Positions 1-64,000 of a stretch of DNA of 64,000 bases are shown here, piece by piece (position 1 is the first letter of the stretch; each line of letters begins with the position of its first letter). Where the stretch lies: NCBI GenBank assembly GCA_000002435.2, contig CM018792.1; one strand, written 5' to 3'. The notes under the pieces were generated by a model, which was not told the origin of the DNA, ran no database searches, and saw only the letters and a list, made by a program, of their open reading frames with translations. The stretch is from Giardia intestinalis (Eukaryota). Made by a program: the position numbers and the translations under genes.

Positions 1-364
1 GTGTAGCGGCACCAACAAGCCCAACCTGGCTGGGAGCGGGTGCTTCGCATGTGCTGTTGAGGGATGCTCGCACTGCAATAGAGACAACATGTGCGAGAAG
101 TGTGATAACAACAAGAAGGTGAGCCCCGGGAGGAAGTCATGCGTGGATGGCTGTCCCAGCAACTCCACTGACACCGACTCTGTCTGTGTGTGCAACGATG
201 GATACAGCCCTGATGATGCTGGGGCCTCCTGTGTGTCCTCTGGCGCCAACAGGAGCGGGCTCTCCACGGGGGCCATAGCAGGGATCTCCGTCGCTGTCAT
301 CGCTGTCGTGGGGGGCCTCGTGGGCTTCTTGTGTTGGTGGTTCCTGTGTAGGGGGAAGGCATGA
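1..364 (+). CDS. VSP-like cysteine-rich surface protein, 3' fragment (5' end upstream of window)
   Basis: The frame is open from the window edge (codon phase starts at pos 2) to TGA 362-364. It translates ...CSGTNKPNLAGSGCFACAVEGCSHCNRD...[38 protein letters not shown]. It has a CXXC-rich ectodomain, an NRSG site, one TM helix and the invariant CRGKA tail, and is followed by the ACTTAGGTAGTGAAT box. Confidence 0.8.
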   Translation, partial: CSGTNKPNLAGSGCFACAVEGCSHCNRDNMCEKCDNNKKVSPGRKSCVDGCPSNSTDTDSVCVCNDGYSPDDAGASCVSSGANRSGLSTGAIAGISVAVIAVVGGLVGFLCWWFLCRGKA

Positions 365-378
365 CTTAGGTAGTGAAT
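364..378 (+). promoter_or_regulatory. extended VSP-type poly(A) signal ACTTAGGTAGTGAAT
   Basis: The box starts at the last base of the TGA stop. It fits the ACTYAGRTAGTRAAY pattern that, from memory of the Giardia literature, marks vsp 3' ends. Its ATG at 377 serves as the next unit's start. Confidence 0.7.
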
Positions 379-2364
379 GCTGTACAGTGATAGTGATAGT
401 GCTATGTGGTGTGGGGGTGATAGTGATAGTATGAGACTCCTCTTCATGGGCGGGTGCTACAAGACAGAGAGTCAGCCCGGCAGTGAGATATGCACAGCAG
501 CCAAGGATGGACTGTGCACTACTTGTAATACAGCTAACGGCCTGTTTAAGAACCCGGCTACAGCACCGAAGTCTGGTAGTGAGTGCATCCTCTGCTGGGA
601 CACGGTGGGAGATGGCGCGACGAAGGGAGTCGAGGGCTGTGCCACATGTACAGCACCAGCTAATAATAAGGGGGCTGCCACGTGTACTAAGTGCCAAGAT
701 GGATACTATAAGAACGCTCAGACATGTGTCAAATGTAATGAAGCTTGTCTGACCTGCGATGGAAGTGGCCAGAATGCGTGCACATCGTGCCCAGAGGGGA
801 AGTATTTGAAGACTGATAGTAAGACTTGTGTAGAGGCGTCTGCCTGTGCAAAGGGCACCTATGCCGACGAAGCAACCAGAAAGTGCGAATCCTGTACCGC
901 AGGCTCAGGTGCCGGCGGTACGGCAGGAGTGCAAGAATGCGCTGCGTGTGCATATAATAAGGCCAGCGGAAAACTGGAATGCTCTGAATGTACCGGCGGA
1001 GCCAAGATCCCCAGGGTGTCTTTGGATGGTACCTCGACCTGCGTGGCGAAGGACTACGCCGGGTGTGCCGGACAAGACAACGCTTTGTTTATAGTAGAGG
1101 ACAAGTCCAAATGCCTTTTGTGCGACGACGTTGAAACGGGGACAGATCCGAAGGATCAGGGCGTCGCCGGCTGTAAGGCTTGCACGAAGACCTCGAGTGC
1201 AAAGCCCACTTGCACAGAATGCTTGGAGGGATACAAAAGTACCGGAGTTGGTTCAGTAACATGCACCCCCTGTCACGCCAACTGTGCCACATGCTCAGCT
1301 GAAACTGCTGAGGATAAGTGCCTGACCTGCAAAGCAGGGTTCTTTCTAGTTGATGTTACGGGTGGGAAGAAGTGTGTCCCATGTGATAGCAAAACCGATA
1401 ATGGCATCGATGGGTGTGCCGAGTGTGATAACAGTACTGGATCCCTCAAGTGTACAAAGTGCAAGGTGAACTACAAGCAGAGCGGTACCGGTCCTGTTAC
1501 ATGTACCAAGACTTGTGAAGATGAGACTGCATGCGGGGGTACCTCTGGCGCCTGTGATGCCATCGTAATAGATGATAAGGGCAACACAAAGCACTACTGT
1601 TCATACTGTGGGGATGACAGTAAGGTACCGATTGATGGGAAGTGTGTTGATAGTGGTAGTATAAATGGTAATACTTGTGCTAAAGGTGTATGTACACAGT
1701 GTGCTCAAGGATACTTCTTATACATGGGAGGCTGTTATAAGGTAGCAAGTCCACCTGGTAACCTCATGTGCACTGAAGCAACAACAGCTGGTGTCTGCAC
1801 AGAGGCGGCCAACAATAAGTACTTCGTAGTACCAGGAGCATCCAATCAGAATCAGTCTGTATTGGCATGTGGTAACCCATTAGGCACACTAGTAGGCACT
1901 CAAGGTACTGCTAAGGCATACGTGGGGGTACTCAACTGTTCACAGTGCACAGCCCCAGCAGCTCTGTCTGATGGTGGTATGGCTGCTGCTATATGTACCT
2001 CCTGTGACAGTGATAGGAAGCCCAACAGGGATGGCAGTGGGTGCTTCGCATGTGCCGTTAGTGGATGCTCGCACTGCAACAGGGATGACATGTGCGAGGC
2101 ATGTAATGATGGTAAGAAGGTGAGCCCTGGGAGGAAGTCATGCGTGGATAAGTGTCCCAGCAACTCCACTGACACCGACTCTGTCTGTGTGTGCGACGAT
2201 GGATATAGCCCTGACAGCAGTGGGACCTCCTGTGTGTCTATGAGCACCAACAGGAGCGGGCTCTCCACGGGGGCCATCGCGGGCATCTCCGTCGCTGTCA
2301 TCGCTGTCGTGGGGGTCTCATAGGGTTCCTCTGCTGGTGGTTCCTGTGTAGAGGGAAGGCGTGA
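377..2364 (+). pseudogene. VSP-like unit 1, frame-shifted by a 1-nt deletion in a G-run (intact length would be 662 aa)
   Basis: An ATG at 377 (embedded in the upstream poly(A) box) opens a frame that terminates at TAG 2321-2323 (...AVIAVVGVS*). The near-identical copy at 20523..22511 has gtcgtggggggtctc where this copy has gtcgtgggggtctc at 2307-2320 (G6 against G5). The +1 frame 2323-2364 still encodes GFLCWWFLCRGKA* followed by the poly(A) box. This is either a pseudogene or a homopolymer sequencing error. Confidence 0.65.
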
Positions 2365-2378
2365 CTTAGGTAGTGAAT
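2364..2378 (+). promoter_or_regulatory. extended VSP-type poly(A) signal ACTTAGGTAGTGAAT
   Basis: The box follows the displaced CRGKA-TGA of unit 1 (2362-2364). Confidence 0.65.
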
Positions 2379-2417
2379 GCTCTATAGTGTATGATAATGG
2401 GTGATAGAGGGTGATAG
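2379..2417 (+). repeat. inter-unit spacer of GGTGATAG(A/T)G-type repeats
   Basis: The sequence is gctctatagtgtatgataatgggtgatagagggtgatag. The same spacer type recurs at 6192-6230, 15086-15124 and 18723-18761. Confidence 0.7.
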
Positions 2418-4277
2418 TGGAGTGAGATATGCACAGCAGCCAGTGATGGACTGTGCACTGCTTGTAAGACAGCTAACGGCCTGTTCAAGAACCCTGCTAC
2501 AGCACCAGAGAAGGGAAGGGAGTGCATCCTGTGCTCTGATACGACAGATAGAGACGGGGTCACGGGAGCCGCTGGATGCTCAGAATGCTCCCACACGGGC
2601 ACTAGCGGACCGGCCACATGCACTGTCTGCCAAGATGGATACATTAAGAAGGGTGATGCATGTGAGAAGTGTGATCAGTCTTGTCTGACCTGCGATGCAA
2701 GTGGTCAGAATCATTGTACATCGTGCCCAGAGGGGAAGTACCTGAAGAGTAATCAATGTGTACAAGATACTGGATGCGATGGAAACACTTATGCTGACCC
2801 GGAGTCGGGAACATGCAAGGCATGTAGTACGATACACGCAGAGTGCACGGCATGCTCCTTCGACAAGGCCACGGGGAAGCCGAAGTGCACTAACTGCGGG
2901 ACCAATAAGACCCCCAGGACGGCCCTCGACGGGACATCGACCTGCGTGGCGAAGACGCTTGAAGGATGCGAGGGCGCTGACGAGGCCTTATTTATGAAGG
3001 AGGACAAAACGTGTGCTCTTTGTAGTGATGTGACAGATTCAACTCTTGGTAACGAAGGAAAGGCCAACTGCAAGACATGTACGAAAACAGGAAGTGACAA
3101 TCCAACCTGCTCAGCCTGTCTCGATGGATACTTCTTTGATAGTGGTACTAGTACATGTACAGACAAGTGTGGTGATAACTGTGCCACATGCTCTGTTGCT
3201 GGTGATCCAAATAAGTGTGAAACCTGCAAGACTGGATACTTCTTAGTAACTACTACAGATCAACAGGGGAAGAAGTGCGTCCCATGCGATAGCGTAGACG
3301 ATAAGGGTCGCGAAGGCTGCAGTGTCTGCTCTAACAACGGTGCTTTCAAGTGCACTGACTGTAAGCCTAACTATCGCAAGGAGGGCAGTACTGGCTCTGT
3401 CACATGCACCAAGATCTGTGAAGATGATACTGCCTGTGGAGGAACTTCTGGTGCCTGCGATGCAATAGTGATTGATGATAAGGGTGTAGAGCATCATTAT
3501 TGCTCATACTGTGGAGAAGCTAATACGTATCCTATAGATGGGAAGTGTAATAGTGCTAAAGCAAATAATCAATGTGATCAAGGTGTATGTACACAATGCA
3601 CTAACAACTACTTCTTGTATATGGGAGGTTGTTACAAGGTTGATACAGTACCTGGACAACATATGTGCAAGACAGCAGCCAACGGTGTCTGTACTGCTGT
3701 TAATGCCAACAATAGGTACTTCATAGTCCCTGGGGCAACCAATCAGAATCAGTCTGTATTGGCATGTAGCAACTCCCTTGGCACACTAGTAGGCACTGGT
3801 GATACCTCTAAGGCATATGTGGGGGTAGATGGCTGTTCGGCATGTACGGCCCCAGCAGCTCCATCTGAGACTGGTATGACTGCTGCTGTGTGCACAGCGT
3901 GTACCAACAACAACAAGCCCAACCTGGCTGGGAGCGGGTGCTTCGCATGTACCGTTGACGGATGCTCGCACTGTGGAGCAGGCGATAAGTGCGAGGCCTG
4001 TACCAGTAAAGACCAGAGGCCGAACACAGACGGAACGAAGTGCATCGCCTGCAATATCGACGGGTGCGTCAGGTGCAGCGAGGAGAACAAGTGCGGCCAG
4101 TGCGGGGACGACTACAGGCTGGAGGGTGAGGCGTGCGTGTCCACCAAGCCCAGCGGGGGCAACAGAAGCGGGCTCTCCACGGGCGCCATCGCGGGGATCT
4201 CCGTCGCCGTGGTCGTTGTTGTGGGGGGCCTCGTCGGCTTCCTCTGCTGGTGGTTCGTGTGCAGGGGGAAGGCGTAG
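2418..4277 (+). CDS. VSP-like cysteine-rich surface protein unit 2 (619 codons open; no in-frame ATG before 2994)
   Basis: The frame is open from TGG 2418, just after spacer TAG 2415-2417, to TAG 4275-4277. The N-terminus reads WSEICTAASDGLCTACKTANGLFKNPA..., and the unit carries many CXXC motifs and YFLYMGGCYK. The C-terminus reads [38 protein letters not shown] and is followed by the poly(A) box. The ORF-track start at 2946 is a GTG. Confidence 0.75.
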   Translation, partial: WSEICTAASDGLCTACKTANGLFKNPATAPEKGRECILCSDTTDRDGVTGAAGCSECSHTGTSGPATCTVCQDGYIKKGDACEKCDQSCLTCDASGQNHCTSCPEGKYLKSNQCVQDTGCDGNTYADPESGTCKACSTIHAECTACSFDKATGKPKCTNCGTNKTPRTALDGTSTCVAKTLEGCEGADEALFMKEDKTCALCSDVTDSTLGNEGKANCKTCTKTGSDNPTCSACLDGYFFDSGTSTCTDKCGDNCATCSVAGDPNKCETCKTGYFLVTTTDQQGKKCVPCDSVDDKGREGCSVCSNNGAFKCTDCKPNYRKEGSTGSVTCTKICEDDTACGGTSGACDAIVIDDKGVEHHYCSYCGEANTYPIDGKCNSAKANNQCDQGVCTQCTNNYFLYMGGCYKVDTVPGQHMCKTAANGVCTAVNANNRYFIVPGATNQNQSVLACSNSLGTLVGTGDTSKAYVGVDGCSACTAPAAPSETGMTAAVCTACTNNNKPNLAGSGCFACTVDGCSHCGAGDKCEACTSKDQRPNTDGTKCIACNIDGCVRCSEENKCGQCGDDYRLEGEACVSTKPSGGNRSGLSTGAIAGISVAVVVVVGGLVGFLCWWFVCRGKA

Positions 4278-4279
4278 GT

Positions 4280-4294
4280 ACTTAGGTAGTGAAT
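4280..4294 (+). promoter_or_regulatory. extended VSP-type poly(A) signal ACTTAGGTAGTGAAT
   Basis: The box lies 3 nt after the unit 2 TAG stop. Confidence 0.65.
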
Positions 4295-4353
4295 GCTGTA
4301 CAGTGGGTGATAGAGGGTGATAATGGGTGATAGTGTGTGATAGAGGGTGATAG
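4295..4353 (+). repeat. inter-unit spacer, (GGTGATAGAG)n variant
   Basis: The sequence gctgtacagtgggtgatagagggtgataatgggtgatagtgtgtgatagagggtgatag has four GGG runs. Confidence 0.7.
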
Positions 4354-6177
4354 TGGAGTGATATCTGCACAGCAGCCAGTAATGGAGTATGCACTACTTG
4401 TAAGGCAGATAACGGCCTGTTCAAGAACCCGGCTGCACCATCAGAGAAGGGTAGTGAGTGCATACTGTGCTCTGATACGACAGATAGAAACGGGGTCATG
4501 GGAGTCGCTGGATGCTCAGAATGCTCCCACACGGGCACTAGCGGACCGGCCACGTGTACAGAGTGTCAAGCAGGGTTCGTTACGAAGGACAGTGCATGTG
4601 TGAAGTGCGGAGAGGGCTGCTCTGCCTGCTCAGCTGATACTCCGACTCAGTGTACCGCCTGCGTTGAGGGGAAGTTCCTGAAGGCTGACAAGTGTGTGGA
4701 TGCTAATCAATGTGACAATGGTAAGTATGCAGACCCAAAAACAGGCCAATGCAAGGCCTGCACGGACACAAGTGTCAATGAATGTGCTACGTGTGCATAC
4801 AGCGACACTCTTCAGAAGCCTGTGTGCACTGGGTGTAATAGTGGAGGAAACCTGCTTCTTAAGGTGAACCCCGATGGGTCAGCGACGTGTGTTGCGGAGG
4901 CAGAGTGCACAAGTGGCAATACGCACTTCCTTGAACAATCTCCAAAAGCTTGTGTTCCATGTGGTGATACTAAAAATGGTGGGATTCTAGGTTGTGATAC
5001 CTGCTCCTCTAAAACTACATGTACAAAGTGCCTCGATGGATATTACAATAGTGCAAGTGGTAATACCGCTACATGCACAGCCTGTGGTGAGAACTGTGCC
5101 ACCTGTGCTAAGGATACAAAAGACCAATGCACGACCTGCAAGCAAGGGTACTTCTTGAAGGATAGCTCCTCTGGTGAGTGCATCTCATGTAGTGATACAG
5201 CAAATGGTGGCCGCGATGGGTGCAGTGCATGCTCTAACAGTGGTGGATTCAAATGTACTGACTGTAAGCCTAACTATAAGAAACAGCTTAATGGAGATGC
5301 AGGGGATGACTATACGTGTACAAAGACCTGTGAAGATGAGACTGCATGCGGGGGGACAGCAGGGGCCTGCGACGCCATCGTGGTCGGCAACGACGGCAGC
5401 ATGCTCTCTTACTGTTCAAAGTGTGTTGGCGCCGGCTATGGCCCCATTAATGGGAAGTGCACCAATGCACTTGCAGGTAATACCTGCGCCGATGGTGTAT
5501 GTACGCGGTGCACCAACAACTACTTCCTCTATATGGGTGGCTGTTATAAAGCAACAGAGGTGCCTGGTAGCCTCATGTGCTCCGAAGCAACAACAGCTGG
5601 TGTCTGTACTACTCCCAATGCCAATGATAGGTACTTCGTAGTCCCAGAAGCAAAGGCTACTGATCAGTCTGTACTAGCCTGTGGCAACCCCCTAGGCACA
5701 CTAGTAGACCCTCAAGGTACTGCTAAGGCATACGTGGGGGTGGATGGCTGCTCACAGTGCACAGCCCCAGCAGCTCTGTCTGATGGTGGTATGGCTGCTG
5801 CTATATGTACCTCCTGTGACAGTGATAGGAAGCCCAACAGGGATGGCAGTGGGTGCTTCGCATGTGCCGTTAGTGGATGCTCGCACTGCAACAGGGATGA
5901 CATGTGCGAGGCATGTAATGATGGTAAGAAGGTGAGCCCTGGGAGGAAGTCATGCGTGGATAAGTGTCCCAGCAACTCCACTGACACCGACTCTGTCTGT
6001 GTGTGCGACGATGGATATAGCCCTGACAGCAGTGGGACCTCCTGTGTGTCTATGAGCACCAACAGGAGCGGGCTCTCCGCGGGGGCCATCGCGGGCATTG
6101 CCGTGGCTGTGGTCGTCGTCGTGGGGGGCCTCGTAGGGTTCCTCTGCTGGTGGTTCATCTGTAGAGGGAAGGCGTGA
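4354..6177 (+). CDS. VSP-like cysteine-rich surface protein unit 3 (607 codons; first in-frame ATG at 4498)
   Basis: The frame is open from TGG 4354, after spacer TAG 4351-4353, to TGA 6175-6177. The N-terminus reads WSDICTAASNGVCTTCKADNGLFKNPA..., the unit carries CXXC motifs and GGCY, and the C-terminus is ...NRSGLSAGAIAGIAVAVVVVVGGLVGFLCWWFICRGKA*. Confidence 0.75.
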   Translation, partial: WSDICTAASNGVCTTCKADNGLFKNPAAPSEKGSECILCSDTTDRNGVMGVAGCSECSHTGTSGPATCTECQAGFVTKDSACVKCGEGCSACSADTPTQCTACVEGKFLKADKCVDANQCDNGKYADPKTGQCKACTDTSVNECATCAYSDTLQKPVCTGCNSGGNLLLKVNPDGSATCVAEAECTSGNTHFLEQSPKACVPCGDTKNGGILGCDTCSSKTTCTKCLDGYYNSASGNTATCTACGENCATCAKDTKDQCTTCKQGYFLKDSSSGECISCSDTANGGRDGCSACSNSGGFKCTDCKPNYKKQLNGDAGDDYTCTKTCEDETACGGTAGACDAIVVGNDGSMLSYCSKCVGAGYGPINGKCTNALAGNTCADGVCTRCTNNYFLYMGGCYKATEVPGSLMCSEATTAGVCTTPNANDRYFVVPEAKATDQSVLACGNPLGTLVDPQGTAKAYVGVDGCSQCTAPAALSDGGMAAAICTSCDSDRKPNRDGSGCFACAVSGCSHCNRDDMCEACNDGKKVSPGRKSCVDKCPSNSTDTDSVCVCDDGYSPDSSGTSCVSMSTNRSGLSAGAIAGIAVAVVVVVGGLVGFLCWWFICRGKA

Positions 6178-6191
6178 CTTAGGTAGTGAAT
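6177..6191 (+). promoter_or_regulatory. extended VSP-type poly(A) signal ACTTAGGTAGTGAAT
   Basis: The box overlaps the last base of the unit 3 TGA stop. Confidence 0.65.
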
Positions 6192-6230
6192 GCTCTATAG
6201 TGTATGATAATGGGTGATAGAGGGTGATAG
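6192..6230 (+). repeat. inter-unit spacer, (GGTGATAGAG)n variant
   Basis: This spacer is identical to the one at 2379-2417. Confidence 0.7.
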
Positions 6231-8102
6231 TGGAGTGAGATATGCACAGCAGCCAGTGATGGACTGTGCACTGCTTGTAAGGCAGATAACAAGTACATAT
6301 TCCAGAATGGGGCAGAGAAGGTGACCCCTGGTAATGAGTGCATACTCTGTCATGATATCAAGGGAGCAGATGGATATACGGGGGTGGCTAACTGCGCCAC
6401 ATGTACAGCGCCAGCTAGTAGTACAGGACCTGTCACATGTACTGCCTGTCAAGATGGGTACTATAAAGATAACGATGCATGTACCAAATGTCATGCCGAC
6501 TGCGAGACATGCAATGGAGCCGGTCAAAATGCATGCACCCTCTGTGCGAGCGGGAAATATCTCGATGGGAACAATTGTGTAGAGGCTAATCAATGCACTG
6601 GAAGTAAGTACCCCGACCCAAGCACCGGCAAGTGCACAGCTTGTAACGCTCAAGAAGTGGGGATAGATGGATGCGACACATGTGAGTATGATACGACGCT
6701 GCAGAAGCCGAAGTGCCTGACATGTACTGGTAAGATAGTCAAAGAAGAGGCCGACGGGACGACCACCTGCATTGCTGAGGGGGCTTGTACCCAAAACGGG
6801 AACGATGGTCCGAACTTTCTAACTGAACCGAACAAAAAGTGCATTCTCTGCAGTAATAATGTAGATTCAACCCCTGGCAATACAGGTGTTCTTGGTTGTA
6901 GCACATGCTCTAAAGCTAATTCTGGTACAAATCCTCAGTGCAAGACATGCCTCGACGGATACTACAATAGCGCAAATAGTGGTAGTGGTACCGCTACATG
7001 CACAGTCTGTGGCGAGAATTGCGCCACCTGCACTCAAGCTGGCAATAATCAGTGTACTAAATGCAAGCCTGGATTCTTCATGAAAGGCAGTGGTCCTACT
7101 GGTGAGTGCCTTCCTTGTGATAATGCACAGGAGGGCATCGATGGATGTGCTGAGTGCACTGGTCCTGCAGGATCCCTCAAGTGTACAAAGTGCAAGCCTA
7201 ACAGGAAGCCCGTTGGAACCTCAGACAACTATACATGCACAGAGAAGACCTGCGAGGATGAGACTGCGTGTGGTGGTACCTCTGGAGCTTGCAATGCCAT
7301 AGTAATTGATACTGATGGCAACACAAAGCACTACTGTTCATACTGTGGAGATAGCAGTAAGTATCCTATAGATGGTCTCTGTGCTAGTGAGGCTCAAAGT
7401 AATACTTGTAACAACCATGTCTGTGAGTCTTGTACTACGGGGTACTTCCTATACATGAACGGCTGCTATGATGTGTCGAAGCCTCCTGGTAATCTCATGT
7501 GCTCCAAAGCAACAACAGCTGGTGTCTGCACAGAAGCAGCCAACAATAAGTACTTCGTAGTCCCAGAAGCAAAGGCTACTGATCAGTCTGTACTAGCCTG
7601 TGGTAACCCCCTGGGCACATTGATAGGCACTCAAGGTACTGCTAAGGCATACGTGGGGGTGGATGGCTGCTCCCAGTGTACAGCCCCAGCAGCTCCATCT
7701 GATGGTGGTATGACCCCCGCTGTGTGCACCTCTTGTGACAATAGTAAGAAGCCCAACCTGGCTGGGAGCGGGTGCTTCCCATGTGCCGTTGTTGGATGCT
7801 CGCACTGTGATATGGACAACAAGTGCTCCGCCTGCACAGAGGGGGGCAAGAGACCCAACAAGGAAGGGACAGCATGCTTTGAATGTAACGTGGAGGGGTG
7901 CGCTTATTGTAGTGGTGCTAATAAGTGTGAAGAGTGCAGCGATGGGTTCAAATTAGAGGGTGACAAGTGCGTGTCTTCTGGCACCAACAGGAGCGGGCTG
8001 TCTACTGGCGCCATCGCGGGCATCTCCGTCGCTGTGGTCGTTGTCGTGGGGGGCCTCGTGGGCTTCCTCTGCTGGTGGTTCGTGTGCAGGGGGAAGGCGT
8101 GA
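6231..8102 (+). CDS. VSP-like cysteine-rich surface protein unit 4 (623 codons; no in-frame ATG before 7080)
   Basis: The frame is open from TGG 6231, after TAG 6228-6230, to TGA 8100-8102. The N-terminus reads WSEICTAASDGLCTACKADNKYIFQNGAEKVTPGNECILCHD..., and the C-terminus is ...[38 protein letters not shown]. The ORF-track start at 6321 is a GTG. Confidence 0.75.
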   Translation, partial: WSEICTAASDGLCTACKADNKYIFQNGAEKVTPGNECILCHDIKGADGYTGVANCATCTAPASSTGPVTCTACQDGYYKDNDACTKCHADCETCNGAGQNACTLCASGKYLDGNNCVEANQCTGSKYPDPSTGKCTACNAQEVGIDGCDTCEYDTTLQKPKCLTCTGKIVKEEADGTTTCIAEGACTQNGNDGPNFLTEPNKKCILCSNNVDSTPGNTGVLGCSTCSKANSGTNPQCKTCLDGYYNSANSGSGTATCTVCGENCATCTQAGNNQCTKCKPGFFMKGSGPTGECLPCDNAQEGIDGCAECTGPAGSLKCTKCKPNRKPVGTSDNYTCTEKTCEDETACGGTSGACNAIVIDTDGNTKHYCSYCGDSSKYPIDGLCASEAQSNTCNNHVCESCTTGYFLYMNGCYDVSKPPGNLMCSKATTAGVCTEAANNKYFVVPEAKATDQSVLACGNPLGTLIGTQGTAKAYVGVDGCSQCTAPAAPSDGGMTPAVCTSCDNSKKPNLAGSGCFPCAVVGCSHCDMDNKCSACTEGGKRPNKEGTACFECNVEGCAYCSGANKCEECSDGFKLEGDKCVSSGTNRSGLSTGAIAGISVAVVVVVGGLVGFLCWWFVCRGKA

Positions 8103-8116
8103 CTTAGGTAGTGAAT
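8102..8116 (+). promoter_or_regulatory. extended VSP-type poly(A) signal ACTTAGGTAGTGAAT
   Basis: The box overlaps the last base of the unit 4 TGA stop. Confidence 0.65.
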
Positions 8117-8153
8117 GCTGTACAATGTGTGATAGAGGGTGATAGTATGATAG
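8117..8153 (+). repeat. inter-unit spacer, (GTGATAG)n variant
   Basis: The sequence is gctgtacaatgtgtgatagagggtgatagtatgatag. Confidence 0.7.
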
Positions 8154-24943: not shown

Positions 24944-26890
24944 ATGCAGCAAAGAGAGGAGACCTCACTGGCTCGGATAAAGGCAGCGGCTAACGCACGA
25001 GAAACCCATATTAATAAGATGCAGGATCGGAAAAGAGATGCCGTTGTCTTGGTGCTGGATTTCCTGAGAGCGGAGGGCTATGTCACAGCGTTGGCCAACC
25101 TAGAGGGAGAAACCGGGATAAGCCTATCAAAATATCAGGTCTGTGATAATGTTGATCTTCTGCACGTTGTACAGGAGTATCAAGAGTACTTTAGCTATAA
25201 ATATGATAAAGAAGCCAGAATAGTCAAAAAGGCAAGTGGTGAGCAATCCGGGCCGCAAAAGGCACCACCTCGACAAAAGCAAGTAGCGCCCCCGGCCATC
25301 CCCAAGCAGCTTTCATCTGTTCCATCAGATGACCAAAAGGTGTCCAAGCAGCCCGATCCGCGTACTAATCAAGGAAGCATGCCGCGTCAGCTACAAGTAA
25401 AAGAAGATACAGAGCAAAGCAAGAGTACAGAGCAAGCATTTCTTAATATCAATGGGGCGAAAATACCATATAAAAAGAAACCTGCCACGCCAAAGGCCCA
25501 GTCTGTTGTTCAAACCCCGTCATCGAACGAAGCACCTGCCCAGGCATACTCAATAAAGAAATCAGCGTCTTCATCTAACATCCCAGACGATCAGTATTCT
25601 CTTCCATTCCAACCTGTAAAAAAGGCCGCACCCGTAGCCCAGCCAGACACTTACCGGTCAAACTTGATTGCAAATGGCTCTCTGAATGATGGTGGGCTTG
25701 CATCGCTGTTTAATCTTATCAAGATGGAAATATTGACAGAGTCACCTAATGTACGCTTCAGCGATATCATCGGCCTCTCAGCAGCCAAAAAGATTCTGAG
25801 AGAATCAGTGATACTTCCAAGACGATACCCGCATTTGTTCGAAGGCGGAAATGGCCAGGGATCTTTGGCATGGAAGGGGCTTCTAGTTTATGGCAGCCCA
25901 GGGTCGGGAAAGACGTGCCTTGCAAAGGCGCTGGCCACAGAAAGCAGAAGCGTCTTCTTCTGCGTTTCTAGCGCGACGCTTACCAGCAAATACCATGGAG
26001 AAAGTGAAAAACTTGTGCGATGTTTATTCATCATGGCGCGCCAGTATGAGAGTGCGGTGATCTTCTTTGACGAGGTGGACAGTATACTATCCAGCAGAAC
26101 GGCTGATGGAGAGCACGAAGCTAGCAGGAGAATGAAGTCAGAGATGTTGCAGCAGATTGATGGGCTGTCGAGTTACATCGACTCTAGTAGTAGGATATTT
26201 GTCCTATGCGCCACCAACTTCCCCTGGGAGATCGACCAGGCCATGCTTCGCAGACTCGAAAAGCGCATCTTTATCGAATTGCCAGGATTTATCAGTAGAA
26301 TAGTAATGATAAGGAAGTTTTTGGGAGACAAGTTGCGATATGAGGATGCCAATTCAGTTTGCGGCGCCGAAGACTTTTGTTGCTATGATGAGTATGTAAA
26401 AAAGGTGTCCGAAATATCACATAATAAGGAGGATGTCCTTTCAGAGCAGTTCTTCACAGAGACCCTGAACAGACTCCAGCAGATCGGTCTCAAATACCTG
26501 GTTACTATTTCTGTGCTAACTTCGTGCTTCTCTGGCGCTGATCTGCATATTCTTTGCACAGAAGCATGTATGACTAAAATTCGTGAGGTGCTCGATGTCT
26601 TAGAGAAAGACTTTGCGGAAGACCAAATTACTGATGTAGATTTTAAAGAGAGCAATCCAGAAGTGATAGATAAGTACCTCAACACTGTGCTTCCAAGAGA
26701 TCAAAGCCCACTTGATTTAAAAGAGCTTGAGCACGAGGAAATTAGACAGGAGTGTCTTGAGGATCAAAAGCTGGATCTCTCTGTAGGATATACAGAGCTC
26801 ACAAAGGCTCTTATGGTGACAAAGCCAAGCTTTCATCCCCCAGATCTTCAAAAATACATCGATTGGGGGGCTGCATTTGGTTCGGGATAG
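24944..26890 (+). CDS. katanin p60-like AAA ATPase with N-terminal LisH motif (KATNAL2-like), 648 aa
   Basis: The ATG at 24944 follows aatataaaattagaagta. The N-terminus has a LisH-like DAVVLVLDFLRAEGYVTALANLEGETG. The AAA core is LLVYGSPGSGKTCLAKALATES (Walker A) ...SSATLTSKYHGESEKLVRCLF...VIFFDEVDSI (Walker B)...ATNFPWEIDQAMLRR, which is diagnostic of the katanin/spastin meiotic clade. Confidence 0.8.
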   Translation: MQQREETSLARIKAAANARETHINKMQDRKRDAVVLVLDFLRAEGYVTALANLEGETGISLSKYQVCDNVDLLHVVQEYQEYFSYKYDKEARIVKKASGEQSGPQKAPPRQKQVAPPAIPKQLSSVPSDDQKVSKQPDPRTNQGSMPRQLQVKEDTEQSKSTEQAFLNINGAKIPYKKKPATPKAQSVVQTPSSNEAPAQAYSIKKSASSSNIPDDQYSLPFQPVKKAAPVAQPDTYRSNLIANGSLNDGGLASLFNLIKMEILTESPNVRFSDIIGLSAAKKILRESVILPRRYPHLFEGGNGQGSLAWKGLLVYGSPGSGKTCLAKALATESRSVFFCVSSATLTSKYHGESEKLVRCLFIMARQYESAVIFFDEVDSILSSRTADGEHEASRRMKSEMLQQIDGLSSYIDSSSRIFVLCATNFPWEIDQAMLRRLEKRIFIELPGFISRIVMIRKFLGDKLRYEDANSVCGAEDFCCYDEYVKKVSEISHNKEDVLSEQFFTETLNRLQQIGLKYLVTISVLTSCFSGADLHILCTEACMTKIREVLDVLEKDFAEDQITDVDFKESNPEVIDKYLNTVLPRDQSPLDLKELEHEEIRQECLEDQKLDLSVGYTELTKALMVTKPSFHPPDLQKYIDWGAAFGSG

Positions 26891-29800
26891 GTATTGTCTC
26901 ATGGAGATCCGAGTACATGGGGGAGTGCGGGAAAACGCATTCAGTACAGTAATCTTTCAGCGCTTGGACAAGGCATCCATAGGATTTTTTGTCTTCAGTA
27001 CAAAGCACTTCTCTTGCAGAAGAATAAGCATTGGTGTTTTGTTTGGCTTCCTCTTCTCTTTGCAATACATTAGTATTAGGCAGCAATTTCGTCATGTCTA
27101 TGCTGCCAGGTGCACATGTTCGTATGTCTTGTTGGAGCTTATAGGTTACTGCATGTAGGCAAAGCACAAATACATCATATCTCGTCGAGAAGCTTAAATC
27201 AGATGTACACAGCTTAGAAAGAGGAAGAATCCTTATGCCCTCCATCATGGTCTGTATGATTTTCATTTTCTTGCAGTACGAATCAATTAGATTAGTTGCA
27301 ATCATGTTATTAAGAAGTTGAAAACATACTTGAGATGACAGGAATATGCTTGCTCGGTGCTCTCGAGAAAAGATGAATTCAATCAATGCTATCACTAGAG
27401 TTGTCGTTTCGGAATTATTCCAGCCCTTATGCTCTAACATAAACCTGAGGCTAGCAACTGGTATCAGAGAGGGTGACAGAGGTAACATCGCAGAACCACC
27501 ACGGAGCAAAAGCTTTAGCCCAGTATCTTCCTGAAGTACAGAATCATATCGTGTAGAAAGCTCTGCTCTGGTCACTATCGTGCAGCTAGGAACGCGGTGA
27601 TATTCTTCTTCTAGTATGAAAAGATTTGCTATTACTGCGTGGATGGCCATGACTCCCTTTTCAAATTCACGTGGATTGTGTGACTGGAGTACTAACTGGA
27701 GTACAGAGCTCAGTACCTGTATGTCTTCGTAGGTGAAGGAACTGTTTGGATGGAAGATGTGATTGGACAATAGAGTTACAAAAGATAAAACTTCCAACAA
27801 CCGGACAGAATTACCCAGTAGAGATGGCACGGCTAATGACAGCTTCAAGGTATGCACGATCAGGTCCACGAGAGAGCAACTGGGTAACTCTGGAAATCCA
27901 GGGCAATCGACTTCTATTTGCGAAAAAATTTGATTATGATTTGTGACTTTTTCGCTGAATGCAACCCATTGCATAGCTCTGGGATTATAGAAGAAACGAA
28001 AGTAATGTAATAGGTTGCAAAGGAAATCTTCGAAACCAGGATCACTGAGCCGTGTGTGGTAAAACTCAAATCCAAGCTTGGCACAGAGAGCTATGTTGAC
28101 AGACCTAGCAACATGGAAGAAACTCCACTTGTTTTTGAAAAGCCAGCAAATAATATCGTCATCTTTAAAGTACTTCTTTAGCTGCTGACAAATGAAAGCA
28201 TGTGACTTTTCAATCTCCAAGCTATTAACTGAAAGGAGTGTCGGCGGCGATGCTATTCGCTGCTTGCCCTTGGTTTTATGGTGCTGGTACGCACCCACAT
28301 TAAACTTTTTGATTAGCGATTTGAGAATACTAAAGTTGGGTACATCACTGCGCTCACAAGACAGTATAAAATTGATATACTCGCACTCATTCGGAAGGCT
28401 GCACATGTCTGCCAACAGCTGAACCATCAAAGGGAGCGCCTGTGACTGCAGTTTAGATATATTAGAACAGAGGGGCTGGATAAAGCTGTTTGGTGAGCAG
28501 GCACTAGACACAACCCAACAGTTCTCCAGGAGAGCAGTTAATACAAGCACCAGCTTGAGTGGGTTTATCTTGGCGCTCTCGACAGTTGCCACCACGTTCT
28601 TTGTGGTGAGGAAAGAAAGGAGGAGGTGTAGATAGCCTGTCCAGATGGCAAACACAGCAGCAGTATTAAATATTAACTGACCATCTGCATAGTACATGTT
28701 AGCAGGCGATAGGGTAGAGTCCACCTTAAATTCTGATGGTGAGTGTTTCTTTCTCATGGTCCTGGCATTGTCATAAGTAGACCGTAGCACCCCCGAAGTA
28801 GTAGATAGTCTTTGCGGAGAATGAAAGCTATTAAGGAGTAGCTCCTCTAGAAGGTCCACAAGAAGGTGCAAATACTTGTGGTGAAGGTCATTGCAATCTG
28901 ACTCTTGCATCAGTGCTGGTATAGCATGCCAAATGGAGCACAAGGTATTAGTGAAAACAGGGACGCATTCATAGGCGGTCGTCCACCCTGCTATCTCGTA
29001 AATCCAGTTCTTGAGACTGCACGTAGTGTGTAATAAAATGAAAAGCAGGATAAGAGGTAATAGAGGATCATTACGTAGTCTGTTAGATAGGTATATGATA
29101 TGACTGCGAAGACTGCAAACAGAAGCAAAAGATTGAATCCGTTTCGCGTTGTGCGTGTTATTCAAATAGAAGACCCGCATAAGGAATTGCTTAAACTTTT
29201 GCATGTGTGGGCCTCGCCTTATCTGTACCTCATTCTCGCGAATGTTAAACAGCGCATCTGGAAGGTTGACGCTAAATATGTCTTTGACAGAAAGAGATGG
29301 TACGGCCAATGCTTGAACAGATTGCCACGTTGATAGCGGCTTCTGAATTTTAAACAACGAAAGAAGATGTTCAATGATAACTATGCAGAACGGCAAGGGC
29401 TCCATCTCCTGTTGTTTTGCATATGGTGCGCAGCATTCCAATTCGAGGATATCGTTAAATTGAGCACGGGGTTCCAGGGCCTGCTTTAGCTGTAGTACAG
29501 ACGGGAAGCTAGAGAGCCTATCTAACGAGTTTCTCCCAAGGATACCGGCGAACAACTGGTGAAGCAGAAGATTATAGAACCCAAAACTATGTCTTGATGT
29601 ACGGAGAATGGCCAAGGTATCCAAAAACCCGTATAGCAGTGAGCTAGGCCATAAGAGATAATTTGCAGAAGTCCAAATAACGGAGCCAGCCGTGTGAGCA
29701 AGGGATTTATTCGGGTACCCATAGATAAAGACATAGGCAAAAAACGGTAGATACCTACATCGCGAGTATGGGTAGCGAGGGGGATTTGATAGGAAAATGT

Positions 29801-32567
29801 TAACAATGCATTCAAGGGTGCCCGTACTATAAGAATCCTTGATGAAGGTGATTAAATCGCTTTTGTAAAAGAGTAAGATAGATATAGAAATCTCAATGGT
29901 TCGGGAATTCATAAGAAAAGATATGTCTCCCATTGCAGAGAACAAAACGATGTCTTCACTGCTCGATTTAGATGATTCGATTGGCTGCTTAGTCTGCATG
30001 TGCAATGTGATAGATTTGAGGAACTTTATGATATGAAGTGGTACTTTTCGTTGTTGCGTAAGCAGTGTAGTGCTTTTTGGAGACAAATGAAAATACTCAA
30101 TCAGGCCCAGAAGGAGGAGCTCGACAACGCTAGAGCAGTTCCGTCCTATGTTGGCCCACTCGCCTGTAATGAGCCTTTCCATTAAGTTGATAGCGGACTT
30201 AGCAAAATCGGTGCTAGATACCAGGGTTTTGACATCTGCAGAGATATCATTATCGCATGGAGAGGTAAGCGCAGGACAGGCTGTGGTGTACTTTGTCACT
30301 CTACAAACAAACTCATTAAACAGGTCAAGAACCACCAACAACAAGGGCATGTGAAGGTGTATTTGCTTTGGACATGATAGGCTCTGAAATATAGACAAAA
30401 GAGCAGACGGTAACAAGCAGAGCTCTGGTTTATATAGCAGTGCACTCAGTACACTTTCGTGGGGCAGTGTCAGTAATAGGTCTAAAATTAATTGAACTAT
30501 AACAGAGAGAAGATGATAGCGCTGACTGTAAAGTATATTATTCTTATCTAAGAACTGCTTAGAATAGCAAACTGAATAGGCATAAAGAAGAAGCATGAGA
30601 CTTTGTATAAAGCTGCTAGAAAGCAGCTCGCTCAAATCCTTATCGATTGATAGTTCTTCATGGGAGAGATACTCTGCTATCACTTCAATGACTGCTGAAA
30701 ATTGAGGATCTAAAATTTTAATAGAAATGGTTTCGGGGTAGAATGAGCCCGAAATGATCGCATTTTCATGTTGAGCTACATGAAAAATAATAAACTGAAC
30801 AGCAGCAACAACCTGTGTGCGCAGAAAAGGTAATGTATGAAGGCAAGGATCGGCAGCTGACTGAATGAGGTAGGAAGGCCCTGGACTAAAGAGATCATTC
30901 GAAACGGTTGGTAACAAGTAAAGAGACCCCGCACTAGTGTACTTAAGATGAACCGGGGTTACACCACTCAATCCCACTTCTTCAGAAGATAGCCCAAAGT
31001 AGGAGCATACGTTGTTGTTGTGCTCAGCATCCTTTTCAGCATGTACCTGTCTAAATAAGAAGTCCTTAGTATTCCGTAGCTTGTCATCTTCTATAAATCC
31101 TAGAAGATCTAACTTCTGATGAGCTACCGTATCCAGGTGGCACTGAACTACCTTATCTAGGTGATATAGCAGGCACGCTGCTTGATATTCCAATTCAGTT
31201 GCCTTTCCTAGAGGGTTTGCTCCTACAAAGAGCAATCCGCATCGTAGAATGTAACTGAAATTAGTCAGTGATAGCGGGACTGCGCTGCTGGACAAATTTC
31301 CTAGACATGTCAGTAATGAGAACAGCAACACGGAAACAGAACAGAATAGCAATCTACATATCTCCTGAAAGGCACAGGGGTTAGTCATGAGCTCATCTCG
31401 TTGAGTGTAGATCAGTTTTGCCCATGTTGTTAACAAAGTTATGAAACAAGTAAAGCTTGTTATGGTAGTCGGTTGGTTGCTTGAGGGCATAGTCAAGGAG
31501 TGGGTTTGTAAGTTGGAAACAGAACGAGTGCGAACAAGGGTCTTCCTTGCATTTGGATCGGTTGTATGGACAGACCTGATAGAGACGGCGTCCAGAAACC
31601 CAAAATACGAGGCAGTTCCATTATAGTCTGTGTCAGCAAAGGAGGAATCTGCGTCCTTGAGGATCTTAAAGAGTCTATCTATATCATATGTTTCTATCAA
31701 CAAGTAAATAAACAACATAGACTTCAGCAATTGCATAATACCTGCGTCTGTGTGAAGATCGAGTTGGAGAACCAGTGAATTTATACCGTCTAGGCAGGGT
31801 TTAAAGACGCTTGTTAGAAATACATCGGAATCGACATCTTTTTCCCAAATAAGCCTGTTTTCAACGATGTAATTGACCATTGCACAGCGCCAGGTCAGAC
31901 CAATTGTGGTGTCAGCTATTAGATAATATGGAACATGTTGTAACTTAGCATGACAAAGTTTAAATCTATCAACCTTTGTTTTAGGTAGCAGGAACCAAAG
32001 AACATGACATATCAACATAACTGAAATAGATGAACCTGCTGGCCGTGCCCCTTGAGGTCGGCAGCCAGAGTTTGCGGTGAGGACTACCGGCCTCAATCCA
32101 GTTAGAAGGTCCTTTGCCGCGTCACAGAACTCGTGGAGATAGTCTTCAATAATACAAGCATGTTTGACTGCAAAGTGCGCGGGTCCACGCACATGGGCAA
32201 CAAATAACTCGGTGTATATAATCAGTAACAACAGCAAGGAATCATCTTCCCCGCTGCAGAAGGTGTCCCTTGTATCTTCAATAGATGAATTAAAGTCTAT
32301 TGCAAAGCAAAGCAATAATGATACAAAATGCTTTGTTTGCTCCTCCGGGCTCGCATAGGAGCCTATAGAGCCTATGGGACGTGTTGCATGAAGATACTGC
32401 TCCACTGGAGCCCAATCCTTCATCCACTTCTCTACATTGGAAAATGGAATGTCAATATGGTGATCTTCAAAACTCTTTAGAAACATGCTGGTCAGGCTTT
32501 CCAGAGATATAGTACCGGCTTGATGATGCTGCGGCCCCACCTCCACGAAGCAGGCCTCATTGGACAT
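26811..32567 (-). CDS. hypothetical large protein, 1918 aa (no recognisable domain)
   Basis: This is a single uninterrupted ORF with a confirmed ATG (cat at 32565-32567). The protein is Leu-rich and alpha-helical in character. Its 3' end overlaps the 3' end of the convergent AAA gene by 80 nt. Confidence 0.6.
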   Translation of the reverse strand: MSNEACFVEVGPQHHQAGTISLESLTSMFLKSFEDHHIDIPFSNVEKWMKDWAPVEQYLHATRPIGSIGSYASPEEQTKHFVSLLLCFAIDFNSSIEDTRDTFCSGEDDSLLLLLIIYTELFVAHVRGPAHFAVKHACIIEDYLHEFCDAAKDLLTGLRPVVLTANSGCRPQGARPAGSSISVMLICHVLWFLLPKTKVDRFKLCHAKLQHVPYYLIADTTIGLTWRCAMVNYIVENRLIWEKDVDSDVFLTSVFKPCLDGINSLVLQLDLHTDAGIMQLLKSMLFIYLLIETYDIDRLFKILKDADSSFADTDYNGTASYFGFLDAVSIRSVHTTDPNARKTLVRTRSVSNLQTHSLTMPSSNQPTTITSFTCFITLLTTWAKLIYTQRDELMTNPCAFQEICRLLFCSVSVLLFSLLTCLGNLSSSAVPLSLTNFSYILRCGLLFVGANPLGKATELEYQAACLLYHLDKVVQCHLDTVAHQKLDLLGFIEDDKLRNTKDFLFRQVHAEKDAEHNNNVCSYFGLSSEEVGLSGVTPVHLKYTSAGSLYLLPTVSNDLFSPGPSYLIQSAADPCLHTLPFLRTQVVAAVQFIIFHVAQHENAIISGSFYPETISIKILDPQFSAVIEVIAEYLSHEELSIDKDLSELLSSSFIQSLMLLLYAYSVCYSKQFLDKNNILYSQRYHLLSVIVQLILDLLLTLPHESVLSALLYKPELCLLPSALLSIFQSLSCPKQIHLHMPLLLVVLDLFNEFVCRVTKYTTACPALTSPCDNDISADVKTLVSSTDFAKSAINLMERLITGEWANIGRNCSSVVELLLLGLIEYFHLSPKSTTLLTQQRKVPLHIIKFLKSITLHMQTKQPIESSKSSSEDIVLFSAMGDISFLMNSRTIEISISILLFYKSDLITFIKDSYSTGTLECIVNIFLSNPPRYPYSRCRYLPFFAYVFIYGYPNKSLAHTAGSVIWTSANYLLWPSSLLYGFLDTLAILRTSRHSFGFYNLLLHQLFAGILGRNSLDRLSSFPSVLQLKQALEPRAQFNDILELECCAPYAKQQEMEPLPFCIVIIEHLLSLFKIQKPLSTWQSVQALAVPSLSVKDIFSVNLPDALFNIRENEVQIRRGPHMQKFKQFLMRVFYLNNTHNAKRIQSFASVCSLRSHIIYLSNRLRNDPLLPLILLFILLHTTCSLKNWIYEIAGWTTAYECVPVFTNTLCSIWHAIPALMQESDCNDLHHKYLHLLVDLLEELLLNSFHSPQRLSTTSGVLRSTYDNARTMRKKHSPSEFKVDSTLSPANMYYADGQLIFNTAAVFAIWTGYLHLLLSFLTTKNVVATVESAKINPLKLVLVLTALLENCWVVSSACSPNSFIQPLCSNISKLQSQALPLMVQLLADMCSLPNECEYINFILSCERSDVPNFSILKSLIKKFNVGAYQHHKTKGKQRIASPPTLLSVNSLEIEKSHAFICQQLKKYFKDDDIICWLFKNKWSFFHVARSVNIALCAKLGFEFYHTRLSDPGFEDFLCNLLHYFRFFYNPRAMQWVAFSEKVTNHNQIFSQIEVDCPGFPELPSCSLVDLIVHTLKLSLAVPSLLGNSVRLLEVLSFVTLLSNHIFHPNSSFTYEDIQVLSSVLQLVLQSHNPREFEKGVMAIHAVIANLFILEEEYHRVPSCTIVTRAELSTRYDSVLQEDTGLKLLLRGGSAMLPLSPSLIPVASLRFMLEHKGWNNSETTTLVIALIEFIFSREHRASIFLSSQVCFQLLNNMIATNLIDSYCKKMKIIQTMMEGIRILPLSKLCTSDLSFSTRYDVFVLCLHAVTYKLQQDIRTCAPGSIDMTKLLPNTNVLQREEEAKQNTNAYSSAREVLCTEDKKSYGCLVQALKDYCTECVFPHSPMYSDLHETIPIPNQMQPPNRCIFEDLGDESLALSP

Positions 32568-32680
32568 GGTGTGGTCCGAGGAGTAATCTTTTGAGATTTT
32601 TCATTTACTGGCAGGAGACGGAAAATCCGACTGGCAATAATAATGCTCAGCTTTATCTACGAGTCTCTGATCACCTGTGA

Positions 32681-34558
32681 TTATCTACGCTTGTATCGTT
32701 TCTTTGACTTAAACCCTGTTGGCTTTTTACCCCGCTTCATCTGATATGGTGCCACTGTCTGGTCGTCGAGATTGCGGTTGTTCTTAGAGTCAGTCTTTCT
32801 TTGCATCCTGATGGCTCGCCGCTGGATCCTGGCCTCCTCATACATTCTGTTGCGGACTTCTCCTGGAGATTCTCCTTCTTCGCGTAGATTCCGTTCTGCT
32901 CGCTTCTTAGCCCGAATACTGGCCAACACATCCGGAGGAAGACTGTTTTCTTGGCGATTCTTAACCATCTTGGCCTCAGATGTGATTTTCCGGAGGTACT
33001 TCTGCTCCTCCTTGGAGAGGTCTCGGACGGCTTCCTTATTGGTAATTGCACCCGATACCACGCGGGCATGAAGAGCCCGCAAGTTGGCCTTTTCAGCTTC
33101 TGTCTGGAACCACGTCTTCTTGGGCCTGCTGAAGATCTCATCTTTGAATTCCATTATGTTTTCGGCCTTCTTGATCTTAATCTCCTCCATCTTCACCGCC
33201 ATCTCTAAATTCATCCGATCCACTCTGCGCTTGAGCTTGTCTGGGACAGAATTATGCACAAAATAATGCGTTATGGTAGTAATAAGTTTAGAGTCAATCT
33301 TCCTTTGGCGAAGAGGCTGGCCCTTTGCCCGCTCCTTTTGGCTGTCCTGAATCTCTTTTAGCACGTTCTGTTCCTGAGCATTGTCGTGAACAAAGGTTAT
33401 AGAAGTTCCTGGCGCGTCTGCACGACCGGTGCGACCTACACGGTGAATATGGACGTCAAGGCTGAGAGGAAAGTCATACTGTATGACGACAGTTACATTT
33501 TCAATATCGAGACCTCTGCTAGCGACGTCTGAGCAAACGAGCAAGTTGATGTCTCCCGACCTAAAGCGATCCAGTTCTGTTGCCCGTTCCTTCTGGCTAG
33601 AGTCTCCATGAAGGCACGATGGTCTGATACCAGCGAGTAAACACGAACGGGCTGCGTCCTCCGGTGGCTTACTCAACATGTCAAGGAGTATGAAAACTCT
33701 TCTTACCTCACGCTTGCTATTGCAGAAGACCATAATCTTGTGCTGGCCGTCCTCAGAGGAGAAGTTGTTACGGAGGAGAGACACGAGAAGTATGTCTCGT
33801 GCAATTGCAGAAAGTGTTGAGGACTTTAGTGAACTATCCTCGCCCTTGAACTTCTCTGTGCATTTTCGAAGCAGCGTAGGTGTAATCATAACAAACTCCT
33901 GTGTTATTGTTTGGGCTACTGTCCGGGGAGGATCTATTTGCACCTGGAGCGGCTTCTGCAGAGCGAGGAGTGAGAAGCTTAAGACCTCTTTCTCCATTGT
34001 TGCTGAAAAAAGCAGGGTCTGCCGAGCAACTGGACACAGCGCACAGATTTCCTTCAGCTCGTCGTGAAATCCTATATCTAGCATCTTATCTCCTTCGTCC
34101 AGTACCAGAACCTCAATTGTGTCTAGAGAGAAATTGACCGTGTTGCGGACTAAATCTATGAGCCGTCCTGGGGTTGCTACGATAATGTCAGGCTCGGTAC
34201 GCAATTGTGCAGCCTGCTTCGCCGTGTCAGTGCCACCTATCAAGAGGTAGACACGAAAGTTGGTAAAGTAAGCGAGCTCCTGGAGAACAGCAGCAGTCTG
34301 GGCAGCAAGCTCACGAGTTGGGGAGAGAATAAGCGCAGTAGTCCCGTAGGTATCTCTCCCACGAAGAATCATCCTCTCTAGCAGAGGTATGCCAAATGCC
34401 CCTGTCTTGCCAGAACCAGTCACTGCTGAAACTAGTGCATCTCGGCCAGCAAGTACAATAGGTATAACTTTTTCTTGAACAGTCGTAGGAAACTTCCAGC
34501 CCAGCCGTAGCACTGCGCGAGTGAGTTGGCGGGATAGAGAAAGCCCCTGCCAAGACAT
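32681..34558 (-). CDS. DEAD-box family ATP-dependent RNA helicase (DEGD variant) with basic C-terminal tail, 625 aa
   Basis: The helicase motifs are in canonical order: a Q-motif region FPTTVQ, motif I AVTGSGKTGAF, Ia PTRELA, TPGRL, II VLDEGD, III SAT, ...LVCSDVASRGLD and VI HRVGRTGRA. The Lys/Arg-rich tail is nucleolar-like. The ORF-track start at 34567 is a TTG; the first ATG (MSWQGLSL) is at 34558-34556. Confidence 0.8.
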   Translation of the reverse strand: MSWQGLSLSRQLTRAVLRLGWKFPTTVQEKVIPIVLAGRDALVSAVTGSGKTGAFGIPLLERMILRGRDTYGTTALILSPTRELAAQTAAVLQELAYFTNFRVYLLIGGTDTAKQAAQLRTEPDIIVATPGRLIDLVRNTVNFSLDTIEVLVLDEGDKMLDIGFHDELKEICALCPVARQTLLFSATMEKEVLSFSLLALQKPLQVQIDPPRTVAQTITQEFVMITPTLLRKCTEKFKGEDSSLKSSTLSAIARDILLVSLLRNNFSSEDGQHKIMVFCNSKREVRRVFILLDMLSKPPEDAARSCLLAGIRPSCLHGDSSQKERATELDRFRSGDINLLVCSDVASRGLDIENVTVVIQYDFPLSLDVHIHRVGRTGRADAPGTSITFVHDNAQEQNVLKEIQDSQKERAKGQPLRQRKIDSKLITTITHYFVHNSVPDKLKRRVDRMNLEMAVKMEEIKIKKAENIMEFKDEIFSRPKKTWFQTEAEKANLRALHARVVSGAITNKEAVRDLSKEEQKYLRKITSEAKMVKNRQENSLPPDVLASIRAKKRAERNLREEGESPGEVRNRMYEEARIQRRAIRMQRKTDSKNNRNLDDQTVAPYQMKRGKKPTGFKSKKRYKRR

Positions 34559-34660
34559 AAAATACAATTATTATTTTAGCAGCAGCATAAAACTGGATGG
34601 CTGGCATATTTTTTGTGTAGATCCCAGTCTTGCTTCTCTGCGTGCATTGGCCGTGCCCAA
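34559..34660. promoter_or_regulatory. divergent promoter region (DEAD-box helicase gene and the 1254-aa gene)
   Basis: The AT-rich aaatacaattattattttagcagcagcataaaactgg lies between the two corrected ATG starts. Confidence 0.4.
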
Positions 34661-37600
34661 ATGGTCAGGAACACAACGCACGAGCTCTATGGAGTGAGAA
34701 TCAGTGGAGAGGTCTATAGCCTTCTCAGAGATCTCAGAGACAATTGCCCCCGCAATCTGGGAAGCGTCGACATCGACGTGGCCATTTCACTGATAACGTG
34801 TAAGAGAAGAGACTTCATTACATCATACGACCAGCTCAACGAAATCGTCGTTCTTTTGTCGAAGGTCTGTGGCGACTCTCGACGCTTCGTAGCTACCAAG
34901 ATAATGAACTACTACGCAACCAACTTTCCATCTAAGGTCGAATCCATTCAGTCCTATATTGCTTATATGCCTACGGATAATCTGGATGGAAAGCAACAAT
35001 CCACAGATGACCAAGCTACTGACAAGACTCAACCCCCGTCGACATCTCTCATTACAGGAATCATAAAGGAAGACGATGATGAAAGCGATGATTTGGATAG
35101 CGAAGTAACGTTAAAAGAGCCTGGGACAATGTCCGCAGGGACAGGAAAGCGGAGTAGGCTATCAAAGATGGCGAAGGGCAATAAGGCCAATCGTGTCCAG
35201 GCAAATGATATCAGCTCATTGAAGCTTTCGACACTTCTTTCCACCCTAGTAGGAAAGCCTATCAAACGTGCTCAGCTTGAGGCCCGCAAAGAGTACACAA
35301 GGCAGATAGACGAGTCCCGTGCCTGTTACGGACGCCCCATTAAGTACGACCTGGAGATTCAAGAGTTAGCTATTCAGGTAATGGAGAGTGAGCTTTTGAC
35401 GACATTTTCCTATCTACAAAAACCGATTGTTGCTCACAGTTCGTCTGAGAGGCGCCATTTTTTCATTCCGGGAAATACATTTCCATTTTGCAGTACATCT
35501 CTCCCCATGGTGTATCCGCCACTTGGGACAATCATGGCAGCCCCAGCTGACTTTCTTTGTCGACCACGATTACCTGGGCGTAGAATCACACGCGAGACAA
35601 CCAAGAGAATCCCGCCCAACGAGGTCAGCTCGTATATTTACGACTCGCATCTCCTAGACTATACCAGACATAACGACACAGACGATCCGTCAGACCTTCG
35701 AGTTGAGTTACGGCCTGCGTGGGCCCAGACGATTGACTTTTCTAAGGCTGCATATGATCTTCCGGGAGAAGTTATGTGGCAGTATCCTATGTACAAGCTA
35801 CTCACACAGAAACCTGTTCCGGAGCATCACTCCCTCATAGATTTAACAGGGTGCTACGTGACTGCAGACGCTCTCTTTGATTCTCTAACGACAGAGTTGA
35901 TAGAGCTTGCTCGTAACGTGGTCAAGTGTGCACGGAAGCGAAGACGACTGGCTTACAGACAAAGATCAGCCAGACGAAAGCGACCAATCAGCCTTCCATC
36001 CATTTTCAATGAGTCACTTTCAAAGGACTCTTTCTCGCCTACAAATGACACTGCCGGGGCAGCTGATGCTTTGGGATCCCATAGTGACCTGCCTCTTTCT
36101 CCTGTTACAGTGGATGACTTGTCAGAAACTAACACGGACGAAGAGACTGATGACTCAGACAGTGATTCACAATCGCTTGGCATTGTCATTCTCAACTTGC
36201 TAGAACGACTGCAAAAGATTATCTTCTTTCCACCTTTCCGCGTCTGTGTAGATCAGCGACATCTAGGGAATGTATCCAGGTACGTTCGATTTGTTGAGAG
36301 CCCGTTTGATGCTACATGTTATGTTAAGGCAGTTGGGGTTTCTGGATCCACCCGTCTGCAACTCCACGCAGCAAAAGATCTGCCAGCTAATGCAGAGCTT
36401 ACACTTCACGCTGGGTCCTTTTCCTGGATTAAGTGTACCTCCGAATTAATGCGTTATCTCTACACTCTCGAAGAATATATTTTGTTCACTGATCAGCTGG
36501 CACTAAGGAGGCCGTGGCAATCTCTTTTACATTGCTCATCGTCAAACGACAATACGGAGTCCACACCTACAATCATGGATTCTGCTATGCTTGTTACTCT
36601 TGTGGAGATGCGACTACGAGAAAGTGCAGCATCCTTACTATCCTTAAAGCAGATTGATCTCGACTTCATGACATGGCTATCTGATCAGCTCTATGATGTG
36701 TCCTATGCCGAAGAGTCCTCTCTCGGTGACTTTCGACAGCTTCACATTAGCCTGGCGAGCGTTCTCGATCCCGCAAATGCCGCTATTAACACCACCAACA
36801 ATCGCTGTACTGTATTAGTCAATCCAAAGAACTTTTTTACGCACAGCACGCATGCACACAGCTGCTCGTTAAATATTGTAACAGCGGATACCAATTTCTC
36901 TATGAACGGATACTACCTTTATCACTTTTTCTTGACGCACAAACTTTTAACCGACAGAGACTCCTTAGATACTCTACAGTCTTCTCTCTTACTTACAAAT
37001 GACCAGCAGCGATCCCTGCTAACCACATTACTTGGGGCGCAACTCACAGCTATCTATACGGATCTTGACGGAGGAACCTCTCCTGTGGCTAAGAGCTTTC
37101 AGACAATCGGCTTTGTGTTGGCTCCACCTGACGCTGACAACTTAGCGGAGAGTGCTCTTCCATTAACCATCAAAGTATTAAAGCATGAAGCTCGCTGCAT
37201 CAGCGTAGACTCCTGTCTGAACAGCAAATCTAGTACATGGCACAGTAGTGTCTGTGTCTTTGTTGTACGGGCAGATGGCACAATCGACACCGTAGAATAT
37301 ATTTTTGCCGAGAAGCTACAGAACTATCTATCACTATTACAAAAGAAAAATCCTACCTACAATTGTTACGAGGTTCCCTTGGATCATTACATCATGGGCA
37401 TAATTAAAGGATACATTGAGACAGCCGCTGTGGGGCCATCTGTTGTAATGAAAACGTTTCCTACCTACTACTCAGCTTGGACGCCGTTTGTGCCTGTTTC
37501 AGAAGTGCAGTCACTCACATTTGACCCGCTACTCACTAGGATTTTCTTTACTATTGCCAAATGCTATAAGAACTATAAAATACTACCGGATCTGGCTGCA

Positions 37601-38425
37601 ACTTTGAACGTGCCATTATCAGTTCCATATAGCTCTTCCTCGGCCGTTCCAGCTACCTCAACTGTCGACAAGGTGCTGCTGCAAGGTGCTCCTCCACATT
37701 CGTTTATCCCAACTGCACTCGATGAACAGATAGACGCGCTTCTTCTGCGATTGATACACCATAACACTTACTTCAACCTGATAAGCTATGGAATGGGGAT
37801 CAGCAAGCATAAGTACGTCGACATGATTAAGGAACTTGTCTCCTCTCCTCTCCACTTCAGTCTTGCTGATACTTGGTCCCATCCTCTGGAGCTTTTCGAC
37901 ATTGCGGCACTTCCCAATACCTTGCAGTTCTTATCGAACTATGTCCTACGGTCAAGAAACGAGGATGTCCAATTTCTTCAGTCGACTCTTCTAGACCTGA
38001 AGGGCTGTAACAAAGAGCATAACTATAAGAGCCACATTCTGGTACAAGAGGCATCCATCTTCTCTGATACAGTTTTGCATATGCTTGCAACAGACATTCT
38101 GGCGTTGTTACACAGCATGCCACCTCTGTCTGGAAAAAATAAGCAGGCCAAGGCGAAGCGCAGCCTCATCCAAAAAGAAGCACTCTGGCCAGGAAGCAAA
38201 GAGTATGCCCCACCAGGATACAACGGACTTTACGCTAGGGCAACGCCCCAGACGACTTACTCTTATCTCACTCCAAGCGACTATCTAAAGAAGTACGGGG
38301 ACGACGTGGTTGATGTATCTTTTACTCCGAAAGCAGTTCTAGTGGACAAGCATTTTTCGTCTCCGGTGATGCAGAGAATTTTTGCGGATGCACGCGCCAC
38401 GTTTCAGAATAAAGTAAAAGCTTGA
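34661..38425 (+). CDS. hypothetical protein, 1254 aa, with a possible divergent SET-like segment
   Basis: The ORF runs to TGA 38423-38425. The ORF-track start at 34613 is a TTG; the first ATG (MVRNTTHELYG) is at 34661. An acidic/Ser-rich N-terminal third is present. Residues HLGNVSRYVRFVESPFDATCYVKAVGVSGSTRLQLHAAKDLPANAELTLHAG loosely resemble the C-terminal half of a SET methyltransferase domain (GNxSRFINHSC...ELTfdY). This is unverified. Confidence 0.55.
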   Translation: MVRNTTHELYGVRISGEVYSLLRDLRDNCPRNLGSVDIDVAISLITCKRRDFITSYDQLNEIVVLLSKVCGDSRRFVATKIMNYYATNFPSKVESIQSYIAYMPTDNLDGKQQSTDDQATDKTQPPSTSLITGIIKEDDDESDDLDSEVTLKEPGTMSAGTGKRSRLSKMAKGNKANRVQANDISSLKLSTLLSTLVGKPIKRAQLEARKEYTRQIDESRACYGRPIKYDLEIQELAIQVMESELLTTFSYLQKPIVAHSSSERRHFFIPGNTFPFCSTSLPMVYPPLGTIMAAPADFLCRPRLPGRRITRETTKRIPPNEVSSYIYDSHLLDYTRHNDTDDPSDLRVELRPAWAQTIDFSKAAYDLPGEVMWQYPMYKLLTQKPVPEHHSLIDLTGCYVTADALFDSLTTELIELARNVVKCARKRRRLAYRQRSARRKRPISLPSIFNESLSKDSFSPTNDTAGAADALGSHSDLPLSPVTVDDLSETNTDEETDDSDSDSQSLGIVILNLLERLQKIIFFPPFRVCVDQRHLGNVSRYVRFVESPFDATCYVKAVGVSGSTRLQLHAAKDLPANAELTLHAGSFSWIKCTSELMRYLYTLEEYILFTDQLALRRPWQSLLHCSSSNDNTESTPTIMDSAMLVTLVEMRLRESAASLLSLKQIDLDFMTWLSDQLYDVSYAEESSLGDFRQLHISLASVLDPANAAINTTNNRCTVLVNPKNFFTHSTHAHSCSLNIVTADTNFSMNGYYLYHFFLTHKLLTDRDSLDTLQSSLLLTNDQQRSLLTTLLGAQLTAIYTDLDGGTSPVAKSFQTIGFVLAPPDADNLAESALPLTIKVLKHEARCISVDSCLNSKSSTWHSSVCVFVVRADGTIDTVEYIFAEKLQNYLSLLQKKNPTYNCYEVPLDHYIMGIIKGYIETAAVGPSVVMKTFPTYYSAWTPFVPVSEVQSLTFDPLLTRIFFTIAKCYKNYKILPDLAATLNVPLSVPYSSSSAVPATSTVDKVLLQGAPPHSFIPTALDEQIDALLLRLIHHNTYFNLISYGMGISKHKYVDMIKELVSSPLHFSLADTWSHPLELFDIAALPNTLQFLSNYVLRSRNEDVQFLQSTLLDLKGCNKEHNYKSHILVQEASIFSDTVLHMLATDILALLHSMPPLSGKNKQAKAKRSLIQKEALWPGSKEYAPPGYNGLYARATPQTTYSYLTPSDYLKKYGDDVVDVSFTPKAVLVDKHFSSPVMQRIFADARATFQNKVKA

Positions 38426-38659
38426 CTAGGTAATATACTGTCATGATGCACGGAAACATGAAGATGCATATGAAAAAGAGGGGTACAATTGCAGCCAGAA
38501 GATACATGGGAATGGAGATGTACCAGCTTAGTGGGACGGTGTGTTTCAGAGTAGAACAGAGAATTAACGATATAAGAGAAAGGTTGATGGTGGTGCGGAC
38601 TATCCTTCGTCTACGAAAGAACCTGTGACGTGACTCCGTTGGGGACAACTCAGAGTCTC

Positions 38660-41212
38660 CTATTCGTATTCTTTTGATATCCAGGCAAACGTGCCCATGT
38701 ACTTGACAAATAGCTCGGCCGTCCTTGTCCATAAAATAAGGCAGAAATTGCTTGTAGACGCAGATACCCGTACGTTATATACATGTCTACAGGGATCAGC
38801 AGCTGACTCTATATACAGGCCCTTAATTTGCAGAAAATAGAGAACGGTATCTATAATTTCTTTTTCGGTCGCTACCTGCTCTGCGCCATTAGTGCAGCAA
38901 CACACTTTTAGTACTTTTTTTACAAAGCTTTGCAGAATTTCCACTACAGACTCTGTCTCATCTACCTTTAATTGAAGAGAAGGAGTCATGCCGTCATCCT
39001 CATCAGCATCATCTAGGCTAACTCTCTTGGCTGACGCCGGCCACTGAAGCCTAAGAATAGGAAGATGGTTACTTGATGCGAAATTTAAAATGGATTCAAA
39101 CCTGGATGTATATTCAGATTTGTTTGTTGCTGGTCTCCCTTCATGCAGTAAAGAACTTCTATATGCAGTTAGTTGATCCAGTAATGCGCTTGCCAGTATT
39201 GCAAGCGAAAACTTCTTCCCAGATAAGTAGTCATTAGAAAAACACTGTATGAGGATGCACTTAACATGATCACGGTTACCAGTGAGTATGGCCACAATAA
39301 AATCTAGCCTGACTAAGAGTGTCAACCTAGAATCCTGATAGGTAGGCTCAAGCGCACATGACCGATAAGCTAGGGGTGGCTCCACGCTAGGATTGGTCTG
39401 AGGCCGTGATACTATCTTGTTCTTGTACATATTGAAGGCAGTTGTTAAGTAGTAAATCAGAAGGACTATAGTAACAAACATCTGCTTGTGCTTTAGAGAC
39501 ACATCCTCTCCGGAGTCGACCATAGCCTGCTTCATATGCTGTGACAAGGAGTTCTTGATATCGTCCTGCTTATCTAAAGAACTTACAGCCCCAAGGAATC
39601 GGCCCAACTGAAAGAATTCTTCTGTGCTAAAGAACGAGGTGTACTTTATCAAGTCGTCCCGAATACGCTGACTACTCATGTCACCAACGCCAACTATCTT
39701 CTCCGGTTTGTCCTGCTCTGTTACCAACTTGAGATGAAGACTCCGCAGCATGTCTGTACTGCTATAGATAAAGTGATAGTCTGCAGGCTGGCCGCGGCGA
39801 CCACACCGGCCTCCATACTGAATCAGCTCGTTGATGGAGAAGCAGCAGCCACAGACAACAACAAAGTTCACGTCGTGAAGGTCAACACCGTGGGAAAGAG
39901 AGCTTGTAGCAACAACAACATCTGCCTTCGCAATTGTGGATAGTGTGTTGTTTGTGGTCGAGTGAAAAGGAAGAGCAGATATCCCTTTACTCTTCAGTAA
40001 CTTGCAGATAGTGACACACTCACCCTTTGTCAAGCAGAAGATAATTCCTTTGCAATCTAAATTACCCTGATTCATGGGTGTAGTGCCACTCTTGGAAACA
40101 TAGTGTTCCGCTTGAGCTAGGCCTCGTTGAAGTACCTCACCTTGATCAGCACACCGAGTAATTATAAATCGAACATTGGACGGTATTATACGATCTATAG
40201 TAAAGTAATATAAACCACTGCCGCTCCATATCCACGATAGTAGTAAATTCCGCTTTGCTTCCGTGAGAGATCCAGACAAGAGGGATAGATTGGTGTGAAA
40301 GATTCTCCGAAGCCAGGATGCCTTCTTACAAACAACAATATAATCCTTTTTAAACAAAAACGCCCAGGTGATAAGTATGTGACACTCATCGACGACAATG
40401 CGGTTCAATCTCTTACTTTGCGCCAATGGGTACCAGACAGTGTCATGTAATATCAGGAACGATTCCGGTGTTGTGTAGATGAGACGCTTGTTGAAGAGAC
40501 CCGTGACAGGTGAGCCTTTGCCATGCTCGGAATCCTTGTTGCAGAGCTCTAGAATGGTCCTATAGTCCATTGCAAAGGGATGGAGCTCCTTTTTAAGATA
40601 ACGTGCCCTGTTATCTTTACCTATGAAGCACCCAACTAGGTCGTGGATAGAGATTGGCAGCTGAGACCCAAGTATGGCCGAGAGGTCTGGCGCATTGGCG
40701 TGTAGAGATGCAAAACTGTGCAGGTGCGACTCAATAATGGATACAAATGGGACAATAACGACTGTGATAGAAGTTTGCAGAAGGGCAGGCAGGATAAAGC
40801 ATACGGACTTTCCAAAACCCGTGGGAAAGTCCACCAGTGCAGACTTTCCGGCTAGGGACGCATGAATAACGGCCTTCTGTTCGGCTCGAAGCTCAGATAT
40901 ACCCATATACATTGCAATTAATCCAGCTTTCTGCATGTCGGCTGATAGATCTGTCCTCTTATCACAAGAACTATAGGCTAGAAGCTCAGGGACGGGATTT
41001 AGACCAACGTATACTTTTGCTATCTTAGCCTCTATATTCTGCATCCTAGCCAGAGTGTTGTGCGGTTTGTTGTTCAGCAAAGCATTTATGGACTGTAAGC
41101 ACTGACATCTTACTTCTTTGTGCAATCGTGTGCCTCGTTCCTGAATAGCCTTTATGCAATGAGGATCCGAGTTAATAATAGCCTCGTAGGAGTCCAAGGC
41201 ATTGCTCAGCAT
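38660..41212 (-). CDS. RecQ-family DNA helicase, about 850 aa
   Basis: Motifs follow RecQ order: motif I VDFPTGFGKSVCFILPALL, TPESF, motif II VVDECHILITWAF, IIFCLTKGECVTICKLLKSKGISALPFHS, ADVVVATSSLSHGVDLHDVNFVV, and QYGGRCGRRGQPA (QxxGRxGR). The ORF-track start at 41233 is a TTG; the first ATG (MLSNALDSYEA) is at 41212-41210. Confidence 0.75.
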   Translation of the reverse strand: MLSNALDSYEAIINSDPHCIKAIQERGTRLHKEVRCQCLQSINALLNNKPHNTLARMQNIEAKIAKVYVGLNPVPELLAYSSCDKRTDLSADMQKAGLIAMYMGISELRAEQKAVIHASLAGKSALVDFPTGFGKSVCFILPALLQTSITVVIVPFVSIIESHLHSFASLHANAPDLSAILGSQLPISIHDLVGCFIGKDNRARYLKKELHPFAMDYRTILELCNKDSEHGKGSPVTGLFNKRLIYTTPESFLILHDTVWYPLAQSKRLNRIVVDECHILITWAFLFKKDYIVVCKKASWLRRIFHTNLSLLSGSLTEAKRNLLLSWIWSGSGLYYFTIDRIIPSNVRFIITRCADQGEVLQRGLAQAEHYVSKSGTTPMNQGNLDCKGIIFCLTKGECVTICKLLKSKGISALPFHSTTNNTLSTIAKADVVVATSSLSHGVDLHDVNFVVVCGCCFSINELIQYGGRCGRRGQPADYHFIYSSTDMLRSLHLKLVTEQDKPEKIVGVGDMSSQRIRDDLIKYTSFFSTEEFFQLGRFLGAVSSLDKQDDIKNSLSQHMKQAMVDSGEDVSLKHKQMFVTIVLLIYYLTTAFNMYKNKIVSRPQTNPSVEPPLAYRSCALEPTYQDSRLTLLVRLDFIVAILTGNRDHVKCILIQCFSNDYLSGKKFSLAILASALLDQLTAYRSSLLHEGRPATNKSEYTSRFESILNFASSNHLPILRLQWPASAKRVSLDDADEDDGMTPSLQLKVDETESVVEILQSFVKKVLKVCCCTNGAEQVATEKEIIDTVLYFLQIKGLYIESAADPCRHVYNVRVSASTSNFCLILWTRTAELFVKYMGTFAWISKEYE

Positions 41213-41343
41213 AAAGGCAAAAACACCAAGCAAAGGTACAAAGCCTCAGCCTCTCGAATTAATATTTACTTTAGAGATCTTTTAGAGTATCAGCGTGCAT
41301 CAACCGTGTCCGGAATTGGGTGCTTCTTCTTGTATAGAATAGT

Positions 41344-42066
41344 ATGTATGTTGCATATATTGCAGGTCACCATGCGCGGCCCTATGGTCTCCCCTCGCCC
41401 CAGGGTGATGACGACGGGGTTTCCGCAACTACTACAGACATACTCAAGTGTTTCCAATTGCATAAGAAAAACCGTCTGTACCGAGAATTTTTTAATTGCA
41501 TCACGCCCCAAATGAGTTCTTCTGGTTTGCTGATACCTCCAGAGCTCCAGACACTGCATGTTGAATTATCGGAATCTGACGGTCCTACTGAAGATGCAGC
41601 GGACCTCCACGCTAAGTCTACCATTGACGAGTCAGCTCCTGCTACAGGAAGTGATCCTTTTCATATCAATCAAAGCACTAACCTCAATGATGGCTTCTCC
41701 TTCACGCAATACTACACTCCCCTTCAGGACGCTGCATTGTCGTTGGATACGCCCATATGCATAGGCCATGTTGAAAGTATTGTTGGAAGCGCCGCTATGG
41801 TCAAGGGCACCCTATCAGCAGCACCTTCTCTAGAGGCAATTGAGGATGCTGATAAGCCTTTCTTCATTGAAGGCGTGGTCTACACTGTCGATGGCGTGCC
41901 CACCGGCCAGATCGTGGATGTTTGGGGAAGCGTTGACAGCCCGATCTATACCATCCAGCTCACAGCCAGCAGTCGTCTGCAGAAAGGCGACAGAGTCCTG
42001 GTGGACCACAGTACTGCAACACGCGCGAAGGTAAACATGGAGAAAAGCGACAGTTCCGATGACTGA
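41344..42066 (+). CDS. Gar1-domain protein, Naf1-like (H/ACA snoRNP assembly factor candidate), 240 aa
   Basis: The ATG is at 41344. An acidic/Ser-rich N-terminal half is followed by IGHVESIVGSAAMVKGT...KPFFIEGVVYTVDGVPTGQIVDVWGSVDSPIYTIQL...LQKGDRVLV. This matches the Gar1/Naf1 barrel pattern (G-V...V-K....e-iGkVdEiFGpv..PyY.v). There is no GAR (Gly-Arg) region, so Naf1 is favoured over Gar1. The true start could instead be the internal MSSSG (ATG 41509). Confidence 0.45.
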   Translation: MYVAYIAGHHARPYGLPSPQGDDDGVSATTTDILKCFQLHKKNRLYREFFNCITPQMSSSGLLIPPELQTLHVELSESDGPTEDAADLHAKSTIDESAPATGSDPFHINQSTNLNDGFSFTQYYTPLQDAALSLDTPICIGHVESIVGSAAMVKGTLSAAPSLEAIEDADKPFFIEGVVYTVDGVPTGQIVDVWGSVDSPIYTIQLTASSRLQKGDRVLVDHSTATRAKVNMEKSDSSDD

Positions 42067-42092
42067 GCAGTTATCTGGAAAACTAGAAAATA

Positions 42093-42551
42093 ATGGCTCC
42101 TTTACGCTCCGTTGTTTGGGCACCCATCCCCTGCTTATCGTCTCTCTTTCCGATGCTCGGCCACTTCGGGATAACAGATAGCGTGGGAGTGATCCATGAC
42201 TTCGGAGGCGACTTCTACATAAATAGGTCTGAGACACACACAATCTTCGGACCACCAACTCTCTACACGCAATTATCAGAGGAATGTTGGTCTGCTATTA
42301 GTGACGAGGAATGGGACAGCGCCCTTTCCATAACTATGGCCAACTATCAAAAGAAACGCTACAACTTCTTCATAAACAATTGTCATCACTTTGTAGCCGC
42401 TGTCCTCAAAACACTATCGTCTGGAAAGAAGAACTATACTATTTTCTCTTTGATCAGAGCGTTTCGGCTGGGCAGGACTGTCAAGAAGATGCCTGGCCAC
42501 AATGCTCCTCCAGCTTCTCACAGCGATGTCCTAGGATGTGAAGACGCATAA
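42093..42551 (+). CDS. TMEM222 / DUF778-family protein, 152 aa
   Basis: The ATG follows aaaactagaaaata. SVVWAPIPCLSSLFPMLGHFGITDSVGVIHDFGG and YNFFINNCHHFVAAVL match, as I recall them, the conserved VVWTPIP...IGHMGI...GVIRDF and CDNCHSHVA blocks of animal TMEM222. Confidence 0.6.
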   Translation: MAPLRSVVWAPIPCLSSLFPMLGHFGITDSVGVIHDFGGDFYINRSETHTIFGPPTLYTQLSEECWSAISDEEWDSALSITMANYQKKRYNFFINNCHHFVAAVLKTLSSGKKNYTIFSLIRAFRLGRTVKKMPGHNAPPASHSDVLGCEDA

Positions 42552-43240
42552 GAGTAGCACAGTTATAGCGTCTATCAGCTCATTTGCTTATTCCTTATAA
42601 TTTGACGTAGAAGTGATGGAAAGTACTAGGTTTACTTGTGACTAAATTCTCAATCACTTGCTCATACTAATTTTTTAATGTACACTTACAATCTTGGAGT
42701 ATCTGTAAATACATTATACTGGTTGAATGCCTATGTAGCTAAATTCATAAAAGCTGTCATACGTTGCGCAGTCATCGTACCATATGGTGAACCGTGAGCA
42801 AACGTTTGTGTACTTTTATGTTAAAATAAGTATATCAGCTCTGCTAATATCTCTCACACGATGGTTGTATCAGCACAACACTACTTCATAATAGGCTGAC
42901 TTGGGAGTTCCTCGCTTGAAAAATCTTAGGCCTAGATCCCGTTTGCATAGGTCTACTCCACACCGGCACCACAAGGATACAATGTGTGTAAATGTGTTAA
43001 CACCTGAGACTCATGGCCGAAGGACATCATGCATAGATCAAAATGCAACTGGTCATCACTATCAAAAAGCCAAAATAGCGGTGACACCTTTCAGCATACA
43101 CAGATGCCAAGTTCTCCGAGAAGTAATCCACCAAAGGTATTGCTGTCGATAATTCGCTAAATTGTTTCTAAGAAATTAGTTACCTAAATAGGAGCTAGAA
43201 AACATAGTGTAGCCACAAAACTATAAAGAGCTGATACATG

Positions 43241-44809
43241 TTAAGCGAGCCCCATTAGGCGAGCCCAGGTTGGATGCGTTGTGGTGTGTGCCGCAAGATC
43301 CATAGGAAGTAAGTAAGGCTTCGGGCCATCGCCAACTTGAATAGAAACCCCCGTGAGATAGGGAAATCCCGTGGCTTCAATAACCAGTTTGCTGAGCAGC
43401 TCGTGACTGTCCTTTTCAAGTGAAAAGAGCAGGCCCTTTATGGATTCAACAGTTGTTTGCAAAGCAATGCTATGTTCAACACGTAAGTTAGACCGTTGAG
43501 GGGTAATGCACTGGCTAAGCTCAGTCGGTGTTATTTTAAGTGGATGGACCAATAACCGTTTAAGGTCAGACGGAGCCATGGAATCCAAAAGGGCATCTAT
43601 TTCACAGTACCACTTAAGTGCAGAGGTATTGATCAGAGACATCACAGGGCCATCCGAATTAAGAGAGTCACTACCTTGCATAGTGTTTTCAATATCGCTA
43701 CTGCTCCTTCCAGGGGAAAGCGGTGCAGTAAAGACAGTCCTGAAGCCGGTCCTAACCTCCCTATAGAACGCCACAAAGGCTTCCCCGGATCTAATACTAT
43801 CCTGAGTTTTTCTAATCAATTTCAGAACATCGGATTTAGATTGTAGCTTAAAAAATAATTTAAACCTTTGATTATATTCAGTGATAGGGAAATCCTCAAC
43901 ACCATGCAACGCTGAGAGTATGTCTTCAGTGCTTAGCTGGATATCGATGGATGAAGAACTGATTGTGTTAGAAATGTTTGCAAGAGATACGACGTCATCG
44001 CGCACTACATCTAAGAGATGCTTTTGGTAGAAGTCATTTTCATTTTGGGATAGCTCACTAGGCTGTACGCGTAACGCTTGATGGACGATTATCGGTGATA
44101 GCTTATACAGTGGCCTCATCGTTGAGCTTTGCTGCTTTCCAGCGCTAAGTTCAAGGCCATTGGAGAAAATAGAGAGAGTTTCTTTTAGAAAATACCGCCC
44201 TCCACAGAGGGCAGCAAACAGATCGTCTGGAAGGACGTCCGGCACCTGTACATTAAACGCTAGAGAGAGTGCAAGCAACCGCCCAAAGATGAAGGGCAGG
44301 CTTGTGGTAGAAGACCGTCTAGGTTGAACATCACGCCCAACTATTGGCACAGGAATCTGAAGTCTCGGGTAGAGTGTTCGATTGTATTCTAAGAAAAGCG
44401 CCGAATCCCTCAGTCCAGTTGCAGAGGAATTTTGGATTATAGATCGCATAATCATTGAAATACCGACTCTAATGTCCTCGTGGCTGCTAAGATGGGGCAT
44501 GTCAGAGAGCGCGAATATCGGTATCTTAATGCTAGGGTCAGAGCTGTCCAAAAATGGAATCAGATCGTCAAACGCAGTCTCCTTGGATATAGAACACTCA
44601 GCAATGCTACTTCGCAGCACCATCAGCTCAATAAAGGCTCTCTTAAGATGAATACAACACTTTGGAAGATTTTGCGCGCATTGATTGGCAAAGGGACTTT
44701 TTGCGAAATGGATCTGTTCGGCTATGGAATACATCTCTAGTCGGTGTGCAACAGACCGGACGAAGGTGTTAGCCTCTTCTGTCGTGATATCCCTTTCAAT
44801 AACTGACAT
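43241..44809 (-). CDS. hypothetical protein, about 522 aa
   Basis: The ORF is uninterrupted. The ORF-track start at 44881 is a TTG; the first ATG (MSVIERDITTEE) is at 44809-44807, immediately preceded by the AT-rich ttttataaaattt that is shared with the divergent gene. Confidence 0.55.
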   Translation of the reverse strand: MSVIERDITTEEANTFVRSVAHRLEMYSIAEQIHFAKSPFANQCAQNLPKCCIHLKRAFIELMVLRSSIAECSISKETAFDDLIPFLDSSDPSIKIPIFALSDMPHLSSHEDIRVGISMIMRSIIQNSSATGLRDSALFLEYNRTLYPRLQIPVPIVGRDVQPRRSSTTSLPFIFGRLLALSLAFNVQVPDVLPDDLFAALCGGRYFLKETLSIFSNGLELSAGKQQSSTMRPLYKLSPIIVHQALRVQPSELSQNENDFYQKHLLDVVRDDVVSLANISNTISSSSIDIQLSTEDILSALHGVEDFPITEYNQRFKLFFKLQSKSDVLKLIRKTQDSIRSGEAFVAFYREVRTGFRTVFTAPLSPGRSSSDIENTMQGSDSLNSDGPVMSLINTSALKWYCEIDALLDSMAPSDLKRLLVHPLKITPTELSQCITPQRSNLRVEHSIALQTTVESIKGLLFSLEKDSHELLSKLVIEATGFPYLTGVSIQVGDGPKPYLLPMDLAAHTTTHPTWARLMGLA

Positions 44810-44839
44810 CCCAAGCCCCCAACGTTTTATAAAATTTGA
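44810..44839. promoter_or_regulatory. 30-bp AT-rich bidirectional initiator region between divergent genes
   Basis: The sequence cccaagcccccaacgttttataaaatttga lies between the ATG at 44809 (minus strand) and the ATG at 44840 (plus strand). Such short AT-rich initiators are what Giardia-type promoters are known to look like. Confidence 0.5.
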
Positions 44840-47800
44840 ATGCCGCCGACAGACACTAACCAGAGCGTCCAGAAGGCTCAATCAATATTAGATAAATTAG
44901 TAGAAGATAACATCATCGACCGCACGCTCCACAGCATATTTCTGTCAAAGTACAAGAAGGCTGTTGATGTGCTCACTCAATCCCTGCAGAATGAAGCCGT
45001 GCACCTTAACCATCTACAAGATCTCACCACGATGATAGAGACGACAGAACAGACGCTGCAGAGCGAGACCAGGAAGCAGTCTGCCGTCGCCCAGCAGATT
45101 CTGCGGCTGAGGACGGAGCTTTCAGAGAGGGAATCGTGCATTGTGACGCTTCAAGACGACTACACGAAGCTCTCTGCTGAAGAAACCATGCTTATGGAGG
45201 AAAAGACTCTGCTTGAACACGAGCTCACTCTTAGGCGAAATGAATATGCAGAGTCTCTTAGACCACGTATTGCTGCTTTAGAAATGGAGAACAAGGGTAC
45301 TCGTGATAGCATAGCATCCATGGAAGCAATCGAATCGAACTTACAGGCGGAAATAGCACTCAGCGCGAAGCAGCTGGATACCCTTGTCTCTGCCAATAAT
45401 GTTATAGAAGATGAACTGCGGAAGATAACCACAGACAAACAGAGAGCAGGATTGTTGCCAGAAAAGTATCAGCGGCAAGCTGCACTAGTACAGCAGGCGC
45501 TAAATGCTGCCCAAGTCGATGCACAGAAACGTGAAAAGCGATATAATGAGGTGCAAGGTTCATTTGAAAGCGCGCAGGCATCTCTCGAGAACATCAATAA
45601 AGAAATAGCCAACATATGTAACCAGTACACTGATCTCCGCAGCACAGCACTGGCAGCTTGTGTTAAGGAAACTGAACAACATACCAAAGAGCTGCGACAG
45701 ATCAAGACACAGATACGTACTTTGACAGAGGAAAATGCCGTCTTAATGCTCAAAGAAAAGACAACCAAAGCTGCTAAGCAGCTAGACCTTTCGAATGTTG
45801 ACAATTTAAACAAGCAAATAAAAGCACAGCAAAAGAAGATCCAGCGGGTAGAGGCGTTGATATCAAGGAACGAAGAAGCACTAGAGCCGGTGCAAAAGCA
45901 GCTTAAAGACGTTGCAGAGGAAATAAGTACAGAGAAGAATAAGGCCAAGGTTACGACTTCTAAAGTGGAGGCAGTGCGGGGCGAATTGCATAAGAAGATG
46001 CTTCTCTTAGCTAACTCCCTTAACGTGGACGACGACTTTTCTAAGAAGCTGTTGGGGGCTGCAGATTGCAACAAAAAGCACCAGCAAACAGTCAATGAGG
46101 CAGCTGCAGAGTCTAGAGAGCTGGCGGTGCAGATAAAGGTTTGTCAATCTGCACAGCAGGCAGAGACCTCGAGGCTCGCCAAACTTAACTCGAACCTTAA
46201 GCAGCTCATCAGCGAGTTACAAGTTAAAGATACAGAGGCCGACCGATTGTCAATAGAACTGCACAATCTCGAGTCCCGTATGGCAGATTTTTCAATCATG
46301 TACGAGCAGCTGAAAACTCAGAAGAACCGATTGGCTCGCCTGTCGCAAGAAGCCAAGCTTGCAATTTCAGAAATTCAGAAGAAAATTGCAGTGTTAACAT
46401 CCGAGTCCGAGCTTCTTTCTAACGAGTCGCGAGAAAAGTCAAACTTGCTTTCACGTCAAGCCATTGATACAAAAGATGCCCGGCGCAAGGCATCTCAGAT
46501 GTGCCAGAAGCTAGCAGATCAGAAGCGCATCCTCCGTAATCTACACGAGGAGGTCGAACAGCACGTTTCAGAAATAGAGAGCCTGGGGTCCTTGATTGCC
46601 AACGCAGAACAGCAGCTCTTTCAGTTACGAAACATGTACATTGAGGCTGTCGAGCAAAGAAACTATGCCGGAATACAATTGGTTGAGCGAAATGATGAAC
46701 TTTGCATGCTCTATGAGAGGCTCCACACGCAGGAAAACATCCTGCGTGACGCTGAGATCTTTATGAGTGCTCGAGAGGAAGATTTAAGAGTACTAAATAT
46801 AATGTATAAGGAACTTGAGAACGAACGCAATATTGTACGGAAAGACGTTACTACGGATCTCCCGAAATTAATTGAGGAGCGGGCATCTGTCCTCCAAGAA
46901 CTTGCTGAAGCACGTGCTGACAATGAGCAGCTTCTTTTGGATATCCGCGGCGGTGCTTGCGTAAAAGACGACGCAAAGGTAGAGATTTTGGACTTGACTA
47001 ATATCTATGATCCTCAACGGGCCGTTAAACCCGCTGATCCTGACGAGATTTTATTGACAAATGTTATAGATGCGCTAGATGACGGCCAGGGCAGTAATGA
47101 GTTGTCTAGAACTGCAAGCCTCAAGAAACTGAACCAACCTCTGCCGAGAATAGGATCTCTCTCTGCAGATAGCGCAGGAACAAAATCACAAGCACTGGAC
47201 AAATCAGCAACCCAAAAACAAGCAATTAGAAAGCGTACGCTAGGGAAAACGGAGCCGCTAATGGCAAAGTGGAACATGGTCGGGGCGACAGAGCCCGTGT
47301 CGCAGGAAAAGTTATTAGCCAAACAAAGGACGATAGAGGGTCGCATGCAGACTGTTCGGGAGACACTGCTAGAGAAGTTCATATTCAATGAAGAACTGGA
47401 TAGACTAATTGCACAGCTCCAAGAAGATATAGAAGCAGCAAAGCGCGCAGTACCAGCAGAGATCACCACCAAACTCAACTCTACACGAACCCAGCTACGA
47501 GGTGTTACCCGAAAGCTAATGGCCATGGTGTCCGAAGTCTCTATGGAGCAAGCCACAATCATGAAGTTGAAGGCTGTTGCCGAGCAGTTAGAAGATACCG
47601 TGGTCGCCGCAAAGGAGCGTCTAAACATGGGTCTTGCACCAACAGATGAGATAGAGCACGAATGGCTAATTGCGCATCAACATGAAGTGGAGTATCAGCA
47701 CAGCAGAATGTTACTTGAGCAAGAGCTGGCTTCACAAGTTCCTGGCCTTGTACAAACGACTGCTAAGCCTCGATTCGACAGCTATATGTCTCAAGAGAGT

Positions 47801-47908
47801 GGGCTGCCACGGCCCTACGGTGGAAGGGCGCCATTTGCCCCTGCAGATCCTGCACCAAATATCTCCAGGTTCATCAAAAAGCCAGGGCCAGTAGCCATAG
47901 AAATATAG
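44840..47908 (+). CDS. long coiled-coil protein, 1022 aa
   Basis: The ATG at 44840 follows ttttataaaatttga. Heptad-like E/K/Q/L-rich sequence runs through almost the whole protein (...LQSETRKQSAVAQQILRLRTELSERES...), as expected for a cytoskeletal or axonemal coiled-coil protein. Confidence 0.7.
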   Translation: MPPTDTNQSVQKAQSILDKLVEDNIIDRTLHSIFLSKYKKAVDVLTQSLQNEAVHLNHLQDLTTMIETTEQTLQSETRKQSAVAQQILRLRTELSERESCIVTLQDDYTKLSAEETMLMEEKTLLEHELTLRRNEYAESLRPRIAALEMENKGTRDSIASMEAIESNLQAEIALSAKQLDTLVSANNVIEDELRKITTDKQRAGLLPEKYQRQAALVQQALNAAQVDAQKREKRYNEVQGSFESAQASLENINKEIANICNQYTDLRSTALAACVKETEQHTKELRQIKTQIRTLTEENAVLMLKEKTTKAAKQLDLSNVDNLNKQIKAQQKKIQRVEALISRNEEALEPVQKQLKDVAEEISTEKNKAKVTTSKVEAVRGELHKKMLLLANSLNVDDDFSKKLLGAADCNKKHQQTVNEAAAESRELAVQIKVCQSAQQAETSRLAKLNSNLKQLISELQVKDTEADRLSIELHNLESRMADFSIMYEQLKTQKNRLARLSQEAKLAISEIQKKIAVLTSESELLSNESREKSNLLSRQAIDTKDARRKASQMCQKLADQKRILRNLHEEVEQHVSEIESLGSLIANAEQQLFQLRNMYIEAVEQRNYAGIQLVERNDELCMLYERLHTQENILRDAEIFMSAREEDLRVLNIMYKELENERNIVRKDVTTDLPKLIEERASVLQELAEARADNEQLLLDIRGGACVKDDAKVEILDLTNIYDPQRAVKPADPDEILLTNVIDALDDGQGSNELSRTASLKKLNQPLPRIGSLSADSAGTKSQALDKSATQKQAIRKRTLGKTEPLMAKWNMVGATEPVSQEKLLAKQRTIEGRMQTVRETLLEKFIFNEELDRLIAQLQEDIEAAKRAVPAEITTKLNSTRTQLRGVTRKLMAMVSEVSMEQATIMKLKAVAEQLEDTVVAAKERLNMGLAPTDEIEHEWLIAHQHEVEYQHSRMLLEQELASQVPGLVQTTAKPRFDSYMSQESGLPRPYGGRAPFAPADPAPNISRFIKKPGPVAIEI

Positions 47909-48110
47909 ATAGCAGCTTAAGGGTAGACAGTCGTGGTTAATGAGGAGCTTCTGTAGGAGTTGCAAGTTATTGTATAATGGCGCTCTTTGAAGGGTGTTGT
48001 ACATAAAGTGAAGCATAGTGTTACTATGTTCTCCATGTTCATTTATAACCTTGTGGCACAAACTGGATGGTCAGGACATACGTGTGATGTAGAGCACTTT
48101 AATAGTCTGA

Positions 48111-49574
48111 TTACCCACATCTATTTGCTGCAGAACATCCTCGAGGAGAGCTTACACTGTTACTTTTTCTGCATTTACAGTCAGTATTCAGCTTAATCCA
48201 TCCTACGCTAGTCTTTGTAACCACTGTTGTTTCGTTGAGATGAAATGTTGCTGGATTGCTGGGATTGTTTATTGCCGGACTGAAAATTGTAATAAATGTG
48301 TTACCATCTGGTGATACTGGTCTAAATCGCTTGTCTTTGTGAATGGTTATGTCTGCACTTCTGGGTGTATTGGGTATACTTGTGCTTCTTGCTGATGATC
48401 CATGATTTGTGTATCCTATGTTTCGTATCTGCAGAGGGAACTCTATGGGCACTGAGGTGTAAGGGCTGCTAATAGGGCCTCCTAGCTTCAACAGTGGGGA
48501 AGGCCGAACGATCAGGTGCGACGTTGGCCGTGTACTGGAGACTTTCTTAGGTGACAGTTGCGGTTTTCGAGTTGTGGAATTAGCACCTCGTTTGTTACTA
48601 TTTGGATTGCTTGGGAGCATAGAGGGAGTAGGTGAGGATACAGTGGTGGGTCTGGTCGGGCTGTTTGACCGAAGACTAGGTCGTAGATGCATCGTGGGAG
48701 TTGTGGGAGACGGGGTATTTTTATCTATACCTGTTGCATTGCGTTTAAACGAGAGGAGATTGCTTCCTTCATTGAGTAGCTTGTTTGTGCATGACAGCGG
48801 ATACAAACTGGGCGAATTATGTCTTTGACGAACTGACGCTGGAGGCGAGGAAATGGAAGGCCGAGCTAGTGAGGATTGACGGCGCTGCACTTGATTGGGG
48901 CTTGCTGACAAGGAAGATCTTTTCTGTTGCCGCCACGCAGGACTTGCAGAGGTAAAGCAAACAACTTGTGGCACTTTAGTCATAGTGTATATTGCATTAT
49001 GTGCCTTAGAACTAAAAGCTGACCGTCGTGATAGCTGTGTAAGAGGGATCTGGTTAACGGCAGTGTTCTCTATGGGAGAAGTACCCTTGTAAGCTCTACC
49101 GCTAGTGGATGGGGTGTTAGTGGGTGGATCTAAGTGTGGCTTATCTGTACGTGCGGCCCTGCTACACCCAGCACTGACTGGTGAAGTACTGCTTCGAGTA
49201 TGGTTTAGTCCAGTACCAGAGCCCAGAGGCTTAGCAAGTGATGTTGTTAATGATGTGCTTGTAGTAGCGCGATGATAGGAAACAACGGGCGCAGATCCTA
49301 TGCGGCTGGCATGTACTGTAGGGGTGGCAAAGGCCGCCATATCGATAAGGTCATCACTGCTACTGTCGCTACACGCTAACTGCATAGAAACAAGAGAAGG
49401 GTCGTATGTGCTGAGGTAAGGGGCGTGTGCAGAGGCGGAAAGACTGGCCAATTGAGTTGTCCGATTGGATGAATTCTGGGATAACTGCAGCGTCCCAGAA
49501 GCTATATCATCGAGCCGGATTGGATGAATGAGCTCAATGTTCACTGAACTATCATCAAAGGGGGAACCTTCCAT
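48111..49574 (-). CDS. Ser/Thr/Pro-rich low-complexity protein, 487 aa
   Basis: The ATG is confirmed (cat at 49572-49574) and AT-rich sequence lies upstream. Composition is dominated by S, T and P (SPTRPTTVSSPTPSMLPSNPNSNKRGANSTTRKPQLSPKKVSSTRPTS...), with no globular-domain signature. Confidence 0.55.
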   Translation of the reverse strand: MEGSPFDDSSVNIELIHPIRLDDIASGTLQLSQNSSNRTTQLASLSASAHAPYLSTYDPSLVSMQLACSDSSSDDLIDMAAFATPTVHASRIGSAPVVSYHRATTSTSLTTSLAKPLGSGTGLNHTRSSTSPVSAGCSRAARTDKPHLDPPTNTPSTSGRAYKGTSPIENTAVNQIPLTQLSRRSAFSSKAHNAIYTMTKVPQVVCFTSASPAWRQQKRSSLSASPNQVQRRQSSLARPSISSPPASVRQRHNSPSLYPLSCTNKLLNEGSNLLSFKRNATGIDKNTPSPTTPTMHLRPSLRSNSPTRPTTVSSPTPSMLPSNPNSNKRGANSTTRKPQLSPKKVSSTRPTSHLIVRPSPLLKLGGPISSPYTSVPIEFPLQIRNIGYTNHGSSARSTSIPNTPRSADITIHKDKRFRPVSPDGNTFITIFSPAINNPSNPATFHLNETTVVTKTSVGWIKLNTDCKCRKSNSVSSPRGCSAANRCG

Positions 49575-49611
49575 TAAAAATTATCCAAACCATTTTACCT
49601 TAGGATTTAGT

Positions 49612-51072
49612 TTACATGTCTGTAAGTAGAGTGTCGCTTATAGATAGAGTGCGCTCTAATGGTTTCTTTTTCAGAATAACACCATCCTCATTAACCTTTT
49701 CCATAAGCACATAGGACCGACCAGACCTGTCTCCATAAATAGATACGGTAGAGTGCGGCGCAGAATCACCAGTAGCCATTGATACTTCTTGAGAAGAAAA
49801 CTGCTGAACACCCGCTAATGAAGCATCTGTCATTGAGTACGTACTCAGTGATCGTTTTGTCTTGCTCGCGGAAATCTGGGCCTCTTTAACAGGGACAGGC
49901 AGCAATGGGTCGAACGCTTCAATGGTCCGCTCCAAGGGAATGTTAACGGCTGTGCTAGTGGCAAGCGGATAAACAGGTATATATGATGTGCAATCTACCA
50001 ATCGTGCACAGATGAGAAGAAGCGAATGGACAAGGCCCCCCATGAAGTCATGATTGATACCTACTTGGGTTTGCTTAGGAAACAGAAGAGCAAGGACGAT
50101 GTGGGAATCAAATTGAGTAGTGGACGCAGAAGGCTGTAAAATGCACTTGATGAGCAGTAGCTGAACCGGAAAAACTATTTCGTCTAGAGAGCTATTGCTT
50201 GAAGACGCCGATAACACACTCAGGCTGAGGTCGTCATCGGACCCAGGCCGATTTGATCCGTCACTCTGAAGCCTCTCAGTTGAAGCAAGATCCTTTGGCA
50301 AAACAGAGTTAGTCAGTTTTCTAATCCTATCTCGAACAAGAGAAAGGTTCCCTAAGGACTCGTCGAAGAAGAGGTTTTGCAGAGACACATAGTTGCGGCT
50401 TGGGATTGCTTGGCCAACGGGGAGATCTGAAAAGACAGTGACTGCAGACTTAATTAGGACAAAGTTAGTCAGAAAAGGCCCCAAATCGCTCACTACAGTC
50501 CTCCCATTTCTAATCAAAGCACCGCCTATGGAGTGCAGTACCGTCCGCATGTGACTTAGTAGGGTTGCAGAAGCTAAAATGGGGGTAAGGAGATGCTTAG
50601 GAAGGGGAATATGATGGCAGTCGCGCAGTAGAACCAGTGCAAATGGAGAATCGGCCAAGAACCGAAACAGGAATGCATTCAGTGCAGAGGTTGTGGAGTC
50701 GTTTAAGCTGTTCAGCAAAGAGGGTGGCCGGTAATCCGGCAGATGTGCATATATTAGAAGAAGAACCATGTCCAAGGCGGCTAATATGTCGTCTGGTGGC
50801 ACCCGCTGGTCTTTAATAAACACAACATATGTCTGGTCTCTTCGTGCTATTCCAACTGTCTTTGAATCTATGTTGAATATGGTATGCTTATGTGCTGAAG
50901 AGCCAGAGAGCTCGTTAAGTACCGAAAATCCTCCAATGTATACAAGTAGCTGATCTCGCTCTCTCCTTGCCTCAGAGGATGCCGTCACATTTTTTCCCTC
51001 CTTGTAAAGGTAGTGTAGAGTCGAAGACTCTGTTTCACTATTTCCAACTGTGAAGACGGCACATGAGTTCAT
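49612..51072 (-). CDS. hypothetical protein, about 486 aa
   Basis: The ORF is uninterrupted. The ORF-track start at 51186 is a TTG; the first ATG (MNSCAVFTVGN) is at 51072-51070, with gcaaggtaaaagcaaaa upstream. Confidence 0.55.
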   Translation of the reverse strand: MNSCAVFTVGNSETESSTLHYLYKEGKNVTASSEARRERDQLLVYIGGFSVLNELSGSSAHKHTIFNIDSKTVGIARRDQTYVVFIKDQRVPPDDILAALDMVLLLIYAHLPDYRPPSLLNSLNDSTTSALNAFLFRFLADSPFALVLLRDCHHIPLPKHLLTPILASATLLSHMRTVLHSIGGALIRNGRTVVSDLGPFLTNFVLIKSAVTVFSDLPVGQAIPSRNYVSLQNLFFDESLGNLSLVRDRIRKLTNSVLPKDLASTERLQSDGSNRPGSDDDLSLSVLSASSSNSSLDEIVFPVQLLLIKCILQPSASTTQFDSHIVLALLFPKQTQVGINHDFMGGLVHSLLLICARLVDCTSYIPVYPLATSTAVNIPLERTIEAFDPLLPVPVKEAQISASKTKRSLSTYSMTDASLAGVQQFSSQEVSMATGDSAPHSTVSIYGDRSGRSYVLMEKVNEDGVILKKKPLERTLSISDTLLTDM

Positions 51073-51505
51073 TTTTGCTTTTACCTTGCTTTGCTGATTG
51101 TTTCTAATTGTGGCAAGGTTGGTTCTTTGGTCCTCTGACTGCAGTGTGTAGCAACATCGCTCCTGAGCTGACTTTTGTATGGACAAAGCCTGTGTGAAGA
51201 ACGACGGAGAGCACCTCAGGCAACAGGGGCCTGCTCATTTGCAGCTCACCAGATGCTTGGCTCCAAATATGATTGAACTCCCTTTTAGAGAAAGATCTTA
51301 GTGTGCTCAGTATGCTTTCGACGCCATGAAAAACATATCTAGGGTGTCGTTCGTTTGCAGCGATGTTGTAAGATATAGATTTTAGCGAGATGCTGAGCTG
51401 CTGCAAAGAGGGTATAGAACAGGCACAGATATCTAATTTCCAATCCAAAATTGGCTTTTACTTCGGTTTTTACTAATTTCGTTATCAAGAGCTGCCACAT
51501 ACCAA

Positions 51506-54500
51506 TCACTTCAACATACAAGCCCACATATTGGCCGATGCACTGATGTGCCTTGTAAAAAGCTCGATTTGCCTGAGAACATACTCGAATCTGATCCGAT
51601 AGGAATTCGAAATAAAGTTTAGAGACTCTTTAAGCAGCATGAGTATTGGAAGGGCTATGGTTGTCAGTCCCACAGTTTCACGCAGCACTATTGTATCTAG
51701 TGGGTATGTACTCTTATTTAGACATGGCTCCTGGTTTGGTAGAACATAGGATAAGAGCTGCATTTCTTCCTCTACATCCAGATGCTTACTGACAGATAAG
51801 TGGAGAGACGTGGCCTTATTGTAAGCCTGAGCCGAGAACAGTAGAAAGGAAGTGAAGAGCTTGCAAAGCTTCAATTTAAAAGCCTCCAGCTCGGTGTCCA
51901 TGCTTCTATCGGTCAACGATTGAAGGATATCGTAGTAATTCGTTACAGCGATGTCCTCTGAAAAGCTCCGTGAAAACGTCAGATAAAACGACCTTATACG
52001 TCTTCGAGTAATCAAGTCGGAATGAGCTAAGAGTCCGGATTGCACTATAGCAATCCATCCTGCTGCTGTACAGAAATTTGTAGAGGGTGCAATATCTGCA
52101 TATAGATCGGCAAGCCAATGAGCCGAGGAGATAAGGGCCTTATTAGAAAGACCAGAGTGCTTGTACGTACTGCATAAAGCTGAAAGAAGCATTGCTAGGA
52201 TAACATCCTTGGGCAGAAACCCGGGGGCATCGTGCTCCATAGAGCAAAGGAATACAAATGCAGTTCTGATAACGTAAATCACTGTCGAGCTATTATAATA
52301 AACACTCGTCTCGTTGGTTGTAAGCCACAGGCACAGAGTGGATATTGCCTCAAGAGGTAAGCGAAAGTCAGTTATTAAGCCGAGATGGTGTAGTGCAGAA
52401 TATAGTAGCCTGAATAGCTTAATGCGATTGGAGATAATCGTTACTTGAATATGCTTAGATGAGTCGACGGGTGTTCGCACAATCATCCGAGGAGACTTCT
52501 CTGTTCCGTCTCTAGAGTGAGCAAACTGAAAACTTATTGACTTTGAGCCACAAGCGTCTGTCTCTTGGAAGCTGGGCCAAAAGCTGCAATCTGCATAAGA
52601 GTTAATGCTCAAAATAAAAGCCTCTGTGCTGAAGAATGCGTGCTTTGGAATGCATAATCCATGAAACTTGCGCTTCTCTCTGTCGTCTAGATCTTTGAAG
52701 AGTGGGTGGACTGGCTGATTAAGCTGGACGATGTGCTTCACTAGGTACGTGCCGATAAAGGATTTAGTCTTAAGACTCAATCTGCAGTTAGAAGAGTCTG
52801 TCTCTTTAAGCTTCTCCATGCTGTCAAAAGACGGTCTTGGGCAGAATGTTGTAGAAAGGAATTCATCCACAGATTTGGTGAGGTCTGTGGAGTCCGTAGA
52901 TAACGAGGTGTAAACGCAAAGCAATGAACTGCTGCCCTTGGTAGGTACAAGGCTGGACTGTAGGTTGTACTTCGATAGAATGCGCTTGTAGGAGCTGTGC
53001 CTTCGCGAACCAACAAGAGGATACATTATCTGCTGTATGTAGTCAATGGAATGGGACGTCTCCAGGGAGAAGAGCCTGTTGTGCACGCCGACAAACTCTA
53101 AGTCTTGGATAGATGACATAAGGCGCTTGCTCATGGCAGAATCTCGGCCTTCTATGCGAAAAATATGCGCAGTTATATCGGAAAGTTGTTTAAAGAGACA
53201 TTTGTTAAGGAAGCAGCTTTTTCGACTAAAGTATCCTAAGTGTGTACCTGCAATCGATTGAGATCTTTTTCTCCACAACTGTGGGGCGTGTGACTGATGG
53301 GGCGAGGTAGTATCCGACATAACGCATGAAATGGCTTCAGGAATGAACAAGGCCAGTAACGGGTTTAAGTGCAGCATGTCGTAGAAGGCCGAAACCTTCT
53401 CGTGCTGACCATATTGCTTGAAGAGCTTGTGGAGAGCCTTTTTAAAGTAAGGCTCCCCGTGTAGCGATACCTTATCAAAAAGAATACTAATTATAAGTGC
53501 ACTAATGCCTAAAGGGGATTGGTAGAATGCTGGTATGATGAAATCAGTCAGGAAAGAATAGGCGCACTTCTCTGGAAGAGAAAGGATATCGAGGGCCTCC
53601 CTCTGTAGCTCCGGCAGGGACCCAGAGGTGGGTGAGCGCAGGAGCAGAGTAAGAACCCTTTCATTTATCTTTTGCACAACCTTCGGGGGGAAGTACTGAG
53701 AGTCTTGGAACCACCAAGTGCTGAGGGTGACGGTGCTTTCCTTAATAAGGTTGATGTTCTGTGCAACAAGCAGCTGCAATCTATATAGGCTGGCATCATA
53801 TAAAAATAAAAGCCTTTCAACAGCTTGTGTAGAGTAGGAAGAATATCTGAGAAAGAGCTTGAGCAGAGTGGGGTCCGTGACAATATGCAGTAGGGAACGA
53901 GAAGAATGGAAGGGAGAGGCTTCACCGTTTTTACCGAAATGCGTAATAGCAATATTTCCATCCAGTGCCAATGTGAATCTGACGGTGATCAACGTCGTAA
54001 TTATGATGTAGTGAGTATCTGGCTGAAGCATAGACTCTCTAGAGAAAGCAAACACAAGCGTTATGAGCTTGACAACCCTGCGTACAATGAGTTTGTACAC
54101 ATTGTTAGATAAGGAGTAAATGAGGAGCATCTGCTTGAAGAAATTGTTTAGGTTGGGTTCGTGATAGGATAGTTGGCACAAGTCTGGACGTAGGGAGGCA
54201 CAACTAAGAGCACAGGAGTGCTTATGCAAGAGATATAATAAGATACATTCAGTGACAGAGAACACCACCAACAACACACAGGAGATAACGGTTGCAGTGT
54301 TATTGGAGCGCATAGAAATATCAACGCGCCCTGGGTGCGTGGTCAATTCACGGTAAATTGAAAGAGCCACAACTGGAAACAGAAAAGGTACTATAGTGCG
54401 TAGATACAAGCGAGACCACACACGTGAGACACCATGAGACAGAATCGTTAAGTGTGCAAGCATAGGCAACGCTGTATCTTCGAGTAGAAAGATAAAGGAC

Positions 54501-54838
54501 AAGACCCTAAACAGGCATGTCCCTAGAGGCACGGCATATGAGCCTGAAAAGACAAGAAGGAGTGATATAAAATATAGAGTTACTAGACATACTTTAGAAA
54601 CAGAGATATAAGTAGACATTTCCAACACCCGCAGAAGCCATCCGCCAAAGATATCGTTTGCGCCATCAACCGGCGACGGCTGTGAGTGTATTGATGCTTG
54701 TAAACCGACATCGGGGCCTTGATGCATGATGGTAGATGTAGACCTTCTGGGCCGCGACGTCCGGGGCAGAAAGTACACAAGCACTGCCACCAGCATGTAA
54801 ACGGCCCACGCTTCAACAACCAAATTGGGCAATAGCAT
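51506..54838 (-). CDS. hypothetical multi-pass membrane protein, about 1110 aa
   Basis: The ORF-track start at 54862 is a GTG; the first ATG (MLLPNLVVEAWAVYMLVAVLVYFL) is at 54838-54836, with AT-rich sequence upstream. The N-terminal ~250 aa contain five or more hydrophobic helices, and the remainder is a large soluble region. Confidence 0.55.
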   Translation of the reverse strand: MLLPNLVVEAWAVYMLVAVLVYFLPRTSRPRRSTSTIMHQGPDVGLQASIHSQPSPVDGANDIFGGWLLRVLEMSTYISVSKVCLVTLYFISLLLVFSGSYAVPLGTCLFRVLSFIFLLEDTALPMLAHLTILSHGVSRVWSRLYLRTIVPFLFPVVALSIYRELTTHPGRVDISMRSNNTATVISCVLLVVFSVTECILLYLLHKHSCALSCASLRPDLCQLSYHEPNLNNFFKQMLLIYSLSNNVYKLIVRRVVKLITLVFAFSRESMLQPDTHYIIITTLITVRFTLALDGNIAITHFGKNGEASPFHSSRSLLHIVTDPTLLKLFLRYSSYSTQAVERLLFLYDASLYRLQLLVAQNINLIKESTVTLSTWWFQDSQYFPPKVVQKINERVLTLLLRSPTSGSLPELQREALDILSLPEKCAYSFLTDFIIPAFYQSPLGISALIISILFDKVSLHGEPYFKKALHKLFKQYGQHEKVSAFYDMLHLNPLLALFIPEAISCVMSDTTSPHQSHAPQLWRKRSQSIAGTHLGYFSRKSCFLNKCLFKQLSDITAHIFRIEGRDSAMSKRLMSSIQDLEFVGVHNRLFSLETSHSIDYIQQIMYPLVGSRRHSSYKRILSKYNLQSSLVPTKGSSSLLCVYTSLSTDSTDLTKSVDEFLSTTFCPRPSFDSMEKLKETDSSNCRLSLKTKSFIGTYLVKHIVQLNQPVHPLFKDLDDREKRKFHGLCIPKHAFFSTEAFILSINSYADCSFWPSFQETDACGSKSISFQFAHSRDGTEKSPRMIVRTPVDSSKHIQVTIISNRIKLFRLLYSALHHLGLITDFRLPLEAISTLCLWLTTNETSVYYNSSTVIYVIRTAFVFLCSMEHDAPGFLPKDVILAMLLSALCSTYKHSGLSNKALISSAHWLADLYADIAPSTNFCTAAGWIAIVQSGLLAHSDLITRRRIRSFYLTFSRSFSEDIAVTNYYDILQSLTDRSMDTELEAFKLKLCKLFTSFLLFSAQAYNKATSLHLSVSKHLDVEEEMQLLSYVLPNQEPCLNKSTYPLDTIVLRETVGLTTIALPILMLLKESLNFISNSYRIRFEYVLRQIELFTRHISASANMWACMLK

Positions 54839-55343
54839 TTGTTCAGTGCTTACAGTACTCACGTACTTAGAGAGTTAATTTTAAGGTGGAATTTACAACA
54901 ATAGAAGCCGGCGTATCTTCGCAAGTTTTAAATTAATTGAGAAACCTGTTGATGAAAGTAGTCGATGGATTGAACAGATTGGCCCGTAGTCAGCACACAT
55001 GCGCACACCTGATCCTTTAACACAAAGATGTAGTTACACAGTCTATTAAGATTGACAACACTAGATTGTAGAAGCCCGGCAAATTATATCACTCACAATG
55101 ATTATAACGGAGGAGCTGGTCTATGGTGTGCAGGCTCTATCAGTACCAACACCGTTCAAACTCATAAGCATTGTACAGTTGTTCGCATAGCATGCATCTA
55201 GCTGTAGGTTCTCCGCAAAATGTCATTTGTGGGCTCACACGGCGGTCCAAGTGACAACCAAAATAAAAATCGTCGCTTTGGAGGTTCACTCCATTCTGCA
55301 GTGCAAGGTTGCTTTTTCTCCGGTTTACTTACTCTGTGTTGGA

Positions 55344-56372
55344 ATGGATTCGTTGTCTATCATGATAATAGTCTTCAATACGATCGCGTGCACACTGGCC
55401 ATTGTTGGAGCTGTACTAAATGTTTATACAAGAAAACACCCTTTCAACTCATTTTATAGAGAACGGCTTGCCATCTGCTTCTCCACCGTCGTCTTCACAC
55501 TGGTCTCGTCAGTTTTCAGGTCACCAACTCAGGTAGACATAGGTCAGATCCATACCTCCGTCCAGAGCGGCAAGGCTACCATCGAGTCAGCACTTGTTGC
55601 CGTCGGAAATTGGTTGCTCTGCAGCTACTACTTCGGCATGCACCCCACTTTCAATTGGTGTCTTATCTTTATGGCTTCTTTGCAGACCAAAAGGCGACAG
55701 AGAAAGTTTGAGGCAACTGACTTGAGCCTACTGCCATCTCCTACTGAGACCAACTGTAAGCTACACGGAGCATCAGATGAGGTTAAAGCTGTTAGTACTG
55801 ATACTCTTGCCCTACATTCATTCAATCTGCAGGCGATATACCCCAAGCCCATGAAATTTATCTCTGTCTTCTTCATCGCCACTGGGAGTGCAGTGACCGC
55901 AGGACTGCTCTTGGCAGCCATCCACGCCTTCCACTTTCTGGTCGTGGACAGGGCTGGTGCAATCTCCTCAAATAATAAGATTCCACCTCTGTACAAGGGG
56001 TTGTTTACGTCAGAAAGCAGCAGCGGCAACGTTAGAATAACCTTTCGGATGGGGCTCTACAGCTATTCCTTGCTCTCCACGTGTGCACGCGTCATAGCCA
56101 TATCAGCCTTTTTCATCATAACCGCACTGCAGTTGCGGAACGTAAAGAATCCAAACAAAGTAACTCGTAAGCGTAGCTGGATCAAGTTATCGCTGACCTT
56201 TGTTATTGACATCTTCCCATCGTTACTGACCCTACTGTCCACCTTCATCGATCGCACGTTCCAGTCGTTCACCTCTTTGATGCTGCTCCTCTGTGCAACA
56301 TCGTCCACCATGATATCCTTCAGTATAGTGCCCCCCTGCACTATACTAAACGAGCGAAAGATAAATTCTTAA
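55344..56372 (+). CDS. hypothetical polytopic membrane protein, about 342 aa
   Basis: The ORF-track start at 55227 is a TTG; the first in-frame ATG (MDSLSIMIIVFNTIACTLAIVGAV) is at 55344. At least six hydrophobic segments are present. The 3' end overlaps the convergent kinase gene by 4 nt. The start is uncertain because the context is not AT-rich. Confidence 0.45.
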   Translation: MDSLSIMIIVFNTIACTLAIVGAVLNVYTRKHPFNSFYRERLAICFSTVVFTLVSSVFRSPTQVDIGQIHTSVQSGKATIESALVAVGNWLLCSYYFGMHPTFNWCLIFMASLQTKRRQRKFEATDLSLLPSPTETNCKLHGASDEVKAVSTDTLALHSFNLQAIYPKPMKFISVFFIATGSAVTAGLLLAAIHAFHFLVVDRAGAISSNNKIPPLYKGLFTSESSSGNVRITFRMGLYSYSLLSTCARVIAISAFFIITALQLRNVKNPNKVTRKRSWIKLSLTFVIDIFPSLLTLLSTFIDRTFQSFTSLMLLLCATSSTMISFSIVPPCTILNERKINS

Positions 56373-58138
56373 CTCCAGTCGCATTCGTCTACAATGTTCT
56401 GCGTTGGCAGACTGAGAGCGACCTTGCGCAGCTCATCTAGGGAGAGCTGTGCTGATACCCCTGCGGTGCCGGACGACTGCCCATCTAGCACAGGGATCTC
56501 CAAATAGGGCGCAGATATCGACTTGGCTGGTTCGCTCGGGGCTTTTATCTCTGCTACCGCCTCGTCATTATCTATACTGTTAGGATTGCTTTTTGCTTTC
56601 TTTGCTTGTTGATTGGCGGGACAGAAGAGACTTGTCAGCTTGGCAATGGATCCTTCGTGGAAGGAGCCTGTCTTAACCCCCACCAGTTTTGATAAGTCGC
56701 TGACACCGGAAACGGTCACGGACGATCCTGTCCCGCAGCGTCTGTCTCCCAGACCAGTTACCAGTGTCTCATGGTGACTCTGAAGGTTGACAATATCACC
56801 GTTCGCGTCAAAAATAACCTGCTTTGGATGTGTAGGAAGCTTTGCCCGCTGGTATGCGCTCAGCACCCCCTTGATGAACTGATCGCACTCTTTCGGCAAA
56901 ATAGCGCCTGTTCCGGCAAAATCCTGGGCTATCTGCTGGTGCTCTCGAGGGAAAACCTCGAAGTTTCTTTTTAGAAGCTCGATGTCCCACTCCTCGCTCC
57001 CTAGATCCTTACTCAGGTTGATGTTCGGGATGGTGGGAGGGTCGTTTATTATGGCAAAATTGATATTTTTAAAAAAGGGGTGGTTCTTCAGTTCGGATGC
57101 GCCCATCTTAGATCCTAGACGGGTTTTGGGATTTATATCCAGCAACCTCTTGATCAGATCTTTGCATTTTTTGCTAACCTTATAGGGCCCATCGGGGAAT
57201 GTGAACACTCCTCGGAGTATTTTCTTGGAAATTGTGTCTAGAGACGCGCCCTTGCTCATGAAGGGTGTCACACCGTAGAGGCACTCATATATGAAAATTC
57301 CGAGAGTCCACCAATCAGCAGCCTGAGAGTGCTCACCTTGAAGGACTTCCGGAGGCAGACACTCAGGCGTGCCAACCAGAGACGCCGTTGTCTCCTGGAA
57401 GCCGGTTGGAAAGATCGTTGTAGTCTTTTTGCCGACAGATAGCTGTACAGGCTTATAGTGGTCCACCGTCGCACCCAATGTGAGTCTTTTAGCTAGATCG
57501 AAGTCCGTCAATCTAATATGGCCGTCGTGGTGTAGAAGAACATTTTCCGTCTTTAGATCTCTGTAAATGATGCCGTGATAATGAAGGTATTCAAACGCAG
57601 TAAGTATTTCGGCTGCGTAATGCTGCACAGTAGACTCTGGGAAACAGCGGTTGGGCTGCCTCTTGAGGACCTCAGCGAACTCACCTCCATTGCAGAATTC
57701 CATCAATAAATAGAAATTCCTTTCGTCTGCAAAACTAGCGTGGAGGGTCATTATGAACGGGTGCCGTGAGGTCATTAAAATGTGCAACTCTGTAAAGAAA
57801 CGGTTAACCTTATTGCGCTTGGTGAGATCGTGCTGACTACATACCTTCAGGGCAAAAACAGTCTCGTTTCTGCCCGTTGGAATCAGCACCTTCTCAGAGC
57901 TACGCTTGACCAGGTATACGCGCCCAGCGTCCCCGATTCCAAGAAGACAAAGAATTTGAAAGTCGGAGGCGCGGTAGTGAGCCATGTTACCGATGCGCTT
58001 TGTGTAGTGGAAGTTGTGGACGTCTGCTAGCCTGCTACCTCCGGTAAAAGCCTCCATCATACTGATGGTCTGCGACGCGGGATAGGACCCGACCTTCGCA
58101 TTTGGAAGAGTTCCTGTCTCCAGGATTGGCCTTGACAT
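56369..58138 (-). CDS. AGC-family Ser/Thr protein kinase, NDR/LATS-like, about 589 aa
   Basis: The Gly loop is LGIGDAGRVYLV, followed by ALKV and the catalytic loop YRDLKTENVLL. DFDLAKR is followed by a ~45-aa insert before SLVGTPECLPPEVL, which is typical of NDR kinases. DWWTLGIFIYECLYGVTPF and the HPFF motif are present, and a ~230-aa C-terminal tail follows. The ORF-track start at 58183 is a TTG; the first ATG (MSRPILETG) is at 58138-58136, preceded by the very AT-rich aaatatttttgcacataggaaagaaaaaac. Confidence 0.75.
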   Translation of the reverse strand: MSRPILETGTLPNAKVGSYPASQTISMMEAFTGGSRLADVHNFHYTKRIGNMAHYRASDFQILCLLGIGDAGRVYLVKRSSEKVLIPTGRNETVFALKVCSQHDLTKRNKVNRFFTELHILMTSRHPFIMTLHASFADERNFYLLMEFCNGGEFAEVLKRQPNRCFPESTVQHYAAEILTAFEYLHYHGIIYRDLKTENVLLHHDGHIRLTDFDLAKRLTLGATVDHYKPVQLSVGKKTTTIFPTGFQETTASLVGTPECLPPEVLQGEHSQAADWWTLGIFIYECLYGVTPFMSKGASLDTISKKILRGVFTFPDGPYKVSKKCKDLIKRLLDINPKTRLGSKMGASELKNHPFFKNINFAIINDPPTIPNINLSKDLGSEEWDIELLKRNFEVFPREHQQIAQDFAGTGAILPKECDQFIKGVLSAYQRAKLPTHPKQVIFDANGDIVNLQSHHETLVTGLGDRRCGTGSSVTVSGVSDLSKLVGVKTGSFHEGSIAKLTSLFCPANQQAKKAKSNPNSIDNDEAVAEIKAPSEPAKSISAPYLEIPVLDGQSSGTAGVSAQLSLDELRKVALSLPTQNIVDECDWS

Positions 58139-58385
58139 TGCAACTGTTTTTTCTTTCCTATGTGCAAAAATATTTTGCAACAATTTTTTAAACTCATTTT
58201 TTAAACGTCGTTTTTAATATGTTCAGAGATATTAGAATGAACATGCATTTTCGGATGTCGAGCATCGAGGATAAAGCATCTCTCGATCTGCAAGCTCCTT
58301 ACTAGAGACAAGTATCTTTTCAGTGCTGGTCTACACATCTCCACACGGACATGGCACACGCTTTCCCGTTGGGGGTTTTATTAAA

Positions 58386-59042
58386 ATGGTTCCTCAGCCT
58401 CAGCGTGTAGCGATCGCGGTTCCCCCAGGAACAAAAGCAGGCCTCTGGCCCTTCATTGTGACATGCGTGCTGGTTGGCATAGAGGTCGCCGTGGCGTTCA
58501 TCGACCTTATCGTCCAGGCAGCAGGAGGTGCGAAGAACACTAAGGCAATGAACCTCCTGAAGAAGGGGCTTCTGTCCGCCGCTGTCATAAACTTCCACAT
58601 GACGTGGTGCATTCCCTTTTCCCTGACCCTCACCTACATTGTGAGTTCCCTGAGCTGGTCCATGGGCAGGAAGAAGTGTAGTCTATTTCCCCTTCTTAAC
58701 GGCTTCGCATGCTTTCTCTTCCTCGGTGCTGCCATCTACTCGTGGATGTGGGCAAATGATGCAGAGATTATGCTCCAGATTTGTAAGAACTTCCTCATTC
58801 CTCTCGGCCTGAAGAAGAGCCCCGAGCAGCTCAGGCTGACCATCTACACGCCCCAGATCAAGCTTCTTGTGGACATAATGGTCTCATGGGGATATCCCGC
58901 GCAGTGCGTGATTGTATTGACCGACGCATTCCTAGCCATTTGCCGGCGCGGCTCGGACAGGATCATTCACCTCCTCGTCCGCGTTGATAAATATGACAAG
59001 ATACACGTCAAGATGGACCCTTATGATCTGATCAGCAGTTGA
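58386..59042 (+). CDS. hypothetical membrane protein, about 218 aa
   Basis: The ORF-track start at 58323 is a GTG; the first ATG (MVPQPQRVAIAVPPGTKAGLWPFIVTCVLVGIEVAVAF) follows ggttttattaaa. Four hydrophobic helices are present. Confidence 0.5.
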   Translation: MVPQPQRVAIAVPPGTKAGLWPFIVTCVLVGIEVAVAFIDLIVQAAGGAKNTKAMNLLKKGLLSAAVINFHMTWCIPFSLTLTYIVSSLSWSMGRKKCSLFPLLNGFACFLFLGAAIYSWMWANDAEIMLQICKNFLIPLGLKKSPEQLRLTIYTPQIKLLVDIMVSWGYPAQCVIVLTDAFLAICRRGSDRIIHLLVRVDKYDKIHVKMDPYDLISS

Positions 59043-59131
59043 AGAGCTACTGTGAAGCAGATCGAGACCCTTCTTCTAGACCTCCGTGCTCGCTGGCCTG
59101 GTTTAGTAAATTATCCGTTACTTAACACGGT

Positions 59132-59485
59132 CTACAAGTCGGCCTCCCTGATGTGGCTGTAGATGCATGCATCTCCAAACCTGCAGTGCCCTGTTTCGTA
59201 GAAGTCCTTACAGACTCCGTGCGGCACTGCTTTTGTCCTTTTTGCTTTGGGAGGCTCTGTAGGGTCAGACGGAGCCAAGAAAGTAGTAGTGCCGTTCAAG
59301 GCTGTGTCAGCTGACGCCCCGATTGGGTTGTAACTCTGTGCATCGTAGCTGAGCCCTACGGACTCATATTTCCGGTCTGCTTCTTCTCTCGTGATCGACC
59401 GCCTTTGTACAACTGTACCTGGCAGCAATCTGGCGGTCACGTTCATTGCCCATGCGAGGATCTCTTCCGGATCCCGGTGGTCCAT
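59132..59485 (-). CDS. small CCCH-type zinc-finger protein, 117 aa
   Basis: The ATG is confirmed (cat at 59483-59485). The C-terminal CKDFYETGHCRFGDACIYSH forms one C-x8-C-x5-C-x3-H finger. Confidence 0.6.
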   Translation of the reverse strand: MDHRDPEEILAWAMNVTARLLPGTVVQRRSITREEADRKYESVGLSYDAQSYNPIGASADTALNGTTTFLAPSDPTEPPKAKRTKAVPHGVCKDFYETGHCRFGDACIYSHIREADL

Positions 59486-59559
59486 CGAAAAGGGCTGCGC
59501 CGTTTACTACCTTTTTTATTAAAGCACGGCAAATACCCCGTTCCCTGCGCCCCTGCGAG

Positions 59560-60978
59560 TCAGTTCCCTGCGGCGTAAATATATAAATTAGAAACTGTAC
59601 TGATTGCTAAAATGTTCTCTGTTGGATGCCAATCAAGATATTGAATCTTCTTTCTGATGTCTACTTGATCTAGCAAGAGATTCTCTCCCAGGACCTTACC
59701 GCTCTCTAAAATGGGGAGCGCTCCAATGCTGCTTGAAGGAATCGTTCTATTATTAAGGTGCTGTAAGACTTGCTTGGAGCGCTTGCGAATCTGACGGGTG
59801 GCGAGGATTGCAATGCCGCTGGACGACGCTATATCGCGGCTACGGGTGCCATAAATGTGGAACTTGTCACTAAAGGAGCCGGTCACAAACGATCTGCAGT
59901 CAGGGGATACGGCAACGTCGTTTCTGTCGAAAAGAGAGTCCGACTCCAAAAGCCTCTGGGCGTAATCCTTCACAAATGGATGGATTGGAAGGGTGATTAG
60001 GGGGCGTCCTTCTGAACGAATGTCCCAGAGTTTGAGGCTCAAGAAGTCACGCGCAATGATTGTGTTGCCGTCCTTTGTGACATGGAGACCAGATATTCCG
60101 GCAGCAATGTCTGACTGGCCGCTGTATGTAGCGAATGCGCCGTACGGGCAATCGGACGTGTTGAGGAACGGATTTGCATACTGCTTGGCGTAGGTGTCAC
60201 AGAGCGCACGCTTCCTCGTGTCGCAGAGCTTGATCGTACCATGAGATGTTCCATAAACGAAGACGCTGCCATTGGTGGGGTGATAATCTGCGAATGTGAC
60301 AACTTCTTGCACGTCCTCCAAAGACGCGGGCTTCAAATCTACCATGGAAAACGCTTCCGTGTTGCTGTCTACTGACCAGATATTGATGCGAAGATCGTCT
60401 GCGACGAGAAATTGGTCCCCGGCACAGGAGGGAGCAATGGAATTGACGTGGAAGGTTGTCACGTTAGAAAAGATCTTTTTCGTTATGGAGGACACCATCT
60501 TCTCTTCGGACTTTATTATCTCAGGGATGTGCAGCTCTCCCTGGAGCTTCCCGTTGGCCGTTCGAGAAAGGTTTGTATGAGCTATTTGTACACTACACCT
60601 ATTCGCAACACGCCAGATTTTGACCGTTCTCTCGTTAGTTGTCAAGAGGAAGAGAGCACCATTGGCTGGTGGCAACCACTGAACCTGCACAATACGTTCA
60701 GATATCTGCATGGAGCGAAGGGAGTCAAAGTCGGGCTCGTGGGATTGGAATTCGGCATAAAATCCGTACTCCACCATGGCCTTATCCTTATTGGCTGAGT
60801 CTGCACGCTCGAAGATTATAACGCGCCCTCCGCGATCGCCTGCAGCTATGTAAGAGCCGTCCTGGTTAAACTTTAACGCAGAGATCATGTCAGCGTCCTG
60901 GATGGCCTCTATCGAGCACGTGTCGCCGAACACCTGCCTGAAGTTCCACTCTATCTGATCGGCCGTCTTGGTGGTCAT
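59560..60978 (-). CDS. protein phosphatase 2A regulatory subunit B (B55/PR55) WD40 protein, 472 aa
   Basis: The ATG is confirmed (cat at 60976-60978). MTTKTADQIEWNFRQVFGD...ISALKFNQDGSYIAAGDRGGRVIIFER...EFQSHEPDFDSLRSMQISERIVQVQWLP closely parallels the B55 signature (WxFxQV...GDKGGRVVIFQ...[21 protein letters not shown]), and WD-repeat character continues throughout. Confidence 0.85.
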   Translation of the reverse strand: MTTKTADQIEWNFRQVFGDTCSIEAIQDADMISALKFNQDGSYIAAGDRGGRVIIFERADSANKDKAMVEYGFYAEFQSHEPDFDSLRSMQISERIVQVQWLPPANGALFLLTTNERTVKIWRVANRCSVQIAHTNLSRTANGKLQGELHIPEIIKSEEKMVSSITKKIFSNVTTFHVNSIAPSCAGDQFLVADDLRINIWSVDSNTEAFSMVDLKPASLEDVQEVVTFADYHPTNGSVFVYGTSHGTIKLCDTRKRALCDTYAKQYANPFLNTSDCPYGAFATYSGQSDIAAGISGLHVTKDGNTIIARDFLSLKLWDIRSEGRPLITLPIHPFVKDYAQRLLESDSLFDRNDVAVSPDCRSFVTGSFSDKFHIYGTRSRDIASSSGIAILATRQIRKRSKQVLQHLNNRTIPSSSIGALPILESGKVLGENLLLDQVDIRKKIQYLDWHPTENILAISTVSNLYIYAAGN

Positions 60979-61036
60979 TGCTTAAAAATAGCACAGTTTT
61001 TTAAAATCTGTGAAAAAATACATTCGAAAGGGCTTT
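60979..61036. promoter_or_regulatory. 58-bp AT-rich bidirectional initiator region (PP2A-B55 gene and GTPase-like gene)
   Basis: The sequence is cttaaaaatagcacagttttttaaaatctgtgaaaaaatacattcgaaagggcttt. Confidence 0.5.
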
Positions 61037-61573
61037 ATGCCGGTGGTGATCCGGAGCACGGTGGCCGTCCTTGGAGACCCGCAGACGGGGAAAAGCGCGC
61101 TCCTCAACACCGTTTGCGGGAATGGGGGGCAACATGCCCTGCAGCCGACCATGCGGCCAGATGTTTTCAAGAAGCAAATAAAGATACCAGGGTCAGATTA
61201 CAGCGTCGACCTTATTCTCATCGACTGCCCCTCACATCACCTTTCTTTCTCCCTGACAAAGAAGGCGATAGCAGAATGCCAGCAAATCCTCGTTCTTTCG
61301 TCTTTTCTCAGCGCCGATTCCCTGGCCAATATGGCAAAGTGGATTGAGATGTTTCGGGATGCAACGATGATCCCGAAGGTTTCTGGCGTTGCAGCAATAA
61401 GCTATGCACACGAAGACTCGTCTCAGTTTACATTTGAAGAGGCAGAGCGGCAGGCGAAGTCGCTCGGCCTGGGCGCTGTCCAGTGCAATCCGGCCACTGG
61501 AAGGGACTGTGACACGCCCTTTGCCATGCTCGCCCACCTTGCCCACAAGCGCTTCTTGAAGAACGGGGAGTAA
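61037..61573 (+). CDS. Ras-like small GTPase, atypical (degenerate G3/G4 motifs), about 178 aa
   Basis: The ORF-track start at 61010 is a GTG; the first ATG (MPVVIRSTVAVLGDPQTGKSALLNTV) follows ttttttaaaatctgtgaaaaaata. It has a P-loop GDPQTGKS, but the DxxG (LIDCPS) and NKxD motifs are non-canonical. IFT22/RABL5-like atypical GTPases are one possibility, and this is unverified. Confidence 0.45.
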   Translation: MPVVIRSTVAVLGDPQTGKSALLNTVCGNGGQHALQPTMRPDVFKKQIKIPGSDYSVDLILIDCPSHHLSFSLTKKAIAECQQILVLSSFLSADSLANMAKWIEMFRDATMIPKVSGVAAISYAHEDSSQFTFEEAERQAKSLGLGAVQCNPATGRDCDTPFAMLAHLAHKRFLKNGE

Positions 61574-61620
61574 ATATCGTCGAAGTCCTGTGTCCTCCTG
61601 TGTAAGCCTATAATTCAAAA

Positions 61621-61800
61621 ATGCCTATTTTGCTGCATGAAGAAAAGTGTGACGCCTGCTTGACGTGCGTGGGGACCTGCCCCGTTGGCATCATATCGGA
61701 GGAGAAGGGGGCCTTGAAGGTCACGCACGTAGAGGACTGCACGGAGTGCGGAGATTGTGTCGTGTCTTGCCATACAACTGCCCTGGAGGTGGATGTATGA
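61621..61800 (+). CDS. 2x[4Fe-4S] ferredoxin, 59 aa (missed by the ORF track, which has a 60-aa cutoff)
   Basis: The sequence ATG 61621 ... TGA 61798-61800 translates MPILLHEEKCDACLTCVGTCPVGIISEEKGALKVTHVEDCTECGDCVVSCHTTALEVDV*. It contains two C-x2-C-x2-C-x3-C(P) clusters. It lies in the gap between the GTPase-like and E1-like genes, with an AT-rich leader (taattcaaaa) before the ATG. Confidence 0.8.
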   Translation: MPILLHEEKCDACLTCVGTCPVGIISEEKGALKVTHVEDCTECGDCVVSCHTTALEVDV

Positions 61801-61824
61801 CCGCCCTGTGTGCATCTGTCTACT

Positions 61825-62967
61825 CTATACCGACAGAGGCAGTTTATAGTCTAGCCACTCTGCATAGACAAGCTTTTCATTGGCATAAACAAAGATAGCG
61901 CCCTCAAGATCTTTCTCGAGCGGCATCGCAGCGGCAGGCCCTGGTAGAAGTAAGCGAGAGTAAACTATTCTCTGGTCTGCAACAATGGTAAAGTCTGGGG
62001 CGTTGATGTATTCGGAGACTACACTACTGTATGACCTATCTGGACTGGAGCTAGGCAATGAAAAGGTACAGCTGCAATCTTTCTGGCGCTCTAGGGTGAA
62101 AGCACGGATATAAAGTCCATTGTAGGTGGAGATCATCCATAGGCACTCCTGTGGCCAGGCGTTCCTCGGCAAGCCACCAGTGCCGCTGGTCCTCCGGTCC
62201 AGTGAACCCATGAAATACTTACACCAGAGGGAAACGGCGTAGGAGGCCACCAAACCACTGATGTGAAACGGGGTTGAAACGACCTGCTGCAAGGCATTGG
62301 TAACGTCTCCTGGCGCTATTTGCAGGCCAAGATTGTGTATTTCACCCAGCTCATTGGCCCTTGAAAGCACAGCAGCCTCGTATGATTCTTCGGATTGTGG
62401 ATCATTACCATTGGACTCTGAGAGTGCATATGCAGCGATGAGAATGCAGTCTTCTGCGGTCCTAGGGATTCCTGGGACACTGCATAGAGGGCGCTTTCTC
62501 TTCGGGTACATCCATGACGTACAATAGAAACATGGGTACTGGCTGGAGTAGAGCCTTATACTTCCCGCCAGACCTTCTGATCCCACGTCTATTACTGTTT
62601 TCTGCGCTAGCAATAGTGCAGGGATAATCTTCCTACGTGCCTCCACATTGTCGACACACAGAAACGTCATAGCAGCGGTAGCGAGCTTGGTCACGAACGC
62701 AGGCCGAGCAGCATCTGTGGAATACGCTTCTGCCCGGTAACCTTGGCCCTCAATGAACGCACAAGCCACAGACGACTTGAACTCCCCGACGGATTCTCCA
62801 TTATAGAGGGCTTGCTTGCCAAGATTTGTTTCAGAAATTGTGTCCCTATCTACTATCAGTAACTTTACTTGGTCACTAGAAATGCTCGCTGTGTTAAACG
62901 CATGCATCAAGCTTCGAATCACCTCACAACCGCTCCCTCCAAGCCCTACCACAGCGATCGTGTACAT
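61825..62967 (-). CDS. ubiquitin-like modifier activating enzyme E1, catalytic-subunit type (UBA3/UBA2-like ThiF fold), 380 aa
   Basis: The ATG is confirmed (cat at 62965-62967). The nucleotide-binding motif is IAVVGLGGSGCEVIRSL...LLIVDRDTISETNLGKQ. The active-site region YPCFYCTSWMYPKRKRPLCSVPGIPRTAEDCI parallels UBA3 ([31 protein letters not shown]), with the catalytic Cys in PLCS. Confidence 0.7.
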   Translation of the reverse strand: MYTIAVVGLGGSGCEVIRSLMHAFNTASISSDQVKLLIVDRDTISETNLGKQALYNGESVGEFKSSVACAFIEGQGYRAEAYSTDAARPAFVTKLATAAMTFLCVDNVEARRKIIPALLLAQKTVIDVGSEGLAGSIRLYSSQYPCFYCTSWMYPKRKRPLCSVPGIPRTAEDCILIAAYALSESNGNDPQSEESYEAAVLSRANELGEIHNLGLQIAPGDVTNALQQVVSTPFHISGLVASYAVSLWCKYFMGSLDRRTSGTGGLPRNAWPQECLWMISTYNGLYIRAFTLERQKDCSCTFSLPSSSPDRSYSSVVSEYINAPDFTIVADQRIVYSRLLLPGPAAAMPLEKDLEGAIFVYANEKLVYAEWLDYKLPLSV

Positions 62968-63032
62968 TTATTTTCCGATTCCCGGCGCCGTACCCTCCGC
63001 AGGGAACGGCCAGCCGAAATTAGAAACTAGCA

Positions 63033-63959
63033 ATGCCTGTTGTGACGCCAGAGCAGTGCCGAGAGTTCATGAAGAGCACAATCCAGATAGCTGTCACTTT
63101 AATCTGCTTTAAGAGAAGCATATTTCCACCCTCAGCCTTTGGAATTAAACGAATGATGGAGGTAGATGTCAAGTGCCTCGACAAAAGCGATAAGAATGCA
63201 TACGCCCTGTCTCAAGCCCTGGAGCTAGGAGTGTTCGACGCCATCGATAAGGGGTTTCTAAGAGAGGTAATCCTAGGAATCTTCTTGAACCGTGACGCAC
63301 CCATGGAGCTCATCGAGAGCTACAACTTCCGGATAAGCACCAGCCCATCACTGCCTCAATCTGCCCAATCTCTTATGGAAGAGGTTAACCGGTTCACAGG
63401 CCGTCTCCTAGGCACCTTAAACGAGCTACCGTCCTTGCCAGAAGACAAGGACATTCTGCTACGATGCTTTTATAAATCGAACACACCTGAGAGTTACGTT
63501 ATGCCATATTTTTCCCTGTGTAAGAATGCTGGAAGCCTTCATATTTCTTCGGAAAAGGCCCCTTATGAGGTATCTCTCGACCGCTTTGAGACGCCCTACG
63601 AGGCCATTGGCTTGAAACTGTATGTACCAGACTATATCACCTTAGATCACCAGTCAGAGAATCCGGAGCCTCACAAAGAACGCGTGTTGTTGGAGGCAAA
63701 GATAGATGAAATCCTGACCGGAAGGGCTGGAACCAAGGAGTGGGCTCTTGCCATACTACATCGAATCCTCTCTCTCAAATTCCCCATTTCACTCAAAGAC
63801 GCTGCGCAGTTGGTGCAGTGCAGTGTCTACAGAATTCGCAAAGTGGCTGCTGAGCACCCCTTTATCAAAATATCGAAGAGTGTCCTCAATGTCGTCGACG
63901 AATCAAAACTTCAATTCGCCCTGCAGTGCACAACCCGTGAGCTAACCGACCTTCTGTAG
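63033..63959 (+). CDS. HORMA-domain protein (Mad2/Rev7/Hop1 family), 308 aa
   Basis: The ATG at 63033 follows gaaattagaaactagca. The N-terminal ~110 aa, EQCREFMKSTIQIAVTLICFKRSIFPPSAFGIKRMMEVDVKCLDKSDKNAYALSQALELGVFDAIDKGFLREVILGIFLN, follow the HORMA core pattern (xSxxxVxEFxxxAIxxILYxRxxYPxxxFxxxKKYxxxLxxxxDxxLxxYLxxVxxxLxxWLxxxxVxKLVLVI). Confidence 0.6.
   Translation: MPVVTPEQCREFMKSTIQIAVTLICFKRSIFPPSAFGIKRMMEVDVKCLDKSDKNAYALSQALELGVFDAIDKGFLREVILGIFLNRDAPMELIESYNFRISTSPSLPQSAQSLMEEVNRFTGRLLGTLNELPSLPEDKDILLRCFYKSNTPESYVMPYFSLCKNAGSLHISSEKAPYEVSLDRFETPYEAIGLKLYVPDYITLDHQSENPEPHKERVLLEAKIDEILTGRAGTKEWALAILHRILSLKFPISLKDAAQLVQCSVYRIRKVAAEHPFIKISKSVLNVVDESKLQFALQCTTRELTDLL

Positions 63960-64000: not shown

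Follow-up and report, generated by a model that had tools for sequence, protein, structure and literature searches.

Truncated VSP cassettes in a Giardia intestinalis linear array share one junction design and a coding box that probably evolves in concert

The first third of the window (the whole stretch of DNA analyzed, 64,000 nt from Giardia intestinalis WB) carries 12 VSP units arranged head-to-tail on the plus strand between positions 1 and 22528. The short repeat and the conserved box that recur between these units form the inter-unit junction of 5'-truncated VSP pseudogene cassettes, with the box probably kept uniform through concerted evolution. This reading draws on the identity of the units and the anatomy of their junctions, on the mosaic structure of the array, on the lineage-specific homogeneity of the box, and on its presence in complete VSP genes. 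The coordinates of all features are collected in Table 1.

A scan of the window found 12 C(R)GKA* ends, every one on the plus strand, and the distance from stop codon to box is 52 to 172 nt, in keeping with the head-to-tail order and very short intergenic distances of a VSP linear array. The units carry the hallmarks of the VSP family: an ectodomain rich in Cys (11.8 to 12.5%) and in CXXC motifs (25 to 44 per unit), matches to Pfam PF03302 (E = 2e-38 for U2 and 2e-77 for U5), a transmembrane (TM) segment with a CRGKA tail, and the extended poly(A) signal. The open reading frames (ORFs) of U6 and U11 (the latter at 20523-22511) match XP_001707663.1 and XP_001707667.1 exactly, and both accessions are annotated as "VSP [Giardia lamblia ATCC 50803]." An expressible VSP has an N-terminal signal peptide and a PyAATGTT start, and the array units have neither: the first ~105 codons, which encode the signal peptide and N-terminal module, are absent from every one of them, and no PyAATGTT initiator occurs in 1-22600. 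In eight units, the VSP frame is closed 1 to 2 codons ahead of the box, with no in-frame ATG until 140 to 1200 nt downstream. In the three long units (U1, U6, and U11), the frame starts at an ATG that lies in the upstream poly(A) signal and gives MLYSDSDS..., which is no signal peptide. Because they have no initiator, no usable start, and no signal peptide, the array units are pseudogenes or cassettes rather than functional VSP genes. The array is chromosome-internal and adjoins housekeeping genes. A short-read contig found via katanin stops 671 nt upstream of that gene and does not reach the array.

Table 1. Units, junctions, and selected elements of the VSP array (window positions)
Feature	Position	Strand	Details
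U0		+	Partial, at window edge
U1	365-2364	+	
U2	2365-4277	+	
U3	4278-6177	+	
U4	6178-8102	+	
U5	8103-11207	+	
U6	11208-13235	+	
U7	13236-15071	+	
U8	15072-16870	+	
U9	16871-18708	+	
U10	18709-20510	+	
U11	20511-22511	+	
Junction U0/U1, long type	365-555	+	Poly(A) signal; 115-nt spacer with period-6 AGTGAT; retained MRLLFMGGCYKTESQPG segment at 431-481; ORF opens at ATG 377, within upstream poly(A) signal; box 480-555
Conserved 3' arm (example)	2230-2364	+	Last ~135 nt of U1: TM segment, CRGKA tail, stop codon; 1-nt deletion at 2310
CTTAGGTAGTGAATGCT, extended VSP poly(A) signal	2365-2381	+	AGTGAAT at 2372-2378
Spacer U1/U2	2382-2418	+	10-bp repeat x2 at 2399-2417; stops in all three frames; last VSP-frame stop TAG 2415-2417, one codon ahead of box
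Box of U2, GGAGTGAGATATGC...AAGAACCC	2419-2494	+	Frame from 2421 encodes SEICTAASDGLCTACKTANGLFKNP
Junction U2/U3	4278-4430	+	77-nt spacer; ~6 repeat copies 4302-4363; box 4355-4430
Junction U3/U4	6178-6307	+	54-nt spacer; box from 6232; spacer and box equal U2 for first 104 nt past stop, NKYIFQN variant from ~nt 57 of box
Junction U4/U5	8103-8230	+	52-nt spacer; box 8155-8230
Junction U5/U6, long type	11208-11455	+	172-nt spacer; 3.9 perfect repeat copies 11232-11270; LLFMGGCY remnant; box 11380-11455
Junction U6/U7	13236-13396	+	85-nt spacer; ~6.4 repeat copies 13262-13327; box 13321-13396
Variable core of U7	13632-14813	+	At most 2 mismatches in 1182 nt to U10 19071-20252
Junction U7/U8	15072-15201	+	54-nt spacer; box from 15126; equals junction U1/U2 over 342 nt downstream of stop
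Junction U8/U9	16871-17010	+	64-nt spacer; box 16935-17010; NQYIFQN variant after ~nt 59
Junction U9/U10	18709-18838	+	54-nt spacer; box from 18763
Junction U10/U11, long type	20511-20701	+	115-nt spacer; box 20626-20701

All 11 internal junctions have the same layout, in which the stop codon of the CRGKA tail is followed by CTTAGGTAGTGAATGCT, a C-poor spacer of 52 to 172 nt, and the box. The CTTAGGTAGTGAATGCT element is identical at all 11 of them, and it and its AGTGAAT core are named after AGTRAAY, the established Giardia poly(A) signal. A variant of this signal (...AGTGAACGCT) ends the array at 22512-22528, and the pattern CTTAGGTAGTGAA(T/C)GCT follows each C(R)GKA* end (12 matches versus 0 expected). 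An earlier note on this DNA had described a spacer repeat and a box shared by the units, listing seven copies of the box; both are borne out, and the box is found in all 11 complete units. The string GGTGATAG occurs 23 times in the window, always on the plus strand, and 22 of these copies lie within inter-unit spacers, whereas shuffled sequences contain 1.85 ± 1.33 copies (maximum, 5). Tandem Repeats Finder reported period-10 arrays in the spacers (consensus GGGTGATAGA; 1.9 to 6.4 copies), along with period-6 AGTGAT runs in the long spacers, and the spacer sequence is strongly strand-asymmetric, with a C content of 7.9%. Variation in copy number among the junctions may have arisen through slippage or unequal exchange.

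The repeat had been thought to place stop codons in two of the three forward frames. Instead, all three frames are closed in 8 of the 11 spacers, and the VSP frame stays open only in the long spacers (U1, U6, and U11). This closure arises because a 10-nt period is indivisible by three and so rotates the frame, and because the repeat unit contains both TGA and TAG; we regard it as a by-product with no selected function. On metagenome contig L011, the repeat also precedes a 70-amino-acid (aa) mini-unit, which indicates that it travels with the upstream 3' flank and not with the box. An origin of the repeat from the native VSP 3' flank was considered and found no support, as local alignments of the array-end and stand-alone flanks with the spacers were no better than those of shuffled sequences (P = 0.06 to 0.9). 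As for another conceivable origin, in the GGC GAC GGG codons of CGDGYFLFMGGCY, the repeat resembles these at just 5 of 8 positions.

To call the box almost invariant, as the earlier note did, is too strong. Its copies differ from the U2 version at 0 to 19 of 76 positions, four units carry the 50-nt core unchanged and a fifth carries it with 3 mismatches, and the boxes of U4 and U9 change to another variant (NKYIFQN) after ~nt 57. The box encodes the peptide SEICT..G.CT.C...NGLFKNP, which occupies approximately residues 106 to 130 of complete VSPs. Among the complete VSPs from WB, DH, P15, and assemblage B, it begins near residue 106, after CG.GYFLFMGGCY...PG, and in 81 of 122 family representatives, a stretch matching the box starts at residues 78 to 131. 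Three complete P15 genes, located on separate contigs, have an identity of 87 to 100% between the ATG and the far end of the box, beyond which it drops to ~0.5; the same conserved N terminus is found in the WB/DH and P15 protein sets. For the complete VSP genes of WB, sharing of the box is seen at the protein level. At the DNA level, 65 of 74 nt are shared with the head gene of DH locus L002, which is the most complete DH VSP available and itself lacks the first ~60 nt. The same junction is present at positions 12113-12300 of that locus and three times on contig L011, and three other WB ORFs start with MLYSDSDS..GGDS..LLFMGGCY.

In these alignments, the box is the end (the final ~75 nt) of the conserved N-terminal module that complete VSP genes of this clade carry, and it is ordinary internal coding sequence rather than the special 5' element of array units that had been proposed. 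Its place at the 5' edge of the units is due solely to their truncation, which in every case falls here, inside the N-terminal module, and makes the box the first sequence common to the units and the complete genes. The off-frame ORFs said to open at the second ATG of the box do lie in the frame of 2401-2688, but those starting from the ATG are 21 to 81 aa long, and U3 and U5 lack it. We agree that they are not real proteins, given this absence and the lack of a Pfam match for the ORF at 2446-2685. An exact 20-mer scan of metagenome contigs also returned two GC-rich contigs (GC content, 0.55 to 0.60), which we took to be chance matches. No Giardia paper came up in a literature search for the box and spacer sequences as literal strings, and word-indexed protein searches with short N-terminal queries returned nothing useful.

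The synonymous sites of the box are far more uniform than those of the sequence that follows, as the earlier note had claimed. In a codon alignment of the nine intact units, from which the near-duplicates U8 and U10 were optionally left out, the first 25 codons have a nucleotide identity of 88.5%, and positions with the same amino acid use the same codon in 94% of cases, compared with 42 to 79% elsewhere. The box has a dS of 0.13 (0.18 without U8 and U10), versus 0.6 to 1.0 for the next 100 codons (0.8 to 1.35 without U8 and U10), which is a 5- to 7-fold lower synonymous divergence for the stub than for the adjacent coding sequence. The interior dS of 0.8 to >1.5, a value inflated by misalignment in the variable region, is larger than the A/E split, and the dS of the box lies well below that split. 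The conserved TM/CRGKA 3' end has a dS of 0.33 and a dN of 0.05, and codons 480 to 530 also reach an identity of 0.83; the box is one conserved island among several.

Comparison across lineages places this uniformity within each of them. With redundant units removed, the dS of the box is 0.155 within the WB array; it is 0.19 to 0.24 between WB and two DH sequences, namely, a complete gene and an array unit from another locus, and 0.33 within P15. The values rise to 0.79 to 0.85 between WB and P15 and to 1.09 between WB and assemblage B, in comparisons that span 24 codons of three P15 genes and one assemblage B gene and that involve paralogues, not orthologues. Genome-wide dS values for orthologs are 0.44 for WB-P15 and ~1.3 for WB-GS (PMC3091692). 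Fixed synonymous differences separate the lineages (AGC..ACG GCA GCT in P15 versus AGT..ACA GCA GCC in WB), and these lineage-specific states also occur in unlinked complete VSP genes. Synonymous states that are uniform within a lineage and different between lineages point to concerted evolution by gene conversion and not to a deeply constrained cis-element.

Several features of the array indicate exchange among its units. A Sawyer-type run test gave global P values of <0.002 for seven unit pairs, and U10 is a chimera of a U8/U2-like 5' part and a U7-like core. Around that nearly identical core, U7 and U10 have 85 differences in the 5' ~310 nt and 22 in the 3' ~255 nt, and the pair is one instance in which a core block was copied and its flanks were not. 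A dN/dS ratio of 0.22 for U7/U10, at first considered a sign of purifying selection on units after duplication, was withdrawn, since the differences cluster in two flanks of different ancestry and the 1182-nt core has 2, making the ratio uninformative about selection. The U4 box switches variant from ~nt 57, which places an exchange breakpoint inside the box, and a four-gamete test on the 59-nt box core found all four gametes at 34 of 66 informative site pairs. Breakpoints in the window are not concentrated at the box, and several lie 290 to 345 nt downstream of its start. The observed exchange is visible only among array units: among 120 listed proteins, no complete VSP shares a tract at least 88% identical over at least 60 aa with an array unit, the exceptions being earlier annotations of the units themselves and P0148, which copies the 3' two-thirds of U2 at 99%.

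These observations suggest how concerted evolution could have shaped the array. The spacer is the 3' flank of the upstream unit, in which the poly(A) signal is succeeded by a C-poor minisatellite whose periods are 10 and 6 bp. Through homologous recombination (gene conversion and unequal crossing-over), the array units and the dispersed VSP genes would be kept uniform at their constant 5' and 3' ends within each lineage, while the variable cores remained old and diverse. Each core is bracketed by two homology arms. One is the box, and the other is the membrane-proximal/TM/CRGKA/poly(A) region (mean pairwise identity, 0.77 to 0.92 across the final 120 nt of all units). Exchange of cores between family members would require just this geometry. 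We infer that conversion rather than constraint has made the box uniform, and the arms may actually be used to move array cores into expressible genes. Among the suggestions in the earlier note, a recombination hotspot or homology anchor is the best supported, given the mosaic units, the breakpoint inside the box, and the states shared with unlinked complete genes. A bolder proposal is that the units are working donor cassettes, whose cores are copied through both arms into expression-competent VSP genes by segmental gene conversion, with the minisatellite acting as a break-prone or pairing sequence like the VSG 70-bp repeats; we consider this possible but rather unlikely. According to Adam et al. 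(PMC2996952), antigenic switching occurs without any change in vsp DNA sequence or location, so any donor role would be played on an evolutionary time scale and not during switching.

Part of the low divergence does reflect recent duplication, as U1 and U11 are 99.7% identical over 2 kb, U2, U8, and U10 are identical for 333 to 342 nt after the stop, and junction U9/U10 equals junction U7/U8 over 105 nt upstream and 333 nt downstream of the stop. Plain recent tandem duplication, with young units and no conversion or homogenization, is nonetheless improbable as a full account. When redundant units are removed, the dS of the box is still only 0.155 to 0.18, versus at least 0.8 in adjacent codons; in addition, unit relationships shift along the sequence in the seven pairs noted above, the four-gamete test fails repeatedly within the box, and unlinked complete genes have the same lineage-specific synonymous states. 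The mosaic tests thus largely refute this explanation.

It is similarly hard to credit the uniformity to purifying selection on the protein combined with codon preference, acting on a structurally essential Cys-rich motif just past the N-proximal GGCY. The peptide is recognizable in assemblages A, B, and E, and in complete P15 genes, the box has a dN of 0.07 and a dS of 0.33 (ratio, 0.23). Within the array, however, dN is about equal to dS (0.12 versus 0.13; ratio, ~0.9), which means that the uniformity there does not come from amino acid constraint. Codon preference offers no explanation either, because the choices between ACA and ACG, GCC and GCT, GGC and GGG, and CTG and CTA differ freely between assemblages yet are uniform within each.

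The least probable reading, which we think very doubtful, is that the box or spacer is a cis-regulatory DNA or RNA element or a small-RNA target, through which a factor or Argonaute-loaded RNAs would silence or mark the array or VSP transcripts. RNAi and microRNAs reportedly control VSP expression through sites spread over the whole ORF (PMC3937270); a sequence common to many VSP transcripts would be an efficient target, and the strand asymmetry of the spacer could be taken as a further hint. However, none of the 99 published Argonaute-bound small RNAs (PMC3937270, Table S1) maps to the box or spacer, and their best duplexes there (-24 to -27 kcal/mol) are ordinary among windows. The strongest duplex sites (-36 to -38 kcal/mol) are at the 3' end. 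A near-match to miR77 on the sense strand, with 4 mismatches, lies at 11088-11114 in the conserved 3' region of U5. Folding of the spacer and box on both strands at three junction types was no better than that of shuffled sequences (z = -0.8 to +1.8), and no Rfam family matched either element. Nothing in 1-24000 reached a gathering score, and the sole Rfam matches were three sR44 hits outside the box (20 to 21 bits versus a gathering score of 45). With the pilE G-quadruplex as a model, we considered such a structure as a general spacer feature and rejected it, as the canonical motif is present in 1 of 11 spacers (11232-11264). The synonymous sites of the box have no nucleotide-level conservation between assemblages. 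The box therefore shows no sign of a regulatory role, and neither the cis-element suggestion of the earlier note nor, judged by the published Argonaute-bound set, its small-RNA suggestion finds support here.

VSP genes with near-identical 5' regions were reportedly described in a 1995 paper, and they are like the P15 trio and the WB/DH proteins, the box being the 3' end of the constant part. The 1995 VSPs are complete genes, whereas the heads of the array pseudogenes keep only the last 75 to 125 nt of this constant part. Adam et al. (2010, BMC Genomics 11:424; PMC2996952) cite that group as suggesting vsp recombination and describe head-to-tail linear arrays of vsp genes with a mean intergenic distance of 60 bp (up to 241 bp), whose downstream members lack PyAATGTT and are thought not to be expressed. 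Array members were hypothesized there to be recombination cassettes or discarded genes. The longest array, on chromosome 4, includes one clade-II member and a vsp61/64 pair with 94% identity. By its pattern and its 2.76-Mb contig, our array appears to fit this "longest linear array" (vsp57-65), with U7 and U10 being 93.7% identical and U5 corresponding to the one long divergent clade-II member, and the newer assembly would carry extra upstream units (U0 to U2). Linear arrays of this kind, their non-expressed members, and the cassette-or-discarded hypothesis were thus already published in 2010, and near-identical 5' regions in 1995, so the present finding reveals no new system. The accessible text of Adam et al. 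(PMC2996952) makes no mention of the 10-bp minisatellite, the common truncation point, or the low dS of the box, and the recombination tests in it are anchored only at the 3' end. The present analysis adds the single junction design, the same cut point across loci and isolates, the 75-nt stub with low dS, and the lineage-specific states shared with complete genes.

In Giardia muris, tandem arrays of pseudo-VSPs without signal peptides are essentially untranscribed; phylogenetic evidence points to recombination or gene conversion between them and intact VSPs, and they have been proposed as a reservoir (Xu et al. 2020, Microb Genom; PMC7641422). Nearly all of those arrays are telomere-adjacent and their tail is CRGK, in contrast to the chromosome-internal array of WB. 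The low dS of the box together with its lineage-specific states provides a clean signature of concerted evolution, and the cassette hypothesis gains concrete, testable homology arms. If expressed VSPs were found to contain conversion tracts with the box and the 3' end as their limits, the purely epigenetic view of antigenic variation in Giardia would change.

Silent-cassette archives are known from Borrelia vls, Neisseria pilS, the Anaplasma msp2 pseudogenes, and the VSG arrays of Trypanosoma brucei, which have 70-bp repeats upstream. Like these, the WB array consists of promoterless, 5'-truncated tandem copies with cores bracketed by shared sequence and a short repeat upstream, and its cores are flanked on both sides by sequence that expressible genes share, which is the geometry of donor cassettes. 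In the vls, pilS, msp2, and VSG systems, there is a dedicated expression site, and unidirectional conversion has been documented in the course of infection, whereas Giardia has >100 complete VSP genes, all of which have a start of their own. If the array units did serve as donors, they would add a DNA-recombination layer of antigen diversification atop epigenetic and RNA-based switching.

Translation places 12 C(R)GKA-stop ends on the plus strand between 347 and 22511 and none on the other strand, and the array therefore comprises 12 head-to-tail VSP units, the partial U0 at the window edge and U1 to U11 of 1.8 to 3.1 kb each. Two array ORFs are identical to XP_001707663.1 and XP_001707667.1 (both "VSP [Giardia lamblia ATCC 50803]"), Pfam PF03302 is matched by U2 and U5, and the units contain ~12% Cys and 25 to 44 CXXC motifs. 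Disabling lesions are found in only two units, as a 1-base deletion in each (U1 at 2310 and U9 near 18314), and no PyAATGTT initiator is present anywhere in the array. The non-VSP ORFs of the window match Giardia intestinalis WB (ATCC 50803) proteins encoded on a 2.76-Mb contig exactly, including katanin P60, GL50803_0017435, a coiled-coil protein, and NEDD8-E1. The array is chromosome internal and adjoins housekeeping genes directly. Segment 1024-1628 of the long unit U5 is 95% identical to segment 1069-1672 of U9.

Coordinates of features in the window and, where a locus is named, at other Giardia loci
Feature	Position	Strand	Remark
U5	8103-11207	+	3105 nt, ~1.1 kb above other units; two GGCY motifs, 44 CXXC
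G-quadruplex motif	11232-11264		four GGG runs, 7-nt loops
U1/U11 substitution patch	426-439; 20572-20585		14 nt, spacer
Variable cores of U7; U10	13632-14813; 19071-20252		at most 2 differences in 1182 positions
Off-frame ORF	2446-2685		no Pfam match
sR44 matches	2652-2711; 15359-15418; 18996-19055		20-21 bits
miR77 match	11088-11114	sense	U5, conserved NRSGLST-coding region; 4 mismatches
First clear gene past array	23137-24381	-	matches ODP-type metallo-beta-lactamase fold and flavodoxin (flavodiiron-type protein)
ORF overlapping that gene	22999-23844	+	no Pfam match
Katanin P60	24944-26890		housekeeping neighbor of array
DH head VSP (L002)	10001-12112		two-unit array
DH junction (L002)	12113-12300		contig AHGT01000001
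P15 VSP (L003)	9722-11791		in-frame TAG
Assemblage-B-like upstream sequence	L004 9860-9920; L010 400-440		common to both
Mini-unit (L011)	1880-2147		70 aa

All 11 internal junctions have a common layout, in which CRGKA and the stop codon are followed by CTTAGGTAGTGAATGCT, the spacer, and the box, a conserved stretch of ~75 nt at the 5' edge of the next unit. CTTAGGTAGTGAATGCT is identical all 11 times, and the array end carries a one-base variant. The spacers are 52 to 172 nt long (7.9% C and 38% G) and consist mainly of 1.9 to 6.4 copies of a 10-bp repeat with the consensus GGGTGATAGA, to which period-6 AGTGAT runs are added in the long spacers. The window holds 23 copies of GGTGATAG (1.85 expected), all on the plus strand and 22 of them inside spacers, and there are no repeats downstream of the last unit. 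Eight junctions have all three frames closed by stops; in these, the last VSP-frame stop lies 1 to 2 codons 5' of the box, and an in-frame ATG first occurs 140 to 1200 nt beyond. U1, U6, and U11 keep ~50 nt of extra VSP homology (..LLFMGGCYKTESQPG), and their ORFs start at an ATG within the upstream poly(A) signal, so that the product begins MLYSDSDS.... In the 2007 annotation, three further WB ORFs start with MLYSDSDS..GGDS..LLFMGGCY.

The same junction is found at other loci. In the DH isolate, a head VSP, which carries an internal box identical to that of U2 at 65 of 74 nt, is followed by CTCAGGTAGTGAATGCT, GGTGATAG repeats, LLFMGGCY, and a box. A metagenome-assembled Giardia contig contains three junctions of the array type, one of them ahead of a mini-unit that has no box, which indicates that the repeat belongs to the upstream 3' flank and not to the box. 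Stand-alone VSPs (P15, assemblage B, and an ENA-assembled gene) and the last VSP of the DH pair all have poly(A) signals but lack GTGATAG repeats. The spacer is an unstable minisatellite of the 3' flank. The mini-unit is reduced to the last Cys-rich repeat, the TM segment, and CRGKA, with the same poly(A) signal and GTGATAG spacer on both sides; truncation of array units is thus not confined to the position seen in the present array.

One spacer contains 3.9 perfect repeat copies that fit a canonical G-quadruplex motif; with this motif in 1 of 11 spacers, it was rejected as a general spacer feature. U1 and U11, 20 kb apart, are 99.7% identical over 2 kb, and all five substitutions fall within one patch, four of them being G/A changes that convert GTGGTGGTGTGGGAC to GTGATAGTATGAGAC; the sole other difference is the 1-nt deletion that frameshifts U1. 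This clustering looks like micro-conversion by a neighboring repeat or a local mutational event.

A box copy is present in 11/11 units, with the in-frame product SEICTAASDGLCTACKTANGLFKNP. In complete VSPs of WB, DH (A2), P15 (assemblage E), and assemblage B, the box peptide is located at ~residue 106, always behind CG.GYFLFMGGCY...PG. With the 100 residues that follow the spacer as query, exhaustive HMMER searching recovered 134 family representatives, of which 122 had a full-length match; in 81 of these the matching stretch starts at residue 78 to 131. Three complete stand-alone P15 genes on three contigs are 87 to 100% identical in DNA from the ATG through the box end (~390 nt), with identity dropping to ~0.5 past the box, and the N-terminal ~130 residues are likewise conserved in complete WB/DH and P15 proteins. 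The box therefore forms the 3' end of an N-terminal module that is constant in the family, and the array units, cut within this module, retain nothing of it but the tail. When a DH gene is compared with the ENA-assembled gene, the constant block stops slightly earlier, at GGCY, which places the box within the constant-to-variable transition zone.

In B-type proteins, the box is at residue ~64 rather than ~106, and the N-terminal module of assemblage B seems to be differently built. Immediately 5' of the conserved CRPSSSPQA..GGCY region, two assemblage-B-like loci have the same non-VSP-like sequence (..GGTGAGTGAACGATCC..TTGATAGCC..). The P15 VSP at L003 has a proper CAATGTT start and a signal peptide and is annotated from a downstream ATG because of an in-frame TAG ~40 codons in, and the DH head VSP is missing ~60 nt at its start and with them the signal peptide; these two are either pseudogenes or draft assembly errors.

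The earlier note held that the box is conserved at synonymous positions beyond its surroundings, and the codon alignment bears this out, with the lowest dS of the unit. Because dN is close to dS in the box, its uniformity within the array is not due to amino acid constraint. Off-frame ORFs opened by the second box ATG, which is absent in two units, are 21 to 81 aa long.

Divergence by region in a codon alignment of nine intact units (values in parentheses, without U8 and U10)
Region	Codons	Nucleotide identity	dS	dN
Box	0-25	88.5%	0.13 (0.18)	0.12
100 codons after box		~68-70%	0.6-1.0 (0.8-1.35)	0.29-0.34
Unit middle		39-61%	saturated	
Codons 480-530	480-530	0.83	0.53 over codons 450-550	
TM/CRGKA end			0.33	0.05

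Similarity between units is patchy by BLAST, and seven unit pairs reach a global P of <0.002 in a Sawyer-type longest-run permutation test. U10 joins a U8/U2-like 5' segment of ~300 nt to a U7-like core. The flanks of U7 and U10 are of different ancestry (85 differences in the first 310 nt and 22 in the last 255 nt), and the near-identical cores look like a clean core-only copy between two nonadjacent units. From the spacer to ~nt 57 of the box, U4 equals U2, U8, and U10; beyond this point it is unrelated to them, which puts a breakpoint inside the box; all four gametes are present in 34 of 66 informative site pairs of the 59-nt box core. Further breakpoints recur 290 to 345 nt downstream of the box start, making the box one of several conserved islands for exchange and not the sole one. 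Junction blocks are co-inherited over the unit boundary, up to -105 to +342 around the stop. Of the three readings proposed earlier for the box, a homology anchor fits these mosaic units and the breakpoint within the box, and the two regulatory ones, a cis-acting element and a small-RNA target, found no support in folding, Rfam, or the 99 published Argonaute-associated small RNAs.

Box dS, calculated over 24 codons with few non-A sequences, between paralogues rather than orthologues, and with alignment noise in the variable region, is 0.155 among nonredundant WB units, 0.19 to 0.24 between WB units and a DH complete gene plus a DH array unit at another locus, 0.33 among the three P15 genes, 0.79 to 0.85 between WB and P15, and 1.09 between WB and assemblage B. 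Across orthologs genome-wide, the published dS is 0.44 between WB and P15 and ~1.3 between WB and GS (PMC3091692 Table 2). With dS above the WB-P15 value, the unit interiors appear to predate the A/E split, which argues against a purely recent expansion. The P15 paralogues have AGC..ACG GCA GCT where the WB/DH paralogues have AGT..ACA GCA GCC; thus, synonymous sites are free to change between lineages and are uniform among unlinked paralogues within one. This also speaks against a conserved cis-element, and the pattern is that of concerted evolution through gene conversion. The box is what the units keep of the constant 5' module of the family, probably homogenized by gene conversion. Together with the membrane-proximal/TM/CRGKA/poly(A) region, it brackets each variable core, and these arms may serve in the transfer of cores to expressible genes.

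An RNA structure was rejected, as on either strand the folding of spacer plus box is no more stable than that of shuffled sequence, and Rfam gave no family at threshold. Weak matches to sR44, an archaeal C/D snoRNA (gathering score of 45), occupy equal positions in U2, U8, and U10, whose 5' parts are near-identical, and are almost certainly chance, counted three times because of duplication. None of 99 Argonaute-associated RNAs (PMC3937270 Table S1) maps to the feature; their duplex energies over spacer plus box (-24 to -27 kcal/mol) are unremarkable, with the strongest sites at the 3' end. Argonaute-bound miR77 from the same table has 7 to 8 mismatches to units other than U5 and may originate from the 3' end of a VSP-like sequence at another genomic site.

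The feature joins neighboring units of a VSP pseudogene array that has probably been described before. Rodriguez-Walker et al. describe "arrays of multiple pVSPs" without the 5' portion, and Xu et al. (2020) report equivalent silent arrays in G. muris, with gene conversion inferred. Within the accessible portions of this Giardia VSP-array literature (Adam 2010, Rodriguez-Walker, and Xu 2020), there is no mention of a 10-bp repeat in the spacers, of a truncation point common to the units, or of a lowered dS in the box. Adam et al. (2010) describe linear VSP arrays with a mean intergenic distance of 60 bp and downstream members without an initiator, proposed to be recombination cassettes or discarded genes; the mini-unit resembles their 224-bp vsp14. 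Their longest array, on chromosome 4, has vsp61/64 at 94% identity and one clade-II member; here, U7 and U10 are 93.7% identical and U5 is a long outlier, probably the clade-II member (vsp59). The published description fits the array analyzed here.

What the first reader, a model, noticed from the sequence alone, without database searches (positions are those of the whole stretch)
61621..61800. Unlisted 59-aa 2x[4Fe-4S] ferredoxin gene
The gene falls just below the 60-aa ORF-track cutoff, and the track instead lists a spurious 66-aa antisense ORF (61615-61815). The protein has two complete CxxCxxCxxxC(P) clusters and nothing else. This is the minimal clostridial-type ferredoxin expected in an anaerobic protist with PFOR- and hydrogenase-type metabolism. 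Small genes of this kind are easily left out of annotations.
Basis: seen in the sequence. Interest (0 to 1): 0.55.

Follow-up and report, generated by a model that had tools for sequence, protein, structure and literature searches.

The report
Known small Giardia ferredoxin gene
The 59-codon reading frame is a real gene under strong purifying selection for a small iron-sulfur electron carrier (ferredoxin) of the gut parasite Giardia, but it is already annotated (GL50803_4081) and listed in published studies, so the finding is correct but ordinary.

Summary
Window 61621-61800 (+) is an intact 59-aa ORF with two CxxCxxCxxxC motifs, the first followed by Pro and the second by His. It passes the Pfam Fer4 and dicluster thresholds. 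A confident model (pLDDT 89) superposes end to end on the 55-aa clostridial 2[4Fe-4S] ferredoxins.

Between Giardia assemblages, 29-30 of 35 nucleotide differences fall at third codon positions (dN/dS 0.02-0.12), and all eight cysteines are invariant. The 66-aa antisense ORF has in-frame stops in the other assemblages and no family match, so it is spurious.

The gene is not unlisted in public annotation. The exact protein is XP_001707696.1 / KAE8304165.1 / UniProt A8BD10 of Giardia intestinalis WB, gene GL50803_4081. It is named as a ferredoxin in Ansell 2017 and 2018, Krakovka 2022 and a 2023 Fe-S protein inventory. RNA-seq detects its transcript; no proteomic dataset in Krakovka 2022 detected the protein.

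The most likely function is a soluble cytosolic low-potential electron carrier downstream of pyruvate:ferredoxin oxidoreductase. This is inferred, not shown. Novelty: already known. Interest: low.

The parts
61621..61800 (+). Coding sequence of ferredoxin GL50803_4081 (59 aa plus TGA stop)
   Evidence: The ORF is read. Pfam Fer4 scores 34.9 bits (cut-off 21.1), and Fer4_9, Fer4_10 and Fer4_7 are above their cut-offs. The exact protein is KAE8304165.1 / XP_001707696.1, which is GL50803_4081. dN/dS is 0.02-0.12.
61648..61683 (+). Cluster motif 1: C10-D-A-C13-L-T-C16-V-G-T-C20-P21
   Evidence: All four Cys and the Pro are invariant in 7 Giardia variants. C10, C16 and C20 are invariant, and C13 and P21 nearly so, in the 30-sequence alignment.
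61738..61773 (+). Cluster motif 2: C40-T-E-C43-G-D-C46-V-V-S-C50-H51 (His where the classical motif has Pro)
   Evidence: The Cys and the His are invariant in Giardia. A bacterial relative, P0030 (Syntrophorhabdaceae), also has Cys-His, and others have Thr, Gly, Val or Glu at this position.
61612..61620 (+). AT-rich element AATTCAAAA abutting the ATG; putative Giardia-type initiator or core promoter
   Evidence: It is invariant in all assemblages while the rest of the 47-nt intergenic spacer has diverged. Neighbouring genes also have A-rich stretches before their ATG. A promoter function is inferred from general knowledge of Giardia transcription and was not tested.
61603..61605 (+). In-frame upstream stop (TAA) that closes the reading frame 15 nt before the ATG
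   Evidence: read directly.
61569..61575 (+). AGTAAAT, a Giardia polyadenylation-signal consensus overlapping the stop codon of the upstream Ras-like GTPase gene. It marks the end of the preceding transcription unit.
   Evidence: The Ras family match of the ORF ending at 61573 is.
61615..61815 (-). 66-aa antisense ORF: spurious
   Evidence: It has no Pfam match. The same frame carries 4-5 stop codons in loci L007-L010 from other assemblages. Its codon position 1 coincides with position 3 of the + frame, where 29-30 of 35 substitutions fall.
61825..62967 (-). Convergent neighbour, a ThiF-family (E1-like) gene. Its stop codon lies only 24 nt from the ferredoxin stop, so the 3' ends of the two transcripts must overlap or abut.
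   Evidence: The synteny is conserved in all loci.

Best explanation
Window 61621-61800 (+) is the already annotated Giardia intestinalis gene GL50803_4081. It encodes a free-standing 59-residue bacterial-type ferredoxin that binds two [4Fe-4S] clusters. By analogy with clostridial ferredoxins, C10, C13, C16 and C50 would hold one cluster, and C40, C43, C46 and C20 the other, in a pseudo-twofold (beta-alpha-beta)x2 fold. It most likely acts in the cytosol as a soluble low-potential one-electron carrier. It would take electrons from pyruvate:ferredoxin oxidoreductase and pass them to acceptors such as [FeFe]-hydrogenase, ferredoxin-nitroreductases or oxygen-detoxifying enzymes, and incidentally to nitro-drugs such as metronidazole. 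It is one of about six ferredoxin paralogues in Giardia and is a low-abundance one. Shown here: the gene is real, under strong purifying selection, annotated and transcribed, and it has the sequence and predicted fold of a 2[4Fe-4S] ferredoxin. Inferred: cluster content, cytosolic location, redox partners and any role in drug activation.
For: Sequence and family: the protein has two CxxCxxCxxxC motifs. Pfam Fer4, Fer4_9, Fer4_10 and Fer4_7 are above their gathering scores. PDB sequence matches are to dicluster ferredoxin domains and to the clostridial ferredoxins 1clf, 1dur and 1fca. Fold: the AlphaFold2 model has pLDDT 89.4 and element order E-H-E-E-H-E. Foldseek matches 1fdn and 1fca at TM(target) 0.79 and rmsd 1.8 A over 55 columns, and 1dur at TM(target) 0.81. 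Selection: the window differs from assemblage-B-like loci at 35 positions, 29-30 of them at codon position 3, with dN/dS 0.024-0.119. All 8 Cys are invariant, and the ORF length and synteny are conserved. Identity: the exact protein is XP_001707696.1 / KAE8304165.1 / A8BD10, and KAE8304165.1 is GL50803_4081, listed as '[4Fe-4S], redox metabolism' in PMC10578589 Table S2. Expression: in PMC8866875 Table 2 the gene has logFC 0.62, logCPM 3.667 and FDR 0.026. In Table 11 it is '[4Fe-4S] Ferredoxin 2', with RNA up in lines M1 and JWB. PMC5355454 reports increased GL_4081 transcription in line 713-r. Location: the PMC10578589 inventory finds that the only mitosomal Fe-S client is the [2Fe-2S] ferredoxin, and that all [4Fe-4S] clients are cytosolic or nuclear.
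Against: The protein is 'NA' in all nine proteomic columns of PMC8866875 Table 11 and is absent from the held supplementary files of PMC5913674. No peptide evidence was therefore found. Transcript abundance is modest (logCPM about 3.7). No biochemical work on this paralogue was found, so partners, potentials and cluster type are unproven. The second motif ends in Cys-His rather than Cys-Pro. No canonical AGTRAAY polyadenylation signal lies on the + strand until 61959, 159 nt past the stop. No NCBIfam equivalog cut-off is reached, so the protein cannot be placed in a functionally defined ferredoxin subfamily.
Confidence: 0.85

Rival explanations
1. It is a dedicated ferredoxin: a partner-specific electron donor or acceptor (for example for the flavodiiron protein, superoxide reductase, a glutamate-synthase-like FNR or a nitroreductase), not a general PFOR acceptor.
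For: Giardia keeps about six ferredoxin paralogues, and published work proposes that individual ones serve FDP or SOR (PMC8866875) or GL_87577 (PMC6312909). This paralogue has low expression. Its best sequence matches are domains embedded in enzyme complexes, namely MvhB/EhbK polyferredoxins and HydA2.
Against: No partner gene is linked to it. The neighbours are a Ras-like GTPase, a WD40 protein, a ThiF-family enzyme and Hop1, and eukaryotic gene order is uninformative anyway. The polyferredoxin E-values are inflated by summing many repeats.
Confidence: 0.2
2. It binds one [3Fe-4S] and one [4Fe-4S] cluster (a 7Fe ferredoxin), or a single cluster, rather than two [4Fe-4S] clusters.
For: The second motif ends in Cys-His instead of Cys-Pro. 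From my own memory, not checked here, a ferredoxin purified from Giardia in the 1990s was reported to contain a 3Fe cluster.
Against: All eight cysteines are present and invariant, with classical spacing. 7Fe ferredoxins normally lack the second Cys of one motif, as seen in relative P0012 with 'CNGSQAC'. PMC6519707 assigns the three-cysteine motif to a different paralogue, Fd6.
Confidence: 0.07
3. It is transcribed but not translated, or is a decaying relic with no present function.
For: The protein was never detected in the proteomic datasets compiled in PMC8866875. Transcript level is low.
Against: dN/dS is 0.02-0.12 with synonymous sites near saturation. All cluster ligands are invariant, and the start, stop and length are conserved across assemblages. 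A 59-aa protein with 8 Cys and only three Lys yields few detectable tryptic peptides, so its absence from shotgun proteomics is weak evidence.
Confidence: 0.04
4. It is an exon or domain of a larger protein. PMC6519707 raises this possibility for some putative Giardia ferredoxins.
For: The ORF ends in GTATGA, one mismatch from the Giardia 5' splice site GTATGT (the consensus is from my own knowledge). One assemblage-B annotation, KWX12487.1, adds 9 N-terminal residues.
Against: An in-frame TAA lies 15 nt upstream. The stop is conserved in position, and in L008 it is TAG, which destroys the GTATGA. No match within two mismatches to the Giardia branch/acceptor motif CTRACACACAG lies on the + strand downstream until 62651, inside the convergent gene, and total matches are at chance level. 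The 59-aa length equals that of free-standing bacterial ferredoxins. The 9-aa extension is not seen in other assemblages.
Confidence: 0.02
5. The 66-aa antisense ORF (61615-61815, - strand) is the real gene.
For: It is longer than the + ORF and starts with ATG.
Against: It has no family match. The frame has 4-5 in-frame stops in the other assemblages. Most substitutions fall on its first codon position.
Confidence: 0.01

Closest known systems
GL50803_4081 of Giardia intestinalis WB (XP_001707696.1, KAE8304165.1, UniProt A8BD10). [quoted passage not shown]
   Same: It is identical in sequence over all 59 residues, with the same neighbours, including Hop1 GL50803_4084.
   Different: Nothing differs; it is the same gene. 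The link to 'Fd4' (DHA2_151386 / GSB_153527) rests only on the shared source name 'Putative oxidoreductase' of ESU39836.1 and ESU41331.1 and is not proven.
Clostridial-type 2[4Fe-4S] ferredoxins (Clostridium acidurici 1FDN/1FCA, C. pasteurianum 1CLF, Peptostreptococcus asaccharolyticus 1DUR)
   Same: The size is similar (55 vs 59 aa). It has two CxxCxxCxxxC motifs about 19 residues apart and nothing else. The predicted fold superposes end to end (TM normalised to target 0.79-0.81, rmsd 1.8-1.9 A).
   Different: Identity is only 26-29%. It has 2-3 extra N-terminal residues, and His replaces Pro after the last Cys. It is encoded in a eukaryotic nuclear genome.
Repeat units of methanogen polyferredoxins (MvhB 9sw6_G; Methanobrevibacter EhbK)
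   Same: These are the best-scoring sequence relatives outside Giardia. Single repeats align over residues 5-59.
   Different: Those proteins have 6-8 fused dicluster units (372-412 aa) and act as wires inside hydrogenase complexes. This one is a single free unit. Their high scores come from summing repeats: the best single repeat has i-Evalue 0.006.
Other Giardia ferredoxins: Fd1 GL50803_9662, Fd3 GL50803_10329, GL50803_23325 (all [4Fe-4S]), the mitosomal [2Fe-2S] GL50803_27266, and the N-terminal ferredoxin domains of nitroreductases Fd-NR1 and Fd-NR2
   Same: They share the dicluster ferredoxin domain class (except 27266) and the same presumed PFOR-linked electron-transfer network.
   Different: They are separate loci and paralogues. 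None falls in the same 50%-identity cluster as this protein. I did not compare the sequences directly because I could not fetch them.

Membership tests
Bacterial-type 2[4Fe-4S] dicluster ferredoxin (Pfam Fer4 clan; clostridial type) | Two CxxCxxCxxxC cysteine motifs in one short polypeptide | tested here: met
   C10/13/16/20 and C40/43/46/50. They are invariant in Giardia variants. Six of the eight are invariant and the other two nearly so in the 30-sequence alignment.
Bacterial-type 2[4Fe-4S] dicluster ferredoxin (Pfam Fer4 clan; clostridial type) | Profile match above the curated threshold | tested here: met
   Scores against cut-offs: Fer4 34.9 vs 21.1, Fer4_9 33.6 vs 27, Fer4_10 32.9 vs 25.5, Fer4_7 31.3 vs 27 bits.
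Bacterial-type 2[4Fe-4S] dicluster ferredoxin (Pfam Fer4 clan; clostridial type) | Proline after the fourth cysteine of each motif (CP) | tested here: inconclusive
   Motif 1 has C20-P21, but motif 2 has C50-H51. The Pro is not universal in the family: relatives have H, T, G, V or E at that position. The deviation therefore does not exclude membership.
Bacterial-type 2[4Fe-4S] dicluster ferredoxin (Pfam Fer4 clan; clostridial type) | Pseudo-symmetric (beta-alpha-beta)x2 fold of about 55-60 residues | tested here: met
   The model has pLDDT 89.4 and element order E-H-E-E-H-E. It matches 1fdn, 1fca and 1dur at TM(target) 0.79-0.81. This is a prediction, not a solved structure.
Bacterial-type 2[4Fe-4S] dicluster ferredoxin (Pfam Fer4 clan; clostridial type) | Actually binds two [4Fe-4S] clusters with low midpoint potentials | not testable with these tools
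   This needs anaerobic reconstitution, Fe/S analysis, EPR and electrochemistry.
Alvin-type (Allochromatium vinosum) 2[4Fe-4S] ferredoxins | Insertion of 6-8 residues between the second and third Cys of motif 2, plus a C-terminal helical extension (definition from my own knowledge) | tested here: not met
   Motif 2 has the plain spacing C40-x2-C43-x2-C46, and the chain ends 9 residues after C50.
7Fe ([3Fe-4S][4Fe-4S]) ferredoxins | One motif lacks its second cysteine (CxxXxxC) | tested here: not met
   Both motifs have all four Cys.
Functionally defined prokaryotic ferredoxin equivalogs (HgcB, PorD/KorD delta subunit, FdxA family) | NCBIfam score above the curated cut-off | tested here: not met
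   Scores against cut-offs: HgcB 41.9 vs 99, PorD_KorD 32.9 vs 60, FdxA_fam 31.7 vs 65 bits.
Physiological PFOR-coupled ferredoxin of Giardia | Reduced by Giardia PFOR and able to reduce hydrogenase, nitroreductases or metronidazole | not testable with these tools
   There is only circumstantial evidence: the gene is listed among PFOR co-factor candidates.

The most novel reading that the evidence does not exclude
GL50803_4081 may be a Giardia duodenalis-lineage-specific ferredoxin of prokaryotic origin. No relative above 50% identity was found outside G. duodenalis among 1.84 billion cluster representatives, and every near relative that carries a name is bacterial or archaeal. Under this reading it has a specialised role rather than a redundant one, for example as the missing electron donor to the flavodiiron protein or superoxide reductase, or as a minor route of metronidazole activation whose up-regulation in resistant lines is adaptive.
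Probability: 0.15. Interest if true: 0.3.

Novelty: already known. Interest (0 to 1): 0.08.

Why it matters
For a genome scan, the lesson is methodological. A 60-aa ORF cut-off hides a real, selected gene and shows a spurious antisense ORF in its place. Biologically, ferredoxins carry the electrons that activate metronidazole in Giardia, so each paralogue is of some interest for drug resistance. However, this one is already annotated, named and included in published transcriptomic and Fe-S-protein inventories. What remains open is its specific partner and the lack of any protein-level detection.

Tried and rejected
1. I first guessed that the WB gene ID was GL50803_23325 (note 1). This was wrong. 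Table S2 of PMC10578589 ties KAE8304165.1 to GL50803_4081.

2. A full-text search for 'GL50803_4081' mostly returned actin, GL50803_40817, through prefix matching. Those papers are irrelevant.

3. Searches by accession number and for GL50803_10329 found nothing.

4. The stored Ansell 2017 expression table is cut off before this gene. The supplements of Emery 2018 held in the library do not contain it.

5. A search for a canonical Giardia polyadenylation signal (AGTRAAY) just after the stop found none before 61959. The motif count in the window is at chance level, so the 3' end remains undefined.

6. A search for a Giardia intron acceptor/branch motif gave chance-level counts and nothing suitable downstream. 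The exon hypothesis was rejected.

7. The sigma-70 promoter and terminator scan found nothing, and it is not applicable to a eukaryote.

8. The first word-indexed homology search reached only the Giardia cluster. The exhaustive search was needed to see distant relatives.

9. The N-terminal sequence of the ferredoxins purified from Giardia in the 1990s could not be retrieved. I therefore could not test whether this gene encodes one of them.

Full report
OBSERVATION

The + strand from 61621 to 61800 reads ATG ... TGA and translates to 59 residues: MPILLHEEKCDACLTCVGTCPVGIISEEKGALKVTHVEDCTECGDCVVSCHTTALEVDV. An in-frame TAA at 61603-61605 closes the frame 15 nt upstream of the ATG.

The two cysteine motifs are C10xxC13xxC16xxxC20-P21 and C40xxC43xxC46xxxC50-H51. 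The 66-aa antisense ORF at 61615-61815 is also present.

The pattern is not a chance product of a cysteine-rich genome. In six-frame translation of all 64 kb there are only three CxxCxxCxxxC matches, two of them here. The paired motif occurs once, against none in 200 shuffles that preserve local composition.

IS IT A GENE?

Yes. The protein passes the curated Pfam thresholds for Fer4 (34.9 bits against 21.1) and for the dicluster models Fer4_9, Fer4_10 and Fer4_7. The antisense ORF matches nothing.

Loci from other Giardia assemblages were fetched through the protein cluster. All of them keep a 59-codon ORF between the same neighbours: a WD40 gene (-), a Ras-like GTPase (+), the ferredoxin (+), a ThiF-family gene (-), the HORMA gene Hop1 (+) and HSP70 (+).

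Between the window and the assemblage-B-like loci, 35 of 180 positions differ, and 29-30 of these are third codon positions. Nei-Gojobori dN/dS is 0.024-0.119, and synonymous sites are near saturation. All eight cysteines, P21 and H51 are invariant among seven protein variants.

In the antisense frame the same loci carry four or five stop codons. That frame's first codon position coincides with the + frame's third position.

WHAT ORGANISM, AND IS IT UNLISTED?

[quoted passage not shown] It has been seen on 152 contigs.

[quoted passage not shown] That fixes the gene ID. My earlier guess of GL50803_23325 was wrong.

The gene is cited by ID in several papers:
- Ansell et al. 2017 (PMC5355454) name it as one of 'two un-annotated ferredoxins (GL_23325 and GL_4081)' whose increased transcription was part of an up-regulated 4Fe-4S gene set in the metronidazole-resistant line 713-r.
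- Ansell et al. 2018 (PMC6312909) list it as a structural homologue of ferredoxins.
- Krakovka et al. 2022 (PMC8866875) call it '[4Fe-4S] Ferredoxin 2'.

The assemblage A2 and B orthologues (ESU39836.1, ESU41331.1, QBO56822-6) are named 'Putative oxidoreductase'. That matches 'Putative oxidoreductase 4Fe-4S (Fd4)' of Saghaug et al. 2019 (PMC6519707). This last link rests on the name only.

EXPRESSION

In Table 2 of PMC8866875 the gene has logFC 0.62, logCPM 3.667 and FDR 0.026. In Table 11, the RNA columns give 0.62 (line M1) and 0.33 (JWB) and 0 elsewhere. All nine protein columns are NA.

The transcript is therefore detected at modest level. I found no peptide evidence, and none in the held supplements of PMC5913674 either. 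For a 59-residue protein with eight cysteines and three lysines this absence is weak evidence, but it is a real gap.

ANATOMY OF THE LOCUS

The upstream Ras-like gene ends at 61573, with AGTAAAT (61569-61575) overlapping its stop codon. Only 47 nt separate it from the ferredoxin ATG.

Within that spacer the nine bases AATTCAAAA directly before the ATG are invariant in every assemblage, while the rest has diverged and carries indels. From general knowledge of Giardia, which has very short 5' UTRs and AT-rich initiators abutting the start codon, this is probably the core promoter or initiator. That is an inference.

Downstream, the convergent ThiF-family gene stops 24 nt away (61825-61827). No AGTRAAY occurs on the + strand before 61959. 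The ferredoxin mRNA must therefore end inside, or overlap, the 3' end of the neighbour. The 3' end is undefined.

An intron is unlikely. The terminal GTATGA resembles the Giardia donor site but is lost in L008, where the stop is TAG. No acceptor/branch motif stands out downstream.

WHAT IT IS AND HOW IT WORKS

Sequence comparison with solved structures finds only dicluster ferredoxin domains: MvhB polyferredoxin, the N-terminal domain of HydA2, NfnB, [FeFe]-hydrogenase F-domains, and more weakly the 55-aa clostridial ferredoxins 1clf, 1dur and 1fca.

An exhaustive HMMER pass over 1.84 billion cluster representatives found just one cluster above 50% identity, the Giardia one. After that come polyferredoxins, and free-standing proteins of roughly 55-70 aa at 31-47% identity. 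The ones that carry names are from methanogens, Syntrophorhabdaceae and Clostridiales. The nearest small one, P0012, sits among bacterial genes. I saw no eukaryotic relative, but most hits are unnamed.

An alignment with 27 of these small ferredoxins shows the same architecture and length. The residue after the last cysteine varies (P, H, T, G, V, E), so Cys-His is within the family's range.

An AlphaFold2 model built on that alignment is confident (mean pLDDT 89.4) and has the strand-helix-strand-strand-helix-strand order. Foldseek aligns it end to end with the Clostridium acidurici ferredoxin (1fdn/1fca: TM 0.79 normalised to the target, rmsd 1.8 A over 55 columns) and with 1dur (0.81). No NCBIfam equivalog cut-off is reached, so no finer functional subfamily can be assigned.

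By homology, C10, C13, C16 and C50 should ligate one [4Fe-4S] cluster, and C40, C43, C46 and C20 the other. The protein should shuttle single low-potential electrons. The Fe-S inventory places all Giardia [4Fe-4S] clients outside the mitosome, so a cytosolic location is likely.

The literature treats the Giardia ferredoxins as acceptors of PFOR and as donors to hydrogenase and nitroreductases, possibly also to FDP and SOR, and as activators of metronidazole. Which of these applies to this paralogue is unknown.

RIVALS

- A partner-specific role is plausible but untested (about 0.2).
- A 7Fe cluster composition is unlikely, because all eight Cys are present (about 0.07).
- A non-translated relic is contradicted by the selection data (about 0.04).
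- An exon of a larger gene is contradicted by the flanking stops (about 0.02).
- The antisense ORF as the real gene is refuted.

VERDICT

The interpretation as a minimal clostridial-type ferredoxin is supported. The implication that the gene is missing from annotation is not. The gene is already known as GL50803_4081, and interest is low.

The residual open points are the absence of protein-level detection, the undefined 3' end, the specific redox partner, and whether this paralogue is restricted to the G. duodenalis lineage and of lateral prokaryotic origin.

Noticed in passing
window 377-22511 (+): A head-to-tail array of about 11-12 variant-specific surface protein genes (Pfam VSP, PF03302), spaced 1.8-2.0 kb apart. 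Copies are mosaic, with 60-100% identity between copies depending on the segment. Each unit is followed by AGTGAAT, which overlaps the ATG of the next gene (ggtAGTGAATG). The 25 nt upstream of the ATGs at 377 and 20523 are identical. Several units open only from GTG (2946, 6321, 8160, 13353, 15653, 16940, 19107) and may be truncated or pseudogenes. VSP arrays are a known Giardia feature.
   Followed up: partly
window 63033-63959 (+): This is the HORMA-domain gene (Pfam HORMA, 102.9 bits), that is Hop1, GL50803_4084 according to PMC8866875 Table 11. Its start codon is called differently in different assemblies (268, 296, 308 or 363 aa), so the true N-terminus is uncertain.
   Followed up: no
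window 61010-61573 (+): This is a divergent Ras-family small GTPase (Pfam Ras, 35.4 bits). It is called as 178 aa from the ATG at 61037 in most assemblies, but the ORF opens at a GTG at 61010 (187 aa), and one assemblage-B call is 186 aa. Its stop codon is embedded in a canonical AGTAAAT polyadenylation signal.
   Followed up: no
window 61801-61824 and flanks: The ferredoxin and ThiF-family genes converge with only 24 nt between their stop codons, and neither has a canonical AGTRAAY nearby on its own strand. On the - strand, AGTAGAC (one mismatch from the consensus) directly follows the ThiF stop. The two mRNAs probably overlap as natural antisense at their 3' ends.
   Followed up: partly
L010 (GCA_000498735.1 AHHH01000133.1) and protein P0005 (KWX12487.1): One assemblage-B annotation gives the ferredoxin a 9-residue N-terminal extension (MYACGSNSK, 68 aa). 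No other assemblage shares it, and the invariant AATTCAAAA-ATG context does not support it. It is likely a mis-called start.
   Followed up: partly
window 57985-58017 (+): This is the only other CxxCxxCxxxC match in the six-frame translation (CYRCALCSGSC). It lies antisense to the 604-aa ORF at 56369-58183 (-). It is a single motif, and shuffles occasionally give one (mean 0.14 per shuffle, maximum 2).
   Followed up: no
literature, not sequence: The naming of Giardia ferredoxins is inconsistent between papers. GL50803_4081 is 'un-annotated ferredoxin' (2017), probably 'Fd4' (2019) and '[4Fe-4S] Ferredoxin 2' (2022). 'Fd2' and 'Fd3' are applied to different genes in different papers. Ansell 2017 reports GL_4081 up in line 713-r, whereas the Krakovka 2022 table shows 0 for J713r and 0.33 for JWBr.
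   Followed up: no
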